From a virus (Duplodnaviria; Heunggongvirae; Uroviricota; Caudoviricetes): a stretch of DNA of 64,000 bases. The notes beneath the pieces were generated by a model, which was given only the letters and a program-made list of their open reading frames with translations, did no database searches and was not told the origin of the DNA. Below, in pieces: positions 1 to 64,000 of this stretch (its first letter is position 1; every line of letters starts with the position of its first letter). Made by a program: the position numbers and the translations under genes. The stretch lies in IMG/VR virus record IMGVR_UViG_3300027777_000022; one strand, written 5' to 3'.

Positions 1-1541
1 ATGCGTTGTTCAATTTGATCACGTTCACTGTCGTTCAGTTGGTCAGGGTCATATAATCCTTTTTCAATTTGACTGATCAGATGATCTATATAAGCTATAT
101 CGTAAGTATAGTTATCTTGTTGAGTGTTGTCAATCCTAAGCCATTCCAATCCATTGTGTTTATACAGTCGATGTGGTATGCCAATAGTGGATATAAATGT
201 ATCGCCTTTGGAACCGTACTCGGGCAGCACAGGGCCAAATCCTGAGTGGGGCACTTTGTCTAGATATTGCATCCAGGGCAGTTGATCTATTACTCCTGCT
301 TCTAGCAAACGTCGATGGCGTTTTAGCGTATCACCCGGATTGTCAGCTTTCCATTGTTCTCTGGCTTCTTTGATTTCTGCACTGTCGTTTTCATTGTATT
401 CGTCGTCACCCGGCAGAGTAACTTTAATTTGCACAGGTTCCTGATCATCCAAGAATGGCCCATCGCTTACATCACAGGCTCGATTTGGACAAAATGGCCC
501 AATCCCTGGAGCGTTCATCAATGGCGTACCACATTTATAGCAAGGATCAAGTTCAGGATTGCTAGGTTGGTATACTTGTATTGGAACCGGTTCTACTCCT
601 GGTGGGGTACTGCTGCCCGGGGGAGTGAACAAGTACGGATGATCGTTGATGTTGAATTCTTTTTCTGTTACTGTTTCAACAGGCTCAACCTCGCCGGGCC
701 ATTCAACATATTCTTCCGCAGGGGCAGACTGCGGAGTCTTGTGCCCATCTTTGGATATTTCTTCTTTGATTTCCTTTACCAGTGGTTTACGAGCCCACTT
801 GAGACTTTCTGTAGCTGACAGCAACATCATTATGGCCAATGGATCAAACACACATACCAGCAATATGATTACCCAACGTACAGAGCGTTCCAACACATTT
901 GTATCTGGATTGTCTCCATAGATTAATGCTGCAATGTATTTGATAGGTCCTACTTCTGCTTCCACCTTGCGAACTTCAGCAGCAATCGGAGCACGTTGTT
1001 CATTGAGTGCTGAAATGCGTGTTTGACTTTCAGAAATTTCCGCAAGCAGGCGCTGACGCTCTTTTTGTTGGCCACGCCTAACAGCCACAGCTTTGTCTGC
1101 ACCTTTTTCGTCTGAGCTACGACCCATAACCTGGTCCACGGCTTCATCCATTTGTTTAAGGGATTTACGACTAACATCTATGTTTTCCTTTTCAGTCTTG
1201 ATTTTTTCATCATACACAGCAATCTTTGCTATCACGTCGCCGCTTACTAGACTTTGGTCACTGTGTGCTTTTGACAAAAACCCAAAGATGCCCATGCTGG
1301 TGATCAGCATCAACAGACACACAGCTGGTACTAGATACAATTTCATCAACCAACGGCAGCGTGACCAGTATTCGTGCAGCCACAAGGTGACCACAACTTT
1401 GGCCAGTTCCAATACAGAACCCATGATCATAATGGGTACCACAGCCGCAGCAAATATGGCAGCAAGGCCTGCAATACTATAATATGCAGCAATGGCACTA
1501 AGGCTCAAGGCCACTGCTAAAGTAATAAGACTAAGAAACAT
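1..1541 (-). CDS. Conserved phage membrane/coiled-coil protein; runs off the left edge of the window
   Basis: Not in the ORF track because there is no stop in the window. Translated by hand from ATG 1541: MFLSLITLAVALSLSAIAAYYSIAGLAAIF...LELAKVV...SMGIFGFLSKAH...coiled coil...EVGPIKYIA...VFDPLAIMMLL...YDPDQLNDSERDQIEQR. Three N-terminal TM segments; TAAATA lies 5 nt upstream. Confidence 0.85.
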   Translation of the reverse strand, partial: MFLSLITLAVALSLSAIAAYYSIAGLAAIFAAAVVPIMIMGSVLELAKVVVTLWLHEYWSRCRWLMKLYLVPAVCLLMLITSMGIFGFLSKAHSDQSLVSGDVIAKIAVYDEKIKTEKENIDVSRKSLKQMDEAVDQVMGRSSDEKGADKAVAVRRGQQKERQRLLAEISESQTRISALNEQRAPIAAEVRKVEAEVGPIKYIAALIYGDNPDTNVLERSVRWVIILLVCVFDPLAIMMLLSATESLKWARKPLVKEIKEEISKDGHKTPQSAPAEEYVEWPGEVEPVETVTEKEFNINDHPYLFTPPGSSTPPGVEPVPIQVYQPSNPELDPCYKCGTPLMNAPGIGPFCPNRACDVSDGPFLDDQEPVQIKVTLPGDDEYNENDSAEIKEAREQWKADNPGDTLKRHRRLLEAGVIDQLPWMQYLDKVPHSGFGPVLPEYGSKGDTFISTIGIPHRLYKHNGLEWLRIDNTQQDNYTYDIAYIDHLISQIEKGLYDPDQLNDSERDQIEQR

Positions 1542-1545
1542 AAGA

Positions 1546-1875
1546 TTATTTACCAGGTGTTGCAAGCACAGTTACCGCATACTTTATAGCTATCCAAGTT
1601 GCAAACTTTTCGTCGGGCACATCAAACCACACACGTTCGGTAGTCTTAGCAGATACTGGCCACATGCGATTGTTTCGATCCAACCGACGTTTAGCACCTG
1701 ATTGTCCCTTCCATCCGCGAATACCAAATTCGCGATTGGCTTCGGCAATGATCTTGTACCAGACTTCAGTGCTGTCAATTTCTACCCAAATACGGTGCAT
1801 GGACAAGGACGTTACTTCAAGCGAATTGAGTGACTCGGACATGCTCAACGCAGAGATCCCAATTTCAACAGACAT
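1546..1875 (-). CDS. Hypothetical protein downstream of the structured RNA
   Basis: 109-aa ORF with an AAAGGA RBS, co-oriented with neighbours. Confidence 0.75.
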   Translation of the reverse strand: MSVEIGISALSMSESLNSLEVTSLSMHRIWVEIDSTEVWYKIIAEANREFGIRGWKGQSGAKRRLDRNNRMWPVSAKTTERVWFDVPDEKFATWIAIKYAVTVLATPGK

Positions 1876-1901
1876 TTACATATCCTTTCCAGATTATTCC
1901 T

Positions 1902-2064
1902 CTTGGCATACTCCCAGGGTACCAGCCTGGTTTTGATCTTTCGATCGAGGTCTTAGTCGCAACCTATAAGATTTATGCTCACTTGCCACGGCACCTGCAG
2001 GCCCGGGTTATCGATTCACCCTACAGACACCATTGAACAACTCCATCTCCTTGCCCATGCCAAG
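1902..2064 (-). ncRNA. Candidate structured non-coding RNA or leader (multi-helix junction)
   Basis: Intergenic. Closing stem CTTGGCATG/TATGCCAAG, a 14-bp GU-rich helix, a GAAA-tetraloop hairpin and two further hairpins; extended -10 TGtTATAAT directly upstream. Confidence 0.6.
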
Positions 2065-2078
2065 TAATTATAACAATT

Positions 2079-2276
2079 TTATTCCTTGTTTAATTCTTTG
2101 CCGGTGCAACTGCCATCTTCAAACCACTGAGCCATAGCTCGACGTCGATATGCATCTAAATCTATTTGCCTACGACGTTCAAGCATCAGGGCCCACTGCT
2201 CTTCTGTGAGTGCGTGGCTGGCATCACACCGGCCTTCGGGATTCAATGTCCTGCCGCAGTTACACATCACTTGCAT
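2079..2276 (-). CDS. CDGSH-type iron-sulfur (2Fe-2S) domain protein
   Basis: Motif CNCGRTLNPEGRCDASH fits C-x-C-x2-(S/T)...C-D-(G/A)-S-H. Start reassigned to ATG 2276, which gives a TAATG overlap with the upstream stop. Confidence 0.7.
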   Translation of the reverse strand: MQVMCNCGRTLNPEGRCDASHALTEEQWALMLERRRQIDLDAYRRRAMAQWFEDGSCTGKELNKE

Positions 2277-2488
2277 TAGGTATCTCGTTCCATAACACAG
2301 GCTTCTGCTACCAGTGCCTGTACTTCTTCTAGTGTGCTGCACAAGATCCTAGCACTAACATAATCGCTTTTTTTGTTACGTCCGCCAACTTCTACCATGA
2401 AGCCATTGTCATACATGTGTACTGAGAAGTTGTCATTTACTTTGACCAGCTTGTCGCTGAGTTTAGTTACTGTTTTTGCTGTTGCCAC
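2276..2488 (-). CDS. Hypothetical protein
   Basis: 70-aa ORF with an AAAGGAG RBS and GTG start. Confidence 0.8.
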   Translation of the reverse strand: MATAKTVTKLSDKLVKVNDNFSVHMYDNGFMVEVGGRNKKSDYVSARILCSTLEEVQALVAEACVMERDT

Positions 2489-2693
2489 GATTTTCTCCTT
2501 TTAAAATCTGTATCATTCTATACTGTTCAAACAATTTTGTCAAGTCTACCCACTCGCCCGCACCGTTGGGCACTTCAAATGTTTCACCACTACACCAGGC
2601 TGCGGCGGCACGGTGATATAGAAGTTCTGCTGCATTTTCGTTGATCACTGGTGACAGATCCTGCACCATTTCTGTCCATAGATTTTGACTCAC
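2463..2693 (-). CDS. Hypothetical protein
   Basis: 76-aa ORF in a tightly packed minus-strand run. Confidence 0.6.
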   Translation of the reverse strand: MSQNLWTEMVQDLSPVINENAAELLYHRAAAAWCSGETFEVPNGAGEWVDLTKLFEQYRMIQILKGENRGNSKNSN

Positions 2694-2717
2694 TATAAAG
2701 TTCTTTCCAGGGGTTGC

Positions 2718-3062
2718 TTATCTTTGGTCGACACTGGTAAGACCATCGCTCACTGAGGTCACTAGTTTTCTACCTATTCCGTGTCTACGGATTCTCCAGT
2801 CAACCACAAATGCACCCAGTATACATGCTACGATTGTGTGTGTGCCGCTTACGTCAAATTTATCACATGCACCTGCCATCACAAATGCTGCAATAAATGC
2901 ACTGATCAGCCCAATGATGGTGGCCTTTATAGAGCCAGGCACAATGATGTATTCAGCCACTGTGTCGATTGTGGTTGTACAGTGTGGGCAGCGTCGTGAC
3001 ATTACATTTATGTTTTTAGCACAAGCTGGACACACAATCCTGTCATCAATGTTATTGATCAT
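2718..3062 (-). CDS. Zinc-ribbon membrane protein
   Basis: CPAC...CPHC followed by two hydrophobic segments. Confidence 0.65.
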   Translation of the reverse strand: MINNIDDRIVCPACAKNINVMSRRCPHCTTTIDTVAEYIIVPGSIKATIIGLISAFIAAFVMAGACDKFDVSGTHTIVACILGAFVVDWRIRRHGIGRKLVTSVSDGLTSVDQR

Positions 3063-3334
3063 TGAACTTTACCCCAACTGTTTCTATCATAATCCCAATG
3101 CCGCATATCGTAAAAATGCAGTTCCGCACCATATCCCAGCAACACCAACATCACTCTAGCACCTGCATGATCACCTTTGACTCTCAAATCAAACTCTACA
3201 TCAATAATATGACTAGTACGGTATCCATTGAACTCCACGGCTTTGTGCTTGGCAATTGACCTGCTGATGTTCCAAAGGATATCCCAAAGATCTCGACGCC
3301 ATGGATTGGCAATGCTGAAATTTAGATTAATCAC
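3059..3334 (-). CDS. Hypothetical protein
   Basis: 91-aa ORF with 4-bp overlaps at both ends. Confidence 0.7.
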   Translation of the reverse strand: MINLNFSIANPWRRDLWDILWNISRSIAKHKAVEFNGYRTSHIIDVEFDLRVKGDHAGARVMLVLLGYGAELHFYDMRHWDYDRNSWGKVQ

Positions 3335-3564
3335 AACACATGCCCGAGCACTTGATAGATCAACTGGTCTAGCTCTGTTTGATAATCGTGATTGCCCAGC
3401 CGACGCTTCATCCAGATTTTTTCTACCAATTCTTTGGAATCAAATGATCCTTCAACTGGCAAACTGCCACGTGCTTCTAGTTCGTCCAGCAAGTCCTCGG
3501 TCTCAAACTCGCTGATGTCCACATCGACTTCAACTTCTGTGTATACTGTTTTGTATTTGCTCAT
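3331..3564 (-). CDS. Hypothetical acidic protein
   Basis: 77-aa ORF with a GGAG RBS; ATGA overlap with the ligase stop. Confidence 0.75.
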   Translation of the reverse strand: MSKYKTVYTEVEVDVDISEFETEDLLDELEARGSLPVEGSFDSKELVEKIWMKRRLGNHDYQTELDQLIYQVLGHVL

Positions 3565-4937
3565 AGTTTATCTCCAGGTTCAAATCCGCGGAATCTCATG
3601 AATCTTGGGAATCGTAGGCTGTATGTCCCGTCTTGGTTTTGGGTGACTGCGTCCGCTTCGACTTCAACCACGTGACCAAGTAACTGATCCCGGGAAGTCC
3701 AATACTCATCACGATCGCTGTCAGACAAACCGCTACCAACATTAACTCTGATGTTTCTGTCATTATCAACTCCTTCACACACTATAGCACCCAACCGGCC
3801 AGCATTGCGACCAGTTCCTTCTTCAAATCCCACAATATTGAGATCCACGGTGATGGTGGGTTTCCATTTCATCCAGAAGTCAGACCGTTTGCACTCGTAG
3901 GGTGCATCCAGATTCTTGATCATGATGCCTTCAAAACCATCCTTTACTGCATCCTGTGCGTAGCGATTCATAATGTCGTGGCCTTCGGCTGTGTCCAGAT
4001 CCACTTCGATACCACTCATCAAACGCAAACATGTGGTTTGATCGAATCGACGGCACAATTGTTTTAGGGTTTCCAGACGTTTGTATTGACGGATATTGCA
4101 ATGTCCTTCCATGAATTCATGAAAACTCATCATGTCAAACACATGATACACCATGCCCAAAGTTTCAGCATCATTTTTACGATGTGCTTGACGCATGAGT
4201 TTCTGGAAACTCTCTCCCACAATTTCACCATCCAACACTAATCCGCCAGTTGGGCTGTGATCAAGGTCGAGATCAAGTGCTGCTATAGCATCTGCAATCT
4301 GCGGAAAGTTCACAAACTCTTTGCCGTTGCGGCTGAATAGTGTGACACCACTTTTTTTGACCACTGCCAACACACGCACACCATCCAGTTTAACTTCCAG
4401 GCGTTTGATGCCTTTCATTTTGGCTGGTCGATCTGTGGAGTCTTGAGCCAACTGGCATGAGAATACAGGAATACGATACTGTGTTTTGCCCACAACCTTG
4501 TTCAATGTTTTCTCACTGATACCACAGCGCAGGTCTTTGCGGATCACCGGCGCACATACCAAGTTCCACTCATCGCTATCAAACTCTTCGCTGATACTTT
4601 TTATCATGTCTCTAGCTGCATGGCCTGAGGTACCGCGTGTGCGTAGTGATTCCAACAAGCCCCAGAACCGTGGCCACGGATTGGCACGACCTGTGAGCCC
4701 TGAAGTCTCGGGCAGTTGTTTCACATGGAAAGTATAGAAAGGATTGTAGGCTTGATAGCAATTGAACAAAAAAGCCTGTGCATCGGCACTGCCCAGTTTT
4801 GCAGCCATCAAGGCTTTTTCAATTACCTTTTCTTTGTGGAGGCGGCTGTCGGATTCAGCCAGTTCCGTTATCCAGCCTGACGACATAGTGCCCTCGTAGC
4901 GTGGATCATCAATGTCGTATGTGAATTCATTTGTCAT
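3561..4937 (-). CDS. lig: ATP-dependent DNA ligase (T4 gp30-like)
   Basis: Motifs EVKLDGVR (KxDG), SRNGK, LDGEI, EGIMIK, KRS..WMKWK, VGSG and SLRFPRF. Confidence 0.95.
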   Translation of the reverse strand: MTNEFTYDIDDPRYEGTMSSGWITELAESDSRLHKEKVIEKALMAAKLGSADAQAFLFNCYQAYNPFYTFHVKQLPETSGLTGRANPWPRFWGLLESLRTRGTSGHAARDMIKSISEEFDSDEWNLVCAPVIRKDLRCGISEKTLNKVVGKTQYRIPVFSCQLAQDSTDRPAKMKGIKRLEVKLDGVRVLAVVKKSGVTLFSRNGKEFVNFPQIADAIAALDLDLDHSPTGGLVLDGEIVGESFQKLMRQAHRKNDAETLGMVYHVFDMMSFHEFMEGHCNIRQYKRLETLKQLCRRFDQTTCLRLMSGIEVDLDTAEGHDIMNRYAQDAVKDGFEGIMIKNLDAPYECKRSDFWMKWKPTITVDLNIVGFEEGTGRNAGRLGAIVCEGVDNDRNIRVNVGSGLSDSDRDEYWTSRDQLLGHVVEVEADAVTQNQDGTYSLRFPRFMRFRGFEPGDKL

Positions 4938-4940
4938 TAT

Positions 4941-5402
4941 TTACTTCTCTTGTTGTTTGGCCAATGCACATACAAATAGAAACTGTTCGTAGGCATCACG
5001 TACTGTTGGATTAGAGTATAACACATCTGCTTCAGAAAGTAAAGCATTGATTCCTGCCTGTGCAATATCGTGAGCACTGGCACCTTGCAATGTGCAAAGT
5101 TCATCACCAAATTCTTTGGCCAGTTTTTTCCAAGCTCGTTGTTGAGCAAGCGTGATAGGAGTTTGTCGTGGTTTCAATTCACTGGTCACACGCATGGCCG
5201 TGGTCATGGCATCTTCGGCAACCCGACTAGCAGCAATCAATCCAGCATGGTTGGGATCGATATTGTAACGGGTGCTGCGCCCACCTGGATATGTTATCAC
5301 AAGATGAGCGCCTTCGGGAAAGGATTCTATGAGCAAGCTATCGTACTCACGCACAGGCGTATACTTACGCCCTACCTTTTCATAAAATACTGTTTTTACC
5401 AT
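4941..5402 (-). CDS. Hypothetical protein
   Basis: 153-aa ORF in the operon. Confidence 0.8.
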   Translation of the reverse strand: MVKTVFYEKVGRKYTPVREYDSLLIESFPEGAHLVITYPGGRSTRYNIDPNHAGLIAASRVAEDAMTTAMRVTSELKPRQTPITLAQQRAWKKLAKEFGDELCTLQGASAHDIAQAGINALLSEADVLYSNPTVRDAYEQFLFVCALAKQQEK

Positions 5403-5773
5403 GAGCTGTTGTAGAATACTTTTAGGCCAATGAATATCTCAGCCTTGGCATTGCGAACAAATGCAAGATCATGTTCTCGATAATAGTCGTCGGCGTTATT
5501 GCCAAAGAAGAATCCAGTGGTACCGGGCAACTGTTTGTTTGTGACTGCACGTTCCAATTCTTCAAGGTCTTCCCACGTGAGTTCTAGTTCAGTACCATTG
5601 AACTGATCTTCAGGATGGCCGTTTGGACAGCCTTTGTGTTCCCACAGTCGATGCATCCATCCGTGCAGGTTAGGATGCTTGCGCCAGTATGCAATTTCAC
5701 GCTGTACCAATTTGCCTTGCTTGGCACTGTCGTTGGCCTGGGTGGCTGCATACGCATACATATCTAGTCCCAT
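5396..5773 (-). CDS. Conserved phage protein (MGLDMY...YWRKH...YNSSW family)
   Basis: Recognisable motif pattern; AAGGAG RBS. Confidence 0.85.
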   Translation of the reverse strand: MGLDMYAYAATQANDSAKQGKLVQREIAYWRKHPNLHGWMHRLWEHKGCPNGHPEDQFNGTELELTWEDLEELERAVTNKQLPGTTGFFFGNNADDYYREHDLAFVRNAKAEIFIGLKVFYNSSW

Positions 5774-5783
5774 GTGTTTCTCC

Positions 5784-6137
5784 TTATGTCTTCACTAGAG
5801 TGGGCATTACACCATCTTTGAGTGTGCGCAACAGAATACGATTGCGTTCATCTTGTTCTTTGCGTTCACGCTTGGTATCCATATCCTTAGCAATCACCAT
5901 GCGATCATAATCGCGGGCCCATTCAACACCCTGCATCCAGTTTTCGGCACCTTCCAATGTGCCCGAAAAAAATTGTGCATCACGGGTATAGATAGGCAAA
6001 GCATTATCATCCTTGGGGATCAATGCTACATTGGCACCAAACTCGTTATCATACTTGTATGCAGCAAACTTCATTCCAAGTTTATCTGCTTGTTGTTCTA
6101 GTCTGCGAATCTGACGAATTGTATTCCATCCTGTCAT
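5784..6137 (-). CDS. Hypothetical protein
   Basis: 117-aa ORF with an AGGA RBS. Confidence 0.8.
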   Translation of the reverse strand: MTGWNTIRQIRRLEQQADKLGMKFAAYKYDNEFGANVALIPKDDNALPIYTRDAQFFSGTLEGAENWMQGVEWARDYDRMVIAKDMDTKRERKEQDERNRILLRTLKDGVMPTLVKT

Positions 6138-6145
6138 GATGATTC

Positions 6146-6289
6146 CTACGTTAGCAAATTGTTAATGATGTCCAGTGCAAGTTGCACCATTTCTGTACTG
6201 ATATTGAGTTTAGCAGCCATATCTGACACTGTGAAATGTCTGTCCATCATCTCGCGTACTGCTAGAATGACGTCACGTTTGATAAACAT
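6146..6289 (-). CDS. Small helix-turn-helix-like protein (47 aa)
   Basis: Translated by hand: MFIKRDVILAVREMMDRHFTVSDMAAKLNISTEMVQLALDIINNLLT. Shows an HTH pattern (TVSDMAAKLNISTEMV) and fills the gap exactly. Confidence 0.65.
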   Translation of the reverse strand: MFIKRDVILAVREMMDRHFTVSDMAAKLNISTEMVQLALDIINNLLT

Positions 6290-6292
6290 ATT

Positions 6293-6319
6293 AAAAGCGG
6301 GCAGGCGTTGCACCTGCCC
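6293..6319 (-). terminator. Intrinsic terminator after the 6332-6751 gene
   Basis: GGGCAGG/CCTGCCC stem followed by a T-run on the minus strand. Confidence 0.7.
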
Positions 6320-6331
6320 TGTGGACGTTGA

Positions 6332-6751
6332 TTATTTGGTACCAAACACAGCCATCATCAGGCTGTCAACTTCAGCTTCGGTCACTGTGACTTCGGCTGC
6401 TGCGGCACGAGCCTTGGCTGCTTTGGCACGGATGGAATCCATGGTAGGACGAGCCTTGACTGTGACAGTCTTGGAAACTTTCTGCTTCACAGTCTTTGCA
6501 GCCTTGACAGGGCGAGTCTTCACAGCCACTTCTGCTTGCAGTGCTTCACGCACAGCATCAGTGTCGGCAAATCCTTCCAGGCCCAACAGATACGCCACAG
6601 CACCTGCCTTGTCCATTGCAGACGGCAGCGGCACAATATTCACATCAGTATCACCCAGCTTGGCCAGCTGTTTGGCACGAGCCTCAGAGTTGGCAAAACG
6701 AACTTTGAGAACACCTTTGAGAACGGAAGTACCAGCGAAAGTGTAAGACAT
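6332..6751 (-). CDS. Early protein with a Lys/Ala-rich C-terminal half (possibly DNA-binding)
   Basis: 139 aa, with its own sigma70 promoter, AGGAG RBS and terminator. Confidence 0.8.
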   Translation of the reverse strand: MSYTFAGTSVLKGVLKVRFANSEARAKQLAKLGDTDVNIVPLPSAMDKAGAVAYLLGLEGFADTDAVREALQAEVAVKTRPVKAAKTVKQKVSKTVTVKARPTMDSIRAKAAKARAAAAEVTVTEAEVDSLMMAVFGTK

Positions 6752-6779
6752 AAAAACTCCTAAGTTAAATTAAAAATGT

Positions 6780-6808
6780 ATTATAACCAAAAACCCAATA
6801 TCAGTCAA
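6780..6808 (-). promoter_or_regulatory. Sigma70-type early promoter
   Basis: TTGACT-17-TATAAT. Confidence 0.85.
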
Positions 6809-7446
6809 CCCCAGGCGAGCCCAAAGTTGCGGGCGCATACTGGACCATACCCAACTTGCACAGAACGGTCATCTTTCAACCCGTGATTGCAAAAACTACA
6901 ACCACCAGTGAGACGTCCATAACGTCCTGCTGTCGCAGATGGATCATCTGCAAACTCTTTTACTAGATCACACACTTCTTGCGTGGCACTGCGAGTAGCA
7001 AAAAACTCACCAGTAACATCCACACGGCCAAAGAACTTGTTGTTGCCAAACGGTCCGCCGTCAGTGATCAGGATCTGACCCACATACTTGCTGTTGGCAC
7101 CTGCACGGGCAAACGCCACTGGCTGTCCTTGTGCAGTTTGCAATTTAACTTTGACACGGCGCAGTTTCTTAGCAGCCAGATCAAACAGATCTTGGATCTT
7201 TTGAAAGTTAACTTGAATCTGTGCAACAGGTGCAGCAACAGGTTGAGTAGCACGTTGATGCAAAGTATCAACCCAGGTCAGCTGTTTGGGGGACAAGCTA
7301 CCATAACGATAGAAGTTCAGAATCAGGCTTGATGCAAAGTTGCCGTCGCTGTTGCTCAGCTTACCAAGCACAGAACTCAGTGTCTCTACCTGAGTTTGTT
7401 GTACTGAATTCAGTTGCACAGCTTTACGAGTTTGGGTTGCGGTCAT
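6805..7446 (-). CDS. Early protein with a C-terminal Zn-finger (DUF6011-like)
   Basis: CSFC..L.DDRS...GYGPVC motif. Start reassigned to ATG 7446, which follows AAGGAG. Confidence 0.75.
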   Translation of the reverse strand: MTATQTRKAVQLNSVQQTQVETLSSVLGKLSNSDGNFASSLILNFYRYGSLSPKQLTWVDTLHQRATQPVAAPVAQIQVNFQKIQDLFDLAAKKLRRVKVKLQTAQGQPVAFARAGANSKYVGQILITDGGPFGNNKFFGRVDVTGEFFATRSATQEVCDLVKEFADDPSATAGRYGRLTGGCSFCNHGLKDDRSVQVGYGPVCARNFGLAWG

Positions 7447-7471
7447 AAGCACTCCTTGTTGCGATGTATGT

Positions 7472-7500
7472 ATTATAACCGGAAATGCAATACCGGTCAA
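7472..7500 (-). promoter_or_regulatory. Sigma70-type early promoter
   Basis: TTGACC-17-TATAAT. Confidence 0.85.
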
Positions 7501-7520
7501 CCAAATCCTTCAGGATAAAC

Positions 7521-7538
7521 TGTGGGTTTTATGCCACA
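7521..7538. promoter_or_regulatory. Palindromic operator-like site TGTGG-N8-CCACA
   Basis: TGTGGGTTTTATGCCACA, 20 bp upstream of the -35 box; related copies at 8278, 8323, 38859 and 38970. Confidence 0.55.
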
Positions 7539-7927
7539 GCCACTCCCTCTACAAACAGGTCCACAGACTCGCTGTAGTAGCCGTTTGACTCGCCCAACCA
7601 ACGAACATCCACATAGCCCTTACGGGTAGCAAACTTGTAGAAGGTATAGGTGTAAGACTCGTAGTGCTCTTCGTCTGGCTCAGTCACACCCGAAACTTCC
7701 TCTGCGATCAACAAAGGCTCGCCCACCAGGTCCTGCAGGTCACCAACAATGTCGTTGATGTCCACGCTCTCACAGCAGTCCTGATAGTGGCTAAACAAGA
7801 ACTGCTCGCCCTCTGCGGTCACGAACAGCATCTCGCCTGAGCCAACTGACCCAGTCACCTGGACAAAGGTCTTGCCCTTCATCAACTCTAGTCCTTTTGC
7901 GGTATCCATCATGTTGCGGTAGTCCAT
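7529..7927 (-). CDS. Conserved phage protein (HYQDCCESV...YTFY...WLGESNGYYSE family)
   Basis: Recognisable motif pattern; start at ATG 7927 after AAGGAG. Confidence 0.8.
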   Translation of the reverse strand: MDYRNMMDTAKGLELMKGKTFVQVTGSVGSGEMLFVTAEGEQFLFSHYQDCCESVDINDIVGDLQDLVGEPLLIAEEVSGVTEPDEEHYESYTYTFYKFATRKGYVDVRWLGESNGYYSESVDLFVEGVAVA

Positions 7928-7957
7928 CTGGTGCTCCTTGTTGCTGTCTATGTGTGT

Positions 7958-7986
7958 ATTATACCTGATCTGCCGATTCTGGTCAA
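7958..7986 (-). promoter_or_regulatory. Sigma70-type early promoter
   Basis: TTGACC-17-TATAAT; near-copy of the promoter at 8240-8268. Confidence 0.85.
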
Positions 7987-7991
7987 CCGTT

Positions 7992-8210
7992 TTAACGGAT
8001 CTCAAACAAAGGATTGATGCGATCACTGTTGGCCACACGGATTTTTTTGCCAGCGACTACAATGTAGCCATAGTGTTCATAGAGGCCGTGCGGGCAAGGT
8101 TCAATAGTTACCTTACGCACAATCTCACAAAAACCCCAACGCTTGGTAGGCAACTTACCTTGAAACAATCGCATGTTTTCCATGGAAGTAATCAGGATTT
8201 TTGCTTTCAA
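7992..8210 (-). CDS. Hypothetical early protein
   Basis: 72 aa, TTG start after GAGG, located between two promoters. Confidence 0.65.
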   Translation of the reverse strand: MKAKILITSMENMRLFQGKLPTKRWGFCEIVRKVTIEPCPHGLYEHYGYIVVAGKKIRVANSDRINPLFEIR

Positions 8211-8239
8211 TTTGAACCTCGTTTGCTGTTTATGTATGT

Positions 8240-8268
8240 ATTATACCCGATCTGCCAATTTCGGTCAA
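8240..8268 (-). promoter_or_regulatory. Sigma70-type early promoter
   Basis: TTGACC-17-TATAAT. Confidence 0.85.
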
Positions 8269-8296
8269 CCGCGATATTGTGGGTTTTTTGCAACAA

Positions 8297-8323
8297 AAAA
8301 ACCCTGCACAGGGCAGGGTTTTT
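8297..8323. terminator. Bidirectional intrinsic terminator downstream of the porin gene
   Basis: AAAAACCCTGC...GCAGGGTTTTT inverted repeat. Confidence 0.8.
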
Positions 8324-8366
8324 GTGGTTATTTTGCGACATTTTGTCGCAAACTACAGTTGGCAAT

Positions 8367-9266
8367 TTAGAAATTGTATTCAACCCCAACACCATATTGT
8401 GTGACATCTGTTGCAGCATCAGTGAAACTCCAACGTCCATGCACAGTAAGTGCCTTGCTCATTGAGTAAGCCACACCAAGTGTTTTGGCAGTTACACCAC
8501 TACTAGTTTCACCGTAGCCTCCTAATACTGCAAATTGTGGGGTAACGGCTTGACGAACACCCACGCTCTTACCTGTGGTGCTCACACCTGACACTGTGTC
8601 ATCGCTATACATACCAAACACTGTGGTACCTGTAGCAGCCACGGTGTACTTGGCACCCAGGATGGTGCTTGCGCTGTTTGTGCTGTTGTCGTAACGTGCC
8701 AAGGTAGCAGCAACTGGACCGGCTGCATAATCAATGCTGGCAGTTTGTACATTGGTCACACCAGCTGTTTCGCTATTGGCCATTACATAGTTGACTTTGA
8801 ATCCGGCCACTGTTGCTGTGCTCAAGAACACTGCGTTTTGCAAACGGCTACCTTGTGCGCTGTGGATAGCAGGTACGGTAGTACCATAGGTATTTTCCAT
8901 CACGTCAAAGTTGTTCAACACACGAACCACTGAGTGCTGGTCACGCCCTACACCAACCGAACCCAAGCTGTTGCTCAGGCTAAAAACGGAGGTACGATCG
9001 CCCAATGTGGTAGCGCCAGGTGCATCCATACCAATACCAGTTTCAATCACAGCACTGGCAGTGATACCGTTGCCAACATCAGCTGTGGCTCGGAAGCCCA
9101 AGCGACTGGAATCATTGGTCAAACGTGTTAATGCGCTAGCTGTGCCCAAGGTATAAGATTCTTGATACTCACGCACTTTGCCATAGACGCTGACTTGAGG
9201 GGTGGTCTGTGCCTGAGCAAAACCTGCGGCCAATGCCAGGGCCAGTAGTAAAGCATATTTCTTCAT
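8367..9266 (-). CDS. Gram-negative outer-membrane porin (Betaproteobacteria-type)
   Basis: Sec signal peptide (AQA), VSVYG, SRLGFR..D.GNG, alternating beta-strands and C-terminal YGVGVEYNF with a terminal Phe. Confidence 0.9.
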   Translation of the reverse strand: MKKYALLLALALAAGFAQAQTTPQVSVYGKVREYQESYTLGTASALTRLTNDSSRLGFRATADVGNGITASAVIETGIGMDAPGATTLGDRTSVFSLSNSLGSVGVGRDQHSVVRVLNNFDVMENTYGTTVPAIHSAQGSRLQNAVFLSTATVAGFKVNYVMANSETAGVTNVQTASIDYAAGPVAATLARYDNSTNSASTILGAKYTVAATGTTVFGMYSDDTVSGVSTTGKSVGVRQAVTPQFAVLGGYGETSSGVTAKTLGVAYSMSKALTVHGRWSFTDAATDVTQYGVGVEYNF

Positions 9267-9341
9267 GAAGTTTTCCTTTTAAAAAGTTGTTGTTATATAC
9301 CAATTGGTACATTCTACTTAGCTAGTATAGCAGCATGATTT

Positions 9342-11264
9342 CTATTTTACAACCAAATTGGCTGCTTCTGCGTCGGTGTATCTGCTCGGAATCAATTTTG
9401 CACGTGGAGGAACCGAACTGGGTGTGCTAGGAATCACTGTGTCTTGTCCGGCTCCGGCAGCATCTAATGCTGATACATTTTTGCCTTCTCTCAAACAGGC
9501 CACTATGGCTTGCCCACCTTGTGTGTCAAGATCCGCCACTGATTCAAGAAACTGAGCTGGACCGTTTTGTTCAGTGTTGATTCCATAATCGGGCAGACTC
9601 TGTACAAAGCTCATGATCGGGCCACGACCGGTTGTTGACAAATTGGCTATGTCTATGCTGGCCAATGATAGATTGGTAAGTTCTGAACTGAGATTTGCCG
9701 CCATGGCAATGAAATTACTGTTCAACACTGAAGATTGTGTAGGGTACGAGTTTTCAATTACAACAACTTCTGCAGCAGCAGCACTAATCAATGCGTTTAA
9801 TGCAGCATCAGCATTGTCGTATGTGCCTGCTCCTGGGCCAGGGGGAATAATTACCAAATTGCCTACATTGTACACTCCATCTACTGCGGATTGCATTCGA
9901 ACATAAATCTCAATCAATGTGTTTAAAATTCCATCTGAAGTCATGCTGTTGATTGTAGTGGTAACATTGGTAAGATTACCGGTAAATGGTACTCCCACTG
10001 CTGCTCCCAACAGATCTGTTATGACCAATGTTCCATCAGGTCCTGATCCGGTTGCATATGTACTGGAATAAAATGCTGCCACAGATGGAGGTACCGCCTC
10101 CGGCAACGAACTGATGAGATCAAGATCTCGGGTGGTCTGCATGTTGATAAACGCTGCGGCCAACTGTGTCAAACTCATATTATTAATGTTCTTGATCTGT
10201 TGCAAACTGACTTGAATAGCTTTGGACGCCAGTGCTTGGTCTGGTGGTACAATCAAACTCAGTTGTTGATATGTGATCATATTGCTGCTGCCGGTAACCA
10301 AAATATATTGCGGCAAATAAATCAACAGTTTTGAATTTACAGTATCTTGATTGTTATCGTAGATTGCCCGCAATACACTTGATGTATCTTGACTGTAAGT
10401 TCTCACAGTAAGACTTGGATAACTGTTGGGGAAAATCTTAACAGGATTTAACAAATCAGCCATGGTAGTTATGTTAGGAGTTTTTATTCCAAATACTGCC
10501 AACACTTGCTCTAGGTCTGTACCTGTGACATTTAGCATGCCCTGGTATGCCAGTCGTTGTACATTGTTATCAACATTAACATTGGGGTTTACTATGTCAT
10601 TGATGTTGGCTTGATTGATTCCAGCTTGCGTTAATGCATTGTTCACCCCAGGCGTGATATTGGTCAGAGTGGCCAATTGACGTAACAATGCAGCAGGTGA
10701 TCCAAAGTTACCAAGATTGTTGAGATCAATCATTTGTCCCAATGCAGTTAGATCGGTACCAAATGATTGCATGGCCAATGTGGAATCACTGAGATTGCCA
10801 GTGATCAAACTGTTCATGCTGGTGAATGTTGATCCCAAATAAGTTTGACTATTAATGCTGGTATTGATATAACTATTCGTAGCAACCACATATCCCTGTG
10901 CTGCCGGAAATACTTGTGCAAATATGTTGTTGTTGCCGTTGCCAAGATAACTGTTGCCTTGAGTAGTTACTACTCCAGTAAATCCAGTAGAAATATTTGT
11001 ACCAAGACTACTATATGCAGCAGGTGTATTATCGGCCAATGCTGGCACAGTACTGGCACAAAATGTGAACATGCTGATCAATGTGGCCTCACTGATATTG
11101 GCCCCTGGTGCTCCAGCCACGGCCGCAAAGAATGGCGTGAGTAATGTTGTACCAGTATATGAATTCACCGCTGCTGTCCACGTATTTGCAATGTGAACGC
11201 CGCTATTGTTGTTCAGTGCTGCACCAGCAATCATTTGTAAAGGAGTTAGTATACCAGTGGCCAT
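9342..11264 (-). CDS. Putative virion structural protein (baseplate/tail-associated)
   Basis: 640 aa, rich in T/N/S/A/G, directly downstream of PAAR. Confidence 0.6.
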   Translation of the reverse strand: MATGILTPLQMIAGAALNNNSGVHIANTWTAAVNSYTGTTLLTPFFAAVAGAPGANISEATLISMFTFCASTVPALADNTPAAYSSLGTNISTGFTGVVTTQGNSYLGNGNNNIFAQVFPAAQGYVVATNSYINTSINSQTYLGSTFTSMNSLITGNLSDSTLAMQSFGTDLTALGQMIDLNNLGNFGSPAALLRQLATLTNITPGVNNALTQAGINQANINDIVNPNVNVDNNVQRLAYQGMLNVTGTDLEQVLAVFGIKTPNITTMADLLNPVKIFPNSYPSLTVRTYSQDTSSVLRAIYDNNQDTVNSKLLIYLPQYILVTGSSNMITYQQLSLIVPPDQALASKAIQVSLQQIKNINNMSLTQLAAAFINMQTTRDLDLISSLPEAVPPSVAAFYSSTYATGSGPDGTLVITDLLGAAVGVPFTGNLTNVTTTINSMTSDGILNTLIEIYVRMQSAVDGVYNVGNLVIIPPGPGAGTYDNADAALNALISAAAAEVVVIENSYPTQSSVLNSNFIAMAANLSSELTNLSLASIDIANLSTTGRGPIMSFVQSLPDYGINTEQNGPAQFLESVADLDTQGGQAIVACLREGKNVSALDAAGAGQDTVIPSTPSSVPPRAKLIPSRYTDAEAANLVVK

Positions 11265-11267
11265 GTG

Positions 11268-11555
11268 TTATCCTGCAAATACATCCGAACTGCCCGAGGC
11301 CACTGCTGTGCAACCAGCAAGCCCGTCGCCTACTCTTGCTAGAGGACTGCCATCAACAAATACTGTAGAACTTCCACTAGAAATAGGAGCAACATGTGTG
11401 GGGCATGGACTACCTGGTCTAAGATGAGGAGTGCTCTGATCTCCAACTCTAGCTGCTGGTTTTGAGTTAACAAATACTGTAGAACTGCCCGTGGCAATGC
11501 TGAATCCGCTACAATGTGGAACTCCTTGATCACCCAATCTTGCCACTGGTCGCAT
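11268..11555 (-). CDS. PAAR-repeat spike tip protein (gp5.4-like)
   Basis: PVARLGD, KPAARVGD and PLARVGD repeats. Confidence 0.93.
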   Translation of the reverse strand: MRPVARLGDQGVPHCSGFSIATGSSTVFVNSKPAARVGDQSTPHLRPGSPCPTHVAPISSGSSTVFVDGSPLARVGDGLAGCTAVASGSSDVFAG

Positions 11556-11745
11556 ATGCCTTCTCCATGAGTGTATTAAAATGGTCTAGCCATGAATCAA
11601 TTTCATCGTGCTGCTGTTGAGTGTGAGGCCCTGGAGGAATTTCAGGAACAAACTCTATCACATGGTCTAGATCATCTGGGACATGGTCATAGCAATCGTA
11701 TGTTTCAATTTTATCACGCCGCATGATTACAAATCTATGTCCCAT
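11530..11745 (-). CDS. Small conserved phage protein upstream of PAAR
   Basis: HVIEFVPEIPPGPHT motif. Start reassigned to ATG 11745, 4 nt after TAAATA. Confidence 0.7.
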   Translation of the reverse strand: MGHRFVIMRRDKIETYDCYDHVPDDLDHVIEFVPEIPPGPHTQQQHDEIDSWLDHFNTLMEKAYATSGKIG

Positions 11746-11773
11746 ATGGTATTTATGGGAGCAAAAACTCGTG

Positions 11774-12064
11774 TCAGCCCAAATGTATGCTAGTAGTGCT
11801 TTGCATGTATTGGTCAGCAAATGATTTGTCGCTGGCCACTGCCACTGTTACTGTGGCTTTGCTCAAGTTGATATCCTTGTCGGGTGCCACAGTAAACAAG
11901 TACGGCATGAGTCCTGGTCCTTTGGCACCCATGGCAATCACCATGGGCTTTGACAGTTTGTAATGTGTAGCTGTTTCCTCATTGAGTCTTGCTACCAATT
12001 CCTCACCTGATGTGAGTTTGAGTGTGACCACTTCGCCTGCACTAACGCCTTTGTCTATTAACAT
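11774..12064 (-). CDS. Sm-like-fold phage protein
   Basis: VVTLKLTSGEELVAR pattern, typical of T4-like Sm-like proteins. Confidence 0.6.
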   Translation of the reverse strand: MLIDKGVSAGEVVTLKLTSGEELVARLNEETATHYKLSKPMVIAMGAKGPGLMPYLFTVAPDKDINLSKATVTVAVASDKSFADQYMQSTTSIHLG

Positions 12065-12310
12065 TTAATCTCCGTATCCGCCGGCGGTTTCTTCGATGTA
12101 TTTTCTCAGTTCTGTGAATCCGCCAACGTGATTGTTGTTCACAAAAATCTGTGGTACTGTTCTTGCTGTGGGCACTGCTTCCAGCAAGTCTTCTCGGGTG
12201 TATCCTGACCCAATTTTCCGTTCTTCATATGCAATGTTCCGCTGCTCCAACAAGGCTTTGGCTTGATTGCAGAATGTGCAATTGTCTTTTGACCAGACGA
12301 TGGCTTTCAT
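12065..12310 (-). CDS. grx: Glutaredoxin
   Basis: CTFC active site, TVPQIF and GG motifs; adjacent to nrdB. Confidence 0.93.
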   Translation of the reverse strand: MKAIVWSKDNCTFCNQAKALLEQRNIAYEERKIGSGYTREDLLEAVPTARTVPQIFVNNNHVGGFTELRKYIEETAGGYGD

Positions 12311-12315
12311 TTTTG

Positions 12316-12927
12316 TTATCCTTTCGTGTTATATAGTGCTATCAATTTATAGTCGTTTCTCACAGCTGATGAATATAAATCTGTTTCTGCCGAAGCAGAT
12401 GGAACCAGATGATTGTTTACCAAACTTACCGGAAATGTATATGAAGTACCTCCAAATTTTGATGCTCCCAACATTTCTATTTGTTCTGGGGTAGGATTAT
12501 AAACCAACCCTCGGACTTCTACGCCCGGTATCTTGCTAAGACTTACCCAGGTTCTTGCACCGCCCGGTGTTTGACTAGAATCTGACACAATGTCAAGGTG
12601 TTCTATTGATAACAATATTCCATATAAACTTGTGGCCAATCCTTTATTTCTCCACGCATGATCTATTTCTAATCCCATAACATAGGCCGTATCTCCTGAT
12701 ATTTGCACTGTCAATATGCCGATAAGTTGTTTATCCGGGCTTAACAAGCAAACATCTTCATCCGTTCCTTTGGCGCCATAACTCATACTAGGAACTATTG
12801 CGTAATAATAATCGCTGTTAGGTAATGGACTAATATTTCCCTCAAGTTTTTTCAGTTTGGCATCCTTATTACCTAACATACCCAAAGAGTCTTTGGGCTC
12901 TACTGATCGTAATTCTTTTAGTTTCAT
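12316..12927 (-). CDS. GNAT-family acetyltransferase-like protein
   Basis: Acetyl-CoA motif A (IDHAWRNKGLATSLY); QTPGGARTW motif; N-terminus MKLKEL. Confidence 0.7.
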   Translation of the reverse strand: MKLKELRSVEPKDSLGMLGNKDAKLKKLEGNISPLPNSDYYYAIVPSMSYGAKGTDEDVCLLSPDKQLIGILTVQISGDTAYVMGLEIDHAWRNKGLATSLYGILLSIEHLDIVSDSSQTPGGARTWVSLSKIPGVEVRGLVYNPTPEQIEMLGASKFGGTSYTFPVSLVNNHLVPSASAETDLYSSAVRNDYKLIALYNTKG

Positions 12928-12936
12928 GATATTCCT

Positions 12937-14037
12937 TTATAAACTAGGTAGTTGATCGTAGTCCAGGCTTTCACTCATGACTCCAATAACATAGTTAGTT
13001 GATTCATTCTCTTGCAGTGCAGTTTGTTTCTTTGACGTGTCCGAATGTTTGTTAAACCAAGGAATAGGTGTGCTACGTGGTGCCACTGCTTGATACTTGA
13101 TACCAATGTCTTTGAGCGCACCAACTGCTGTGTAATCCACAAAGTCTTTGAGAATGTTGGCATTGAGTCCAATCACTGGCCCCATCTTGAACAAGTAATC
13201 AGCCCAGGCTTTTTCTTCGCGAATCACGTCCAGATACAAGGCATATACTTCTGCTTCGCAAGCTTCTTTGGCAGCAGCAAACCGACTGTCTTCTTTGACC
13301 ACTTGGTTGATGAGATATGCTGTCCACCCTTTGTGCAGCAATTCGTCTTGCAAAATCAATCCAATGATATTGCCATTGCCAATGAAGATCTTGTTTTCAA
13401 CCATGGCAAGGCTTGTGGCAAACGATACCATGAAGCGGAATGCTTCCAATGCATAGCTGGCATGCAATGCCATCCAGACTGCACGAACATGTTCAATTTC
13501 TTCTACTGGTTGGCCCAGCTCTTTTGCGCAGTTGATTCGGTGCAGGTCATCGTAATATTGGCCTACACTAGATGCCATGTCTACAATTTCGGTTGTGTCA
13601 TGAATGGTATTGAAAACATCTTTAGGCACGTTGTAGATATTACGAATGATATGACTGTAACTCTTCGAGTGAATGTTTGTTTCAAAGAATCCCCAGTTGT
13701 ACATCAATGCTTCTACTTCTGGCAAGCTGCATACTGGAGTGAATACTTGTGTAGGACCACGTCCTTGCAAACTGTCCAGGGCAGTCTGACGCAACAGATT
13801 GCTGGTAAAAATATGCTTGACAGCATCGCTGGCATCCTTAAAGTCATTGGCATCTTTGCTGAGGCTGATTTCTTCAGGTTGCCAGAAGAAACCACGTGCA
13901 GTGGCTTCAAAGTCTGCAATCTTTTTATACTTGACTTCTTCAAAGCGTTGAATAGTTACTGGCCCTGCTGGGTCCAGAAACATCTTTCGATTTAGATAAT
14001 CTGTTTTGGTGTGTAAATTGTATTGTGCTTGTGACAT
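12937..14037 (-). CDS. nrdB: Ribonucleotide reductase class Ia beta subunit
   Basis: FFWQPEE, LDSLQGR, ETNIHSKSY, LEAFRF and DELLH di-iron/tyrosyl-radical motifs. Confidence 0.96.
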   Translation of the reverse strand: MSQAQYNLHTKTDYLNRKMFLDPAGPVTIQRFEEVKYKKIADFEATARGFFWQPEEISLSKDANDFKDASDAVKHIFTSNLLRQTALDSLQGRGPTQVFTPVCSLPEVEALMYNWGFFETNIHSKSYSHIIRNIYNVPKDVFNTIHDTTEIVDMASSVGQYYDDLHRINCAKELGQPVEEIEHVRAVWMALHASYALEAFRFMVSFATSLAMVENKIFIGNGNIIGLILQDELLHKGWTAYLINQVVKEDSRFAAAKEACEAEVYALYLDVIREEKAWADYLFKMGPVIGLNANILKDFVDYTAVGALKDIGIKYQAVAPRSTPIPWFNKHSDTSKKQTALQENESTNYVIGVMSESLDYDQLPSL

Positions 14038-14045
14038 ATTGTTCT

Positions 14046-16367
14046 TTATAGTTTACATGCTTCGCAATCTTCTTCGTTGTCAAAGTCAATTGGTTCCAAC
14101 ATTGCAGGTGCTATTTCTGCATCAGCTTTTGAACCTTGCTTGTTGATCAAGCTGTAGTAAAAAGTTTTTAGTCCCCACGCATGTGATTGCATAAGATTTC
14201 GAGCAATCAAAGTGGTGGGCACTTTACGATCTGGAAAATGCGCAGGATTGTAAAAAGTATTGGTGCTGATTGATTGATCAACATACGCTGCAATCACTGC
14301 GGCTGTTTTCAAATAACCGTCACAATCTTTCTGTTCCCACATCAATTGATATTTATTTTTCAACTTGTGATATTCAGGAACAACCTGTACAAATGATCCT
14401 GCTTTGGATTCTTTTACACTGATTAGGCTCATTGGCATTTCAATACCATTGGTTGAGTTGATAGCAACTGAACTGGATTCCACAGGCGCCACAGCACCGT
14501 TGGTAGCATTGCGTACACCATACTGTTTCATATCGGCACGTAATGGCTCCCAGTCTAATTCAGGAGCAAAATCAGTTAGTTCGTTTACTCCGTTAGCACG
14601 TAATTCCCAAGGAAACATGCCTTGCCCATAACGTGTGTGATCACTACCCACACACTTGCCGCGTTCCTTAGCTAGCTCAACACTCATTTCAGTGAGATAG
14701 AATGTTTGATGTTCCATCCATGTTTTGAGTTCAGCCAGTGCATCCTTGTCACCATATTTGAGATTGCGTTTGGCATGCCAGTATGCCAAGTTAGTGATAC
14801 CAATGCCCAATGGGCGAATCTCATCATTGCTTAGTTTGGATTGGATGGAAAGAAAATCTTGGTAATCCAATATGTTGTTAAGACTGCGATGTAGAATACG
14901 GCAAGCACGGCGCATATCTTCTGGATTACGGAATGCTCCCCAGTTGATGCTTCCAAGTGTGCAAAGTGCGATACGTCCTTTGGGGTCGTCGAGTCTTTTG
15001 AATGATTTTGTTGGCAAAAGTATTTCACAGCATAAGTTACTCTGGTAAATGGTGTGATATTCAGGATCAAATGGTCCTTGATTCATCACATTGTCAATGA
15101 ACACTAGATAGATACGGCCAGTGTCCGTGCGCTCTTTCAAGATGCCCGACTTGAACACTTCTTCTGCGCTCATGGTCTTCTTGCGTAGATCTTTACGTTT
15201 TTCATACTTCACATACAGCTCTTCAAACTGTTGAGTATTTTTGTAAAATGCTTCGTATAGATCCGGAACTTCGTTGGGGTCAAAGAAAGTTATGTTTTCT
15301 CGGTTTTTAAATCTTCTCCAGAAGAAGGCAGAAAGTACCACTCCATAGTCCATATGTCGAACCCGAGTTTCTTCTGTTCCTTGGTTATTCTTAAGAACAA
15401 TAAGATCATCAAACTGATGATGCCAGATGGGATAAAACACAGTAGCAGAAGCATTGCGGATTCCTCCTTGTGAGCAACTACGCAAGTCACCAAACCATTT
15501 CTTCAAAAATGGTATCATGCCAGTATGCATGATCTCCCCGCCGCGTATGGGGCTACCTAATGGTCGCAGTCGTCCAATTTCCAGGCCAATGCCAGCACGT
15601 TTGCTGGCATACTTGGCCATCATTTCACCACTAGCAAAGATACTATCAAGGTCGTCATCAGACCGAATAAGAACGCAACTTGAAAATTGTTTAGTAGGTG
15701 TGCCCAGGCCAGCCAGAACAGGAGTAGCAAGAGTAAAAAGACCATCACTTGCAGCATTGTAATATTCTTTGATGTATCGCATTCTTGCTGTGTTGGGTTC
15801 TTCTGAGTGAAATACAGTAGCGGCCGCGACCATGTATCTAATTTGTGGAGTTTCATAAGTTTCCTTTGTGGCACGATTCTTTACTAGATACTTTTCAATC
15901 AGTTGCTCAATGGCAGCATAGCCGTATTGTTCATCTTTTGAATGATCTATCATGTCCTGCATACGATTCCAGTCAGCTTGGTCGTACCATTCCAGCAGTT
16001 CCGGAGTGTACAAGCCAGTGGCCACGTTTTTCTTCACAATTTCATACAGGTGGGGAGGCTCATAAGAGCCATATACGTCTTTGCGCAGCATGCTGAGACG
16101 TTGCTTGCCTGCCACATATTGATAGTTGGTATGGCCAACATCAGGATTGTGTTCTATGTCAATTAGATCCACAATGGCTCGTAGTGTAACTCCATCAATT
16201 TCTTTGGTAGTGATGCCATCATAAAAATGCATCTGTGCTTTGATCTCTACCATGCTTTGACTTACGTCTGCGATACCCGAACATACTTTGGCAATTTGGG
16301 TTTGCCATTTTTCCAGGCTCAATTGTTCTTTTCTTCCGTTGCGTTTGATAACTGTGATCTGTGTCAT
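14046..16367 (-). CDS. nrdA: Ribonucleotide reductase class Ia alpha subunit
   Basis: N-terminal ATP cone, QFSSC, SQGGIR, QSNLCCEI, KTFYY and C-terminal CEAC. Confidence 0.97.
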   Translation of the reverse strand: MTQITVIKRNGRKEQLSLEKWQTQIAKVCSGIADVSQSMVEIKAQMHFYDGITTKEIDGVTLRAIVDLIDIEHNPDVGHTNYQYVAGKQRLSMLRKDVYGSYEPPHLYEIVKKNVATGLYTPELLEWYDQADWNRMQDMIDHSKDEQYGYAAIEQLIEKYLVKNRATKETYETPQIRYMVAAATVFHSEEPNTARMRYIKEYYNAASDGLFTLATPVLAGLGTPTKQFSSCVLIRSDDDLDSIFASGEMMAKYASKRAGIGLEIGRLRPLGSPIRGGEIMHTGMIPFLKKWFGDLRSCSQGGIRNASATVFYPIWHHQFDDLIVLKNNQGTEETRVRHMDYGVVLSAFFWRRFKNRENITFFDPNEVPDLYEAFYKNTQQFEELYVKYEKRKDLRKKTMSAEEVFKSGILKERTDTGRIYLVFIDNVMNQGPFDPEYHTIYQSNLCCEILLPTKSFKRLDDPKGRIALCTLGSINWGAFRNPEDMRRACRILHRSLNNILDYQDFLSIQSKLSNDEIRPLGIGITNLAYWHAKRNLKYGDKDALAELKTWMEHQTFYLTEMSVELAKERGKCVGSDHTRYGQGMFPWELRANGVNELTDFAPELDWEPLRADMKQYGVRNATNGAVAPVESSSVAINSTNGIEMPMSLISVKESKAGSFVQVVPEYHKLKNKYQLMWEQKDCDGYLKTAAVIAAYVDQSISTNTFYNPAHFPDRKVPTTLIARNLMQSHAWGLKTFYYSLINKQGSKADAEIAPAMLEPIDFDNEEDCEACKL

Positions 16368-16371
16368 ATAC

Positions 16372-16794
16372 TCAATATAGTTGTTGTTTTACATCGCTCT
16401 GTGCAATGTGATGTTTATTTTGCTGTAGGTTGATATTTAACCCTATAGACTGATCCCAATTCAATATATATTTTCCACCCTCGACCAGGACTAAATTGCC
16501 CTGATCAGAATCAACCAACACAGCATCTTGAAGATCATCACGATCCAGCACAGTGATAGTATACAGGATTCCTAGCCCGCGAGCAAGATCACAATAGATG
16601 TTGTCGCTCAGAAGTTGCCAGGGATCAGGCCAATCCACACGATCGTCCCAGTGTAAATGATACGCTCGCCATGGAGTTTGCTGCCACCAGGAATTGATCT
16701 CCTCCAAGGCATCGGGCTTGGGCAGCATGCAAACACGATCTCGTAAAGTGTTCCACGCTGCCAAGCGTTGTTCAAAGGTTGAACACCACATCAA
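16372..16794 (-). CDS. Hypothetical protein, possibly transglutaminase-like
   Basis: WPDPWQLL....YC...RGLG..YT loosely resembles the BTLCP/transglutaminase core. Confidence 0.55.
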   Translation of the reverse strand: MMWCSTFEQRLAAWNTLRDRVCMLPKPDALEEINSWWQQTPWRAYHLHWDDRVDWPDPWQLLSDNIYCDLARGLGILYTITVLDRDDLQDAVLVDSDQGNLVLVEGGKYILNWDQSIGLNINLQQNKHHIAQSDVKQQLY

Positions 16795-18377
16795 GCAAGT
16801 TTGGTTACTGAATAGTTAATAGTTGCTGCAATGCCAGTGTTAGTGGTAGCAGCTTTCCAACTCACAATACCAGCAGTTTCGCTGACACTGAAAGTAACAC
16901 CAGGTGCTACATTTTGCACACCAGTATCTGATCCTTGTATATTTGTACCTGCTGAGTCGGTGCCGGCCACAATGGTGTACACTCCTGTTCTGACATTGAC
17001 ATTCCGTACTATGGTATAGTTGATCTGTACTGCTCTGATCGCTGTGGCATTAAATGTCAATATGGTCTGGTTGGCAGTGTTGTTGAGTAGTGTTCCGGTA
17101 GCACCAGTTTGACGTACATAGGTGCCTTGTTGTGTTTGACTAGCCGCATCAAATGCTATGTTGATACCGTTGTTGATGTTCACCCGAGGATATGTACCAG
17201 CATAGGCTGTGGTACGTTGGAACATGTCACCAACGCTGACATTGTTTTGTCCTAGAAAATTAATCACTGCGGTTGCTGGAGAGGTAGTGCCGTTGAAGTG
17301 ATTACCCACATCATAGAACATGTTGTAACCACTGGCATTCATTCCAGTGTTGGCAGCAATCACGATACCTTCAGCATAGATGTTATCAAACACATTGCCC
17401 AAGAAACGGAATCCAGTGGGACCGCCACTTACTGGGGCAGGATCGCCTAGCAACACTCCTTGATAGTGAGTATTGAGTGTACTTTCTGTGACCAATACAC
17501 CTTGCACTTGATTGGGGGTTTCAAATGCCCAGGTAGTACCGCCAAACGTGCATCGACGGAAAGTGATATTGTTACAAACCAAACTGGCAGTGGATGAAAA
17601 TCTCACACATGCTGTATCGTCAACAGCATCTACTAGATCAGCTTTGCCCAGTGATCCCAAAAAGCTCACATCTGTAAACGTACATTGTTCAGCATCTTCG
17701 ACCAAGAATACATCTGCCAGACCCTCAGCTTCAAAACCCATGTTGGATATGGAAATATCCACAGGAGGTGTGGCACCATTGTTGCCAATGTTCACTCCTG
17801 TTTGCTGTAAGCTGTCGCAGTACACCGCCACATACTGACTGGCACTGGCTGCATCTAAAACAATAACACTAGAGTTGATACCTTCACCACATAACAATGC
17901 ATAAGGTGGAATTTTGATTAAACCAGTGACCAAGTAACGTCCGGCTGGAAAGAACAATGATCTGCGTATTTGTGGATTTGGTTCTCTACAGTACAATTGA
18001 AACAATGCACGATTGATAGCATCGGTATTATCAGTTACACCATCACCTACTGCTCCAAAGCTCAGCACACTGGCAAATTGATCTAGCCAACTTTGCAGCG
18101 GAATACTAATTGGACTTCCTGATGATGCTCCAGTTTGTACTGTATATCCAGCAGCGGTGCCTGCGTAAGTGTATGCACCACCCACCAGCAATATATCACT
18201 GTATTCAGTGAGAACTTCTGTATTGCCTATTACAGGTGCGCCGTCTTGCAAGGTTCCATTGCCGATGTATAGCCGACGTTGGTCAATGGCCCAGCCTAAT
18301 TCTGCGCCAGCTAGTTGCGGCAGATTTTCTGCTAGACCTTTACGGTTTGTTATTCGTGATACTTGAACTATTGCCAT
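16791..18377 (-). CDS. Tail fibre/spike-like protein with a beta-helix (pectate-lyase-like) domain
   Basis: N-terminal LPQLAGAELGW..D.RRLYIGNG virion-anchor motif; SVLSFGAVGDGVTDNTDAINRAL...FFPAGRY; late promoter upstream. Confidence 0.8.
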   Translation of the reverse strand: MAIVQVSRITNRKGLAENLPQLAGAELGWAIDQRRLYIGNGTLQDGAPVIGNTEVLTEYSDILLVGGAYTYAGTAAGYTVQTGASSGSPISIPLQSWLDQFASVLSFGAVGDGVTDNTDAINRALFQLYCREPNPQIRRSLFFPAGRYLVTGLIKIPPYALLCGEGINSSVIVLDAASASQYVAVYCDSLQQTGVNIGNNGATPPVDISISNMGFEAEGLADVFLVEDAEQCTFTDVSFLGSLGKADLVDAVDDTACVRFSSTASLVCNNITFRRCTFGGTTWAFETPNQVQGVLVTESTLNTHYQGVLLGDPAPVSGGPTGFRFLGNVFDNIYAEGIVIAANTGMNASGYNMFYDVGNHFNGTTSPATAVINFLGQNNVSVGDMFQRTTAYAGTYPRVNINNGINIAFDAASQTQQGTYVRQTGATGTLLNNTANQTILTFNATAIRAVQINYTIVRNVNVRTGVYTIVAGTDSAGTNIQGSDTGVQNVAPGVTFSVSETAGIVSWKAATTNTGIAATINYSVTKLA

Positions 18378-18423
18378 GTGAGTCCTAATTCTGTGGTGTA
18401 TTTAGCCAGAATCAGTCAGGCAA

Positions 18424-19140
18424 CTAAATGTGCCGGGTATAGTATTCTTCTACTTTGCGCCACCACAAGTCACGATAACGATCGTACTCAACACCTTCCA
18501 ACACAAATTCTTGATATTGAGGAGCACTGATGATATTGTGACTTGCATCAAGTTCAGGTTTTACACACATGAGAATCACACCCTTGCGTATTTTTGTGCC
18601 ATGCAATTCGTTGTGTGCTTCTGCATACGCACACAGTTGAACAAAGTAATCATCAATCCATTCACGCTTCTTGGGCTTGTTAGATTGTTTGTAATCCAAT
18701 ATAGATTCTTCATTTAGGTGCAGGCCTGCACCGTCGGTGGTACCTGCATATATCTTGGGAAAGTATAACGGTACTTCAATACCCCAGAATTCATTTACAT
18801 TTTTTAATCCATCACGGATCACAGTCTTGGCCATTTCGTGACTTGACCAACTAAACGGATTGGTGCCACGTTCTTTGATTGCGCCTGTTTTCACATAGTC
18901 TTCGAGATATGTGTGCATACGTGTGCCACGATTGGCAGCTTCGGTAGTGATTTGCTGTGCTTTTTCTGCACCCACTGCACGGCGCCAATTGTGTAGTGCT
19001 GCTTTGCTTTCTTCGCTTTTGGTTTTGTCAAGAATAGTAGTCACCGACGGCAACTTGTTTCCATCAGGTGTGGCATAGAAACGTTTGCCGTCTATTGTGA
19101 CTCTGGGGATTTCTTGATAATCAAATTTTGGATTGTACAA
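18424..19140 (-). CDS. PD-(D/E)XK exonuclease
   Basis: PSVTTIL, RGTRMH, YAGTTD, ILDYKQS and QLCAYA motifs; probable TTG start at 19140. Confidence 0.85.
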   Translation of the reverse strand: MYNPKFDYQEIPRVTIDGKRFYATPDGNKLPSVTTILDKTKSEESKAALHNWRRAVGAEKAQQITTEAANRGTRMHTYLEDYVKTGAIKERGTNPFSWSSHEMAKTVIRDGLKNVNEFWGIEVPLYFPKIYAGTTDGAGLHLNEESILDYKQSNKPKKREWIDDYFVQLCAYAEAHNELHGTKIRKGVILMCVKPELDASHNIISAPQYQEFVLEGVEYDRYRDLWWRKVEEYYTRHI

Positions 19141-19141
19141 A

Positions 19142-19465
19142 TTAAACTCTAAAACTTTCTCCACATCCGCAGCGATCGCGCTCGTTGGGATTGGAGAATT
19201 CAAATCCCTCGTTGAGTCCTTGTCGAACATAATCCACGGTCATACCTGAAAGATATACTTCGTGTTTTTTGTCCACTATCACAGAAAAACCAGATTGAGC
19301 ATAGTTTATTGTGGTATCGTCGGCAGTGTGTTCATCAACATATTCTAGCACATAAGCTAGTCCAGAGCAACCTGTAGTTTTTACTGCCAAACGAATGCCC
19401 ACGCCTCCGCGTTTCTCTAGCAATCGTTGTATTTTGCTTCGAGCAATATCAGTCAATGTAATCAT
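19142..19465 (-). CDS. iscA: Fe-S cluster assembly A-type carrier IscA
   Basis: GCSGLAY and CGCGESF motifs. Confidence 0.95.
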   Translation of the reverse strand: MITLTDIARSKIQRLLEKRGGVGIRLAVKTTGCSGLAYVLEYVDEHTADDTTINYAQSGFSVIVDKKHEVYLSGMTVDYVRQGLNEGFEFSNPNERDRCGCGESFRV

Positions 19466-19538
19466 AAGGACGATCGTACAGTTGTTGCCAGTTATGCTCT
19501 AAGTTGTGTTTGTTCAATAAAAAAATATCAATCGCATG

Positions 19539-19913
19539 TTAATGTCGTTGTTGATAATCTGCTACTGCGGCTTTGATCGCATCTTCTGCAAGTATTGAAC
19601 AATGAATTTTAACTGGGGGGAGGGCAAGCTCGCTAGCAATCTCGCTATTTTTAATCGCTGCTGCTTGGGCAAGTGTCCGTCCTTTGACCCATTCAGTAAC
19701 CAGCGAACTTGACGCAATCGCGCTTCCGCAACCATACGTTTTAAATCTTGCATCTGTGATAATTCCATCTTGAACTTTTATCTGCAATTTCATTACATCT
19801 CCGCAAGCAGGTGCACCAACCATGCCCGTGCCGATGTCAGTGTCGTCCTTGGAGAACGACCCCACATTGCGTGGGTTTTCATAATGATCGATTACTTGAT
19901 TTGAATATGCCAT
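19539..19913 (-). CDS. iscU: Fe-S cluster scaffold IscU
   Basis: DHYENPRNVG, GAPACGD, GCGSAIASSS and LPPVKIHCS motifs. Confidence 0.97.
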   Translation of the reverse strand: MAYSNQVIDHYENPRNVGSFSKDDTDIGTGMVGAPACGDVMKLQIKVQDGIITDARFKTYGCGSAIASSSLVTEWVKGRTLAQAAAIKNSEIASELALPPVKIHCSILAEDAIKAAVADYQQRH

Positions 19914-19931
19914 GAGTTTTTCCTTACAGTT

Positions 19932-19960
19932 ATTGTAAGGTATTTACTCCGCTGTGTCAA
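19932..19960 (-). promoter_or_regulatory. Composite sigma70 and late promoter for iscU-iscA-exonuclease
   Basis: TTGACA-17-TACAAT, with TAAATA (19941-19946) inside the spacer. Confidence 0.75.
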
Positions 19961-19970
19961 CAACAATGGA

Positions 19971-20318
19971 TTAGATACTACGATCTTTTTTCATTGCGGA
20001 TTGTGCAGCAGATGCCACAATATCCTGTGCTTGATTTACCGGCATTGTAACTGGTCCGGGTTGATCGCCACCTTTGAATATTAATTCGGTAGCGTCCGGA
20101 CTCATGGGTTCAATTAGGCCACTGAGTGGTGGTTGCCCAACTAGAGTTTGCAAAGTGTCAGGAGTGATGTCTATCCCCATACTTTGTGCTCGATTAATAA
20201 ATGCCTGCACTGGCATTTGCTTCTTGGCAGAAGTATCTTGTGCTCTACCCACAGCAAACCTAGCCAAGGCCAAGAGTCGGTCTGCGGTATCGTCTGCTTC
20301 TACTTCGTTGATTCGCAT
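19971..20318 (-). CDS. Putative head-associated protein
   Basis: 115 aa; N-terminus MRINEVE resembles a capsid-targeting sequence. Confidence 0.7.
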   Translation of the reverse strand: MRINEVEADDTADRLLALARFAVGRAQDTSAKKQMPVQAFINRAQSMGIDITPDTLQTLVGQPPLSGLIEPMSPDATELIFKGGDQPGPVTMPVNQAQDIVASAAQSAMKKDRSI

Positions 20319-21208
20319 TATCTACGCTCACGGCCTAGAGCTGCCGCTGGTCCACCAATTGCTGGTTCTTCGGGCGGGAGTTCAGCACCAGCTTCTTCAC
20401 CAGGTGGAGGACCTGCTAGTCCCATATCTCCACCTGGAGGAGGAGTCATGCCCATGTCGGCACCCGGAGTAGGCGCTTGTCCAGTAACTACACCAAGAGC
20501 TTGTTCCAGTTGTTGCTTGCTGCCTTGTAAGTTTTGCACCAATCCGCTGAGTGCTGCTTGTGCATCATTGTTGAACTGTGCTGCTTGGTCTGGTCCAATT
20601 TGATTTTTAATTGAATCAACCAGGGCTGGCAATTCTTTAAATTGCATCTCAGTGCTGTCTTCAATCATGCTTTGCATTTTGTCAACCATGTCTTGTGCAG
20701 CCAATACCACTTGCGCCTGTTGTACTTCTCCTTCACTAAGGTAGTAACCACCAGCTTGAGCACGACGACGCCATTCTTGCACTGTGGTAGTGGTTTTAGC
20801 AGCATTGAGTTGATTTTGAAGATCAGTGACTTCTTTTTTCTTTGCTTCAAGATCTGTTTCGAGCTTTTTAACAGTATCCACTTTTTGTTTAGCAGCCATA
20901 GCAGCAGCTTGTTGAGGATTTATACCAGGTGCTGCTCCTGGAGTTGCAGCAGCCATTTCATCTTCGTAGATCTTTTCAGCCAATGCTTGTTCCATCATCA
21001 TGAGTTTGAGATAAGACGGATTCTTTTCGCTATTATGGCGAGCAGGGCTAGAACGTACTTCGCTTAATACACCTCGCACCTGGCGATACATGTTATGCAA
21101 TTGGTTGCGGTTCAAAGTATCAAATTTGACTGACTGATCAAAGTGACCTTCAAACACTTTAGCGATTTGTTGTGTTGGGCGTGTTACGGCCAATTCGTTT
21201 AGTTTCAT
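20318..21208 (-). CDS. Putative prohead core/scaffold-like protein
   Basis: 296 aa, helical/coiled-coil, with (L/I/V)xE sites and a Pro/Gly tail; TAAATA upstream. Confidence 0.6.
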   Translation of the reverse strand: MKLNELAVTRPTQQIAKVFEGHFDQSVKFDTLNRNQLHNMYRQVRGVLSEVRSSPARHNSEKNPSYLKLMMMEQALAEKIYEDEMAAATPGAAPGINPQQAAAMAAKQKVDTVKKLETDLEAKKKEVTDLQNQLNAAKTTTTVQEWRRRAQAGGYYLSEGEVQQAQVVLAAQDMVDKMQSMIEDSTEMQFKELPALVDSIKNQIGPDQAAQFNNDAQAALSGLVQNLQGSKQQLEQALGVVTGQAPTPGADMGMTPPPGGDMGLAGPPPGEEAGAELPPEEPAIGGPAAALGRERR

Positions 21209-21650
21209 CTGAGTTTCCTCGTAGTTGCCAGTATTTAGCCAAATTTATACATTTTGCTAGTTCTTTCTCCAGGACTTGCGTATGTTCATGCCTGGCACTT
21301 GTTTTGTTAATCAAGTTTTCCCATGTGTGCCCGGCTGTGCGATCAGCCAATGCACGACGTACATATATGTCATTTCTCAATCTTGTTATGGATTGATCTA
21401 ATTGTTGTATTTGTCTAGCCAAATTAAGGTGGTTTAGATTGTCTGCTATACACCACGCTAGTGCAGGTTTGGTTCCAGAGAATGTGCCAATATCATCATC
21501 ACGCATGCGAACTTGAACGCCTGCAGGTACAGGTTGGATGGTGTATTTGCCAAATGCTCGATACTTTTTGCCATCTTCTATGATCACTTTGTCCAGCAGC
21601 AAAGGCAGCTCTTTTGCTGCCAACGCAGCCAATTTACAACTGGCTTTCAT
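21159..21650 (-). CDS. Hypothetical protein
   Basis: Start reassigned to ATG 21650 (ATGA overlap with the upstream stop). Confidence 0.7.
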   Translation of the reverse strand: MKASCKLAALAAKELPLLLDKVIIEDGKKYRAFGKYTIQPVPAGVQVRMRDDDIGTFSGTKPALAWCIADNLNHLNLARQIQQLDQSITRLRNDIYVRRALADRTAGHTWENLINKTSARHEHTQVLEKELAKCINLAKYWQLRGNSDETKRIGRNTPNTTNR

Positions 21651-21907
21651 TTGAATACGTAATTTGTCAGCATCCAACCTACTGTGGCCACAAGGAATCC
21701 AATGATACCAATTCCCCAACTGATCAGCTGATCAGTACGTTTGTTGGACATGGTTTGCACCATGCTGTGTACTTCCGAAGTCATGGTTTTAACTGAGCCA
21801 ATATCGGACTCAACATTTTCAATCTTGAGTTCCAACATTCGGTAACGTTCAGCACAAAGCTCAACGTGGGCCTCTAAACTTTTCTTTTCAATATCTGTAG
21901 TGTCCAT
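21647..21907 (-). CDS. Coiled-coil protein with a C-terminal TM helix (holin/XhlA-like)
   Basis: 86 aa with a single C-terminal hydrophobic helix; late promoter. Confidence 0.6.
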   Translation of the reverse strand: MDTTDIEKKSLEAHVELCAERYRMLELKIENVESDIGSVKTMTSEVHSMVQTMSNKRTDQLISWGIGIIGFLVATVGWMLTNYVFK

Positions 21908-21910
21908 GAG

Positions 21911-22321
21911 TTATTTATGGTTCAAGGGGTCAAACCAGATGTTCACACCTGGACGTAACAACGTGGTCAGTTGTTGTTCAACATAGTTAATGATGGGTAC
22001 ACCATCGCATGCTTGTCGTAGTCTTCCCACAGGATCATCATTGACTCTAAATACATCATCAAAATCTGTATCAAACTCAAATTGCCAACGTTGATCTTTG
22101 GCACGCACTTGTGATACTCGTACTGGTTGTGTGTAGAGACCAATCAACTGCATGATGGTTTCCCAGTTGCGTTGTTGGTTTCGACTGCGTACCCATGTGG
22201 ATACGTCAGTTACTTGTTGGCCTAGATGATCCGTAAACGGCAACAAATTTTCTCTCAGATGCCCAGTAACTCCGGTGGGCCTGCAATCAAAGTCGGTGGT
22301 TATTTGTATACTCAGTGTCAT
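21911..22321 (-). CDS. Hypothetical late protein
   Basis: 136 aa; TAAATA-N4-ATG. Confidence 0.75.
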   Translation of the reverse strand: MTLSIQITTDFDCRPTGVTGHLRENLLPFTDHLGQQVTDVSTWVRSRNQQRNWETIMQLIGLYTQPVRVSQVRAKDQRWQFEFDTDFDDVFRVNDDPVGRLRQACDGVPIINYVEQQLTTLLRPGVNIWFDPLNHK

Positions 22322-22336
22322 ATGGTATTTACGGCC

Positions 22337-22370
22337 AAAAAAAAGCCTTGGAAATTAATCCAAGGCTTTT
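22337..22370. terminator. Intrinsic terminator
   Basis: AAAAGCCTTGGA...TCCAAGGCTTTT inverted repeat with an A8 tract. Confidence 0.85.
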
Positions 22371-22391
22371 GTTCTTTACTACTGCCTGGAA

Positions 22392-22823
22392 TTAGACAGG
22401 AGCAAAGTTGGTTGCACTTGTGGTAAACACAGCATTACCAGCGCATGAGTTCAATTGCAAGTTCTGACCACCAGACGCCACTGTGGCACTGGTATTAGCA
22501 ATGGCCAACAGTGTCACATTGCTGTACACATCTGTTGGGTAGATAGCCAAGTTCAACACTGTGGGTGCTGCCGGGCTGACCTGATACATTGCTACTGTGG
22601 CCTTGGTCTGGATGGCTTGCATCAGGTTGTTGATGTAGCCATTGACGTTAGCAGAAGTTGTCAACGCACCATTGGCTACCAAGCTGAAAAAGTCCAGCTT
22701 GGGGCCTTGGAAGTTAACCGAGCCTGTGGCTGCAATGTTAGCTGTACCTTGAATGTTGCCATTCGCAGTGTCCATGTGGAATACCGGTTGGGTAGTTCCG
22801 TTTACTCTTGTAAATACTGCCAT
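22392..22823 (-). CDS. Putative abundant virion protein (capsid decoration-like)
   Basis: Monocistronic unit: TAAATA, 5' hairpin, AGGAG RBS and terminator; small-residue-rich beta-type protein. Confidence 0.65.
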   Translation of the reverse strand: MAVFTRVNGTTQPVFHMDTANGNIQGTANIAATGSVNFQGPKLDFFSLVANGALTTSANVNGYINNLMQAIQTKATVAMYQVSPAAPTVLNLAIYPTDVYSNVTLLAIANTSATVASGGQNLQLNSCAGNAVFTTSATNFAPV

Positions 22824-22883
22824 TTTAAAATCTCCTAGTTAGTGGGTTTTTGCCCTACACTTATTTATGAATTTGGCAAAAAA

Positions 22884-24863
22884 TTACACGGTTGGCGGAT
22901 TGTTTCGTGCTTTGTTTCTGGCAGTAAAGTCAAATCTGTTGACTGCTTTGCCATAGCCTGCAGGGGTGGCAAACACCCATCCTTCGTTACCGGGCACTTG
23001 CGCATCTAACTGTGATAACAGATCCAGCTTCAAGTCATGCAACAATTCAAACAACAAAAACGCAGCAGCCAATGCCTGCTCGTTTGATGTAGGGCTGCGT
23101 AGGTATTGTGCAATGTTGTTGACTTTTTGCGGAGTTTGAGTCTGCTGCAACCAAGACAAAAATCCTGGAACCAGATCGCTAAAGTCACCAGTGTATGCTG
23201 CATGATTTGGATCCACTCGCTTGTTGATATAATCCACTGCCAGCTTGGCCAAATCCGTAATCTTCATAGCACGCAACTCTGCAGGATTAAACAATGTGTC
23301 TAATGCTGCACGGTTTTGACGCAATAACTTCTTGATCTCTTTTGTTATGGCATCGTTCTTTGGAACAGGTTTGGCATAGATGGGTTCAATCAACAACAAT
23401 CCAGGTACAGGATTGAACTTGACTCTGCTGAGTGGTTGTTTAGCAGCACCTGCATCTTCATACATGGTATGCACTGCCACACCCACGTCGCTATTGGCAA
23501 TTTGCTGGCCCAACTTGCTGTTCACAGGAATGCGATACTGTACTGTGTTGGGTTGGAATACCAGATTGCCGGCTTCCACTGGCGGTGTTTGTGTGTATAA
23601 CAAATCACCTTTAACAAACCCACGGAAGTTTTCTGGAGTTGCGGCTTCAAGATATGGCCAGATGGTTTGATAAACCGGCAACAATGTTGCAACTCGTGTG
23701 GCTGCATTGCCTTTGGCTGCTGCATTGGCATCTCTGCGAGCCATGTCATTTGCAATGGCATCCGGACTGGTGAACAATCCGTCATAGCCGGCAGCAGTGA
23801 AACCTGCATCATCTGTGAGCACAAACTCACCAGTTTCTGGTTTGCGGCCAAACACCACAGCAGGTTTTCCATCCCACTTTACTGATCCAGTTTTGGGATT
23901 GGTATAGAATGAATCTGCAATGGCCAATGCTCGATCAACACCAGCTGTGCCTTGACGAAACACATAATCCTCCAGGTGCTCAATGCCCTTGGCTTTGCCG
24001 CCTACAGCAGCGGGTTCTGCTTCGTAAAGATGATATGTTTTTTTAGTTTCAATCAATGGTAGCATGCCTTGATTTACAATTCTATCACGTAGTCGTGCTA
24101 GGAAGTTTACGTCATTTTCTTTCACTGTGGTAGCAGGCTCTTGTAATCCTTCACGTGAGAGATATTCACGGAAGTCTGCTAATTTGGTGTCACGTGCAGG
24201 ATCTTGTGATAGTGCAGCATAGATGGATTCTACATTTTTTAGATTCTCACGGGTGGCACCCGGGCCTAGCAATACACTGGCCACATAGTCAGGGTCCATT
24301 CCGCCATCGACCAGTTGATTTGTTGTGCGAGAAAACATGCCATTGGCACCCACTTTGAGTCCCAATTGCTTGGCTATGCTGCTCATGAGCACATTGCGAT
24401 TCATACCTTTGTATGCTGAATCTGTGCCCCCAGCATAAAAAAACTGTCCCCAATCCAGGTTAGGAAAGAACATAAAATCTGTTTGTACAAAGCCCTTGTT
24501 GGAATCACCACCAATGGGTGTGCGTAAATGTACTTCGCCACTTTTTTTGACCCATTCCCTAGGATCAAGCCCTTGACTTTGCACAAACTGTGTAAGAGTA
24601 GCAGCCAATTGTTCCTTGCTGATCTCATTGAGATCCACAGCAAGATCAAGATCGCCTGATGTGGGTTTTTTACCAGTGCTACCCAACCAACGTAGTGGTA
24701 TTCCGTCAGAGCCTTTTTCTGTAGTAAAATCTATACCAGTCACTTGTTCAATCCAGTCAACTGTAGCAGGCACATCTTGAAGATTGATACGTTGTGTCAA
24801 TGGTTCACCCAACTTGGTTTTGAATACGTTGCCACCTTCAAGTAGCTGTTTAATTTGCATCAC
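22884..24863 (-). CDS. Pol-beta-type nucleotidyltransferase fused to a KxDG ligase-like domain; probably head-packaged
   Basis: N-terminal LGSTGKKPTSGDLDLAVD and VQTDF; C-terminal KGIEHLED...SVKWDGKPA...KGDLL...EGWV. Confidence 0.65.
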   Translation of the reverse strand: MMQIKQLLEGGNVFKTKLGEPLTQRINLQDVPATVDWIEQVTGIDFTTEKGSDGIPLRWLGSTGKKPTSGDLDLAVDLNEISKEQLAATLTQFVQSQGLDPREWVKKSGEVHLRTPIGGDSNKGFVQTDFMFFPNLDWGQFFYAGGTDSAYKGMNRNVLMSSIAKQLGLKVGANGMFSRTTNQLVDGGMDPDYVASVLLGPGATRENLKNVESIYAALSQDPARDTKLADFREYLSREGLQEPATTVKENDVNFLARLRDRIVNQGMLPLIETKKTYHLYEAEPAAVGGKAKGIEHLEDYVFRQGTAGVDRALAIADSFYTNPKTGSVKWDGKPAVVFGRKPETGEFVLTDDAGFTAAGYDGLFTSPDAIANDMARRDANAAAKGNAATRVATLLPVYQTIWPYLEAATPENFRGFVKGDLLYTQTPPVEAGNLVFQPNTVQYRIPVNSKLGQQIANSDVGVAVHTMYEDAGAAKQPLSRVKFNPVPGLLLIEPIYAKPVPKNDAITKEIKKLLRQNRAALDTLFNPAELRAMKITDLAKLAVDYINKRVDPNHAAYTGDFSDLVPGFLSWLQQTQTPQKVNNIAQYLRSPTSNEQALAAAFLLFELLHDLKLDLLSQLDAQVPGNEGWVFATPAGYGKAVNRFDFTARNKARNNPPTV

Positions 24864-25095
24864 TGCGCCTCACTGTTCTAGCAAATTTTCCTGCATCTCG
24901 TGTACGGATAGCATTGAGCAATTTGCGTGTTAAATTTTCTGCTTGTTCTTGGGTGTAGGAAGCATCGATCTGTTCCAGCAGATTGATTGCGCCAGCAATG
25001 ATATTTGCAGCACGGCTCTCTATCACTAGGTCGCGTTCGCGCTCAATGTACATAGAATCTAATTCTTCTAGTAAACTACGAGTGCGTTTCTGCAT
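24850..25095 (-). CDS. Hypothetical protein
   Basis: 81-aa helical ORF with TAAATA upstream. Confidence 0.75.
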   Translation of the reverse strand: MQKRTRSLLEELDSMYIERERDLVIESRAANIIAGAINLLEQIDASYTQEQAENLTRKLLNAIRTRDAGKFARTVRRSDAN

Positions 25096-25113
25096 ATGGA
25101 TAAGGCCCTTGAC

Positions 25114-26124
25114 TTATTTATTGATTTTAGTTCCACATACATCATTACAAATTATCAAACGCCCTTGTTCGAATGCGGGTATTTCCCAAGTGGCAACCAC
25201 TTTATTAAACCAAGAAATACAATCTTTAAGAGAGTTCTCTAATGCGTTGTTCTCACCAATCAATGGAGTTAGTTGAGAGTTAACAGCACTATGATAATTG
25301 CCATGCCCGTAGGTCTTGGGGCTAAACCCAAGAAAGCAACAGGGATATACCTCACCTATACTAGTGATATATAATGACTTTTGTTTTTTTACTTTACAAC
25401 TAATCGTAGCCGGAGAGCGACCTGGAGTGATATCTTCAAGAATCACTGTGTCCTGAGTTCGAGTTTTCCATAGTATTTCAAAATTTGTTTCAGTGGAATT
25501 GCCCATTACATGTACTAGATTTTTATTTTTATCAAAAACCGGTCCCTGATTTCTCCCGTGGTCTAATAGAATAAAATTTTGAAATCCTATCTCTTCACTA
25601 AGTTGTCTAGCTTGATCTTGTTGGTGACGATTGTGATCAAAATCAATCATCTTCCAACTGGCCGTTCCGCCCGCTTCTAGGAATATCTTAGCATTTTTTA
25701 TCACAGTTGAATACATTGTATTTTGTCTGTAAAGACTATGAACTTCATCTATGCCGTCGATACAAAATAATACGGCCACTTCTTCATGGGCTAATGCTTG
25801 CCAAAAATCACGATCTCTTGCTCCGCCATTGGTACTGATTGTAATTTGAAGTTGTGGATTGTGTAATTTAAAGTATTTAACAATAGCGACAGTGGCCTGA
25901 TTCATTACCGCATCACCAAAGTTACCATTGATAAAAACTTCCGTTATCTGTTTTAAAAATTCTGGCTGGAATATTTGTTGAGCTTGCGCTAATGTCATGT
26001 CATGTTCAATGTAACCGTCATTGTGCGGATATCCATAGAAATTTCTCGGGCACAATGGGCAGGCTGCATTGCATCTACTAGATATTTCTAGATGAACATG
26101 TGTTATTTCTTCAATACTATACAT
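25114..26124 (-). CDS. Radical SAM protein with a SPASM/twitch-like domain
   Basis: CNAACPLC (CX3CX2C), ISTNG, C...GEVYPCC and C-terminal CxxxC. Confidence 0.9.
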   Translation of the reverse strand: MYSIEEITHVHLEISSRCNAACPLCPRNFYGYPHNDGYIEHDMTLAQAQQIFQPEFLKQITEVFINGNFGDAVMNQATVAIVKYFKLHNPQLQITISTNGGARDRDFWQALAHEEVAVLFCIDGIDEVHSLYRQNTMYSTVIKNAKIFLEAGGTASWKMIDFDHNRHQQDQARQLSEEIGFQNFILLDHGRNQGPVFDKNKNLVHVMGNSTETNFEILWKTRTQDTVILEDITPGRSPATISCKVKKQKSLYITSIGEVYPCCFLGFSPKTYGHGNYHSAVNSQLTPLIGENNALENSLKDCISWFNKVVATWEIPAFEQGRLIICNDVCGTKINK

Positions 26125-26127
26125 ATT

Positions 26128-27555
26128 TTATACAGTTTTGATCTTGCCCAACAACTGCTTTAGCTTGGTGCTTTGCACATCTGCAGAAATTTTTGGATCC
26201 AATGGATCATGCCCATCTTTGGGTTTTGGTCGTTCCCACCCGCCAGTGGATTCGGACGGAGTAACTGATGTTTTTGCTTTGATAGAATCCATCAAGCTGG
26301 GTTTGCGGAATGAGTTTTCACTGTCTTCACCACCGGCATCGGTGATACGCATGGTATCAATATTGTATTCAAGATCAATCTTTTGTCCTACGCCTGTTGA
26401 ACTACGTGACTTCATACACTGAATTTGATACTTGCCACGCTCTTTCATTTGTCTGCTGGTAAAGATACCAAACACATTGTCTGCTGTGTTGATTTTGGAT
26501 ATACCACCAGAAATATGACTGTGATCAAACTCTACTTCTTCCACTGCTGATCTATTCAACTGACTTGCAGTGACCATGAGTATTTGTAGTTCTTTGGCCA
26601 AGTTACGCAGTTCTTCACTCACATACTTGTCTTTCACAAACAAGTCATTAGGGCTTACCTTTGCACTCACGGGCATCAACAAGTCTAAATAATCAATCAT
26701 CACAAAGTCCACACGTTTACCTGTTTGTATTTGATATTCTTTCAAGTAAGCACGAATATCATTGATATTGCTCTGTGCCGGTAGTCCTTTCACTTGATAG
26801 TTACCAGATTTCTTGCCTACCATTTTTACTTTGAGTTCAGTGGTATCAATGTCCTTGCGAATATCCTTTGTGCTCATGTTTGTAAGCATGGCATCAGTTC
26901 TCAAACTTGTGAGTTCTTCACTCAATTCCAGCGTGATGTATACTCCGCTTAGTCCGGCCTGAACCCAATTCAATGCTATGTTCATCATCACAAGACTCTT
27001 GCCTGAGCCTGATCCACCTGCAAAGATGTTGAGTTCTCCGCGACTGAATCCGCCATACAGCAGTCGATCCATCTGCGGCCATCCTGTGCTGACTTGCCCA
27101 CCAGAGTTGAAATACTTTTCAATTCTGCCTTTGGGATCAGCAAAGTAATCTGTGCCCATGTCCTTGGTCAGACTAATCTGTACAGCATCTTTGATCAGTT
27201 TCTCTACTGGATCGTAATCACCCTTCTCCAACAAGTCTGCTGCTTTGAGAATAGCACGTTCTAGCTCTTGGCGTCGAGTAAATGCTTCAAACTCAGTCAT
27301 GAACCATTCAAAGTGACCTTCATTTAGTTCAGGCACTGGTTGTAATTTTACTCCTGTTGTGGCCGATATCTGTGCTCGATCAGGAAGTGTTTTGTATCGG
27401 TCTCCGTGCTCTTTAAGAAACTCAGCAGCTGGTCTCAAACTTCTATCAAAGTTCTCTGGATTATAAATGTTCTGCACACGCACATAGCCTTGTGCATCCT
27501 CCAGCATCATTTCTAGAAATAACTTTTGTACTTTAATTCCGTAGTCTTTTAACAA
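26128..27555 (-). CDS. Replicative DNA helicase (gp41/DnaB-like)
   Basis: GGSGSGKS Walker A, LELS, IDYLDL and TASQLNR motifs. Confidence 0.93.
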   Translation of the reverse strand: MLKDYGIKVQKLFLEMMLEDAQGYVRVQNIYNPENFDRSLRPAAEFLKEHGDRYKTLPDRAQISATTGVKLQPVPELNEGHFEWFMTEFEAFTRRQELERAILKAADLLEKGDYDPVEKLIKDAVQISLTKDMGTDYFADPKGRIEKYFNSGGQVSTGWPQMDRLLYGGFSRGELNIFAGGSGSGKSLVMMNIALNWVQAGLSGVYITLELSEELTSLRTDAMLTNMSTKDIRKDIDTTELKVKMVGKKSGNYQVKGLPAQSNINDIRAYLKEYQIQTGKRVDFVMIDYLDLLMPVSAKVSPNDLFVKDKYVSEELRNLAKELQILMVTASQLNRSAVEEVEFDHSHISGGISKINTADNVFGIFTSRQMKERGKYQIQCMKSRSSTGVGQKIDLEYNIDTMRITDAGGEDSENSFRKPSLMDSIKAKTSVTPSESTGGWERPKPKDGHDPLDPKISADVQSTKLKQLLGKIKTV

Positions 27556-28507
27556 GATTTTTCTTCCTTAGTTCTATTTTAATTCTGCTGGTTTCGCGAT
27601 TTTCAAATATAGTCAGCAGAGTTGCCAGTCGTCCGTAACGAACCACACTGTCGTTCACATCCTTGATGTCGTCGGGCCATGGTGGCATGCTTACTGCCCA
27701 TCCCAGTTCCACAGCACGATCCACCAGTTCCATGCCTGCCAAGTCCTGATCAGGTACCACAGTAATCTCTCGGCCAAGGCTGCGAATCAATCGTGCTTGC
27801 TGATCAGATATGGTGCTGTGCATCACTGCTAGACCCCCAATACACAGCGCATCAAACACACCCTCTACCACAATTGTATTAGTCCAGTCTGCATGCTGCA
27901 AGTCTGTACCAAACACGTAGCCTGGTTGACTGCTGCTGATGTATTTGGGTTTTCTGTTATCTAAGTATCGTTCTGTATGTCCTACCACACGGTTATGATG
28001 TGTGAATGGGATAATCACTGCTGGTCGATGATCCTGATGATTTTTAAAAATCAATGCAGGATAATCTTCAGGCACTCGTCGATGCCGTAGATACTCTTTA
28101 AACTGATTTTCTTCAGTCAACAACTCAGTCAATGGTGGTAACTCTTGTTCTTCAAACGTGATATCAGCCAGGATATCAAATGTACGTTGTCGATCATCAA
28201 TGATGCCGTATATGCCTCGATGTCTTAGACTTTCTAGGTTCAGCATATCAATTTCAGCATCGGGCACACCCATCCAACTCAAGAGCCTACGGGCCTTATA
28301 ACTTAATGTACGGCCAAGGATAAAGCTAGCGGTGTAGTTGCAGTTAAAGCAGTGATAACTCCAACCTTGTTCTGATGGTTTGATGCCACCACGATTGCGG
28401 TGATCTTTTGTACTGCTATTATGTTGACAACATACTGCATTGAAACTTATCCAACCTGATGGGGTGGCTTTTCGTTTCGCAGGCAAATACTCAAGGATGT
28501 CTAGCAT
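27533..28507 (-). CDS. DNA primase (gp61-like)
   Basis: Zn-binding CC.H...HCFNC, KY, TOPRIM VEGVFDA, DQD and KDVND motifs. Confidence 0.9.
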   Translation of the reverse strand: MLDILEYLPAKRKATPSGWISFNAVCCQHNSSTKDHRNRGGIKPSEQGWSYHCFNCNYTASFILGRTLSYKARRLLSWMGVPDAEIDMLNLESLRHRGIYGIIDDRQRTFDILADITFEEQELPPLTELLTEENQFKEYLRHRRVPEDYPALIFKNHQDHRPAVIIPFTHHNRVVGHTERYLDNRKPKYISSSQPGYVFGTDLQHADWTNTIVVEGVFDALCIGGLAVMHSTISDQQARLIRSLGREITVVPDQDLAGMELVDRAVELGWAVSMPPWPDDIKDVNDSVVRYGRLATLLTIFENRETSRIKIELRKKNLVKRLRN

Positions 28508-28509
28508 CC

Positions 28510-29244
28510 TTACATTGTAGCAGAGTCTATAGTAGAAATCAACTTTTCAGCAATCATCACATGTCCAATCTCGTTGGGATGTCCGCCAGGCTTGATCAGT
28601 TCGCGTTTCTGGTTGCCTGGATGATCGCGAAACCAAAGCGTAGTTGCAAAGTCGGGCCAAATTATGGTGGGGGTATTCTTCATTTTGCAGTCACCGGGCA
28701 TGACATGAAATTGCATCATGGGTATGTTGTGTCTGGCAGCAACCCCATCAAAAAATAATAAAGTTTGTTGGTAATTCAATCTTGCTAAATCGGCACAGTT
28801 AGTAAGCACCAGTTGTTGTTTGACCATGTTGCGGAATTCTTCAGGAATTACACTGCTTCCATATTCTACCCAGGTTGAATGAATAAACTTGTTCCATGGA
28901 GCATCATTTCCGTAGCTTTTATGATTGGGATTGTAGAAACTGAGTCTGTCGGAATCAGTGTGCCCTACCAGTACCAAACAGTTTTCTAGATCAGGTTCAT
29001 GATCCAACCACCACTGGAATGTCCAAATTGAGCTTTGCATTGACCCGCCTGGGATACCAAAGTTTTCAATGGGTACATTGTAATGTTTGCCAACCAGCCC
29101 TAGAAAGTTATGACTGTTTCGATATGTTTCATTCTGTGTCCAACATGAATGTGCATTGGCATGTTTGAGAACCAGATCTGGATCCAGCAACTCATCACCA
29201 TACATCCACGAATCACCAAATCCTACAATTTTTTTATATTTCAT
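28510..29244 (-). CDS. SGNH/GDSL hydrolase-like protein
   Basis: FGDSW block I, NFGIPG and C-terminal GHPN..GH. Confidence 0.75.
   Translation of the reverse strand: MKYKKIVGFGDSWMYGDELLDPDLVLKHANAHSCWTQNETYRNSHNFLGLVGKHYNVPIENFGIPGGSMQSSIWTFQWWLDHEPDLENCLVLVGHTDSDRLSFYNPNHKSYGNDAPWNKFIHSTWVEYGSSVIPEEFRNMVKQQLVLTNCADLARLNYQQTLLFFDGVAARHNIPMMQFHVMPGDCKMKNTPTIIWPDFATTLWFRDHPGNQKRELIKPGGHPNEIGHVMIAEKLISTIDSATM
28514..28542 (-). promoter_or_regulatory. Sigma70-type promoter, probably giving a leaderless primase mRNA
   Basis: TTGATT-17-TACAAT-6-ATG. Confidence 0.55.
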
Positions 29245-30329
29245 CTAACTAATATGCTTACAATGGCTCCACGATTTAGACTGACCGCAGCAATTTGGTT
29301 GCTTTGCTGTGGGTTACTAACATAGCCTTGACCACCATTAATAACATTTATGGCACTTACTGAGGTACCTTCAATTTCTGCCTCGGCCACAGCACCCGCA
29401 CCCAGACCAATGATGTTCACACGTGGTGGCGCTAGATATCCGTATCCAGACTGTGTCACAGTTATACTTGTGATCACTCCGTTGGCCCCATATGCTGTGG
29501 CTGTGGCCAATTGTACCTGTTCTGTACCTGGCCATTGATCTGCCACAAGTCTCAACAAAGGATGATATCCCAATACATTGATATAGTCCGTACCAGTTTT
29601 ATTGTAATAACTTTGCTGTTCAGTAACATCTACCCAAACTGATTCATATGTTTGCGCACCTTGTGCTTTGACATTGCCAGTGAAGTGATCCATCTCCATT
29701 TGAAATGTGGTCAAACTGGTTCCATTGCTGTTCACATGACTACTGAATCGTTGCGGGTCGTTGTAAACATTTCCGTATGCACCTGGTGGATTTAATGCCC
29801 AGTCTGGATAGTTGGCACTGAATACAGGATCTAGAAATGCTTCTGGACCGTAGATGTTGGGTATAGTTACCAAGTGGCTGGGAACAAAAGCAGGCTTTAC
29901 TGAGTCTACGATATCTACATCACCACGAGCCTGTGCTTGTGCATCCACAAACACAGCCTCCACTAGATTGCCACTGGTACGTTCTATACTGTAGCTGCTG
30001 GGTTCGGGTGGAAATTCAGAAGTCTCTGCAGAGGTCAATGTGATTTTGGCACGTCCGTACTGTGCGCTGATGATGACCATGTCTTTTTCGATCAACTGTG
30101 CAGTACCTGCTAGATTGATCAATTTGAATCGTAAGTCACTTCCTGTGATGTTCACAGGCTTTTGGTCTTGATTAACAAACTCAAACAAGATCACGTTGTC
30201 AACACCTTTGTTGATGGTTAATTTTTTAGCGTACACAGGGTCCCACCTCCGGTCAAAATAAGCACCGCTGGAATCCAAGACCAACACTCGTTGGATTTGC
30301 TGATAGATATAGATCTGAGTTGAATACAT
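29241..30329 (-). CDS. Putative baseplate/tail structural protein
   Basis: N-terminal BppU-like beta domain; C-terminal ITVTQSGYGY..PP.V.I.G.G.GA repeats; late promoter upstream. Confidence 0.6.
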   Translation of the reverse strand: MYSTQIYIYQQIQRVLVLDSSGAYFDRRWDPVYAKKLTINKGVDNVILFEFVNQDQKPVNITGSDLRFKLINLAGTAQLIEKDMVIISAQYGRAKITLTSAETSEFPPEPSSYSIERTSGNLVEAVFVDAQAQARGDVDIVDSVKPAFVPSHLVTIPNIYGPEAFLDPVFSANYPDWALNPPGAYGNVYNDPQRFSSHVNSNGTSLTTFQMEMDHFTGNVKAQGAQTYESVWVDVTEQQSYYNKTGTDYINVLGYHPLLRLVADQWPGTEQVQLATATAYGANGVITSITVTQSGYGYLAPPRVNIIGLGAGAVAEAEIEGTSVSAINVINGGQGYVSNPQQSNQIAAVSLNRGAIVSILVR

Positions 30330-30344
30330 ATGGCGCTCCAATGA

Positions 30345-30373
30345 TATTTACCTAGAGTCTCTTGGTATAAATA
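30345..30373. promoter_or_regulatory. Back-to-back late promoters
   Basis: TAAATA on the minus strand (30345-30350) and a full T4-type TATAAATA on the plus strand (30366-30373), between divergent genes. Confidence 0.75.
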
Positions 30374-30389
30374 TCCGAAATAGTATAAT

Positions 30390-30767
30390 ATGGGCAGAGA
30401 CTTATTTCAAAAACTTGCTGACAAATATCCATTTATAACGCTGTGTGTGTATGCCACCAACGAATATGTGGGCATTGTACAGAATAGAGATGATATAATC
30501 ACCACCATCTATGACTTTGGAAATGTAAAAGATCTAGAGCAAAAACGTCGTTACTTGGATTTGGCCAACACCTGGTGGTGGGAATCCAATCGATCAATAC
30601 CCATTAACATATTCCTGCGTGGTGAATGGGATGAATTCCGTGGCTGTTTACGAACGTTTGTAAACAAGGACTTGGAAATACTGCACGGTCCTGTATGCAG
30701 CTTGAACGATATTGCCCGTAGAAAAAGCAAACGAAAGAGCATCACTTTAGTGAGGCGAATTGAGTAA
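30390..30767 (+). CDS. Conserved hypothetical phage protein
   Basis: 125 aa, WWWESNRSIPI motif; fills the gap and has its own late promoter. Confidence 0.8.
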   Translation: MGRDLFQKLADKYPFITLCVYATNEYVGIVQNRDDIITTIYDFGNVKDLEQKRRYLDLANTWWWESNRSIPINIFLRGEWDEFRGCLRTFVNKDLEILHGPVCSLNDIARRKSKRKSITLVRRIE

Positions 30768-31307
30768 ATTCATATGTAGCGCCACCAATGCTGCATAACC
30801 AATGGAATGTGCTTTTTTAAACGTGTAACCTCTGCTGAGATCACCATCCCACACTGAGTCAAACACTACGGGCCAAGGCTGATTCTGCAAATGTGCTTTG
30901 CCCGGACGTATCACACTAATAAATGCTGCCATTCTAGGAATTGAATCTGGTCGCATACTCTTTAGCAATGCTTGATAGTTGCCTATGTGTATCAGTTTAC
31001 TAGCCCAGTCTGGCTCCTGCCATAGTCTATCCCAAGGTGGTGTGGCTGCTAACATCTGTTCATAATGTGCAGGGTCACGAATCAAGTTGTACACACTCAT
31101 GTTCAACAAGTCAATTTTGAAATAACCACGGGCTTCGGCTGTTTCGTAATCAATGGCTGCGCAACCTACAACAGGATCACGTGGTATGTCTGTAATGTAG
31201 ATTCCTGAGTTGTGTTTTTTGCCATTGCTTTGCCGTGCCACTGTGTGCTGGATCAATGCCAGCACAGCATCTCTATTGGGCACGTCGATGTCAATGTCTG
31301 CGCTCAT
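30747..31307 (-). CDS. Minimal DNA polymerase III alpha (DnaE)-like protein
   Basis: Ordered motifs DIDID, KHNSG, YFKIDLL, IRPG and GYTFKKAHS within 186 aa. Confidence 0.8.
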   Translation of the reverse strand: MSADIDIDVPNRDAVLALIQHTVARQSNGKKHNSGIYITDIPRDPVVGCAAIDYETAEARGYFKIDLLNMSVYNLIRDPAHYEQMLAATPPWDRLWQEPDWASKLIHIGNYQALLKSMRPDSIPRMAAFISVIRPGKAHLQNQPWPVVFDSVWDGDLSRGYTFKKAHSIGYAALVALHMNLLNSPH

Positions 31308-31654
31308 ATCTTTACCAATGCTGCTGTCATACGCAGTTGTTCCTCAGCTTTGTCCACAGCATCCACTAGATCGGCGATTGCTGGATGTTGTGCAGCCAAT
31401 GCTTGTATTTCTTTTTCTTGTTGCATTTTCTTTGCAGCCCATTCTAATACAATGGCATACTCGGGTTTGAGCATCACTGTTGCATAGCTGGTATTCATAG
31501 GCATCCATCTTGACCCGTCAAATGTTTCCATAACATTGCCGTTGATACGTATCATACCTTGTATGGGATTGTTTGTATTTTGTGTTACATACGGTACCGC
31601 AATGTCGCCACCATTGACAACTATGTACGAGTCACCTTGTAAACCTTTGATCAT
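31304..31654 (-). CDS. Hypothetical protein
   Basis: 116-aa ORF, translationally coupled. Confidence 0.75.
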   Translation of the reverse strand: MIKGLQGDSYIVVNGGDIAVPYVTQNTNNPIQGMIRINGNVMETFDGSRWMPMNTSYATVMLKPEYAIVLEWAAKKMQQEKEIQALAAQHPAIADLVDAVDKAEEQLRMTAALVKI

Positions 31655-31655
31655 A

Positions 31656-32348
31656 TTACCATCCTGCTTTTGTTAAAATTTCTTTTGCATACGCTTGATC
31701 CTCGGGGTGATCAGCAAACTTCTTTTGCCAGATGTCCGAATCAATGTAAGGCCATATCATAGCCACTTGTTCTGCATTGAGTTCACTCAAGAACTTCTGT
31801 CCGGACTCACTATTGTAAATCACCCAAGCACTGATCCTACCTGTGGTGATTGCATAGCAATTGGCATTTGCACTGCCATAGCGTAAACAATCATGCGCCG
31901 GTGCATGTTGTTTTTCGCTCCAGTTCATACCGTGTTCGATTGCACGAGACAACGCATCATCCACAGCTTCTCGACGCACATACTCCACAAGATACTCTGT
32001 GTATAGTTTATCACTACACCAGTTGTCAATCTTCTTGTTGTTCTTCAACAACCATTCTATGAAACGAACAGGGTTGATTACTCGAACATCTACACAATAT
32101 CGACCCCATTTGACAAATGCACGATAGTAAGGTGATGTGGCAAAGTCATCCCAAGTCTTGGCTTTGGCCGATCCTTGGGTGTATTCGTAGAACTTCAAGT
32201 AGCCTTGCAGGCCCAATTGCACGCCACGTTCCGAAGATTCTTGATAGCGTTTCTTCTGTTCGCACACATGCACACTCAGACTAGATTCCTTGCTGAATGA
32301 TCGATTGCAATACTTACATGTGAAATTACTTGAGGTCGCCATGGTCAC
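31656..32348 (-). CDS. Protein with an N-terminal C2H2-type (C2HC) zinc finger
   Basis: FTCKYCNRSFSKESSLSVHVC. Confidence 0.75.
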   Translation of the reverse strand: MTMATSSNFTCKYCNRSFSKESSLSVHVCEQKKRYQESSERGVQLGLQGYLKFYEYTQGSAKAKTWDDFATSPYYRAFVKWGRYCVDVRVINPVRFIEWLLKNNKKIDNWCSDKLYTEYLVEYVRREAVDDALSRAIEHGMNWSEKQHAPAHDCLRYGSANANCYAITTGRISAWVIYNSESGQKFLSELNAEQVAMIWPYIDSDIWQKKFADHPEDQAYAKEILTKAGW

Positions 32349-32766
32349 GTATGAGTTGTGTGACTTCTTTTTTGGTGGTCATTGTGGCCATCAAATCAAT
32401 TTCATCTTCTTTGAAATGCGGATATAACTCACGCAATTGTTTCTTTATGGCCAAATCTCCAGCTTCTTTCTTCTTGAGTGAAATCCAATCATGCCGCGGA
32501 GTGCCCATTCCTGGGCTAGCTGCTGTGGCCATAAGCCATTGCAGTTTAGGATGCTTGTGCATGGTAAAGAAGTGTTTGTTGAGATAATGATTTACGCTTT
32601 GTACATAGTATTCTTGCAGTTCTTGGCTACCACTCACTGTGCTGCCCCAACGTACCATAAGGAATGTTGAAAACTTCTTGCGTTCCTCAATTGTAAGCTC
32701 ATCGTAGAATGCTCGATTCTTTGCGTCCATTTGCCGCATTTCATTGATGATGTTTAGTTTATCCAT
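32326..32766 (-). CDS. Clamp-loader small subunit-like protein (gp62-like)
   Basis: Size, replication context and the F..FLMVRW.S...N...HPKLQW pattern. Confidence 0.5.
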   Translation of the reverse strand: MDKLNIINEMRQMDAKNRAFYDELTIEERKKFSTFLMVRWGSTVSGSQELQEYYVQSVNHYLNKHFFTMHKHPKLQWLMATAASPGMGTPRHDWISLKKKEAGDLAIKKQLRELYPHFKEDEIDLMATMTTKKEVTQLIRDHGDLK

Positions 32767-33005
32767 TATTTTGTGTTGGTCAAGTGATAGATCATTATAG
32801 CACGTTCTAGGGCATCTTGTAAAGCAGGATTGGTTTCGGCTGCTCGGCGGATATCACCCCACAGTTTTGATTCCATAATGTGTTCGTGTAGCGGTCTGCC
32901 ATCATGTGTTCTAGCATCCGGAATCTTGACTAACTCACGATAATCTGATCCTGGCTCACGAGAGTACACAGTATTACCACCATCAGGACTTTCGAACACT
33001 GGCAT
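32766..33005 (-). CDS. Hypothetical protein
   Basis: 79 aa, FESPDGG.TVY motif. Confidence 0.75.
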   Translation of the reverse strand: MPVFESPDGGNTVYSREPGSDYRELVKIPDARTHDGRPLHEHIMESKLWGDIRRAAETNPALQDALERAIMIYHLTNTK

Positions 33006-33009
33006 TGAG

Positions 33010-33822
33010 TTAGTTCAATACAATCATGGCATCTTTGAAATCCAAAGTTGCTCCATTCAGACGCCATTGTTTGGCAACCACTCGATGCGACCAATACTGC
33101 GAATCATTTGCAACTTCTGCGCCTTCTGTGATAACGTTTTTGTTTTCAAAAGTGGTGCCGAGTTTGTCATGTTCAACCAACATTGGAAAATTATAGATGC
33201 CAGCGGCTTGCAGGTACAAGAGATTTTCAATGATAGGGCCATACTGATCTCCATAAAGATCAATCAAATCAAGGTTGTAGGTGTTGTATCCAATACAGGT
33301 TCTATCCAATAGAAGTTTAACATAGGAGCGACGGAACAAAGAATATGCTCCCCACCAGCGGCCACGGGTGAGCTTGATTGCCAAGTTTGGGTCGCCGTCT
33401 GGATTGCAGAAAGGCATTTGTACCTTGGTCAGCTGTACTCCATTCCACCCTTCAGGAAGATGTTGTACAAAATCATCCCAGGTAAAATTCCAATGTTCTA
33501 TGCTTTCAAAACTCACATCGTCTTCACAGAAAATGGCATACTCTTCGTCAGTTGACACGTACCAATTTCTCAACAGATTTAAATGAGAAATTATAGTGCC
33601 CATCTGAATCTCAACTTCTTTCATGAATCTACCTGATCCAGTGACATTTATCATGGAGGAAATTTTATTAAATCGTTCAGTGAGATACACGTTTGTTTTT
33701 GTAATGCCATAACGATCAAATTGATCTTGCATGAATTTTCTACGGTCCGTACTTTCATGCAAGCTGATGTAATTGACCGAGGGAAAGTTTTTGAGTTTTT
33801 CTTCAATGGTTAATTCTGTCAT
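33010..33822 (-). CDS. Glycosyltransferase family 25-like protein
   Basis: YISL..S.DRR, G...SH and IFCEDD motifs. Confidence 0.8.
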   Translation of the reverse strand: MTELTIEEKLKNFPSVNYISLHESTDRRKFMQDQFDRYGITKTNVYLTERFNKISSMINVTGSGRFMKEVEIQMGTIISHLNLLRNWYVSTDEEYAIFCEDDVSFESIEHWNFTWDDFVQHLPEGWNGVQLTKVQMPFCNPDGDPNLAIKLTRGRWWGAYSLFRRSYVKLLLDRTCIGYNTYNLDLIDLYGDQYGPIIENLLYLQAAGIYNFPMLVEHDKLGTTFENKNVITEGAEVANDSQYWSHRVVAKQWRLNGATLDFKDAMIVLN

Positions 33823-33825
33823 GAT

Positions 33826-34326
33826 TTACCAAGCCTTATTATAGTCCACAATCTCACAGTTACGACTGATGTCTTTGACAAAATACACACAGTCTGGTTG
33901 CGGTGCATCATTGATAGGCACACACAACATCTGCCCATTTTTAAGTTTGGGTGCATACCATGCTACTTCTTGATACACATCCACAATTTCTATAGGCGGA
34001 AAACTTGGGCAGAAACTGGAGAGTGGATTGAATTGGAACAGTTTAAATCCACGGTCGTTAATGCTAGTTAGTGGTAGCATTTCTAAATCTCCTGTGTCGG
34101 GCTCTCCAATCAACACTTGCCAATCCATGGGCATTTTGATTCTGGCATCACCTATTTGTAACACCAATGCAGGTGCATTAAAACTTTCAAGGAAAATTAA
34201 AGGTATGTAGTGATAGTCAGGATTAACCGGGTCTGAATTGTCTAGTATGGCAAATCTCATATCATCTACTTCTTCGGGCAAATGATCAAGATCGTAGGGT
34301 TTGTTGTCAAGAGTTAAGATACGCAT
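33826..34326 (-). CDS. Conserved hypothetical phage protein
   Basis: 166 aa; preceded by TTGACT-17-TATAAT-6-ATG. Confidence 0.8.
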   Translation of the reverse strand: MRILTLDNKPYDLDHLPEEVDDMRFAILDNSDPVNPDYHYIPLIFLESFNAPALVLQIGDARIKMPMDWQVLIGEPDTGDLEMLPLTSINDRGFKLFQFNPLSSFCPSFPPIEIVDVYQEVAWYAPKLKNGQMLCVPINDAPQPDCVYFVKDISRNCEIVDYNKAW

Positions 34327-34347
34327 GAATTTATTATATATGTTTTA

Positions 34348-34974
34348 TCAGTCAAAGTCAACCGTTGTGAGTATGTGCCGAACTTCTGTAGCCATTCGAT
34401 TCTGCCACACAGGATCATCAGTATGATATCCTGGACTTATTTTGAATTCAGGATGTCCATTTAAGTTACTGCACTCTCGTGATCTAAATTCACTCACGAT
34501 TGATTCTATCAATGGCACCAGCGGAGCACCAGGCGCACCGTACAATCCATTCCAATTAAAAGCGTATGGTAATCGTCGACGCTCACATTCCTGGAACATG
34601 CATCTGGCCATCACACAAGATTTAAAAAGATTCATCTGATCGCATGTGGTGGCACGAAATAGATCCACTGCTAATCGTTGATCGTTGTTCAGCTGAATAT
34701 TTCCACTGCTGTACCATATTCTGTTATAGTAGTCCTGGCCTGGCGGAATTAAAAATTCAATCCGGTCGGGCATGGTGAACCCCATGACCACTGCGTCCGG
34801 TTCGAGTTTTAATCCTTGAAAGAACTGATATGCAATTATTCCATTACTGCTGCCTGATATGCTACGCATGATAATTTCATATTCGGGCAACATTTCACTC
34901 CAGTGTTGCCCGGGAAAATCAGGGTCAGGGTGCATAAAACTATCGCCTATCACTAATAATTTCTTCATTGCCAT
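34348..34974 (-). CDS. SGNH hydrolase-like protein
   Basis: VIGDSF, SISGSSN and a C-terminal His motif. Confidence 0.65.
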   Translation of the reverse strand: MAMKKLLVIGDSFMHPDPDFPGQHWSEMLPEYEIIMRSISGSSNGIIAYQFFQGLKLEPDAVVMGFTMPDRIEFLIPPGQDYYNRIWYSSGNIQLNNDQRLAVDLFRATTCDQMNLFKSCVMARCMFQECERRRLPYAFNWNGLYGAPGAPLVPLIESIVSEFRSRECSNLNGHPEFKISPGYHTDDPVWQNRMATEVRHILTTVDFD

Positions 34975-36425
34975 GTTAATTTTTCCTGAGTGTACGGATA
35001 GTTAGCTTCATTGTAAAAGGTCTTGCGTTTAGTCAGGTGTCGCTTGCTGAATTTGCAGGTTGAAGTTACATCCCAGATCTGCACATGATCTTTGTCTTCG
35101 GCCTTGCGTATGCCACGCCCGATTGATTGGATAACTCGAGTAAAACTTTTGCCCGATTCAATCATTACCAAGTTAAAGATACGTGGTATATTAATCCCCA
35201 CTGCTGCTACACCGTATGTGGCCACAATGATCTTGTCTGTGCTGATGGCAACTTCATCATATTCATCCTGTCGGGCTTTGGCCTTGGTAGCGCCTGACAC
35301 AAACACAGCACGATCGCCTAGCCTTGCAACCAACTCATGTCCTGGTGCCACACGATCTACTAGCACCAGAGTGTTACCAGTTTCATTGACTTGCAACACC
35401 AACTGTGCGATGGCATCCAGGCGACCCGATTCTTCTAATAGATATTTTAATTCTTGTTGGTAAGTTTTGTGTTCCACAGTGTCTACCATTTGCACCACAT
35501 TCACATGACATTGTGCCAACACACCGCGATCCTGTAATTCACTGGCAGCAAGTCTGGATATCACAGGCCCTAGGCTCACCAACAGGCTTTGGCTTTCAAA
35601 CAGCTCTTTTGGGATGGTTCCGGTCAGCCCCCAGCGAATTGGCACTTGGGCCATTACACCAGTCAGCAGAGTTTTTAATGCATCTGCTTTGGCCATGTGT
35701 ACTTCGTCTACTATAACGCATACAACGTCATTTAAGAATTCCTGGATGGTGCAATCACCCACACCATTCTTTGTGTTCTTTAACAAGTTATTTAGACTCT
35801 GCCAAGTGCAAATGGTGTGATGTCTACCGTATTCTTTTCTGTCGCCGAAATAAACACCCACATCTAATTCCATGTTCTTGTAGTCTTTTTCTGTTTGTGT
35901 AACAAGACTTTTGTTGGGTACGATAACAATACTGCGCCCGTATGCACTAACAGCATTGCTCAGTGCTGCTGTCATGATGGTCTTGCCCGCACCCGTGGCC
36001 ACTTCCTGCAAGCATTGTGGATTGGTCAAGAAGTTATTCACAATTTCCACCTGATAATCACGCAACAAGATGGGTTTACCCTCGGCAGGATGTCCCGGCG
36101 GCCATTTGCGATCCTGATATGTGGTTTCTGTCACTTGATCAAATGCAAATGTGGTAGAATACTCGCGCTGATCATCCAGTTCAATATTGTAGTTTTGTCT
36201 TTCCAATATGGGAATGATCTCGGGCAAGAGATTCACATAAGTGCTGCCGCCCAGTTGGAAATAAGCCACCTTGCCATCCCAGCGGCCCAGTCGCACTGCC
36301 GGAAGATACCGGGCGTAGGGAACATCATATTTGAATTTCTTCACTAGATCTCGGCGAGTGTCAAGATCCAGTCCTTCAATCTTTATGTTGACTTCATCCT
36401 TAATAACTATGGTACATTGTTTCAT
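34965..36425 (-). CDS. uvsW: SF2 DNA helicase UvsW-like
   Basis: LRDYQ, ATGAGKT, DEVH, TGT and QSIGRGIR motifs. Confidence 0.92.
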   Translation of the reverse strand: MKQCTIVIKDEVNIKIEGLDLDTRRDLVKKFKYDVPYARYLPAVRLGRWDGKVAYFQLGGSTYVNLLPEIIPILERQNYNIELDDQREYSTTFAFDQVTETTYQDRKWPPGHPAEGKPILLRDYQVEIVNNFLTNPQCLQEVATGAGKTIMTAALSNAVSAYGRSIVIVPNKSLVTQTEKDYKNMELDVGVYFGDRKEYGRHHTICTWQSLNNLLKNTKNGVGDCTIQEFLNDVVCVIVDEVHMAKADALKTLLTGVMAQVPIRWGLTGTIPKELFESQSLLVSLGPVISRLAASELQDRGVLAQCHVNVVQMVDTVEHKTYQQELKYLLEESGRLDAIAQLVLQVNETGNTLVLVDRVAPGHELVARLGDRAVFVSGATKAKARQDEYDEVAISTDKIIVATYGVAAVGINIPRIFNLVMIESGKSFTRVIQSIGRGIRKAEDKDHVQIWDVTSTCKFSKRHLTKRKTFYNEANYPYTQEKLTWQ

Positions 36426-37260
36426 TGAGTTTGTTTGTTAGTATTGGAGTCAGGTAGTCAGAGAAGATTTTTTGACTTTTATATCCTGGATGACGATCAT
36501 TGGGGTTGGCCTGATCAATGGACATTGACCAAAACGATTTGTATAAATTCAACCAGAGATCTGAGTTAATACCACCGTACATACGGTAATGTGTATGAAT
36601 CATATTATACAACTTTTCTATTTCATTATCATTTCTGGTTTCTACTTGTAGTAAATCTTGTGTGTAGTTAGGCAAGGAAGATGGTGTTGTAAATGGTGTG
36701 TAATCAAAGTATCCTGACGGAATGTCAAATAATGTATTAACAAAAAACAATTTAGATTTTCTGGATTCAATCTGAATCAATTTTAATATATTTATATATT
36801 TAATTAGATCAAGCAGTGCCCAATGATCGTTGGAAAATTTTCTTATTTGATCACCTATTTTACTTTGCCATTTTGCTGGTATGACAACGCCAGGGTTGAT
36901 GTTGATATCCGTGGATGTTAAAGATGATAACATTGTGGATGTGGGGTAAGTTTCTAATCCTAGATTATAATTAAGTCTACCAATTGCGCTCCAGGCCACA
37001 ATAACAATATCATAATGATCTTTAGTCAATGCACATGCAGTTTCGGTAAAGATCCATTGGTTGTTCTTACCAGTTACTGCAAGATTGGTAACCTGTGGGA
37101 CATCAAATACTTGATTGCACAATTGATTTACCCATAGATTAGAATCTGTAGTGTCAATTTTAAAAGGATCTGCTACAGTTGCATTTAATCCATACCCTGC
37201 TGTCATGCTGCATCCTACTACTAAAATTTGCGTATGTTTATGCACAGTTGCTCTTTTCAT
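36400..37260 (-). CDS. SGNH hydrolase-like protein
   Basis: VGCSMTAG, NLAVTG and D.HPG..SQ motifs. Start reassigned to ATG 37260, after TTGACT-17-TATTAT. Confidence 0.7.
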   Translation of the reverse strand: MKRATVHKHTQILVVGCSMTAGYGLNATVADPFKIDTTDSNLWVNQLCNQVFDVPQVTNLAVTGKNNQWIFTETACALTKDHYDIVIVAWSAIGRLNYNLGLETYPTSTMLSSLTSTDININPGVVIPAKWQSKIGDQIRKFSNDHWALLDLIKYINILKLIQIESRKSKLFFVNTLFDIPSGYFDYTPFTTPSSLPNYTQDLLQVETRNDNEIEKLYNMIHTHYRMYGGINSDLWLNLYKSFWSMSIDQANPNDRHPGYKSQKIFSDYLTPILTNKLNETMYHSY

Positions 37261-37293
37261 AATGTATATAATAGCATACACACAAACAAAAGT

Positions 37294-37323
37294 CAAAAAG
37301 ACAGGTGCCATTTAAGCACCTGT
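37294..37323 (-). terminator. Intrinsic terminator of the ATPase operon
   Basis: ACAGGTGC/GCACCTGT 8-bp stem followed by CTTTTT. Confidence 0.8.
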
Positions 37324-37329
37324 TGTAAA

Positions 37330-37363
37330 AGAGTCGCTGGGCTAGAAAAACGTCTGCGACTCT
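37330..37363 (-). ncRNA. 3'-UTR hairpin whose loop is antisense to the ATPase RBS region
   Basis: 8-bp stem AGAGTCGC/GCGACTCT. The 18-nt loop contains TTTCTAGCCC, complementary to GGGCTAGAAA at 38760-38769. Confidence 0.55.
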
Positions 37364-37650
37364 GTTTGGGACAAGCCCAAAATCTCACATGGCACTGCGT
37401 TGAATTTGAAAACCAGCTTCGGCAGCTTCGTCAGCTTCGTACTCGGTATCAACTGCATACAAAAACAAATCACCATCCCAAATTTCGTACATACACATTC
37501 CTTAAAGATAAAAACCAAGGCCTTGGACATCGACCAGGCACTCATGAACAAACAGAACCAACCCATGAAATTGCTGTTGTTTTCAAAACTGACCTTTGCA
37601 AGAAACGCATTACCCATCATCCAGATTATTTGTTCTAGAGCCAGATTCAT
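37342..37650 (-). CDS. Small membrane protein (3' extent uncertain)
   Basis: MNLALEQIIWMMG...GWFCLFMSAW. The ATG is 1 nt after the upstream stop; the 3' half overlaps the 35-aa ORF and hairpins. Confidence 0.4.
   Translation of the reverse strand: MNLALEQIIWMMGNAFLAKVSFENNSNFMGWFCLFMSAWSMSKALVFIFKECVCTKFGMVICFCMQLIPSTKLTKLPKLVFKFNAVPCEILGLSQTESQTFF
37385..37492 (-). CDS. Small acidic protein (35 aa)
   Basis: Translated by hand: MYEIWDGDLFLYAVDTEYEADEAAEAGFQIQRSAM, with an AAGGA RBS. Confidence 0.6.
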   Translation of the reverse strand: MYEIWDGDLFLYAVDTEYEADEAAEAGFQIQRSAM

Positions 37651-37651
37651 A

Positions 37652-37735
37652 TTACACCACAATCATTAATACAATGAACGCTGCCACCCATGGGTAGCCG
37701 CAATACAATGCTGCAATTACGGCTACCCAGGCCAT
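37652..37735 (-). CDS. 27-aa hydrophobic peptide
   Basis: Translated by hand: MAWVAVIAALYCGYPWVAAFIVLMIVV; TAATG-coupled to the ATPase stop. Confidence 0.55.
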   Translation of the reverse strand: MAWVAVIAALYCGYPWVAAFIVLMIVV

Positions 37736-38757
37736 TATGCTGCCTTCATGCAAGTGGTTTCTGCCAGGCGCTTCCAGTTACCTTCGCTGAGTTTACGCAA
37801 GTCAGCAATCTTCAATGCCATACGCAAGCTCATTTCACGCAAGCGAGTCTGATTGGTTTCCATAAACTCAAAGATTGCATCTTGTGTCTCTGGTTCAAAG
37901 TCGTAACCTTCAAACAACACACCATCTTTGGCAATCTGCTTGATACGCAGGATCTTGTCACGCATGGTGTCCAAGGTCAAGTCCAAGTAGTGGCAGCGCG
38001 ATTGCAGTGCATCCAAGTGATCCCGCAGCTTCTGCGATTTCATTGTTTCAAACTTCAAGTTGGTGATAAAGATCACTGAGCCTTTGAAGTCAAAGCTGTC
38101 TGGAATGCCTTCGCGACGCAGAGTGGAACTCTCACTCAACCAAGAAATCTTACGCTTCTTGCCAGAGTCCAGGGCACCTTTTAGCAAGTTCAGTGCCACG
38201 TCATCAACCAGGATTGAATCACAGTCATCAAACACCAGCACACAGTTTTCGTCGCTGTACTTGTAAAGAGTCTGATACAAGCCGATAGGAGTTGCTGAAC
38301 CTTTGACAACTTCTGCACGGAGGCGCTTGCCTGCGATACGATCAAACAGTGTGGCTTTGTCAATTTCTTGCTCGACACCAAAGCTCTTGCCCACACCAGG
38401 AGGGCCACTTACAATCATGGCACGGATGCTGCCGTCGATTGCAGCACGAGTCATTTCTGTGAGAATTTCAAAGCGCTCACGAATACGACCCATTGCAGCT
38501 TCTTCAGTTTCAGCAGCAACAAAGGCAGTCACAGGCACTTCAGGTGTATGCACGGTATCACCATTTACCATCTCATAGTCAGTGATGGCATCAACACGAA
38601 TGCGAACAGCAGCAGGACAGTTGGGAAAGTGTCCATCATTTTGCACTGTAACAAAGCCGCCTTTGGCACCAGTTTGAAAGCCGCTTACCAGTGTAAAGCT
38701 CTTGTTGTTAACAGACTTGCCGCGGTACTCGCCGCGAATAATACGAATTGCGCTCAT
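37735..38757 (-). CDS. AAA+ ATPase (early)
   Basis: GPPGVGKS Walker A, LVFDDCD Walker B, FITN sensor and ALQSR arginine finger. Confidence 0.9.
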   Translation of the reverse strand: MSAIRIIRGEYRGKSVNNKSFTLVSGFQTGAKGGFVTVQNDGHFPNCPAAVRIRVDAITDYEMVNGDTVHTPEVPVTAFVAAETEEAAMGRIRERFEILTEMTRAAIDGSIRAMIVSGPPGVGKSFGVEQEIDKATLFDRIAGKRLRAEVVKGSATPIGLYQTLYKYSDENCVLVFDDCDSILVDDVALNLLKGALDSGKKRKISWLSESSTLRREGIPDSFDFKGSVIFITNLKFETMKSQKLRDHLDALQSRCHYLDLTLDTMRDKILRIKQIAKDGVLFEGYDFEPETQDAIFEFMETNQTRLREMSLRMALKIADLRKLSEGNWKRLAETTCMKAA

Positions 38758-38789
38758 GGTTTCTAGCCCCGTTTTGTTAATATGCCACT

Positions 38790-38949
38790 ATTGTAGCAGT
38801 TGTTGAAATACCGGTCAACTCCTTTTTGCAGGATTTTTCCAACTTTTTTTGCAAAAACTGTGGGCTTTTTGCCACATTGTTTAGCAGTTTTTCTGTTGGT
38901 ATCTTTGTTGACATGTAGCTATTATAGCCGATCATGCAATACTGGTCAA
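38790..38949 (-). promoter_or_regulatory. Tandem sigma70 early promoters of the ATPase operon
   Basis: TTGACC-17-TACAAT (38790-38818) and TTGACC-17-TATAAT (38921-38949); operator-like palindromes at 38859-38876 and 38970-38987. Confidence 0.8.
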
Positions 38950-38959
38950 CCGGGTTGGT

Positions 38960-39790
38960 TCAGCGCCAGTGTTGTTTTATTACAACATCGTTAGTTTCGT
39001 GCGGTTTTGGGTCTCCGTGGAACACCAACACACTATTGCCGGGTGCGAGTATGGTTCCGCGGCCAGGCCTGTGGTAAGTTCTATTGTCGAAGTTCATGCC
39101 GCCATCCAGTGCAGTCCATCTCCAACTTACCACTCGAGCAGGGTCCATGAATCGACGTTTTTCAGGAGCAATAACTGTGGTGAGATATTCTTGATCACCG
39201 CCGTGTTGGTATCTGCTGATTATTTTGTTGGCTCCGTTTTGTTCAAAGTTTTCCCACACATGCGCCCATTTGCGAGTATCCCAGTACATCACAGATGAGT
39301 TCATGTTTTGCACATCTGCTTTCCATAACACTCTGAAATCTCGTATGGTCCAGAAATAAAATGGACTGAGATCCACCATCCAATCTATGTTGTCGACAAT
39401 CACTGTGTCCAGGTCAAAGTACAGCAATTGTCCTTGATGGTGAGCAGGATTAAACATCTGCATTTTGTACCACCAGCTGCGTTTGCGGCCACTGATACCT
39501 GACCATTCCACTAGATTGTGTCGGACCATGTGCAGCGGCACTGGTCTACTGGATTCGGTATACACATGCAATCTCACGCCACGTGTTAGATGGCGACTCA
39601 ACATGCTGTGTAATCTTTCCACGTAAACCCAATCGTATCCATTACCATGGATAACACAGGCACAGTCCACAGGACCGGTAGGATCACTCTGTGGGATCAT
39701 TTGTTTTTTTGCTCGATATGCTTCTCTCTCAGCACGATGCAGATCTTTTTCAGCTTGCGTGGGCACAATTATACCGGTGGGTTGTTCCAA
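38960..39790 (-). CDS. GT-A fold glycosyltransferase
   Basis: WWYK, YFDLD (DxD), NSSVM, GDQ and FHGDPKP motifs. Confidence 0.85.
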   Translation of the reverse strand: MEQPTGIIVPTQAEKDLHRAEREAYRAKKQMIPQSDPTGPVDCACVIHGNGYDWVYVERLHSMLSRHLTRGVRLHVYTESSRPVPLHMVRHNLVEWSGISGRKRSWWYKMQMFNPAHHQGQLLYFDLDTVIVDNIDWMVDLSPFYFWTIRDFRVLWKADVQNMNSSVMYWDTRKWAHVWENFEQNGANKIISRYQHGGDQEYLTTVIAPEKRRFMDPARVVSWRWTALDGGMNFDNRTYHRPGRGTILAPGNSVLVFHGDPKPHETNDVVIKQHWR

Positions 39791-40551
39791 TATGTTGGAT
39801 ATTGTTTCAATACACTCTGAACTGCATTAGGATATGTTATTGCAACACTATGACTTTCGCATTTGTGATTGATAGCTGCTGCGGTGTCTAACTGTTTGAA
39901 TGCTTGTAACACTTGTTCAGGGTCTCGGTGTTGGCTTTCTATGCAACTTGTTACCTTGCTACGAATACGATGGTCATTACCTATCCAGGTCCAGTGCCAT
40001 CCTGCTGTTTCAGGATATGTTACACAATGGCTACGATCTTTTCGTTTTGTGTTGTTACCTTTGTAGAGTTGTTGTGGATTTTCAAACATGCATTTACGAG
40101 CAATCACTGTGCCATTCCAATTGCGATTCATTTTTTGATCAAACTTGTAAACATACATGTCTAACACACATGCAACCGGGCGTTGATGTACATCCATGTA
40201 ATCAATAATGTGTTGTATTTTTTCTGGATCAACAATCTCGTCGAGGTCCGAATGAACAACAATATCTTGTGCGTCTAGCTTGTTGATTTCTTGTTGTAGA
40301 CTGGCCCGGCTATAATTTTCGCATTGCCAATTCACATAGTCTGTAGGAATGTCCAATTGGATCACACACATCCGATCTCGATAGCGTTGATACCAATCCA
40401 AATTTTCTGACAGGTAGTAGGGTTTTTTATGTCCGCTCCAAGTTTGACTTCCTTCAAGTACGATCCAACGGTCAACATAGTTATCAGTCACAGCCAGTCT
40501 GACGTCCAACATATCAAACTCGTTGTTAAACATAAATGTATCAACTATCAT
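39769..40551 (-). CDS. Glycosyltransferase family 17-like (beta-1,4-GlcNAc transferase)
   Basis: D.FMFNNEFDML..RL, SDLDEI and GWH motifs. Confidence 0.85.
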   Translation of the reverse strand: MIVDTFMFNNEFDMLDVRLAVTDNYVDRWIVLEGSQTWSGHKKPYYLSENLDWYQRYRDRMCVIQLDIPTDYVNWQCENYSRASLQQEINKLDAQDIVVHSDLDEIVDPEKIQHIIDYMDVHQRPVACVLDMYVYKFDQKMNRNWNGTVIARKCMFENPQQLYKGNNTKRKDRSHCVTYPETAGWHWTWIGNDHRIRSKVTSCIESQHRDPEQVLQAFKQLDTAAAINHKCESHSVAITYPNAVQSVLKQYPTYWNNPPV

Positions 40552-40569
40552 ATCTTGATGTGTTATCTT

Positions 40570-41202
40570 TTAAAATTTATAAATTATCTGATACGCATCA
40601 TACACAGGATCTATTCCTTTGGCTTGCAAATAGTCTGCTATGTAATGCCCTTTTCCTGTTCTCATTCCTGAGTCTTTAAATCTACTGTTGTCGTCGATCA
40701 CTACTAATGCACCTGGTTTTAGAGATGATTCGATTATTTGAAATTCTCGTAAATGATGCTCGGCACTCAGATGATCATCATGCCATTTTACATCATAACT
40801 GTCAAGATAGAAAAGATCAATCTGGTCCAGATCCAATTGTGTAGCTAGATATAGCACACTATCCATGCATGTGGATTCAAATTTTGCTGATGTAATTGTA
40901 CTACGAGCGCACATCACAGCAGAAGGGTCTATGTCCACACTACGAACACTTCCACCAAAATGTTCTACAAATTCTGTAAACAACCGGGCGCTTTGTCCAT
41001 CTTTCCAATTGTCTGGATTACGTAAGGTACCAGTTTCAATTATACGATATTCGTCTTGATTGAGACTTTCGAGATATGCAAACACAAGATTAAATCCGTC
41101 CGCACGTTGATAAAGACCTTCTACCAATCCTCGTTTGGCCCCACTTACTTGGGGATTTAATAAATCGTAATAGTTGTTGCGGTAATGTTCAAGCCAGGTC
41201 AT
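40570..41202 (-). CDS. Class I SAM-dependent methyltransferase-like protein
   Basis: IIETG, SVDID, YLDS and VVIDD motifs. Confidence 0.8.
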   Translation of the reverse strand: MTWLEHYRNNYYDLLNPQVSGAKRGLVEGLYQRADGFNLVFAYLESLNQDEYRIIETGTLRNPDNWKDGQSARLFTEFVEHFGGSVRSVDIDPSAVMCARSTITSAKFESTCMDSVLYLATQLDLDQIDLFYLDSYDVKWHDDHLSAEHHLREFQIIESSLKPGALVVIDDNSRFKDSGMRTGKGHYIADYLQAKGIDPVYDAYQIIYKF

Positions 41203-41209
41203 ATGTTAT

Positions 41210-41794
41210 TTAAATTAGATTATCAACTGCGATAGGTTTTGTAACTATCCAACAACGTCCAGATTTATTCACCTTTATACCCAATGGTTTGAAAAAATCC
41301 CATACTGCTTGTTGTACTTCGGGCCAGCCTTTGGTATAATCATCTCCAGCAAAATAACATCCAGGTTTGATCTTGGGATACCACGCAGCCAAATCTCTGG
41401 TTACATCGCTGTATGTGTGCCCAGCATCTACATAACAAAAATCCACAGATTCGTTGGCAAATGATTGTGCAGCTTCCCAACTGATTGATTCCACTGGGAT
41501 ATACCGTCCAGTTATGCAACTCAGGTTGGTATCAAATATATCTCTGAGAGATTTTTCAGTGATAAACTCATGATCCTGGTGTTCGACACCGCCTTGCCAG
41601 GTATCAACACAGTGAAAAGACCCGAGTTTATTTCTGTTGATCAATTCAACTACACAGTAAGCGGTGCTGCGGCCAGTCCAAGATCCAAGTTCTACCCAGG
41701 TACCATCTGCAGGAAATTGATCTAATACTAGGTCAAGCATTATGGTATTTCTGTGATTCATATAACCGTCGATGTTTTGATAGAAGTGGTCCAT
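41210..41794 (-). CDS. Class I SAM-dependent methyltransferase (Methyltransf_24-like)
   Basis: VELGSWTGRS, VDTW, YVDAGHTY and GDDY motifs. Confidence 0.85.
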   Translation of the reverse strand: MDHFYQNIDGYMNHRNTIMLDLVLDQFPADGTWVELGSWTGRSTAYCVVELINRNKLGSFHCVDTWQGGVEHQDHEFITEKSLRDIFDTNLSCITGRYIPVESISWEAAQSFANESVDFCYVDAGHTYSDVTRDLAAWYPKIKPGCYFAGDDYTKGWPEVQQAVWDFFKPLGIKVNKSGRCWIVTKPIAVDNLI

Positions 41795-41798
41795 TTTT

Positions 41799-41826
41799 TA
41801 TTTACCGTTATATACGCCGATAAATA
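41799..41826. promoter_or_regulatory. Divergent late promoters of the glycan island
   Basis: TAAATA on the minus strand (41799-41804) and on the plus strand (41821-41826), each 4-5 nt from an ATG. Confidence 0.75.
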
Positions 41827-41831
41827 TTTCT

Positions 41832-42599
41832 ATGGACACTATGAAAATTGTAATTGTTACAGGTGGGTTTGACCCTATGCATTCGGGTCATGTGATGTAT
41901 CTCAGAGATGCACGTAAACTGGGACACATGTTGATCGTTGGGCTAAACTCAGATGAATGGCTCACCCGTAAAAAAGGTCGGCCATTCATGAACTATCACG
42001 AACGATGGGCTGTGCTGCTGGGCTGTAGATATGTGGATGGTGTGATCAGTTTTGATGATGCTGATGGATCTGCATGTGATGCAATTCGCAAAGTGCGAGC
42101 TCAGTATCCTCGTGCAGAAATAGTGTTTGCCAATGGTGGCGATAGAACAAAAGAAAACATACCCGAAATGGTGTTTGACGATGTGGAGTTTGTGTTTGGT
42201 GTTGGCGGCGAAAACAAAGCCAACAGCTCAAGCTGGATCTTGGAAGAATGGAAGAAGCCCAAGACAGATCGTGCCTGGGGATATTACCGTATCCTTCACG
42301 AAGTTGGATCACATGTAAAACTCAAAGAACTCACTGTGATGCCCGGGCAACGTCTCAGCATGCAACGTCACGAAAAACGTGCAGAATTTTGGTTTGTTGC
42401 CGAAGGTGAAGCCACAGTATACACAGTAGATCCATACAGTACAGATTATGATTTGTTGGCCAGTCCTGCGCGACATCAGCACACATGGATTCAGCTAGGA
42501 GAATGGCATCAGCTATGTAACGAGACTGATCAATTGCTCAAGCTGATTGAAATACAGTACGGTGAAGATTGCGTAGAAGAAGATATTGAACGCAAATGA
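41832..42599 (+). CDS. RfaE-like nucleotidyl(cytidylyl)transferase fused to a mannose-6-P-isomerase-type cupin
   Basis: TGGFDPMHSGH (HxGH) and NGGDR; C-terminal R.WG.Y...LSMQRH..R.E.W...IEIQYG...EEDIER. Confidence 0.88.
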   Translation: MDTMKIVIVTGGFDPMHSGHVMYLRDARKLGHMLIVGLNSDEWLTRKKGRPFMNYHERWAVLLGCRYVDGVISFDDADGSACDAIRKVRAQYPRAEIVFANGGDRTKENIPEMVFDDVEFVFGVGGENKANSSSWILEEWKKPKTDRAWGYYRILHEVGSHVKLKELTVMPGQRLSMQRHEKRAEFWFVAEGEATVYTVDPYSTDYDLLASPARHQHTWIQLGEWHQLCNETDQLLKLIEIQYGEDCVEEDIERK

Positions 42600-43288
42600 A
42601 CAACATCATACCAGTGTTTGTAGGGTATGATCCTAGAGAAGCTATTGCTTATCATACCTGTGTGAATTCAATCATACGCAACAGTAGCAAACCCGTGGCC
42701 ATTATACCATTGGCACTGAATCTCTTTAAGGAATATTCTGAAACGCATACAGATGGAAGTAATCATTTCATCTACACACGGTTCCTGGTACCGCATCTGA
42801 TGAAATACACTGGCCACGCTATCTTTATAGATGGTGACATGATTGTACGTGGAGATATTGCCGAGTTGTGGGAATTACGAAATACATCTATGGATGTGCA
42901 AGTGGTCAAACACAACTATCAAACACGCATGAGTGAAAAATATCTTGGCAGCAAAAACGAAAACTATCCACGCAAGAACTGGAGCAGTGTTATGTTGTGG
43001 AACTGCAATAGCTTTCCCAATCGCAAGCTCACTCCTGAGTTTATTGAAAAATCTACAGGTGCAGAACTGCATAGATTTACCTGGCTGGAAGATGCTCGCA
43101 TAGGTGAGCTGCCCGCCGAATGGAATTGGTTGGATGTGGAATATGAATGGAATCCATTGGCCAAACTGGTTCACTTCACTCTAGGAACTCCGTGCTTTCA
43201 TGAGTTTGCTGATCAAGGCAACTTCTCAGATGAATGGCACAAAGAGCGTATTTTTACCGAATACTGTCAACAAAGAAATATCATATGA
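42596..43288 (+). CDS. Glycosyltransferase (GT8-like)
   Basis: VGYDPRE, RFLVP, FIDGDM, YPRKNWSS and HFTLGTP motifs. Confidence 0.85.
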   Translation: MNNIIPVFVGYDPREAIAYHTCVNSIIRNSSKPVAIIPLALNLFKEYSETHTDGSNHFIYTRFLVPHLMKYTGHAIFIDGDMIVRGDIAELWELRNTSMDVQVVKHNYQTRMSEKYLGSKNENYPRKNWSSVMLWNCNSFPNRKLTPEFIEKSTGAELHRFTWLEDARIGELPAEWNWLDVEYEWNPLAKLVHFTLGTPCFHEFADQGNFSDEWHKERIFTEYCQQRNII

Positions 43289-44097
43289 GCAGTTGGATTT
43301 TTCTCAGCAAAGGCGGCAAGGACGAGTATGTGAACATGCTGGCCCATAGTGCAAAAATGCAACCAATGGACACTGATTACTTTGATTATCATTACGATAT
43401 AGCTGTGGACCATAACCAGTTAGTGCTACGTGGCATTCTCAAACACAAGATCATGAAGCAATGTCTAGCTGATGGTAATAATTTTTACTACATGGATTCT
43501 GGATATGTTGGAAATAATGTAGGCAACAAAAACACACAAGGCATCAAGCAATATCACAGGATTGTGCTGAATGACTTGCAGCATCAGACCATACGTCCAC
43601 GCCCTAGTGATAGATGGGATCTATTGGGTATCACGCCTGATGCTCGCCGTTACGGATATAAAATTATAGTAGCAGCACCTGATGAAAAACCCTGCAAGTA
43701 TTACGGAATTGATCAACAACAATGGATTCAAGACACTGTGGCCGAAATTAAAAAGCACACAGACCGTCCAGTAGTGGTTCGTGAACGTGCAGCGGCACGC
43801 ATAGATAGAGTAATGAATCAACCCCTGAGCCACATGCTAACACAAGATGTACATGCCTTGGTCACATTCAACAGTGTTGCAGCAGTAGAAAGCATATTGG
43901 CTGGAGTTCCAGCATTTGTAATGGCGCCTAGTCATGTGGCAGCACCAGTGGGCAATCAAGACTTGGCCAAGATAGAAGATCCATTCTATCCAGACCGGGA
44001 CTTGTTAGATGCATGGTGCCACAGCATGGCATACGGACAATATCATGTGCGCGAATTAAAAAATGGCACAGCATTTAGGATGATGCAAGAACTATGA
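43285..44097 (+). CDS. Capsule-synthesis (KpsS/KpsC-like) glycosyltransferase
   Basis: DSGY, DRPVVVR and VTFNSVAAVESILAGVP motifs; start 43285 inferred from the ATGA overlap. Confidence 0.7.
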   Translation: MSSWIFLSKGGKDEYVNMLAHSAKMQPMDTDYFDYHYDIAVDHNQLVLRGILKHKIMKQCLADGNNFYYMDSGYVGNNVGNKNTQGIKQYHRIVLNDLQHQTIRPRPSDRWDLLGITPDARRYGYKIIVAAPDEKPCKYYGIDQQQWIQDTVAEIKKHTDRPVVVRERAAARIDRVMNQPLSHMLTQDVHALVTFNSVAAVESILAGVPAFVMAPSHVAAPVGNQDLAKIEDPFYPDRDLLDAWCHSMAYGQYHVRELKNGTAFRMMQEL

Positions 44098-45059
44098 GAG
44101 TCATAAGTTATACCGCCACATTGCCAAAAAAAGAGCAATACACTCCTGAGAGCTTGAAAAATGCCACCGACAAGGTCAATACCCTGACATACTTTGCTCA
44201 AGGTGTAAATGCACAAGGTGACGAAGGTATTGTTCAAACTGACATGACTTATGAGCCCAGCGATGTAGCTGTTATACTGGGTTGGGTACATGAGCATGGC
44301 AAAACTGCTGCACATCTACAATTCCGCCAAGAGATATTGGATGGACAACATGCAGCCGGTGGCAGAACTATCATAGCAGACAGCAATCTGTTCCTGTACA
44401 ACAACAAAGAAAATCCCGGATATTGGTTGCGTTATAGCTATGATGGTATCTTTGCCAACACTGGAGAATATTGCAATCACGATCCTGATCCTGCTCGTTG
44501 GACAAGGATACAAGCACAATGCGGAGTTCGACTACAACCTTGGCGATCTGCCGGTAATCACATATTAATTTGCTTACAGCGTGACGGAGGGTGGAGCATG
44601 GCCGGATGGGATGTGATAGATTGGGCACTAAAAACCATAATTGACATACGCAAGTATTCAGATCGTCCTATACGTATACGACCGCATCCAGGAGACAAGA
44701 AGGCTAGAAAATACTGTGATAGACTTATGAAACTGTGCCAGGGTCGCAGACTAACAGGACTAGGAATTAGTATAGAAGGTCACAGCCTCATAGACGATTT
44801 CACTGACTGCTGGGCAGTGGTAAATCACAACTCCAGTCCGGGTGTGGCAGCAGTGATACAAGGTATTCCTTTGATATTAACTGACCCGTTACGCAGTCAA
44901 GCCAGTGATGTGGCCACGGTGGGCATACATTCTATAGAAAATCCACTCATGCCCGACAGAACAGCGTGGATACAGCGCATCAGTCAATTCCATTGGAGTC
45001 ACGAAGAACTACGAACAGGGGTATGTTGGGAACACATGAAGAAATGGGCAAAAAAATGA
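44094..45059 (+). CDS. Capsule-synthesis (KpsS/KpsC-like) glycosyltransferase
   Basis: LICLQ, IRIRPHP and VNHNSSPGVAAVIQGIP motifs. Confidence 0.72.
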   Translation: MRVISYTATLPKKEQYTPESLKNATDKVNTLTYFAQGVNAQGDEGIVQTDMTYEPSDVAVILGWVHEHGKTAAHLQFRQEILDGQHAAGGRTIIADSNLFLYNNKENPGYWLRYSYDGIFANTGEYCNHDPDPARWTRIQAQCGVRLQPWRSAGNHILICLQRDGGWSMAGWDVIDWALKTIIDIRKYSDRPIRIRPHPGDKKARKYCDRLMKLCQGRRLTGLGISIEGHSLIDDFTDCWAVVNHNSSPGVAAVIQGIPLILTDPLRSQASDVATVGIHSIENPLMPDRTAWIQRISQFHWSHEELRTGVCWEHMKKWAKK

Positions 45060-45805
45060 TACAAGTAATAACCAGTTTTAATCAACTGTACTATGATCTA
45101 ATTGGAAAAGATTCGGTTAGCAGTTTTCTAGAACATTGGCCAAAAGATCTCAACATCACTTGTTATGTAGAAGGGTTACAGTTGCCAAAGAATAATCGAG
45201 TTGTTCAGATTAAATTTTCCAAGTTAGATCCGGACTATGAGCAATATCAACTGGATCCTGCATTGAATCAAAGCATGAAAAAGTTTGCCAAGAAAGCCTA
45301 TAGTTTCATGCACGCCATGAACAACAGTAAGGCAGAATGGATAGTATGGTTAGATGCCGATGTGATCACAGTACAATCTTTACCCATTGAGTTGTTACAA
45401 AGAGTATTAAGCTCAGATCATCTAGCTATGTATATGGGTGTGACATACGTCACAGACAAAAGTGGCAATCCAGGCAATTGGTTAGTTCCTGAGACCGGTG
45501 TGTTTGCTGTGAACACTCGTCATGCGGATTTTGATGCCTTTAGAGCAGAGTATTGTAGACGTTATCGTGAACGCGATTACACAGACCTGCGCAGATTTTA
45601 TGACAATGATGTGTTTGGTGCTGCGTTAGCAGTTGTGCCCGACGCTGCTGTGTTGGATCTATGTGCAGGATTCAAGAAGAGTTACAAAACTCCATTACGG
45701 CATACCGTATTAGGTGATCACCTCATACACTACAAAGCCAAACACTCCAAGGCTGAATATGTACAAGGCGATGTTGATGGAATTTGTGTGGCCGACAACG
45801 ATTAA
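45056..45805 (+). CDS. GT-A glycosyltransferase (nucleotide-diphospho-sugar transferase)
   Basis: KFAKKAYS, WLDAD, ETG and HYK motifs; start inferred from the ATGA overlap. Confidence 0.75.
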   Translation: MIQVITSFNQLYYDLIGKDSVSSFLEHWPKDLNITCYVEGLQLPKNNRVVQIKFSKLDPDYEQYQLDPALNQSMKKFAKKAYSFMHAMNNSKAEWIVWLDADVITVQSLPIELLQRVLSSDHLAMYMGVTYVTDKSGNPGNWLVPETGVFAVNTRHADFDAFRAEYCRRYRERDYTDLRRFYDNDVFGAALAVVPDAAVLDLCAGFKKSYKTPLRHTVLGDHLIHYKAKHSKAEYVQGDVDGICVADND

Positions 45806-46623
45806 TTGTTACGCCAATACTGTTCGTTTCTGGGACGAATAAGGTCTGAGCCAAGGCTACGCCCTGTGGTTTTTCGATTGCCTTTGAGATGATCTAGATA
45901 CGCTCCCCAAGCTGTGTTGATCAGTGGATGCCCTTCTCCTTTGATAAGACCTGCACTCCAATTTAACACTCGCCATTCAGGATGAGCTGCTTGAACTTCT
46001 TTACGTGTTTCATCAAACACCCAGCAATCATTCCATTCAGCCATGGTCATGAGTCGACCCGAATCGTATGCCAGTTGAAACTCTGCAAGCCACTTGCGTG
46101 TAATTGGGTTTCGTAGATTCATTGCGTACAACCCGCATTCTGAGAACTTCTTTTCACGACCCAGATAGGCCAGGCCCACGTCTGATGGCATTTGCAGCAA
46201 CAAAAATGCTTCACTAAGGCTGGTATGACATATCATATCAGCATCCATCCAAAATAACACATCAGTTTTGCAGTTAGCAGCAGCATGAAATACACTATAT
46301 GCTTTGTGACTGAATCTTAAGGCATCCCAGCGAAATCCCAATCCGTTTGCTTTTCCCTTGGCATCAACAGGACCTGTTGCTACTTCTCCGCGAGCTCTGG
46401 GATCCGGGCCCCATCGTTGCTTGAATGCAACAATTTCAGGACTTGATGCATGTAGATCCCTCACATGTAAATTACCAGCCGATTGTGTGATAGCGCAATC
46501 TTCGGTATACACATATAGATCAACTGCGTTTGGCCAACTTTTTAAAAAAGTATCAATCATGCGGCTGGCATACTTGTCGTAACCTGCTTGGTTGAATGTA
46601 GTAACTACTGCATATTTTGTCAT
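45802..46623 (-). CDS. GT-A glycosyltransferase, paralog of 45056-45805
   Basis: RFSHKAYS, WMDAD, ECG, EWND.WVFD and DHLKG motifs. Confidence 0.78.
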   Translation of the reverse strand: MTKYAVVTTFNQAGYDKYASRMIDTFLKSWPNAVDLYVYTEDCAITQSAGNLHVRDLHASSPEIVAFKQRWGPDPRARGEVATGPVDAKGKANGLGFRWDALRFSHKAYSVFHAAANCKTDVLFWMDADMICHTSLSEAFLLLQMPSDVGLAYLGREKKFSECGLYAMNLRNPITRKWLAEFQLAYDSGRLMTMAEWNDCWVFDETRKEVQAAHPEWRVLNWSAGLIKGEGHPLINTAWGAYLDHLKGNRKTTGRSLGSDLIRPRNEQYWRNN

Positions 46624-46660
46624 GGGCTTCCAGTTCTGAATAACTATTTAACACAATATC

Positions 46661-47503
46661 ATGAACATCAGTATTTTTAATCAATTTGGCGCCCTCAACT
46701 CTGGGCCAGTGTTTGAGGCATTTCGTAACGGTTGCAAAAAACACCGTATACGTGTGACCGAACACAACATGTCAGCAGACGTGGCAGTGATCTGGAGTCA
46801 ACTATGGACCGGACGTATGGCCCCTAATAGAGCAGTTTGGGAAGAATTTTCTGCTTCAGGACGACCAGTGATTGTGTTAGAAGTAGGACAATTGAATCGT
46901 GGTGTCACATGGAAAATGGGCATCAATGGTGTCAATGCTCGTGGATGGTTTGGCGAAGGTATTGAACCTGGACGTGCAAAAAAACTAGCAATGCGATTAC
47001 AGCCATGGCATCAAGGCGATCATATTCTCATAGCCATGCAACGTAGTGATAGTGAACAATGGGCAGGACTGCCGCCAGCACAACAATGGCTGGATCAGAC
47101 CATTGCCAGGATACGTAAACACACTGATCGACCTATTGTGGTGAGACCGCACCCTAGACAAAAACTGCAACCCAAGATGGGGGTGAAGTTTCAAACACCA
47201 CTGGCATTGTGTGGAACATATGATGAATTTGATTTTAGATCAAATTTAAATAATGCCTGGGCAGTGGTTAATGAAAATTCAGGACCTGGTAGTCAAGCTG
47301 TATTAGATGGTGTACCAGCATTTGTGGGTGCGTACTCAATGGCAGCACCTGTGGCCAATTTAGACTATGCTCTAATAGAAAAACCACGCATGCCCGATAG
47401 AGAAACGTGGTTGGACGAGTTGTGTCATACAGAGTGGACGCTAGGCGAGATCACTGCTGGTATTCCAATTGGCAGACTACTAGTTAGATTGCAGCCTGGC
47501 TAG
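46661..47503 (+). CDS. Capsule-synthesis (KpsS/KpsC-like) glycosyltransferase
   Basis: LIAMQ, IVVRPHP and VNENSGPGSQAVLDGVP motifs. Confidence 0.72.
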   Translation: MNISIFNQFGALNSGPVFEAFRNGCKKHRIRVTEHNMSADVAVIWSQLWTGRMAPNRAVWEEFSASGRPVIVLEVGQLNRGVTWKMGINGVNARGWFGEGIEPGRAKKLAMRLQPWHQGDHILIAMQRSDSEQWAGLPPAQQWLDQTIARIRKHTDRPIVVRPHPRQKLQPKMGVKFQTPLALCGTYDEFDFRSNLNNAWAVVNENSGPGSQAVLDGVPAFVGAYSMAAPVANLDYALIEKPRMPDRETWLDELCHTEWTLGEITAGIPIGRLLVRLQPG

Positions 47504-48457
47504 GTCAGCATCAACCATATTGCAAATCATTGTGACAAAATCAGTACGTGGCTTCCATCCTAGTATTTCCCTAGCCGAAGTTGAATCTCCACACAAGCTA
47601 TGCAGTTCGGCAGGACGTTTGAATCTAGGATCCGACATGACCATGGCTTGCCAATTAATGATGCCTGCATGGCGGAATGCAATATCACACAGTTCTCTAA
47701 TGCTGTGTTGTTCACCTGTAGAAATAACATAGTCTCTGGCTTGAGGTTGCTGTAGCATCAACCACATGGCTTCTACAAAGTCGCCAGCAAATCCCCAGTC
47801 ACGACGTGCATCAAGATTACCTAATATGATAGATTTTTCTAATCCCAGTTTGATACGTGCAACACCGTCGGTTACTTTACGTGTGACAAATTCACGGCCA
47901 CGTAATGGACTTTCGTGATTGAATAAGATACCCGAACATGCATATAGACTGTAACTTTCACGAAAGTTTACGGTCATCCAATGGCTATACAGTTTGCTAA
48001 TTCCATATGGACTGCGGGGGCGGAATGGTGTATTTTCTCCTTGCTGCCCGTCTTCTGTGAAGTTACCAAACATTTCACTTGTGCTGGCTTGATAAAAACG
48101 TGTGTTAGGTGTGTGCCTGCGAATTGCATTTAATAAATTCAATGCACCAATTGAGTTTACTTCGGTAGTGAGTTTGTTGAGATCCCAACTTGACCCTACA
48201 AAACTCTGTGCTGCAAGATTATACACTTCTTGTGGCTTGAGTGTTTGCATGAGATGATTCATGTTGTTTTCATCGGTGATATCACCGGTGATTAACTCAA
48301 TATCATTTTCTATGCCCAGCCACTTGATATTATCCAAGTTTGGATTTGAATAACGTTTTACAAGACCATACACATGATAGCCTTTTTCAACCAATAGCTT
48401 GGCAAGATATGGACCGTCTTGGCCGGTCATGCCTGTTATAAATGCTGTATGTTTCAT
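47480..48457 (-). CDS. gmd: GDP-mannose 4,6-dehydratase
   Basis: ITGMTGQDG.YL, YNLAAQS, YQASTSE, PRSPYGISK, LFNHESP.RG.EFVTRK and RDWG motifs. Confidence 0.95.
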   Translation of the reverse strand: MKHTAFITGMTGQDGPYLAKLLVEKGYHVYGLVKRYSNPNLDNIKWLGIENDIELITGDITDENNMNHLMQTLKPQEVYNLAAQSFVGSSWDLNKLTTEVNSIGALNLLNAIRRHTPNTRFYQASTSEMFGNFTEDGQQGENTPFRPRSPYGISKLYSHWMTVNFRESYSLYACSGILFNHESPLRGREFVTRKVTDGVARIKLGLEKSIILGNLDARRDWGFAGDFVEAMWLMLQQPQARDYVISTGEQHSIRELCDIAFRHAGIINWQAMVMSDPRFKRPAELHSLCGDSTSAREILGWKPRTDFVTMICNMVDADLARLQSN

Positions 48458-48481
48458 AACAGTATGTATCTCTTGGCACAG

Positions 48482-48934
48482 TTAGAGTGTAATATCTTCC
48501 ATGCCTGCTGTGCGCAACCGTACCACATGACCCATCTGCCACTGTTTGGTATCCAGTCCCTTAAGGATGCCCAACCAGCGATTACGTAGCAATGCTACTT
48601 CATTGATGATAGTTTCAAAATCAATTACTTCATCTTCGCCCTCGGCGTATTTTTCAGCATCTCTACTGGAGAGAGCACGAGCATAGCCTTCTAGATACTT
48701 TTGGAAATGTTTCCTGCGTATCTTGCGTAGTTGTATGTTGAGATAGTTTAGAACAGCTTCAATCTCTTGTAGCTGATTGAAACGTTGTTCTGTGATGCCA
48801 GGCAAGGCCGTGATATTCTTTTCTAAAACACCACGGATTTTGCAATCGTTTTTGGCCAGATCAAGCTCTGTTTCGTAATGGTCTATGAAATCAGGAATGG
48901 CTGCTAAGTCGGCCACTACTCTGCTGTACCACAT
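48482..48934 (-). CDS. uvsY: Recombination mediator UvsY-like
   Basis: 150-aa coiled-coil next to uvsX; pattern ...KGLD.K.WQ...LR.AG. Confidence 0.7.
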   Translation of the reverse strand: MWYSRVVADLAAIPDFIDHYETELDLAKNDCKIRGVLEKNITALPGITEQRFNQLQEIEAVLNYLNIQLRKIRRKHFQKYLEGYARALSSRDAEKYAEGEDEVIDFETIINEVALLRNRWLGILKGLDTKQWQMGHVVRLRTAGMEDITL

Positions 48935-49200
48935 CAGTTTTCCCAGTCGTCGTCGTGATAATCTTCTTCTTCGTCAGCTTCTTCCTCGTCCTCATAGCTC
49001 TTGTCATTGTCAAGATATGCTGTGAGAGCACGTTTGATATCTGAATCACCTTTGAAAGCATTTTTGATATCATCCACGTCACAATCGTTATCAATCAAGA
49101 TTGCAACTATGGTTTCAGCTGCTTCATCTCGATCAACTGTGTTTACATATCTCTTGAGTTCTGACCAGAGTTCGTTGGCCACTGCCACTGCTTCATTCAT
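48934..49200 (-). CDS. Small acidic hypothetical protein
   Basis: 88 aa with an Asp/Glu-rich tail. Confidence 0.75.
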   Translation of the reverse strand: MNEAVAVANELWSELKRYVNTVDRDEAAETIVAILIDNDCDVDDIKNAFKGDSDIKRALTAYLDNDKSYEDEEEADEEEDYHDDDWEN

Positions 49201-50251
49201 CTACTGTTTCCTCCTGGGTACTTATTTCTTCTTTGTGATTTCCAAAGTCTGCCATGGCACGGTCCAGACAGCCTTCATCATTGGCTTCCCACTTCTTGCG
49301 AAACTTCTTGATAATTTCACCATCAGTAGTAACAAACACTAAACTGTTGCCTTCCTTCTTTAACAAGTTGCGTTTTTCCATGAGATCAACCATGCCAGAA
49401 TATGGACTCATACCTGTTTCGTAAGGAATTTTGACCTGCACACCTTCAAAGGGTTTGGCATAACGTGTTTTCATTACTTTACAAGACGCACGGATGCCCA
49501 TGACATCGGTGATCTTGTTGCCATCCTCATCTTCTTTCAGTTTGAGTTTCTTCATGGCCACAACAATTGAGCTGGCATAGATGAACCCTTGACCACCGGA
49601 TATCTTGTCATCTGGATCAAACATATCTTGACTTGCGTATGTGTGATTGGTACACACTAGACCCACATTGTATGAACCAAACATGTTCACACAGTTACGC
49701 ACCAAACTAGTGAGTGCCTTGGGTTTACGACCCATGTCACCTTTCATGTCTCCGGCTTCAAACTGATTCACATCAGTAGGAGTCAACAACATACCCAACG
49801 AGTCAATCACAAACATTACTTTAGGGCGATCATTTTCTGGCAAGGCCTTGTAGTCGCTCATGAATGTGGAGATAGTCTTGGCCACATCGTCAATCATGGC
49901 CATGCTTAGTTTGAGCAATTTGCTATCACTAGTATCCACTCCCAGTGCTTTGAGCCAGTCTTCGTCCAGTGCGTTTTCACTGTCCACCAGCACCACATAG
50001 ATACCTTGTGCTTGTGCGTTCTTGATGATGTTGCCACTACAGATATAACTTTTACCTGCGCCCGACTCACCAGCAAACACTGTAACTTTACCCAGTGGAA
50101 TACCTCTATTGAAGTCTCCGGAGATCAAATAGTTCAGGGCATAGTTGCCTGTTGATACCCAATCAGTGGGATCGTTAAACCCAATGCTCAATCCTTCGAT
50201 CGATTTGGTAATCTCCTTACGAAACTTACTCACGTCAAATGGTTTACCCAT
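49193..50251 (-). CDS. uvsX: RecA-like recombinase UvsX
   Basis: GESGAGKS, DSENA, VIDSLG, NHTY and SGG motifs. Confidence 0.93.
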   Translation of the reverse strand: MGKPFDVSKFRKEITKSIEGLSIGFNDPTDWVSTGNYALNYLISGDFNRGIPLGKVTVFAGESGAGKSYICSGNIIKNAQAQGIYVVLVDSENALDEDWLKALGVDTSDSKLLKLSMAMIDDVAKTISTFMSDYKALPENDRPKVMFVIDSLGMLLTPTDVNQFEAGDMKGDMGRKPKALTSLVRNCVNMFGSYNVGLVCTNHTYASQDMFDPDDKISGGQGFIYASSIVVAMKKLKLKEDEDGNKITDVMGIRASCKVMKTRYAKPFEGVQVKIPYETGMSPYSGMVDLMEKRNLLKKEGNSLVFVTTDGEIIKKFRKKWEANDEGCLDRAMADFGNHKEEISTQEETVDE

Positions 50252-50274
50252 ATATTACCTTAAAATATAGAAAG

Positions 50275-50299
50275 ACACAGAGGGTAATACCCTCTGTGT
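50275..50299. terminator. Hairpin between ssb and uvsX
   Basis: ACACAGAGGGTA/TACCCTCTGTGT inverted repeat with a weak T-tail on the minus strand. Confidence 0.65.
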
Positions 50300-50316
50300 G
50301 ATGCTGCTGCTGTTGA

Positions 50317-51315
50317 TTACTTGTTTTGGCGGGCGCGAATCATGGCCAAAATGTCTTCGGCTTTTTTGTTGCCTTCAGCTGGCTTGGCCACTGGTGCAGA
50401 TGCTGTTGATGGTTCATCATCAAAGTCTGTTGCCACTGGTGCCTTAGCTGCTGGTTTAAACGCTGCCTTGGATACTGGTGTATCCTCATCCACATCGACT
50501 GCTGACATGGCTGCTGTGCCAACCGGAGCGCTCATTCCAGCTGGACGGTAGTATTGTCCCCAACGTTCAGAATCAAATGGTTGGCCATCTACGCTGGCTT
50601 CAAACATCTCTTTGATCACGTTGAGTTCCACTGAGGTGGGCTTCTTGGGCAAGAAGGTGCTGAGATCAAACAAGCCATATTTTTCAACTGCTGCTTGTTC
50701 AGCTTCGGTAAGTGCCGACTCTTTACGTGCCCACTTTGAAGTGTTGTAATCAGCATAGCCGCCCTTTTGAGTCTTGGCAATACGGAAGTCCAGGCCAGCT
50801 GAGTAATCAGTTGGCAGGTTTTCCAATTCTGGGTCCATTAATGCACCCTTAATAATTGCAAAGATTTGCGGTCCAATCACAAATTTGCGGATGGGATTTT
50901 CTGGGGTCTTGTCGTCTGTGAGAGGATTGTCACGTACAAAACCTTGATAGATGTAGCTGCGCTTTTTCCAATACTTACGACCCATTTCCTCAAGGCTCTT
51001 GTCCTTGAACCAAGGACGTACCTCAGTAAGTATTGGGCAAGTTTCTCCCCACATTTCCATGCAAGGTACTTGTACCATAACTTGTTTGGATTCCATCTCT
51101 CCTTTGACGCCGTTGAAGGGCAGTCGAATCATGGCCCGTTCAGCCCAGAAGAATGTGTTTTTGGTATTGCCATCCGGTAAGAATCGGAAGGTTGCAGCTT
51201 GTCCTTCATCCATGTTCCAGTGTGGGTAGATTGAATTATCGCCTCCACCTGTGGATGTTTTGCTTTTGTTTTCTGCTGCCTGTAGTCGTGCTCGAATTTC
51301 TGATAAAGTTGCCAT
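50317..51315 (-). CDS. Single-stranded DNA-binding protein (gp32-like)
   Basis: FRFLP, C..CP, G.DF.I.K...GGYADY..S motifs and an acidic low-complexity tail; located next to uvsX. Confidence 0.88.
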   Translation of the reverse strand: MATLSEIRARLQAAENKSKTSTGGGDNSIYPHWNMDEGQAATFRFLPDGNTKNTFFWAERAMIRLPFNGVKGEMESKQVMVQVPCMEMWGETCPILTEVRPWFKDKSLEEMGRKYWKKRSYIYQGFVRDNPLTDDKTPENPIRKFVIGPQIFAIIKGALMDPELENLPTDYSAGLDFRIAKTQKGGYADYNTSKWARKESALTEAEQAAVEKYGLFDLSTFLPKKPTSVELNVIKEMFEASVDGQPFDSERWGQYYRPAGMSAPVGTAAMSAVDVDEDTPVSKAAFKPAAKAPVATDFDDEPSTASAPVAKPAEGNKKAEDILAMIRARQNK

Positions 51316-51408
51316 AGTGTTTCTCCTGTAAATGCCTATGTAAAATGCCTATCTAATGATTTAGATTGTGTTGCCTGTGCCACAAATGAAAAAGCGCAAA
51401 CACAGTGT

Positions 51409-51446
51409 AGTATATGCGCTTTCTGTCTCTGTGTCAATGTTATTTA
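51409..51446 (-). promoter_or_regulatory. Sigma70 and late promoters for ssb
   Basis: TTGACA-17-TATACT (51409-51437) and TAAATA (51441-51446). Confidence 0.8.
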
Positions 51447-51448
51447 TG

Positions 51449-53326
51449 TCATTTGAGCAAACTCAATAATTTTATTCTTGCCAATTGTGTTTCGTAGATG
51501 CCGTCGGAGCATTCTGCCAGACCATGTACTGGACAGTAATGATTCTCCATGGTGTAGTTGCATTCTTTTACAGGTTGTTGCTGTACTTGAAAATCTGCAA
51601 ATTTATTTGGATCAACACCTCTCGCAGCAGCAATTGCACTAGTGGGCATTAGTGTATTAGGGTCTGCATTGGGATCTGCAGGAGTTGCAGTTGTGGTTCG
51701 AATTCCACTTGCGTGATCTTGCTCCTGACCAATCTTGCCAACTCCTAGATCATAACTTGCTGTGGTCTTGAGTGGACGACCTTGTGCATCTACTTTCTTT
51801 GTAGTTTGTAAAGGACCCATTGAATAGTCTGTAGTTTTGCTACCATCGTCATGCTGTGTTTGTTGCACGCCGGCAAACCGTGGACTCACAGTATCCTCAT
51901 CTACTTCTTCTTCAAATGTATCCGGATTGTCACCTTCTGCCACAGGTGCCACTTGATCCGGAGGCGGGGCTTCTGCCGGCACTGGCTCGGCCATTGGCTC
52001 CTCAACTGGCACTGGCTCGGCTACTGGGTCTGCTGGTTGTTGTAGGGCAGTGACCAATTCGGCAAGTTCAGGAATACGATCTGCATTTCTATCAATCCAG
52101 GCCTGCACCAATGGTACTGAATCTGCTGTGGGGTCCTCTTCGGCCATGGCACTCAGTTGATCAAACAATGCGTCATCACCAATCAAGCTGTATAACACAT
52201 CTGTTACATCTTCCGCATCAGGTCCCAGTGGTTGCGGCTGACTCATCCACATTTTGAGTTCATCAATTTGTTCAGGAGTTTCAGGCACTATCCATGTTCC
52301 TTCTACCAGTTTGGTTGCCCATGATTCAAATATTTCAGCTTCTTTCATGGCCTGTGCTTCTTTCTGTATTCTTGCTAGCATGGGCAATGCTTGCTCTATT
52401 CTAGGATCAATACGTGTTTCAATAAACATACTGCGTAGATCTTCTACAACCATATCAGAATCACTGATCTCTGCCGGTTGCCATGATTCAAAATACTTGT
52501 GATAGCCACGACTGTTGGACATGTGTTTTAGATTTTGATTGAGTCGTTGATAGTATTGATCAGTTTCTGTTACCAAACTAGCAGCAGATCCTTCATACAC
52601 ACGACCCTGCTGTGCTCTGCGAAACTGACTCAGAGTGTTGAGTTGGCTTACTGTTTCAGAAATGTGTTGTCCACGAGGATCGTAGGGGTTGCCACCTTGA
52701 CGCACATGTTCTACCATGGCTCGACCACCAGCTAACTTACGAAATGGCAAACGGAATCGTTCACCTAAGGCAGTTTCAATAAACAAACTTTCCACATAGC
52801 GATAACGCTTGTCGCCTTCCGCTATGGGTTTAGAATGCTTGATCATTAGTCTAGCATCAGTTGGCTCACCTGAGTAACTGATCTTGCGTGTGCCGTAAAA
52901 ACTCTCTGTGAGTGCTGCTTGGCCAGCAATGGCATACTTGAGTCTGCTGATGTTGTCCAAGCTGAATCCACCACGCACTTTACTAGTGCGGATGGCAAAG
53001 TTTTTAAGTTGTTCTAAGAACCCTGTTTCACCTGCTTCCGGATCACCGTACCAGGCTTTTTTATCTTCTGGGTCCATGGTGCGGCCTAGATTGTCGCCAA
53101 AGTACACAGTCATTCCGCCGTTTTGATCCAGCAGAATTACCATAGTTCCGTAGTTTTTGCCAGTAGGACCTACCCAGTCAAAGCTAAACATGTCTGCTTC
53201 GGAAACATCAGGAACTCCGCGCTCGTTTACAGCGGGCTTTCCGGTCTTGGTACTGAGTGCGTCAACGTCAAAATCACGTGTGATTAAGAGATTGTTGAGT
53301 TCGCTTGCGATTGAATTTTGTGCCAT
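51449..53326 (-). CDS. Putative head/prohead-associated protein
   Basis: 625 aa with several (L/V)xE sites, a Pro/Glu linker and C-terminal C..C.VHG..EC; late promoter; next to terminase. Confidence 0.6.
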   Translation of the reverse strand: MAQNSIASELNNLLITRDFDVDALSTKTGKPAVNERGVPDVSEADMFSFDWVGPTGKNYGTMVILLDQNGGMTVYFGDNLGRTMDPEDKKAWYGDPEAGETGFLEQLKNFAIRTSKVRGGFSLDNISRLKYAIAGQAALTESFYGTRKISYSGEPTDARLMIKHSKPIAEGDKRYRYVESLFIETALGERFRLPFRKLAGGRAMVEHVRQGGNPYDPRGQHISETVSQLNTLSQFRRAQQGRVYEGSAASLVTETDQYYQRLNQNLKHMSNSRGYHKYFESWQPAEISDSDMVVEDLRSMFIETRIDPRIEQALPMLARIQKEAQAMKEAEIFESWATKLVEGTWIVPETPEQIDELKMWMSQPQPLGPDAEDVTDVLYSLIGDDALFDQLSAMAEEDPTADSVPLVQAWIDRNADRIPELAELVTALQQPADPVAEPVPVEEPMAEPVPAEAPPPDQVAPVAEGDNPDTFEEEVDEDTVSPRFAGVQQTQHDDGSKTTDYSMGPLQTTKKVDAQGRPLKTTASYDLGVGKIGQEQDHASGIRTTTATPADPNADPNTLMPTSAIAAARGVDPNKFADFQVQQQPVKECNYTMENHYCPVHGLAECSDGIYETQLARIKLLSLLK

Positions 53327-53333
53327 ATAGTAT

Positions 53334-54905
53334 TTAGCGCATCATTACAGAGATGAATGGCATGGGTTCGATCACTTCTTCACCATGATCTCGCATGTGT
53401 GTGCTTAGTTCAGCATAGAAACTTTGCAGTACAGTAAGCATGCGAACAGCTAGAATAGTGGCCATAATCAAGTCGTCGGTCTCTCCGGGCTTGGCTGCAT
53501 AACTAGTGCCGTGTGCCACAAAGTTCTTAAACTCACTAATCAGACTCTTGCTGTTAACAGTCATTCTTCCTGATTCTACTAGATTTTTCAGTTTGGAGCA
53601 AGCAGCCAGCTTGGTTTTATTTGTGGTGTTAAATCCTTTGCGAAACCTACGCGGTCCAGCAGAAGCAGTGTCACTAAGGAAATACCCTTTGATGTTTTCC
53701 TCACCCCACTCAGCAATAGAAATCAATGCTGCTTCACCAATGGTATTGTTTTCTACTGAATAGTAAATGCTTTTGTCATCGCCTACAGTGTCGTATATGT
53801 ACTTGATGATATCTGCCAAGATGCGTATCTGTTCAGGAATAGGTGTTTTGTTATGGCGCCATTCACCCACTTGCCGTGTGGTGTTGGCTTCAAAAATCTG
53901 TATAGCAGCAGGATCTCCACCTGTTCCCAAGCTAGGATCTAATGCCACAACGTATACTTGATCCTTGCGTATGGGTTCAAACCAACGAACTTGTCCAGTT
54001 TTGTGTGAGGGATCCCGTCCTTGTAAATCCAACAGTTTAGCAGGAGCGATCAATGTTTCGTCATTGATAATAAACTCGCAACCCATCTCTCGACGGAATC
54101 GATCATCGCCCAACTGTGCTCGCATGGAGTCGCCCCAGGCTTGATCACGATCTGGATGTTCTTCCCAGTAGCTGCGATAGGCTTTGAATCCATTCATGCC
54201 CAGTTCAGTGGGGTTGCCATATTCATCTTCACACTTGTTGGCACCTTTCCACAAGTATGCAAACTGATCTTCGTCTGAGTTGGGTGTGCTTGTGATAATA
54301 GCTTTACCACCAGTGGCCAGTGTAGGTGCCATGGCAGTCCAAAACTCAGATGCTATAGTAGGTCGCACATACGCAAACTCATCTGCGTACAGCAAGGTAA
54401 TACTCATACCACGACCAGTTGTTTCAGTTGTGGTAGCTGATACAATACGTGAGCCGTTTTCAAAGTCTATGGAACCTTTGTTGTAGTTGGTAGCACCTGC
54501 TCTGATGTGATCCGGGCATAGTTCGTAAGCAAAGCGGATACGCTGCATAATCTCCTGAGCACCGGTATATTTGTGTGCTGCAATTAGGATTGTTGAATCT
54601 GGTACAAACATAGCGTACCACAAGATGTAACCTGCTGCTGATGTAGACTTTCCAGTCTGTCGCGGCATCATGGAGATTGAATATCTATTGTGATGATAGG
54701 TATCAATCAGTTTCTTTTGATATTCAAAGGGATGATACAGCATTTTGCCCTGTGTGGGATGCTGAATGTAGAAGAAGTTGTCCATGAAGTAGTGCGGACC
54801 TGTGTCGGGGTCAGCACATTTCAAGAACTCGTCCAGTTCATCTTCTGTGAATTTCTGACGACGGTGTGGTGCCTTGATCAGCACCGTTTCGGTTGCAGTT
54901 GCCAT
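53334..54905 (-). CDS. Terminase large subunit (gp17-like)
   Basis: PRQTGKST, YADEFA, STPN, DPS.G.G.D, VENN and DDL motifs. Confidence 0.95.
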   Translation of the reverse strand: MATATETVLIKAPHRRQKFTEDELDEFLKCADPDTGPHYFMDNFFYIQHPTQGKMLYHPFEYQKKLIDTYHHNRYSISMMPRQTGKSTSAAGYILWYAMFVPDSTILIAAHKYTGAQEIMQRIRFAYELCPDHIRAGATNYNKGSIDFENGSRIVSATTTETTGRGMSITLLYADEFAYVRPTIASEFWTAMAPTLATGGKAIITSTPNSDEDQFAYLWKGANKCEDEYGNPTELGMNGFKAYRSYWEEHPDRDQAWGDSMRAQLGDDRFRREMGCEFIINDETLIAPAKLLDLQGRDPSHKTGQVRWFEPIRKDQVYVVALDPSLGTGGDPAAIQIFEANTTRQVGEWRHNKTPIPEQIRILADIIKYIYDTVGDDKSIYYSVENNTIGEAALISIAEWGEENIKGYFLSDTASAGPRRFRKGFNTTNKTKLAACSKLKNLVESGRMTVNSKSLISEFKNFVAHGTSYAAKPGETDDLIMATILAVRMLTVLQSFYAELSTHMRDHGEEVIEPMPFISVMMR

Positions 54906-54925
54906 AGTCAGTTAGTTATCGAGAT

Positions 54926-55735
54926 TTATTTGGATCGACCACATTTGGCTCTTTTGGCTTGTGTGAGTTGGCCAAAGTCCACTGTCCATTCTGATCCTGG
55001 GTTGAGTTCTTTTGCTTGGAGCGGAAATGCATAGTTCACTCTAGATTCTCGTTCGATCAGTTCCACTGGCACACGGAAACGAGTCAAGTCATTGCCCAGA
55101 TTTGGGTAAGGTGGCACATGTGGAAACATCCAGCCTGCGATCTCGTTGGTCTGGTTGTTGATCACGATCTTGTAGAACGCATGTGGCACCACTACACCTG
55201 AGCCAATTCGCTTGTCTTGTGCGTTGTATATGGCACCCACATAGATGGTGAAACTGTTGTTGTGCTGCACAGCCCAGCCTCTCACACTTGTTTCCAGCAG
55301 TTTCCAGATACCACGATTTAAACTACCTGCTTGTGGTGCCATGTTGGTCATGAGAAATGATTCAAACTCCACCTGTGGATCCCAGGATAGGTCACCGTCT
55401 GGGCTCATATGGCCTTTGTCGTAGCCGGTGCCGGCGTAGTCATCGGGTGTGGCACCACTGGGCACTGATTGATCACTAGCGAACGCATTGGTCCTTGCCA
55501 CACAACCTAATGCGTTTCGTGGTATCAGTGTGTATGTGACATATCTGGGTATCTTGGCAGCTGCATCGTAGCCCACGAGATATGCTTGTCTACAGATTGA
55601 TTGTGTTGCTATGGTAGCAGGCAGTCCATAAGGAGCATGCACGGCACAGGTTCTAATGTCCTGTGGTGGGCGTTGTGTCCAAGCATTTGCTGTGGCCGCG
55701 AGAAAGATTAAATAGATTGCTAAAAGTTTTTTCAT
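54926..55735 (-). CDS. Secreted DNA/RNA non-specific endonuclease (NucA/EndoG family)
   Basis: Signal peptide (ANA), GYDKGHM, FLMTNMAPQ, LNRGIW..LE and VP..FYK motifs. Confidence 0.9.
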   Translation of the reverse strand: MKKLLAIYLIFLAATANAWTQRPPQDIRTCAVHAPYGLPATIATQSICRQAYLVGYDAAAKIPRYVTYTLIPRNALGCVARTNAFASDQSVPSGATPDDYAGTGYDKGHMSPDGDLSWDPQVEFESFLMTNMAPQAGSLNRGIWKLLETSVRGWAVQHNNSFTIYVGAIYNAQDKRIGSGVVVPHAFYKIVINNQTNEIAGWMFPHVPPYPNLGNDLTRFRVPVELIERESRVNYAFPLQAKELNPGSEWTVDFGQLTQAKRAKCGRSK

Positions 55736-55741
55736 ATGTGA

Positions 55742-56134
55742 TTACCTTGGGTAGCCCCGGAAGGCTTTCACCGGACTTGTTTTGTCTACAAAGGCTGGTT
55801 CCGAACTTTGAGGTGTTGATACCATCTGTTTGCCGCCTGGAGTATTGGTCATCTTTAATGCTTGATCAATGATGGGTATCACTTGTTCGTCCATGCCGGA
55901 TATCACAGCATGTTCCCCAAACGCAGTTTCTGATGTCCACGGAATCATGAAATCATTCACACCGTCCTGCTGACCAGCATCTGATCTAGCCCGAGCCATG
56001 GCCACCGACAATCTATACGAGCCATAGGGATCGCTACCATTCACACCGGGCAACACATAGGTATATCTCAAGGGCTCTGCTATTTCTGCTGGCAAGTGTG
56101 CTAGGTCCTCAGTGATGAATTCTCTGGCTCTCAT
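55742..56134 (-). CDS. Putative internal head protein, paralog A
   Basis: N-terminus MRAREFITE; C-terminus SPVKAFRGYPR. Confidence 0.7.
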   Translation of the reverse strand: MRAREFITEDLAHLPAEIAEPLRYTYVLPGVNGSDPYGSYRLSVAMARARSDAGQQDGVNDFMIPWTSETAFGEHAVISGMDEQVIPIIDQALKMTNTPGGKQMVSTPQSSEPAFVDKTSPVKAFRGYPR

Positions 56135-56505
56135 CGCTTGTATCCTTTAAACGCCTTTACCGGACTCACTGTGCTAGTGCTGGGGATTTCTAGGCTGCGA
56201 AGGTCACCGTGGTTGAGATCCTCAACTTCTGACCCGATGGCTTTGTATGCCATTTTCAGCATGTTGTGTTCTTCTTCGGTGTAAGGTGCGGAAATGTTGT
56301 AGCGACCAGCCCAGGATTCACCATCTATGTCAGGAACAAAAGTTCCGTCGGTGCTGGCTGCTGCCATCATGATACGATTCAGTTCATACACTCGATCGGC
56401 TCGATTGGGATCAACAAATTTGTGCAGGCCTACTGTGGCATAACTTTTTGTTTTGCTGAGCCGGCCTATTGTTCTAGTTTCGGCGATAAACTCATTGGCT
56501 CGCAT
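56131..56505 (-). CDS. Putative internal head protein, paralog B
   Basis: N-terminus MRANEFIAE; C-terminus SPVKAFKGYKR. Confidence 0.7.
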   Translation of the reverse strand: MRANEFIAETRTIGRLSKTKSYATVGLHKFVDPNRADRVYELNRIMMAAASTDGTFVPDIDGESWAGRYNISAPYTEEEHNMLKMAYKAIGSEVEDLNHGDLRSLEIPSTSTVSPVKAFKGYKR

Positions 56506-56507
56506 GA

Positions 56508-56792
56508 TTAGAACACGCTGTATTGTGCTGAACTTTGAGTGCCCAATGCCACGGCTGTAAAATTATTGCCTGTTATGGTCAAATAGTTGCCTGCACCCAC
56601 ATAAATTTCCTGGATGGTTCCATTGGGCACAGATACTGCATTAGAATATAGATTACCCACAGCAGCGGCGTTGCCCAAGGCAGTAGCAAATACTTGATAG
56701 GTAACATTGTTGCTTTCAGAATTGATCTGGGCTTTGTCTGTGGTCCACAAAACATTGCCTGGTGTGTCTTTGATTACTTGGATCATGGCCAT
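56508..56792 (-). CDS. Small beta-rich hypothetical (structural?) protein
   Basis: 94-aa ORF with an AAGGA RBS. Confidence 0.7.
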   Translation of the reverse strand: MAMIQVIKDTPGNVLWTTDKAQINSESNNVTYQVFATALGNAAAVGNLYSNAVSVPNGTIQEIYVGAGNYLTITGNNFTAVALGTQSSAQYSVF

Positions 56793-56971
56793 TATTTGTT
56801 ATCCTTATTTAGATCTGCCATGTTTACAGGACGGAACAGATTTGTGGTCTGACTGAACACTCCAGGAATCATCACAGGTTGGTTACGCACCTCTTGAGGT
56901 GTAGGTGCCGGCGGATGTCTTTCTGCCAGCCTACTCATGGTTTCTGCGTATGTTTGAAACTGTTGTGTCAT
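56792..56971 (-). CDS. Small hypothetical protein (59 aa)
   Basis: Translated by hand: MTQQFQTYAETMSRLAERHPPAPTPQEVRNQPVMIPGVFSQTTNLFRPVNMADLNKDNK; coupled to both neighbours. Confidence 0.65.
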   Translation of the reverse strand: MTQQFQTYAETMSRLAERHPPAPTPQEVRNQPVMIPGVFSQTTNLFRPVNMADLNKDNK

Positions 56972-56972
56972 A

Positions 56973-59558
56973 TCAATACTTAAAGTTACGCAATTGTGTC
57001 AACAGACTTTCTTTGATCTTTGTTGATGGATCGTCAACAGCTTGTGGAGTAGCCAATTTAACTGGTGGTTTAGTTGTAGTTGTTTTAGATGCAGATGCTT
57101 TAGCAGCAGGTTTAGTTGGGGGATCTTCGGGCACGTCTTGAGGAGTAGCAGCGGCTTCTGTAAGCCCAGCCATTTCCATCATGCGACGCAGTGCATCAGT
57201 ACCTTCGTATCCCATGCGGTCATCTTGTCCGGCAATCACAGGAACAGTAGTTTGACCAGTTGATTTAGGGCCATTCAATCCGCCGCTGTACATCATGGCA
57301 TCATCGGTGCCTTCTTGATTGGTAGGGTAGTCTGGATCGTTGTTGGTAGCGTCAGTATCACCGTAGGCTTCGTCCACGGATTCGCATCCACATGAACTAG
57401 ATCCGCATGCAGGGCAAGATTCTTGTTGGCCCATGTCATTGTCCATGTCATGGATAGCATACATGTCTGAATCATTGCTAGTCATGCTGTGAATGTCACT
57501 GATATCATGGCCTTGATCAATGCCGGCTGCTCTTAGCATTTTGGCCAGTAACATTGCATCTTCGTCTGTGGCAGTAACCGTGATGCTTTGTGTAGGACCA
57601 CCGTGGCTGTCGTTGTTCATGCTCATGTCTATGCTCATGGATTCAGAAATCATTTTTTCTACTTCACGATTCATGCTGTCGTAGATGCCTTTGCCGTAGC
57701 TGGTTCCGCCGCCCGACGTGGGTGCTGCACTGCTAGTAGCTACTGAACCAGAACTAGTGGTTTCGTCTACTTCTTTTTTCTTCTTGCTTTTTTTCTCGTC
57801 GTATTCAATGTCTTTGGTAACTTTTTTACCGGCACGCTCGGCCTTGCTGTCTTCACTGTCACGACGCTTGCCATGGATACCATCTTTTTTCTTCTCGTCG
57901 TACTCGATGTCTTTGGCAACTCGCTTACCAGCTTTTTCGGCACGGTTGTCACGCTTGTTGGTAGACTCTTCGTCCACTTCCATGTCGTCGCTGCCCTGGT
58001 CATCGCCTTGTTGATTCTGCATGTAGTCATCCACAGCACTCATCATGCTTTCAATCTTGGCCAGCTTGGACTGCACCCATTCTGGCAAGTTATCGTTGTC
58101 GCCAAGGATCTTTTCCAGGGCCTGTGCATGACGTACCACAGTCTTGATACTGTCTTTGGCCATTTCGCCTTCTTGATCGTACTCACCTTGATCTGCTGGA
58201 TCCATGTCACCTTCGCGTGTCATCAATTTAGATTTTCCAGTGTTGATTTTGGCACCAATTTTTGTGCCTTTACCAGCGCCAACCTTACGTCGACCCACTG
58301 CACCACTTGGCGCATCATCGGCACCTGCATCATGTCCGGCACCGCTGTAACTCTTGCCTGCGTGGTGACGTGTTACACCTGCACGGGTGGTATCAATTCT
58401 ACCACCGGTGCTTGATTTGCGGCTAAAGGGATCGTCATCTACGAATCCTTCTTCCATGTCACGATTACGACCGCGTACAGCTTTTTTCATAGCCATGGCC
58501 GCTACGTCGCCTAACATCTCATCAACTTCTTTCTTGGCACCAACAATCTTGTCAGCAAACGTGATTTTGTCCACAGGAGGTGCTAGTTTGGCAAAGGCTT
58601 TTTGCTTGGGAGTTTGTGGCATGCCGCCCTTGGATGATTCTAATGCACCAACGGCGTTTAATGCCATTCCTGTCCCAACTGCTTTTTTTATACCAGGTGC
58701 AACTGCTTTAACCACATCCATGACGCCTTCTTGTTTCAATGGATACTGTTTGCCGCCAACTCGGACTTTTTCACCAGGTTGGATACCATTGGCTTTGGCC
58801 TTGGCCACTGCACCCGAGAAAGCGTTGCCTTCGTCTGTTATGCTTTCATCATACTTGTCATATTTGTTGCGAATCTTTTTCATAGTGCTAGCACTGGCAT
58901 GATCTCTTCCGGCTTTTTGCAGCGCCTTCATGCCTTGATCGCCGTATTTCTTTTTGCCAATGGCTGCTTGGAATGCACTTTCATCCACGCTGTCGCATTT
59001 GCATGGATCGCAATTGCATGCAGAACACATGCCTTCCGCCACACCTTGCTGACCTTGCTGTTCACGCTTTTGTAATTCTTTACGAATCAATGCTTTGAAT
59101 CTCGATTCATCACGATGTAAGATACCTGGTCTCAACATCATTTTTAAATGGTCAGTGTCATACTTGCTATAATCCGCACCGCGAGTTGGCAGTTGGGCAA
59201 CAGAGCCTTTTGCCACACCTTTCTTGGCGCTGCCAGCTGCTGAACGCATTGGCTCTTTGCGATCGCCGTCTTTGTCCAGGTCCAAGAAGTCTGGCTTGCT
59301 GCCTTCTTCCACTTGTCCTTTGGCACGCATCTTTGCCAGCTGTGCGCCGGCGATTCTCGCACCTTTTTCGCCGCCACCGGTCTTCTTGGCCAATGCAGCA
59401 AACCCAGTGGTGGCATTGTTGTGCTTGCCCATGTCACGCTCATTGAGTTGACCTCTAACAGACTTGACTGGAGCAGCGGCAGCATTCTCATTCAGTTGTT
59501 GTTGACTAGCCAAGTCGGCCATCTTTTTGTTTAAGTCGTAGAAAAAATAATCGCTCAT
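56973..59558 (-). CDS. Large low-complexity head polyprotein (prohead core/internal protein-like)
   Basis: 861 aa with more than 10 (V/L/I/M)xE sites, DxDxDG, Cys clusters, an internal repeat and an LPEWVQSKL module. Confidence 0.7.
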   Translation of the reverse strand: MSDYFFYDLNKKMADLASQQQLNENAAAAPVKSVRGQLNERDMGKHNNATTGFAALAKKTGGGEKGARIAGAQLAKMRAKGQVEEGSKPDFLDLDKDGDRKEPMRSAAGSAKKGVAKGSVAQLPTRGADYSKYDTDHLKMMLRPGILHRDESRFKALIRKELQKREQQGQQGVAEGMCSACNCDPCKCDSVDESAFQAAIGKKKYGDQGMKALQKAGRDHASASTMKKIRNKYDKYDESITDEGNAFSGAVAKAKANGIQPGEKVRVGGKQYPLKQEGVMDVVKAVAPGIKKAVGTGMALNAVGALESSKGGMPQTPKQKAFAKLAPPVDKITFADKIVGAKKEVDEMLGDVAAMAMKKAVRGRNRDMEEGFVDDDPFSRKSSTGGRIDTTRAGVTRHHAGKSYSGAGHDAGADDAPSGAVGRRKVGAGKGTKIGAKINTGKSKLMTREGDMDPADQGEYDQEGEMAKDSIKTVVRHAQALEKILGDNDNLPEWVQSKLAKIESMMSAVDDYMQNQQGDDQGSDDMEVDEESTNKRDNRAEKAGKRVAKDIEYDEKKKDGIHGKRRDSEDSKAERAGKKVTKDIEYDEKKSKKKKEVDETTSSGSVATSSAAPTSGGGTSYGKGIYDSMNREVEKMISESMSIDMSMNNDSHGGPTQSITVTATDEDAMLLAKMLRAAGIDQGHDISDIHSMTSNDSDMYAIHDMDNDMGQQESCPACGSSSCGCESVDEAYGDTDATNNDPDYPTNQEGTDDAMMYSGGLNGPKSTGQTTVPVIAGQDDRMGYEGTDALRRMMEMAGLTEAAATPQDVPEDPPTKPAAKASASKTTTTKPPVKLATPQAVDDPSTKIKESLLTQLRNFKY
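59031..59221. repeat. 17-bp direct repeats flanking an in-frame 58-codon cassette
   Basis: GCCTTCCGCCACACCTT (59031-59047) and GCCTTTTGCCACACCTT (59205-59221), 174 bp apart. Confidence 0.6.
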
Positions 59559-59561
59559 GGT

Positions 59562-60170
59562 TTATCCTCTTGGTGTTGCGAAAGTAGCAGGCCGTGGCAT
59601 GCGTTTGACGTCAGTCATTGGACTCTTGTTGTCTTGCTTGATGTCATTTGTGGTTTTTGCTGGAGGTGTTTTGCCACCGGCTACTGTGAAATCTGAACGA
59701 TATGCATTTTGCAATACCGAATGCTGATAAGGATTAGCAGAGTAATCTTTCTTCAATGCTTGCTGTTCGGCATCAGGTGCAGGATAATCGGTATCGGCGA
59801 TCAGATCCTTGTTCTGTGCTCGGATGTCAGTGATTTCCTTGTCAATGCTATCTGAATATGATTGTGTTAACAAACGGATTCTGTTGGGACTAAATCCCAA
59901 CAGTTGAGCCAGTTGTTGTATTTGTGGTTCAATAGCTGGATAACGAAAACTCACATCCACGGATGTTACCATGTCATTTTCTGCTTCGGGAAAATCCTTC
60001 AACAAACGTTGTACAGGGGTAGTTTTCTTGCCTGACATTTTTACAATGTCAAACTGTTCGAGTTTTTGTTCAAGATCCTTGATAAAGGTTGGTGGCACAT
60101 CACCCAGGATTTTGATCCTGTAGTCATATGTTCTTTCCGATTCTGCAAGATATTGGTGAAATTTTTTCAT
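59562..60170 (-). CDS. Putative head-associated protein
   Basis: N-terminus MKKFHQYLAES; late promoter. Confidence 0.7.
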   Translation of the reverse strand: MKKFHQYLAESERTYDYRIKILGDVPPTFIKDLEQKLEQFDIVKMSGKKTTPVQRLLKDFPEAENDMVTSVDVSFRYPAIEPQIQQLAQLLGFSPNRIRLLTQSYSDSIDKEITDIRAQNKDLIADTDYPAPDAEQQALKKDYSANPYQHSVLQNAYRSDFTVAGGKTPPAKTTNDIKQDNKSPMTDVKRMPRPATFATPRG

Positions 60171-60190
60171 ATCAGTGTCCTATGTGATAT

Positions 60191-60685
60191 TTAGCCTTTT
60201 TTGGCATTTGTCTTTCTATCGCCTAACAATCTATCCAGTAATTCATTACGATCTAACACATGGCCTTGTCCCGGCTGTGCTGCTGGTGCTCGATCTGAAT
60301 CCAATAGTTTGGCGTCTAGATTTGCTTTTTTCAATTGCAAATCAATCATTTTTAACTTCTTGTTGAGTTTGGCTTGTTTGGCTGTGAGTGCATGCCCTAG
60401 CATAGCACCTGCTACACTAAAGATTTCAGCAGCAAATCGTGAATCCACATTCATCCCTAGTGACATCAACTCGTCAAACGATTCAGTTGCTTTTTTTGCC
60501 AAATCGTCCATTTCTAAATCAGATGCTTGTAAATCTCTAACCATCGGTAATGCAGAATCTATTTTATCAATGGTACTGTCAATTTCTGCTAATGCTATTT
60601 TTGTTTCATCTATACTCAGTGAGTGTTCTTCAGAATCTAATTCGTCGGATCTCGGTAAGTCAAACAATTCTTCTAATTTTTTCAT
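60191..60685 (-). CDS. Terminase small subunit-like protein
   Basis: 164-aa helical protein in a head-gene context; pattern R.A.E.F.VA..ML. Confidence 0.5.
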   Translation of the reverse strand: MKKLEELFDLPRSDELDSEEHSLSIDETKIALAEIDSTIDKIDSALPMVRDLQASDLEMDDLAKKATESFDELMSLGMNVDSRFAAEIFSVAGAMLGHALTAKQAKLNKKLKMIDLQLKKANLDAKLLDSDRAPAAQPGQGHVLDRNELLDRLLGDRKTNAKKG

Positions 60686-60692
60686 ACTATAT

Positions 60693-61340
60693 TTACCGGA
60701 TTACTGTTGCCCGACAGTTATCTTCGTGCCAGCGAGAATAATTTCCTTTATTTGTAGTAATTCCGCAATGTTGACATGTGTACCTAGTTTGATTTAAATT
60801 CTGTACTTGTGCATGTAATACAGATGGGTTATTTTGCAAATAAGTTTTTCTTTTTTTTCTCTGTTCTTGTTTGTTATCTTCATTTGCCCAATACGATTTT
60901 CCTGAAGTTGATAGTAGCGCCGATGTTGATTCTTTAACAGTTCTATCTCTGGTCTGCCAGGCAATTTTCATATTATTTTTTGTTCTTTGAGATTTTGGTT
61001 TCCGGTTGAATGGTTGCGGAACACCTTTTGTTCTAATAGATTGTTGATTTTTCCATTCAGTTGTATGTTTATATCCAGCTGAACCATCACCGCCGTCAGA
61101 CAGATTTCTAAGTATACCTGTTCCTGTATCTTTACGTCCATACCAACGTATTAATCTTCGTTCAATGGCTAATGCACCTAAATTGGTAAGATTGTTTTCA
61201 ACAATAATAATGCGATAGTCGTCCGAAGGAACTTTTACACGATGATCTTTGGCCCAGGCCCGTCCTGCTGTTCCTTTGCCTATATAGTATGGAGATAAGT
61301 CTGATTTACGCAAATAAGCGTAAACATAATAAGTATTCAT
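60693..61340 (-). mobile_element. Free-standing GIY-YIG homing endonuclease
   Basis: YYVYAY...PYYIGKG..R, E..LI and LRNL.DGGDG motifs; NUMOD-like basic repeats; C-terminal CxxC...H..NC; AT-rich DNA. Confidence 0.85.
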
Positions 61341-61341
61341 G

Positions 61342-61407
61342 CTGACATTCCTTTACAATGTTAGAGTCAGTGGATGTTGGTAGCATCGCGACTGGCACTT
61401 TTATTTA
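61342..61407 (-). promoter_or_regulatory. Late promoter and two-hairpin leader of the endonuclease gene
   Basis: TAAATA at 61402-61407; hairpin CAGT..GATG/CATC..ACTG; hairpin CTAACATT/AATGTCAG enclosing the AAAGGA RBS. Confidence 0.6.
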
Positions 61408-61832
61408 TTGCCGTTTACAAAAAGATCATGTTCTGTTAGTACACGGAAAGTCATTCCGTTTCGTCTAGCCCATTTGGTTGCCTGATGCCATTTGGCATGA
61501 TTAATAGCTACTACTGCTCTATCTCTCTGAGACATCTTGCTTTCAATTACACTTTGATTTTTGGGTTTGATTTCAATTAATTCAGCTTTGACTTGATCGG
61601 CTCTGGTTTTATATGTAATAAACACATCAGGAATATACATGGAGTTTTTTCCTGTAACTGGATTTATATAAGGTATAGCTATGCTTTCGCTGGCCCATTG
61701 CAACACAGCTTTGTTATTGTCACAAAATCTAAAAAATGCATGCTCCCATCCCGATCTGTATCTAGGTTGATTTTTCCCCACATACTTTTCTGGGTTGGTA
61801 ATCACATACAAGCCGTTGGCCCAGCGGCTCAT
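61401..61832 (-). CDS. Head completion nuclease (gp4, TnsA-like)
   Basis: YRSGWE..F..FCD, WASE..IPY, Y.PD, EIKP and KW motifs. Confidence 0.9.
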   Translation of the reverse strand: MSRWANGLYVITNPEKYVGKNQPRYRSGWEHAFFRFCDNNKAVLQWASESIAIPYINPVTGKNSMYIPDVFITYKTRADQVKAELIEIKPKNQSVIESKMSQRDRAVVAINHAKWHQATKWARRNGMTFRVLTEHDLFVNGNK

Positions 61833-62191
61833 GCTAACACATTCCTTGCGGTGTAATAGTTGGGAGTTACACTAGAACCAAAACCCAACAATGTGCTGCC
61901 ACTTCTCAAATTGTTGAGATAGTAACATAGTGTTTGTGTGAGTTGAATTGAATCTTGCCCTTGTATATTTGCTAATATAGTCAGCACTGGTGTACGTGTT
62001 TGATCAGCTATTCTAAACAATGCCACAGTGAAATTGCCAGCAGCAAGGTCTGTAGTAAATACCGACTTCATGTAACTGAATACTATGTCATATTCTTCTG
62101 CACTTACATAAGTTTCGTAGGCGTAGAATTGATCGTAGATTCTAACTGTGAGATCTACGTTGGTGTTGAGTGAGTTGACTGTTCCGCCCAT
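61829..62191 (-). CDS. Hypothetical virion-morphogenesis protein
   Basis: 120-aa ORF coupled to both neighbours. Confidence 0.7.
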   Translation of the reverse strand: MGGTVNSLNTNVDLTVRIYDQFYAYETYVSAEEYDIVFSYMKSVFTTDLAAGNFTVALFRIADQTRTPVLTILANIQGQDSIQLTQTLCYYLNNLRSGSTLLGFGSSVTPNYYTARNVLA

Positions 62192-63336
62192 TATCTAGGT
62201 CCCGGTGGTCTTGGAAAAATAAATCCGCCGCTGCTGTTTTGAGCTTGTCTTACTGCGGCTGGAATACTGGTTCGTAATACGCTGTTGAGTGCAGCGTTGG
62301 CTTCTTCGTTCACAATTGATCGTATGGGAGCATCTTTGAAAGTGTTGTAGGCTGTTCCTGCTTTTTGTACAGCACCAATAACGCCTGCTACACCGCCACT
62401 TTGCAAATCTTCTACAATACCAATACCAGCATCCAGTAATCCGCCTTGCCCCAACACAGTTTGTGTGCTACCCGGTCTTGCCAGGCTACTACGAACATTG
62501 TCATAGTATGCAGGGTCGGCAAATCCAACCACGTTGGTATCTGGTCTAACTCCACCAATGGCACCTGTGTAATATTTTACAGTTTCGTATTCAATAGTCA
62601 TTGAGTTTTGCATGGTACCGCTACCTTCACTGTAGTTGTAGGTGTCATGATCCCAGCTGCTGATCAGCGGATTGATCAAGGTATAACTGGCCCATTTATG
62701 TTGATTCATACCGTAAATGGTTATGTCTCTAAAAAATGGCGGTTTACCTGAAGTTTGATCTCCGCCTGACCCTACTCCATCACCGCCAGCATTGCCTTGA
62801 TCGTAGCTTTCGCCAACATATCCCCAGTCGTTGACCACTCTATCGTTGGCATAGATATCTCTAGCATTGTAGCTAAACCCTGGCAAGGTTTGAATAGGGC
62901 CAATTGATCCATTCTGTGCTGGTGGGCCATATGCTTGATTGGGATCCTTGTAGTAATAACTGTAATAGTTATACCACAGGTTGCGTATTAAGTCGCCACC
63001 GTCATCGTGAAATGTAGTTGTTACAGGCTGGTAGTTAATCTTCTTTTGAATAACTCGTTTGCGATTGTATTGATTCAGCGTTTCGGTTTCTAGTTTAAAC
63101 TTAGGCAGTTGAATGGTCTTGACCATAAGCCCAATTGTGGCTTTTTCTGTGCTGTTGTACACCGCCGCTAGACTTGGAATCATTGATGTGTTGATATTGA
63201 AGTAGCAATGGAACAGGAATTTGTTCCGTGGTGCATACTCGTACCCATTGGTGCGAAAGGTCTTTGAAGCGTGGGCATAATCTTTAAGACCTTGCCCACC
63301 AAAAAAGCCTTTGAGGAAATCTTCTCCCCAGGCCAT
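62191..63336 (-). CDS. Tail-tube-like baseplate protein (gp48/gp54-like)
   Basis: VKTIQLP...NQYNRK...YQPV..TFHDD...W..Y tube-fold pattern; next to the tail tube gene. Confidence 0.7.
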   Translation of the reverse strand: MAWGEDFLKGFFGGQGLKDYAHASKTFRTNGYEYAPRNKFLFHCYFNINTSMIPSLAAVYNSTEKATIGLMVKTIQLPKFKLETETLNQYNRKRVIQKKINYQPVTTTFHDDGGDLIRNLWYNYYSYYYKDPNQAYGPPAQNGSIGPIQTLPGFSYNARDIYANDRVVNDWGYVGESYDQGNAGGDGVGSGGDQTSGKPPFFRDITIYGMNQHKWASYTLINPLISSWDHDTYNYSEGSGTMQNSMTIEYETVKYYTGAIGGVRPDTNVVGFADPAYYDNVRSSLARPGSTQTVLGQGGLLDAGIGIVEDLQSGGVAGVIGAVQKAGTAYNTFKDAPIRSIVNEEANAALNSVLRTSIPAAVRQAQNSSGGFIFPRPPGPR

Positions 63337-63342
63337 ACAGTA

Positions 63343-63960
63343 TTATCCTGTAACTACGTCGTTGACCGTTCTAGCAATAGTGCTACCCACACCAGTTCCG
63401 TTAGGTACTTGATTGGCATTGTCGTACACAATAGTCATAGCAATCTGCATGGGCTTGCTATCAGCATAGCTAGTGGTTCCGTAATCTGCCTGTGAAAGAT
63501 AACAACCATACAGTTCCCATGTTTCTAGCACAACAGGTGTAGCAGCACCATTGCCACCGTCTAGCACTTCGTAACGTGTGGTAAACTTGTAGTCGATACC
63601 ACTTGCTGCTGACGCCATTTCTAGGAAGTCCATCTGTTTTTGTAGTTGTTCACCAACCAGGCGGCTGACTGCACCTGATGCATCGTCACGTAGGTTACAT
63701 GTGACATCGGCCCATTTGTATTTGCCAGCCAGCTTTAGATCACTGTTGTAAATTGGAATAACGATGGGATCAAAACTCAAGGTAGGGCGCTTGAAGTCTA
63801 TCACCTGTTTGGTAAGTTCTGTTCGGGGTGTGCTTACTCCAAAGTTTTCAAATATCACTCGAAAGCGATAGCTGAGTTTGGGCATGAGCAAGCCTTGATT
63901 GCTCGCGCTTTGATCGCTTGCCAAGGGCACTGTCATTCTTGTTAATGATGAAACGGCCAT
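63343..63960 (-). CDS. Tail tube protein (gp19-like)
   Basis: PKL.YRFRV, RP, AGK..W, ETWELYGC and I.YDNA motifs; AGGAG RBS and TAAATA upstream. Confidence 0.8.
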   Translation of the reverse strand: MAVSSLTRMTVPLASDQSASNQGLLMPKLSYRFRVIFENFGVSTPRTELTKQVIDFKRPTLSFDPIVIPIYNSDLKLAGKYKWADVTCNLRDDASGAVSRLVGEQLQKQMDFLEMASAASGIDYKFTTRYEVLDGGNGAATPVVLETWELYGCYLSQADYGTTSYADSKPMQIAMTIVYDNANQVPNGTGVGSTIARTVNDVVTG

Positions 63961-64000
63961 ATTTGTAATCTCCTATGCAGTTATTTACCTCTGTTGAGGT

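Follow-up and report, generated by a model that had tools for sequence, protein, structure and literature searches.

The question raised by this locus is what fills the roughly 200 nt between an 87-aa ORF (end 2079) and a 109-aa ORF (start 1875), both on the minus strand of the window, by which we mean the whole 64,000-nt stretch of Caudoviricetes DNA analysed here. No credible ORF was found in this gap, and a first-pass annotation, made from the letters of the window alone, had drawn there a multi-helix RNA of ~160 nt (2075-1902, minus strand), to be understood either as a non-coding RNA or as a cis-regulatory leader. Judged by sequence comparison, the gap is a real, strongly conserved and undescribed folded phage RNA of about 185-190 nt on the minus strand. 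Its place and strand were thus drawn correctly, whereas its extent was not, as the RNA reaches the Shine-Dalgarno (SD) sequence at 1883-1888. The best-supported reading, in which we have moderate confidence, is a leader acting in cis to control the initiation of translation.

The RNA matches no described family. Searched with Rfam 15, the whole window gave no hit at the gathering score, positions 1800-2200 gave none at E<=10, and 17 diverse homologous loci gave none at E<=1; riboswitches, ribozymes, pRNA, ROOL, GOLLD, 6S and RNase P are among the Rfam 15 families left unmatched by it. ARAGORN found no tRNA or tmRNA gene in the window, which agrees with the earlier remark that hallmarks of these RNAs are lacking. 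Neither the RNA (blastn with the locus) nor the 109-aa protein (tblastn) was found in cultured phages, and full-text literature searches found no published description of the motif. UAGGUGAGGC and ACAGUG..AAAG are reminiscent of the M-box, but the Rfam ykoK model gave no match. With conservation and structure established as described below, the earlier view of an undescribed phage RNA holds.

A search with the 109-aa protein returned 19 viral contigs, and wherever a contig extended upstream of the gene, a similar RNA followed TTGACA-17-TATAAT. A stringent sequence pattern assembled from the invariant blocks of the RNA, run on viral and prokaryote contigs, matched 62 viral contigs and none of 185,579 prokaryote genomes, and wherever the flank was long enough a homologue of the protein lay 28-32 nt downstream. 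Eighty further viral loci were gathered via a protein pattern and scanned with a covariance model (R1), which matched directly upstream of the gene of the 109-aa homologue in 72 of them, bearing out the tight link between RNA and protein gene that had been suspected. Divergent versions of the RNA are legible by eye upstream of distant homologues (L157, L158, L159, L178, L182, L251, L259, L260 and L262); these nine loci are missed by R1 at E<=1 and were assigned by eye. A few other homologues (L180/L181, L254 and L255) have a promoter and a short leader without the structured RNA, and are natural 'minus-RNA' controls. The family counts at least 71 distinct RNA sequences, with a single copy in the 157-kb record containing the window, and within the reach of our searches it appears confined to uncultivated phages, including those of lake-water samples.

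The minimum free energy (MFE) fold of the window RNA (-54.1 kcal/mol) reproduces the drawing of the first-pass annotation. Against dinucleotide shuffles, the minus strand has a z-score of only -1.82, with 8 of 200 shuffles folding as well, so that energy alone is weak evidence and the comparative data are decisive; the plus strand (z = -0.66) folds no better than shuffles. In a model-based alignment of 71 distinct sequences, pairs were counted for a seven-helix structure. Over its 34 pairs, 95.4% of the cells were canonical versus 32-49% with the partners slid, changes on both sides occurred in 25 pairs versus 7-13, and the covariation score was 0.452 versus 0.03-0.09. None of 500 shuffles attained the observed value on any of the five measures. 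The earlier proposal had named covariation in relatives among its checks, and this check came out clearly in favour of a selected fold. The features of the resulting model are listed in Table 1.

Table 1. Features of the leader RNA and its surroundings, in window coordinates
Feature	Position	Strand	Evidence or remark
Extended -10, TGtTATAAT	2067..2075	minus	sequence
Folded leader RNA	about 2060 to 1876	minus	comparative alignment
5' single-stranded leader, GCAUG...RRGAGRU	2044..2060	minus	alignments
Long hairpin P2	1968..2043	minus	covariation
Pb	2040-2043 with 1968-1972, one bulged U	minus	3/4 pairs changed on both sides
P2a, UGUUC/GAGCA	2035-2039 / 1976-1980	minus	5/5 pairs changed on both sides
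P2b, AUGG/CCGU	2030-2033 / 1988-1991	minus	sequence
P2c, 10-bp stem rich in G-U	2020-2029 / 1992-2001	minus	7/8 pairs changed on both sides
P2 apical loop, 18 nt	2002..2019	minus	self-complementary hexamers
Hexamer AUCGAU	2010-2015	minus	self-complementary
Hexamer CCCGGG	2002-2007	minus	self-complementary
Pseudoknot 5' strand, GGCA	1984..1987	minus	3' side of P2 internal loop
Conserved unpaired junction, AGGNUGNGAC	1956..1965	minus	alignments
P6 5' strand, AGA-CCUC	1947..1953	minus	directly 5' of P4
P4 hairpin, GAUC-GAAA-GAUC	1935..1946	minus	loop mostly GNRA; covariation
Conserved junction, AAAAC	1930-1934	minus	precedes P5
P5 hairpin, CCAGG/CCUGG, loop CUGGUAC	1914..1930	minus	covariation
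Conserved GGAGUA, then pseudoknot 3' strand UGCC (1905-1908)	1905..1913	minus	covariation
Linker with P6 3' strands GAGG (1899-1902) and UCU (1891-1893)	1876..1904	minus	
SD, AAAGGA	1883-1888	minus	sequence
109-aa protein gene, first of operon	1546..1875	minus	ORF

The closed multi-way junction drawn for the window survives in part. Hairpins P2, P4 and P5 are strongly supported by covariation in the 71 sequences, whereas the closing helix P1 and helix P3 are not conserved. P2 is extended by Pb, in which GRGY, immediately 5' of P2a, is matched by R-(U)-CYY past a UAA bulge; the central pair of Pb is G-C in 44, A-U in 12 and U-A in 11 sequences, and divergent members have GGAGG/CCUCC or CUAGG/CCUAG. 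Pb occupies the UCUU that had been given to P3 (UCUUA/UAAGA), whose variable positions are paired in only 21-35 of the 71 sequences and which competes with two helices that do co-vary. P1 (CUUGGCAUG/UAUGCCAAG) can be drawn in the window, with five core pairs that show no covariation and with its GCAUG/UAUGC pairing broken at the A-U pair in 9 of the 71 sequences; it was dropped for a pseudoknot that uses the same 3' bases. P4 has 3 of 4 pairs changed on both sides, with stems such as GACCUG/CAGGUC, GAUCUG/CAGAUC, GACCUA/UAGGUC, GACCAA/UUGGUC, GAUUCA/UGAAUC and UUGGA/UCCAA, and P5 has 4 of 5 pairs changed on both sides with 99.4% of its cells paired. The junctions carry long invariant unpaired purine stretches (AGGNUGNGAC, AAAAC and GGAGUA), of which AGGNUGNGAC is nearly invariant in the 71 sequences and recognisable in divergent members. 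Invariant unpaired purine junctions are typical of RNAs with a tertiary pocket, and in the aligned sequences they argue, together with the pseudoknot, for a defined tertiary pocket.

Several other pairings were tried and rejected. A helix 'Pa' between the RRGA of the 5' leader and UCYY has A-C and G-A mismatches in whole groups, while Pb, slightly downstream, co-varies. A pseudoknot of the leader with the junction (GAGGU/ACCUC) is not conserved, and kissing of the P5 and P2 loops (AACAU/AUGUU) occurs in one subgroup only, P5 loops varying without changes in the partner. A leader peptide from the AUG in P2b was discarded as well, the AUG being lost in several groups and the 'ORF' varying like a stem. 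On the plus strand, a terminator-like call at 1914-1930 is the reverse complement of P5 plus the conserved UCAAAAC junction, and is probably not a terminator.

The 3' end of the RNA is tied up by two long-range elements. The GGCA/UGCC pseudoknot is 99.3% paired in the 71 sequences, G-C being replaced by A-U in five and A-U by U-A in five, and divergent members show a C-G, G-U or U-G pair. By joining the internal loop of P2 to the 3' end, it makes the domain a compact pseudoknotted one, and the long-range helix P6 closes a three-way junction, stacking on P4 and enclosing P4, P5 and the pseudoknot strand. In the window, the two 3' strands of P6 are separated by a 5-nt A-rich bulge (5-8 nt across groups). 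When the subgroup of the window was aligned with MAFFT, P6 proved to be 96.7% paired versus 31-50% when slid, with compensatory changes in 4 of 7 pairs. Complementarity of the 5' strand with its own linker amounts to 4.1 contiguous bp versus 3.2 bp with the linkers of other classes, a value attained by none of 5000 shuffles and, after collapse to 11 classes, by 1 of 5000. At least 10 complementary pairs of strands occur (CCUC/GAGG, CUUC/GAAG, CCAU/GUGG, CCUU/AAGG, UCCUA/UAGGA, UCUCA/UGAGA, CUCA/UGAG, UCCC/GGGG, UCUU/AAGA and ACUA/UAGU). The inner part changes in step (CACUG/CAGUG, and in divergent members CACCG/CGGUG and CAUCG/CGGUG), and other groups combine both parts, as in CACUG-UCCUU with AAGGA...CAGUG. 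P6 ends 0-5 nt upstream of the AAAGG(A) SD sequence; it stops just short of it, and the folded domain therefore occupies the whole leader.

The covariation model contains no conserved helix that pairs the SD itself, and no minus-strand terminator lies between RNA and ORF. Between pseudoknot and start codon there are 28-36 nt in almost every core member, and about 60 nt in three. Directly before the true AUG of the window stands a two-codon AUG-UAA (1876-1881, minus strand), which may act as a start-stop element or simply offer an alternative start; in one relative (L001) its stop is replaced and the ORF begins two codons earlier.

At the other end, the extended -10 that had been pointed out is present, and transcription is predicted from its position to start at G2060/G2061. 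At this position relatives have TTGACA-17-TATAAT, and 6 nt separate the end of their -10 box from an invariant GCAUG. The window lacks the TTGACA -35 box, though every relative inspected carries one, and is the only inspected instance without its own; a promoter scan found no full sigma-70 site at 2067-2075. The same scan gave a strong, near-consensus promoter (TTGACA-17-TAGAAT, 2515-2543, minus strand) before two small overlapping ORFs (2276-2488 and 2079-2342), and read-through from it could extend into the leader RNA. All of the core family has GCAUG unchanged, and the 5' segment that it opens includes an SD-like GGAG; no conserved pairing partner for this segment was found in the alignments. 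The two ANGGA motifs seen earlier in this 5' segment are not conserved, relatives carrying GGGAGGUGGG, AAAGAGAUUGGG or AGGAUAUU there, and the idea of a protein sponge, including one of the CsrA/RsmA type, finds no support.

The gene behind the leader belongs to a family of 73 cluster representatives at 50% identity. Its 109-aa product has no Pfam, PHROG or NCBIfam assignment, and Atlas searches returned viral hypothetical clusters only. The AF2 model (pLDDT 85.9) predicts a ferredoxin-like beta-alpha-beta fold with a basic helix, for which structure searches gave generic ferredoxin-like matches only (Z 7.1 or lower). Disorder is predicted for the 26 residues at its N-terminus, which many homologues lack. 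Over the first ~26 codons of 1546-1875 the nucleotide sequence (AUGUCUGUUGAAAUUG...CUCUGCGUUGAG) is unusually conserved, and to judge from this an RNA-level constraint may act inside the N-terminal codons.

The order RNA, ~105-aa protein, ~500-aa membrane protein, ClpX, small ORF, Hsp20 and ClpS was the same in 10 of 10 loci inspected, which span the main sequence groups. The ClpX assignment is an NCBIfam equivalog at 512 bits. Downstream of the low end of the window, a full ClpX, Hsp20 and ClpS adaptor in one operon can be read in a relative (L177, 4179-6517), and no ClpP was seen at that locus. The small protein is always followed by a ~520-aa protein (3-1565 on the minus strand of the window; L177 2602-4182) that has transmembrane helices at its N-terminus and a long region that is probably a coiled coil; it is found in viruses only and has weak DUF4407 and SMC-like matches without a family. 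A lake-water metatranscriptome contains a 303-nt contig that matches window 1719-2021 without a difference and crosses the border between RNA and ORF, which fits weakly with a single transcript of both, DNA carry-over being possible. Two runs contained small parts, of which this contig was the only usable one, and such contigs give no ends, strand or level. The earlier suggestion had been to look for a discrete ~160-nt RNA in such data; what was found joins the RNA to its ORF.

Between the two readings of the first-pass annotation, non-coding RNA and cis-regulatory leader, the second is favoured because of where the promoter lies, the lack of a terminator, the constant distance to the start codon, and a co-varying P6 that reaches the SD. 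The RNA, at about 185-190 nt, would then make up the entire 5' untranslated leader of an early phage operon, and formation of its fold would set ribosome loading on the first gene and hence on the operon. Here the alignment offered no co-varying alternative off/on structure; the sole candidate, competition of the 5' GCAUG and of GGCA for UAUGCC, is invariant or broken. We infer occlusion of the SD only from the proximity of P6, and the regulatory effect and its direction are likewise putative. An RNA thermometer of the ROSE or fourU type was rejected, as the SD is unpaired in the conserved model and the fold is complex and pseudoknotted with invariant junctions.

A bound effector may stabilise the fold, either a small molecule, which would make the leader a riboswitch, or the co-encoded basic protein, which would make it an autogenous operator. 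Several features of riboswitches are present, namely an aptamer-like covarying fold, invariant junction bases, a promoter upstream and an ORF downstream. As for an expression platform, P6 stops a few nt before the SD and excludes it, and there is no terminator. All examples of the RNA precede the same gene in syntenic phages, a linkage that cannot separate a riboswitch from a protein partner. Its exclusive association with one gene favours the protein as effector, whereas a ligand is favoured by how elaborate the RNA is and by the homologues that lack it. The operon content of ClpX, Hsp20 and ClpS points to no obvious metabolite.

One feature is unaccounted for by simple cis regulation. A perfect palindrome of at least 6 nt is present in 33 of 40 distinct P2 apical loops (82%), versus 19% of shuffled loops, a fraction reached by none of 2000 shuffles, and the loops often carry two. 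The first hexamer appears as AGAUCU, GAUCGAUC, UAGCUA, GUUCGAAC or GAGCUC and the second as CCUAGG, ACCGGU, AACCGGUU or UCCGGA, so that the groups differ yet stay palindromic. In the second hexamer the mirror positions co-vary (outer pair C-G 34 and A-U 23; central pair C-G 42, U-A 8 and U-G 8), with a covariation score of 0.406 versus 0.00-0.09 when slid, and CCUGGG, with a G-U pair, is intermediate between CCCGGG and CCUAGG. Neighbouring bases are unable to pair with each other within one molecule, so the pairing under selection seems to be one in trans, and this pattern suggests RNA-RNA kissing between copies of the loop; a DNA palindrome is a less likely source of the hexamers. Palindromes are absent in divergent members with a short P2 (L249, L238 and L247).

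The hexamers are the main ground for a second explanation, which we regard as possible, if tentative. The folded domain would itself be the functional product, possibly freed from the transcript's 5' end, and would act as a scaffold or decoy, forming dimers or larger assemblies through the P2-loop hexamers, possibly with the co-encoded small protein. The high share of palindromic loops, the co-varying mirror positions, which cannot pair in cis, and the tight linkage to one protein family all fit with it, and the G-U intermediates indicate that the pairing is at the RNA rather than the DNA level. But neither a terminator nor a recognisable processing site is present, P6 extends into the linker beside the SD as expected of a leader, there is one copy per genome, and the short-P2 members do without palindromes.

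A simpler role, as a 5' mRNA stabiliser or ribosome stand-by element that guards the early operon mRNA from 5'-end-dependent nucleases without any sensing, is in our assessment unlikely. It would suit an RNA that stands right at the 5' terminus of a transcript with a strong promoter, and the SD-like AAGGAGGUG/GGGAGGU that many members have 10-18 nt away from their predicted start. However, this motif is degenerate in whole subgroups (AAAGAGAU, AGGAUAU), about 20 nt at the 5' end are left single-stranded in the conserved model, and such a role has no need for a pseudoknot or some 30 invariant unpaired bases. Finally, a DNA-level element (for instance an operator or clustered enzyme sites) or a functionless chance fold, to which the likeness of the loop hexamers to type II restriction or methylase sites and the single-sequence z-score of only -1.82 might lead, is highly improbable and appears close to refuted by the covariation, given compensatory changes in 25 pairs with stems that vary while pairing is kept, many strand-specific G-U pairs and G-U intermediates, and a plus strand no better than shuffles.

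The putative translational leader can be compared with three kinds of known system. The SAM-II/SAM-V and preQ1-II classes exemplify translational riboswitches whose 3' tail forms a pseudoknot next to the SD. Like these, our RNA lies in a 5' UTR, has co-varying stems around invariant junctions and a 3'-tail pseudoknot, and ends in a helix at the ribosome-binding site. Unlike these, it is much larger (about 190 nt), has no Rfam riboswitch match, leaves its SD unpaired and occurs before a single gene family only. Among autogenous operators are the pseudoknotted leader of T4 gene 32 and the ribosomal-protein leaders of rpsO/S15 and of the S4 alpha operon. The RNA resembles them as a pseudoknotted leader directly upstream of, and co-inherited with, the gene of a small basic protein that might bind it, but it is far more elaborate, its protein is predicted to have a generic ferredoxin-like fold and matches no known RNA-binding family, and some protein homologues have no such leader. 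Self-associating phage RNAs include phi29 pRNA, with its intermolecular loop-loop pairs, and the ROOL and GOLLD assemblies. Our RNA shares with them a phage origin, early transcription and loops seemingly selected for intermolecular pairing, while it is much smaller than ROOL and GOLLD and matches neither in Rfam. A phi29-type pRNA was rejected in the absence of an Rfam match, with loops that are self-complementary rather than complementary in pairs, and with a position as an mRNA leader beside ClpX, Hsp20 and ClpS rather than packaging genes.

Large pseudoknotted RNAs with this degree of covariation and many invariant unpaired bases are usually riboswitches, ribozymes or the cores of RNPs. 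A more daring synthesis, which we consider doubtful, is a new phage riboregulator in which effector sensing together with kissing between leaders would gate the ClpX-Hsp20-ClpS operon, or in which the assembly would be an RNP with the ferredoxin-like protein. The leader heads a protein quality control operon, and to our knowledge the regulation of protein quality control in phages is essentially unknown. The structural model offers experimental handles in the pseudoknot, P6 and the palindromes. Should the effector be a metabolite or a stress signal, it would reveal what the phage monitors when deploying its own unfoldase, and if the loops mediate multimerisation, naturally self-assembling RNAs would be extended to mRNA leaders.

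Follow-up and report, generated by a model that had tools for sequence, protein, structure and literature searches.

A 3′-terminal RNA element of a freshwater giant-phage operon covaries with the ribosome-binding site of its ATPase gene

We found that the ribosome-binding site (RBS) of an AAA-type ATPase gene in a giant phage and an element at the 3′ end of the same operon are close to certain to pair as RNA, a conclusion drawn from the comparison of related sequences: the class of the RBS was the class of the 3′ element in 140 of 140 distinct loci, which fall into at least eight sequence classes. An earlier note on this DNA had claimed, as its central point, that a loop at the 3′ end of the transcript base-pairs with the first gene's RBS, and both the covariation among the 140 relatives and the predicted fold of the full mRNA support that claim. 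The pairing most likely causes the operon to repress translation of its own ATPase, as judged from its position over the Shine-Dalgarno (SD) sequence.

Layout of the ATPase unit

The unit lies in the window, by which we mean the whole 64-kb stretch of DNA that was analysed. This window comes from an IMG/VR virus record of 157 kb (G000) with an estimated completeness of ~45%; since a record of this length is only ~45% complete by this estimate, its source is taken to be a jumbo phage. The features previously reported for this region were checked and their coordinates were right; every one of them is on the minus strand, as are all features described below. A regex promoter scan of G000 identified, at genome position 70217 (38949 of the window), an upstream promoter, P1 (TTGACC, 17-nt spacer, TATAAT; 38921..38949), which heads a putative 52-codon ORF from the ORF list (38935..38777), and this ORF overlaps P2, the promoter of the ATPase unit. 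According to the sequence scan, P2 (38790..38818) is a consensus sigma-70-type promoter, with the -35 box TTGACC at 38818-38813, a 17-nt spacer, and the -10 box TACAAT at 38795-38790. Transcription from P2 would start near 38783, which would give a 5′ UTR of ~26 nt. The TTGACC...TATAAT arrangement is also present upstream of the ATPase gene in the relatives whose upstream sequence was inspected.

The ATPase gene (37735..38757) encodes a protein of 340 aa that matches Pfam AAA and AAA_16 as well as phrog_1250 (1.4e-82), and tblastn against phage records showed it to be homologous to an early ORF of the nrdC region in T4-like phages (neighbourhood in Yersinia phage fPS-90). A search for structural relatives of the ATPase found none with a solved structure. 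Its RBS contains the target site GGGCUAGAAA (GGGCTAGAAA as DNA; 38760..38769), which belongs to class A of the classes described below, covaries with the 3′ element, and occupies positions -12 to -3 relative to the ATPase AUG; the G-run that leads the target site is likely part of the SD sequence. Between the ATPase gene and the hairpin, ORF reading gave three micro-ORFs (37385..37735), which encode a hydrophobic peptide of 27 aa (37735..37652), a peptide of ~50 aa (start at 37650), and an acidic MYEIWDGDLFLY peptide of 35 aa (37492..37385). Searches of Pfam and PHROG returned no match for any of the three, and the set differs between relatives, with individual micro-ORFs gained or lost.

The 3′ end of the unit carries two hairpins. 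The stem-loop SL1 (37330..37363), identified from sequence and RNAfold, consists of a loop of 18 nt (37355-37338) on a stem of 8 bp (37363-37356 / 37337-37330), just as the earlier note had described it ahead of the terminator. The 3′ side of the loop holds the anti-RBS seed UUUCUAGCCC (37339..37348), which is separated from the 3′ arm of the stem by 1 nt; as DNA, the seed is TTTCTAGCCC (37348-37339), the exact complement of the target site (38769-38760), so that the reported 10/10 match also stands. The intrinsic terminator (37295..37323; sequence, RNAfold, and terminator scan) begins 6 nt after the end of SL1 and consists of an 8-9 bp stem (37323-37316 / 37308-37301) and a T-run (37300-37295), and the arrangement of SL1 and terminator is the same in the relatives. 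The T-run overlaps the -35 box (TTGACT, 37296-37291) of the next unit's promoter (37268..37296; sequence and promoter scan), in which a 17-nt spacer leads to TATTAT at 37273-37268, and the ORF of the next unit begins at 37260. RNAfold of the 3′ region recovered both SL1 and the terminator (-36 kcal/mol, z = -2.7), and a search of positions 37200-38900 on both strands against Rfam 15 gave no covariance-model match up to E = 1.

The junction at 37323-37295, where the terminator runs straight into a sigma-70-type early promoter and the adjoining gene content varies among relatives, resembles PeSL, the cassette of stem-loop terminator and sigma-70-like early promoter of T4-like phages (PMC2839356, PMC4122927). 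PeSL comprises the terminator-promoter junction only, whereas SL1 and the anti-RBS seed form an extra upstream element outside its description. The terminator is followed by TTGAC in 97 of the 117 relatives with a terminator call, and at ~45% completeness a single additional terminator-plus-TTGACC junction is seen in G000 (genome position 133899). Relatives also differ in the genes that they carry between the ATPase gene and SL1, and in three loci (L076, L168, and L176) the insert is itself a cassette bounded by a PeSL-like junction. Since the terminator/promoter junction fits PeSL cassettes (PMC4122927), this modular gene content may be explained.

Covariation of the ribosome-binding site and the 3′ element

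Within the 64-kb window, the exact 10-mer occurs at these two sites and at no others, and the five copies of GGGCTAGAAA with one mismatch are all within ORFs. The earlier note had called a match of this kind unlikely by chance, which is too strong. When each ORF of the 157-kb genome was searched for a perfect complement of at least 10 nt to its own -22..+3 region no more than 4 kb downstream, 14 of 266 ORFs on the plus strand and 16 of 302 on the minus strand had one; since ~5% of ORFs thus have an equally long RBS complement, the match in a single genome is unconvincing. Its position in a 3′-UTR hairpin loop adds weight, but the decisive evidence is the comparison with relatives. All terminators, promoters, and RBS/downstream complements of G000 were listed, and no other unit with the layout of SL1, terminator, and promoter was found among them; the other 10-11-nt RBS/downstream matches of this genome look like background and were set aside.

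The relatives were collected by scanning IMG/VR five times with ATPase proteins. The first three scans yielded 213 loci, of which 145 are distinct, and the 140 distinct loci with at least 150 nt available downstream of the ATPase gene formed the comparison set. The largest class, B (111 loci), has the RBS GGAGCCAAC(C/U/A) and the 3′ element (U)GGUUGGCUCC, and class A, with GGGCUAGAAA and UUUCUAGCCC, comprises 12 loci, the window among them. The other classes, each given as RBS and 3′ element, are A2 (GGGCUAGUAA and UUACUAGCCC, 5 loci), C (GGAGCUAA(C) and (G)UUAGCUCC, 7 loci), C2 (GGAGCGAAA and UUUCGCUCC, 1 locus), D (GGAGUUGGC and GCCAACUCC, 1 locus), E (GGGAGUAGCA and AUGCUCCC, 2 loci), and F (CAGGAGC and GCUCCUG, 1 locus). 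Examples of matched RBS/element pairs are GGAGCCAAC/GTTGGCTCC, GGGCTAGAAA/TTTCTAGCCC, and GGGCTAGTAA/TTACTAGCCC, and further ones are GGAGTTGGC/GCCAACTCC and GGAGCGAAA/TTTCGCTCC. The last two scans added ~16 more distinct loci, including the pairs CAGGAGCUAA(C)/(G)UUAGCUCCUG and CGGAGCCA/UGGCUCCG. Two loci are exceptions: L233 lacks the element, and L226 retains 6 bp only.

We then counted base pairs over 10 core pairs in a register anchored at the first G of the SD sequence. Canonical pairs occupied 89% of the cells, as compared with a mean of 70% in column shuffles, and 0 of 2000 shuffles reached 89%; registers slid by 1-3 positions gave 26-52%. The check proposed at the outset, a search of homologous ATPase operons for compensatory changes between loop and RBS, thus returned eight matched classes with changes on both sides at 8 of the 10 core positions, and only the two leading G-C pairs are invariant. 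Class D differs from class B by four transitions per side, the pattern expected if change goes via G·U intermediates. One-sided core transitions produce G·U pairs, of which four forms occur, and no A·C pair, a bias that points to pairing of the sense-strand RNA rather than to a strand-symmetric DNA constraint. Some loci have non-pairing mismatches at positions 8-10. Chance could be invoked for the 10-nt match on the strength of the background of complements in this genome, but the agreement of the classes at every locus and the outcome of the shuffles mean that the comparative sequence data have already refuted a chance origin, the probability of which we regard as vanishingly small. Mapped on a nucleotide tree of the ATPase gene, the classes require 9 changes as against a shuffled mean of 28.5; this count is soft, since it could be inflated if the coding region recombined between backbones, and the eight distinct matched classes are the firmer figure.

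The paired segment always begins at the first G of the SD sequence and continues in the direction of the AUG, whose A it reaches in many class-B loci. An extension onto the AUG via CGU, which had been suggested for the window, is not conserved: other class-A relatives have AGUGAA at this place, and one has UAAAGUU. The stem that encloses the seed is kept in 126 of the 140 relatives, with 5-11 bp that are mostly G+C-rich and in 41 sequence variants that preserve pairing. The seed of classes A, A2, B, and D makes up the 3′ portion of a loop of 9-21 nt, 0-3 nt away from the 3′ arm, and that of classes C, C2, E, and F is single-stranded and immediately 5′ of a small tetraloop hairpin. It is predicted to be largely unpaired in every class, and in all classes it is followed by a U-rich linker and then the terminator. 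MAFFT and RNAalifold applied to the 3′ regions recovered the terminator only, since the SL1 stems of different classes were misaligned, and SL1 was therefore scored locus by locus. The terminator alignment of the relatives has compensatory changes at 6 of 10 pairs.

The predicted duplex of seed and RBS has an energy of -17.2 kcal/mol in the window and of -13 to -25 kcal/mol across the classes. When the whole transcript of 1489 nt was folded, 38769-38760 paired with 37339-37348 in the minimum-energy structure, and the long-range helix also appears in the minimum-energy folds of 19 of 21 full-length relative transcripts, by a model that leaves the pseudoknot and ribosomes outside. Farther afield, the 1.7-kb region had no match among GenBank phages in a nucleotide search, and the pairing of RBS and 3′ element is absent at the ATPase homologues of Yersinia phage fPS-90 (T4-like) and Vibrio phage F86. 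Since it is absent in these distant homologues, the pairing appears to be limited to this freshwater jumbo-phage family. A candidate pairing in PA5oct amounts to a 7-nt match within a hairpin stem and was rejected as not significant, and a scan of IMG/VR with the PA5oct ATPase protein returned zero relatives.

Ways in which the pairing may act

The two partners probably share a transcript as a rule: in sequence scans of 138 loci, 134 had neither a terminator nor a sigma-70-type promoter in the stretch that separates the ATPase gene from the element. In L076, L168, and L176, which represent two class backgrounds, a terminator and a new promoter are inserted between the ATPase gene and SL1, so that fold-back on the same transcript could occur there only via read-through; the complementarity of RBS and SL1 is still perfect in all three, and the inserted unit has a duplicated leader, from which the target sequence is missing. 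L109 and L205 have other downstream genes and lack a promoter after the terminator, yet the element stays with the ATPase unit in both. Among the relatives, the seed lies 13 to 1554 nt (median 285) past the ATPase stop codon. The idea that the element serves as a timer has no specific support in view of this range, and since unit length is not conserved among the relatives, any such delay is not tuned.

The ATPase also stands out as a target. In five long related records, two of which are at least 97% complete, the only RBS with GGAGCCAAC is that of the ATPase, and the other copies of this sequence encode Gly-Ala-Asn in frame within fibre-like genes or are the anti-RBS read on the opposite strand. 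When the loop was paired with all 2406 candidate start sites of the window's genome, the ATPase start gave -19 kcal/mol (mean -6.5, SD 2.6) and ranked second, the first being an unverified ORF outside the window.

These data suggest a model in which a single early transcript would comprise P2-initiated leader (26 nt), ATPase gene, a few micro-ORFs, SL1, and terminator. Once its 3′ end is made, the mRNA would fold back, and the anti-RBS on the 3′ side of the SL1 loop, which the covariation matches over 10 bp with the SD region of the ATPase, would mask the RBS. Masking would be expected to block 30S binding and thereby limit the ATPase yield per transcript, and it would probably also hasten mRNA decay. 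Stacking of the 10-bp helix on the 8-bp SL1 stem, whose 3′ arm is 0-1 nt from the seed, could yield a pseudoknot-like helix of ~18 bp. Pairing over the SD sequence blocks 30S binding in icaR (PMC3868564), in CarZ/OppZ (PMC7398697), and with engineered downstream anti-SD sequences (PMC12697547), and these mechanisms would accommodate a brake on ATPase translation, or a feedback on it, either in cis or in trans. We favor the cis form, since both partners would normally lie on one transcript and an intramolecular contact is independent of concentration, and we give about an even chance to the proposal that the ATPase mRNA folds back in cis on its own RBS and so limits its translation. The SL1 element could also act on other copies of the ATPase mRNA.

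It is possible, if somewhat doubtful, that the repressor is instead a stable 3′-UTR-derived sRNA of ~80-90 nt, made up of SL1, the U-rich linker, and the terminator, that represses new ATPase mRNAs in trans. Such an RNA would be cut from the operon transcript or left after its decay, and its effect would be negative feedback or early shut-off, like that of OppZ and CarZ. Its layout would be that of many Hfq-type sRNAs, in which an exposed seed is followed by a single-stranded U-rich linker and a U-tailed terminator: here the linker reads CUUUUAYAACA, the terminator tail is ~7 U long, and the element is always immediately upstream of the terminator. The three loci with an inserted terminator and promoter argue in the same direction, as they retain perfect complementarity and the duplicated leader has no target sequence, and CarZ likewise targets the first gene of its own operon (PMC7398697). 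Neither a processing site nor an internal promoter is evident, however, and pairing in cis should be kinetically favored on any full-length transcript. A bolder version of the trans-acting sRNA, in which the classes are orthogonal "addresses" and mediate RNA-based incompatibility or competition among phages, strikes us as a long shot; if it were true, the 3′ fragment would silence the ATPase of a co-infecting giant phage of the same class, and a class switch, both ends together, would escape or avoid cross-repression.

The pairing may also be real and have another main role, as a processing site (e.g., for RNase III), in the protection of the end from nucleases, or in the opening or activation of the leader. 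The quasi-continuous helix of ~18 bp that is possible where the seed abuts the SL1 stem would suit such a role, and there are parallels in icaR, where the pairing promotes RNase III cleavage (PMC3868564), and in hbs, where a contact of the 5′ and 3′ UTRs governs nuclease access (PMC5737220). This role is nevertheless unlikely, given that the pairing runs from the first SD G toward the AUG, which is where known cases block the 30S subunit, and that the leader is just ~26 nt long. Very improbable, in turn, is a DNA-level inverted repeat, such as a protein-binding site or recombination sites flanking a cassette, of which the RNA complementarity would be a by-product. The two sites do flank a module of variable gene content that ends in a PeSL-like recombination hotspot, but every one-sided G·U on the sense strand is A·C on the other strand, the SL1 stem covaries like an RNA helix, one of the copies always sits at the SD position, the repeat spans only 7-11 bp, and no recombinase gene was noted adjoining the unit.

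Comparison with known systems

Mechanisms of this kind are known from bacteria, and the present one would be a phage case, with its function read from the sequence. To our knowledge, experimentally documented pairing of a 3′ UTR with an RBS is confined to a few bacterial genes. A full-text literature search found no description of pairing of this kind between a 3′ element and an RBS in phages. The same logic appears to be conserved in ~150 uncultured freshwater giant phages, and the base-pair covariation is clearer here than in most described bacterial examples. The classes form a natural series of matched and mismatched RBS/anti-RBS pairs with which one could test a 10-bp contact over 1-2.6 kb of translated mRNA against ribosomes, and cis against trans action. 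The ATPase, which is conserved from T4-like to jumbo phages, would be marked as a protein whose dose the phage controls tightly, and the eight classes could become orthogonal parts for synthetic self-limiting operons.

A parallel among phages is the T7 gene 1.1/1.2 mRNA, in which, as Saito and Richardson reportedly found in 1981, the RBS is paired with the 3′ end for as long as RNase III has not cut that end away. Like T7, the ATPase unit would give a phage early mRNA with a 3′-terminal sequence able to mask an RBS on the same molecule. In T7, however, the pairing is a side effect normally removed by processing, and we know of no covarying, conserved element described for it.

Among bacterial systems, one of the closest is icaR of Staphylococcus aureus, in which the 3′-UTR motif UCCCCUG pairs with the SD sequence and translation falls (Ruiz de los Mozos et al. 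2013, PMC3868564). As in icaR, a pyrimidine-rich 3′-UTR motif is complementary to the SD region of the same operon, with 10 of 10 bases in the window. The two differ in that icaR is one bacterial gene whose 3′ UTR is long, whereas here a phage operon of 1.1-2.6 kb is involved and the evidence comes from sequence comparison. The icaR motif mimics the anti-SD sequence and RNase III cleavage has been shown for it, whereas the seed described here extends past the SD sequence into lineage-specific bases and, unlike that of icaR, is predicted to be presented in a loop beside the terminator. OppZ and CarZ of Vibrio cholerae are RNase E products that are Hfq-dependent, act in trans, and are autoregulatory (Hoyos et al. 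2020, PMC7398697). They share with the present element the location at the 3′ end of an operon, the intrinsic terminator, and pairing with the translation start region of a gene in their own operon, which for CarZ, too, is the first gene. For OppZ and CarZ, the outcome is negative feedback, and RNase E, Hfq, and action in trans are proven, whereas our case is built on the comparison of genomes. Finally, anti-SD-like sequences hundreds of nt downstream pair with an RBS in cis, block initiation, and promote decay in experiments (Gill et al. 2025 preprint, PMC12697547), and here, too, a distant downstream sequence is complementary to an RBS of the same operon and may pair with it in cis. Gill et al. 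(PMC12697547) found such sequences to be depleted from genes as harmful, whereas in the operons described here the element is retained and co-evolves with the RBS, and it appears to be used rather than avoided.

A second micro-ORF that may read into the stem-loop

Between the ATPase gene and its terminator, the second of three micro-ORFs differs in length from its counterparts in related phages. In the relatives it usually ends in '...IF*' at 46-50 codons; in the window, a T-run within it is 1 nt shorter, so that this stop falls out of frame. The extended reading frame (37650-37342, minus strand) has 102 codons and runs over the third micro-ORF, then through the 5' arm of SL1, the stem-loop that carries the anti-RBS seed, to a UAG at 37344-37342 (minus strand), which lies within the anti-RBS loop. 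The shorter T-run may reflect a genuine frameshift, in which case SL1 would be unfolded by ribosomes, or it may be an error in assembling the homopolymer.

At L036 and many related loci of class B (one of the matched RBS/3'-element sequence types), another small hairpin lies directly upstream of SL1. Its sequence in some of the class-B loci is AUAACC-CUCCAA-GGUUAU, with the anti-SD core CUCC in the loop, and the equivalent hairpin in the window is UUGGG-CUUGU-CCCAA (37380-37366, minus strand).

Promoters on either side of the ATPase unit

The next unit has a compact promoter-to-start region (37296-37258, minus strand), in which only 7 nt separate the -10 box (TATTAT, 37273-37268) from the ATG at 37260, and the spacing in relatives is similar. 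Because of this short distance, translation of the 286-aa gene that precedes the UvsW-like helicase may rely on a leaderless mRNA or on one with almost no leader. On the other side, 131 nt upstream of the ATPase promoter P2, there is a further consensus promoter, P1. The 52-codon ORF that P1 heads (promoter and ORF together 38949-38777, minus strand) overlaps P2, and its stop falls 8 nt short of the seed's target site. Transcripts started at P1 would have the target site within a longer, translated leader.

Other possible targets of the seed

The best predicted duplex of the SL1 loop in the 157-kb source contig (-22.1 kcal/mol, G·U pairs included) is with UGGGCUAGAGGGC, which lies outside the window at ~115225-115250, upstream of a putative 159-codon ORF with a GUG start. 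In the 349-kb related record G001, GGAGCCAAC occurs 19 times, versus ~2.7 expected for the two strands combined. Among the copies inspected, the majority encode Gly-Ala-Asn in repetitive fibre-like proteins, and a seed acting in trans would therefore match many coding regions.

Variant arrangements at related loci

L086 carries two anti-RBS-like segments in tandem, about 750-800 nt past the ATPase stop: a class-B remnant (GGTTGGCTCCGG) upstream and a class-C element (TTAGCTCC) downstream, the latter matching the RBS of this locus. The pair may capture a class switch under way.

At L076, L168, and L176, a cassette is inserted directly after the ATPase stop, within the first ~1 kb. A 9-bp terminator comes first, followed by a TTGACT promoter, a leader, and a 153-aa gene; the leader duplicates that of the ATPase (CTTAGTAACACACAAAAGG) but without the target sequence. 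Since the cassette is found in backgrounds of class A2 as well as class B, its distribution suggests shuffling of the type seen for PeSL, the terminator/early-promoter cassette of T4-like phages.

In Pseudomonas phage PA5oct (L082, NC_071039.1), a hairpin, AAAGUAGCA-AGGA-UGCUACUUU, lies just past the stop of the ATPase homologue, and its 3' arm is complementary to AGUAGCA in the homologue's RBS (GGAGUAGCA), a 7-nt match with a chance probability of about 0.04. This RBS is similar to class E of the freshwater phage family.
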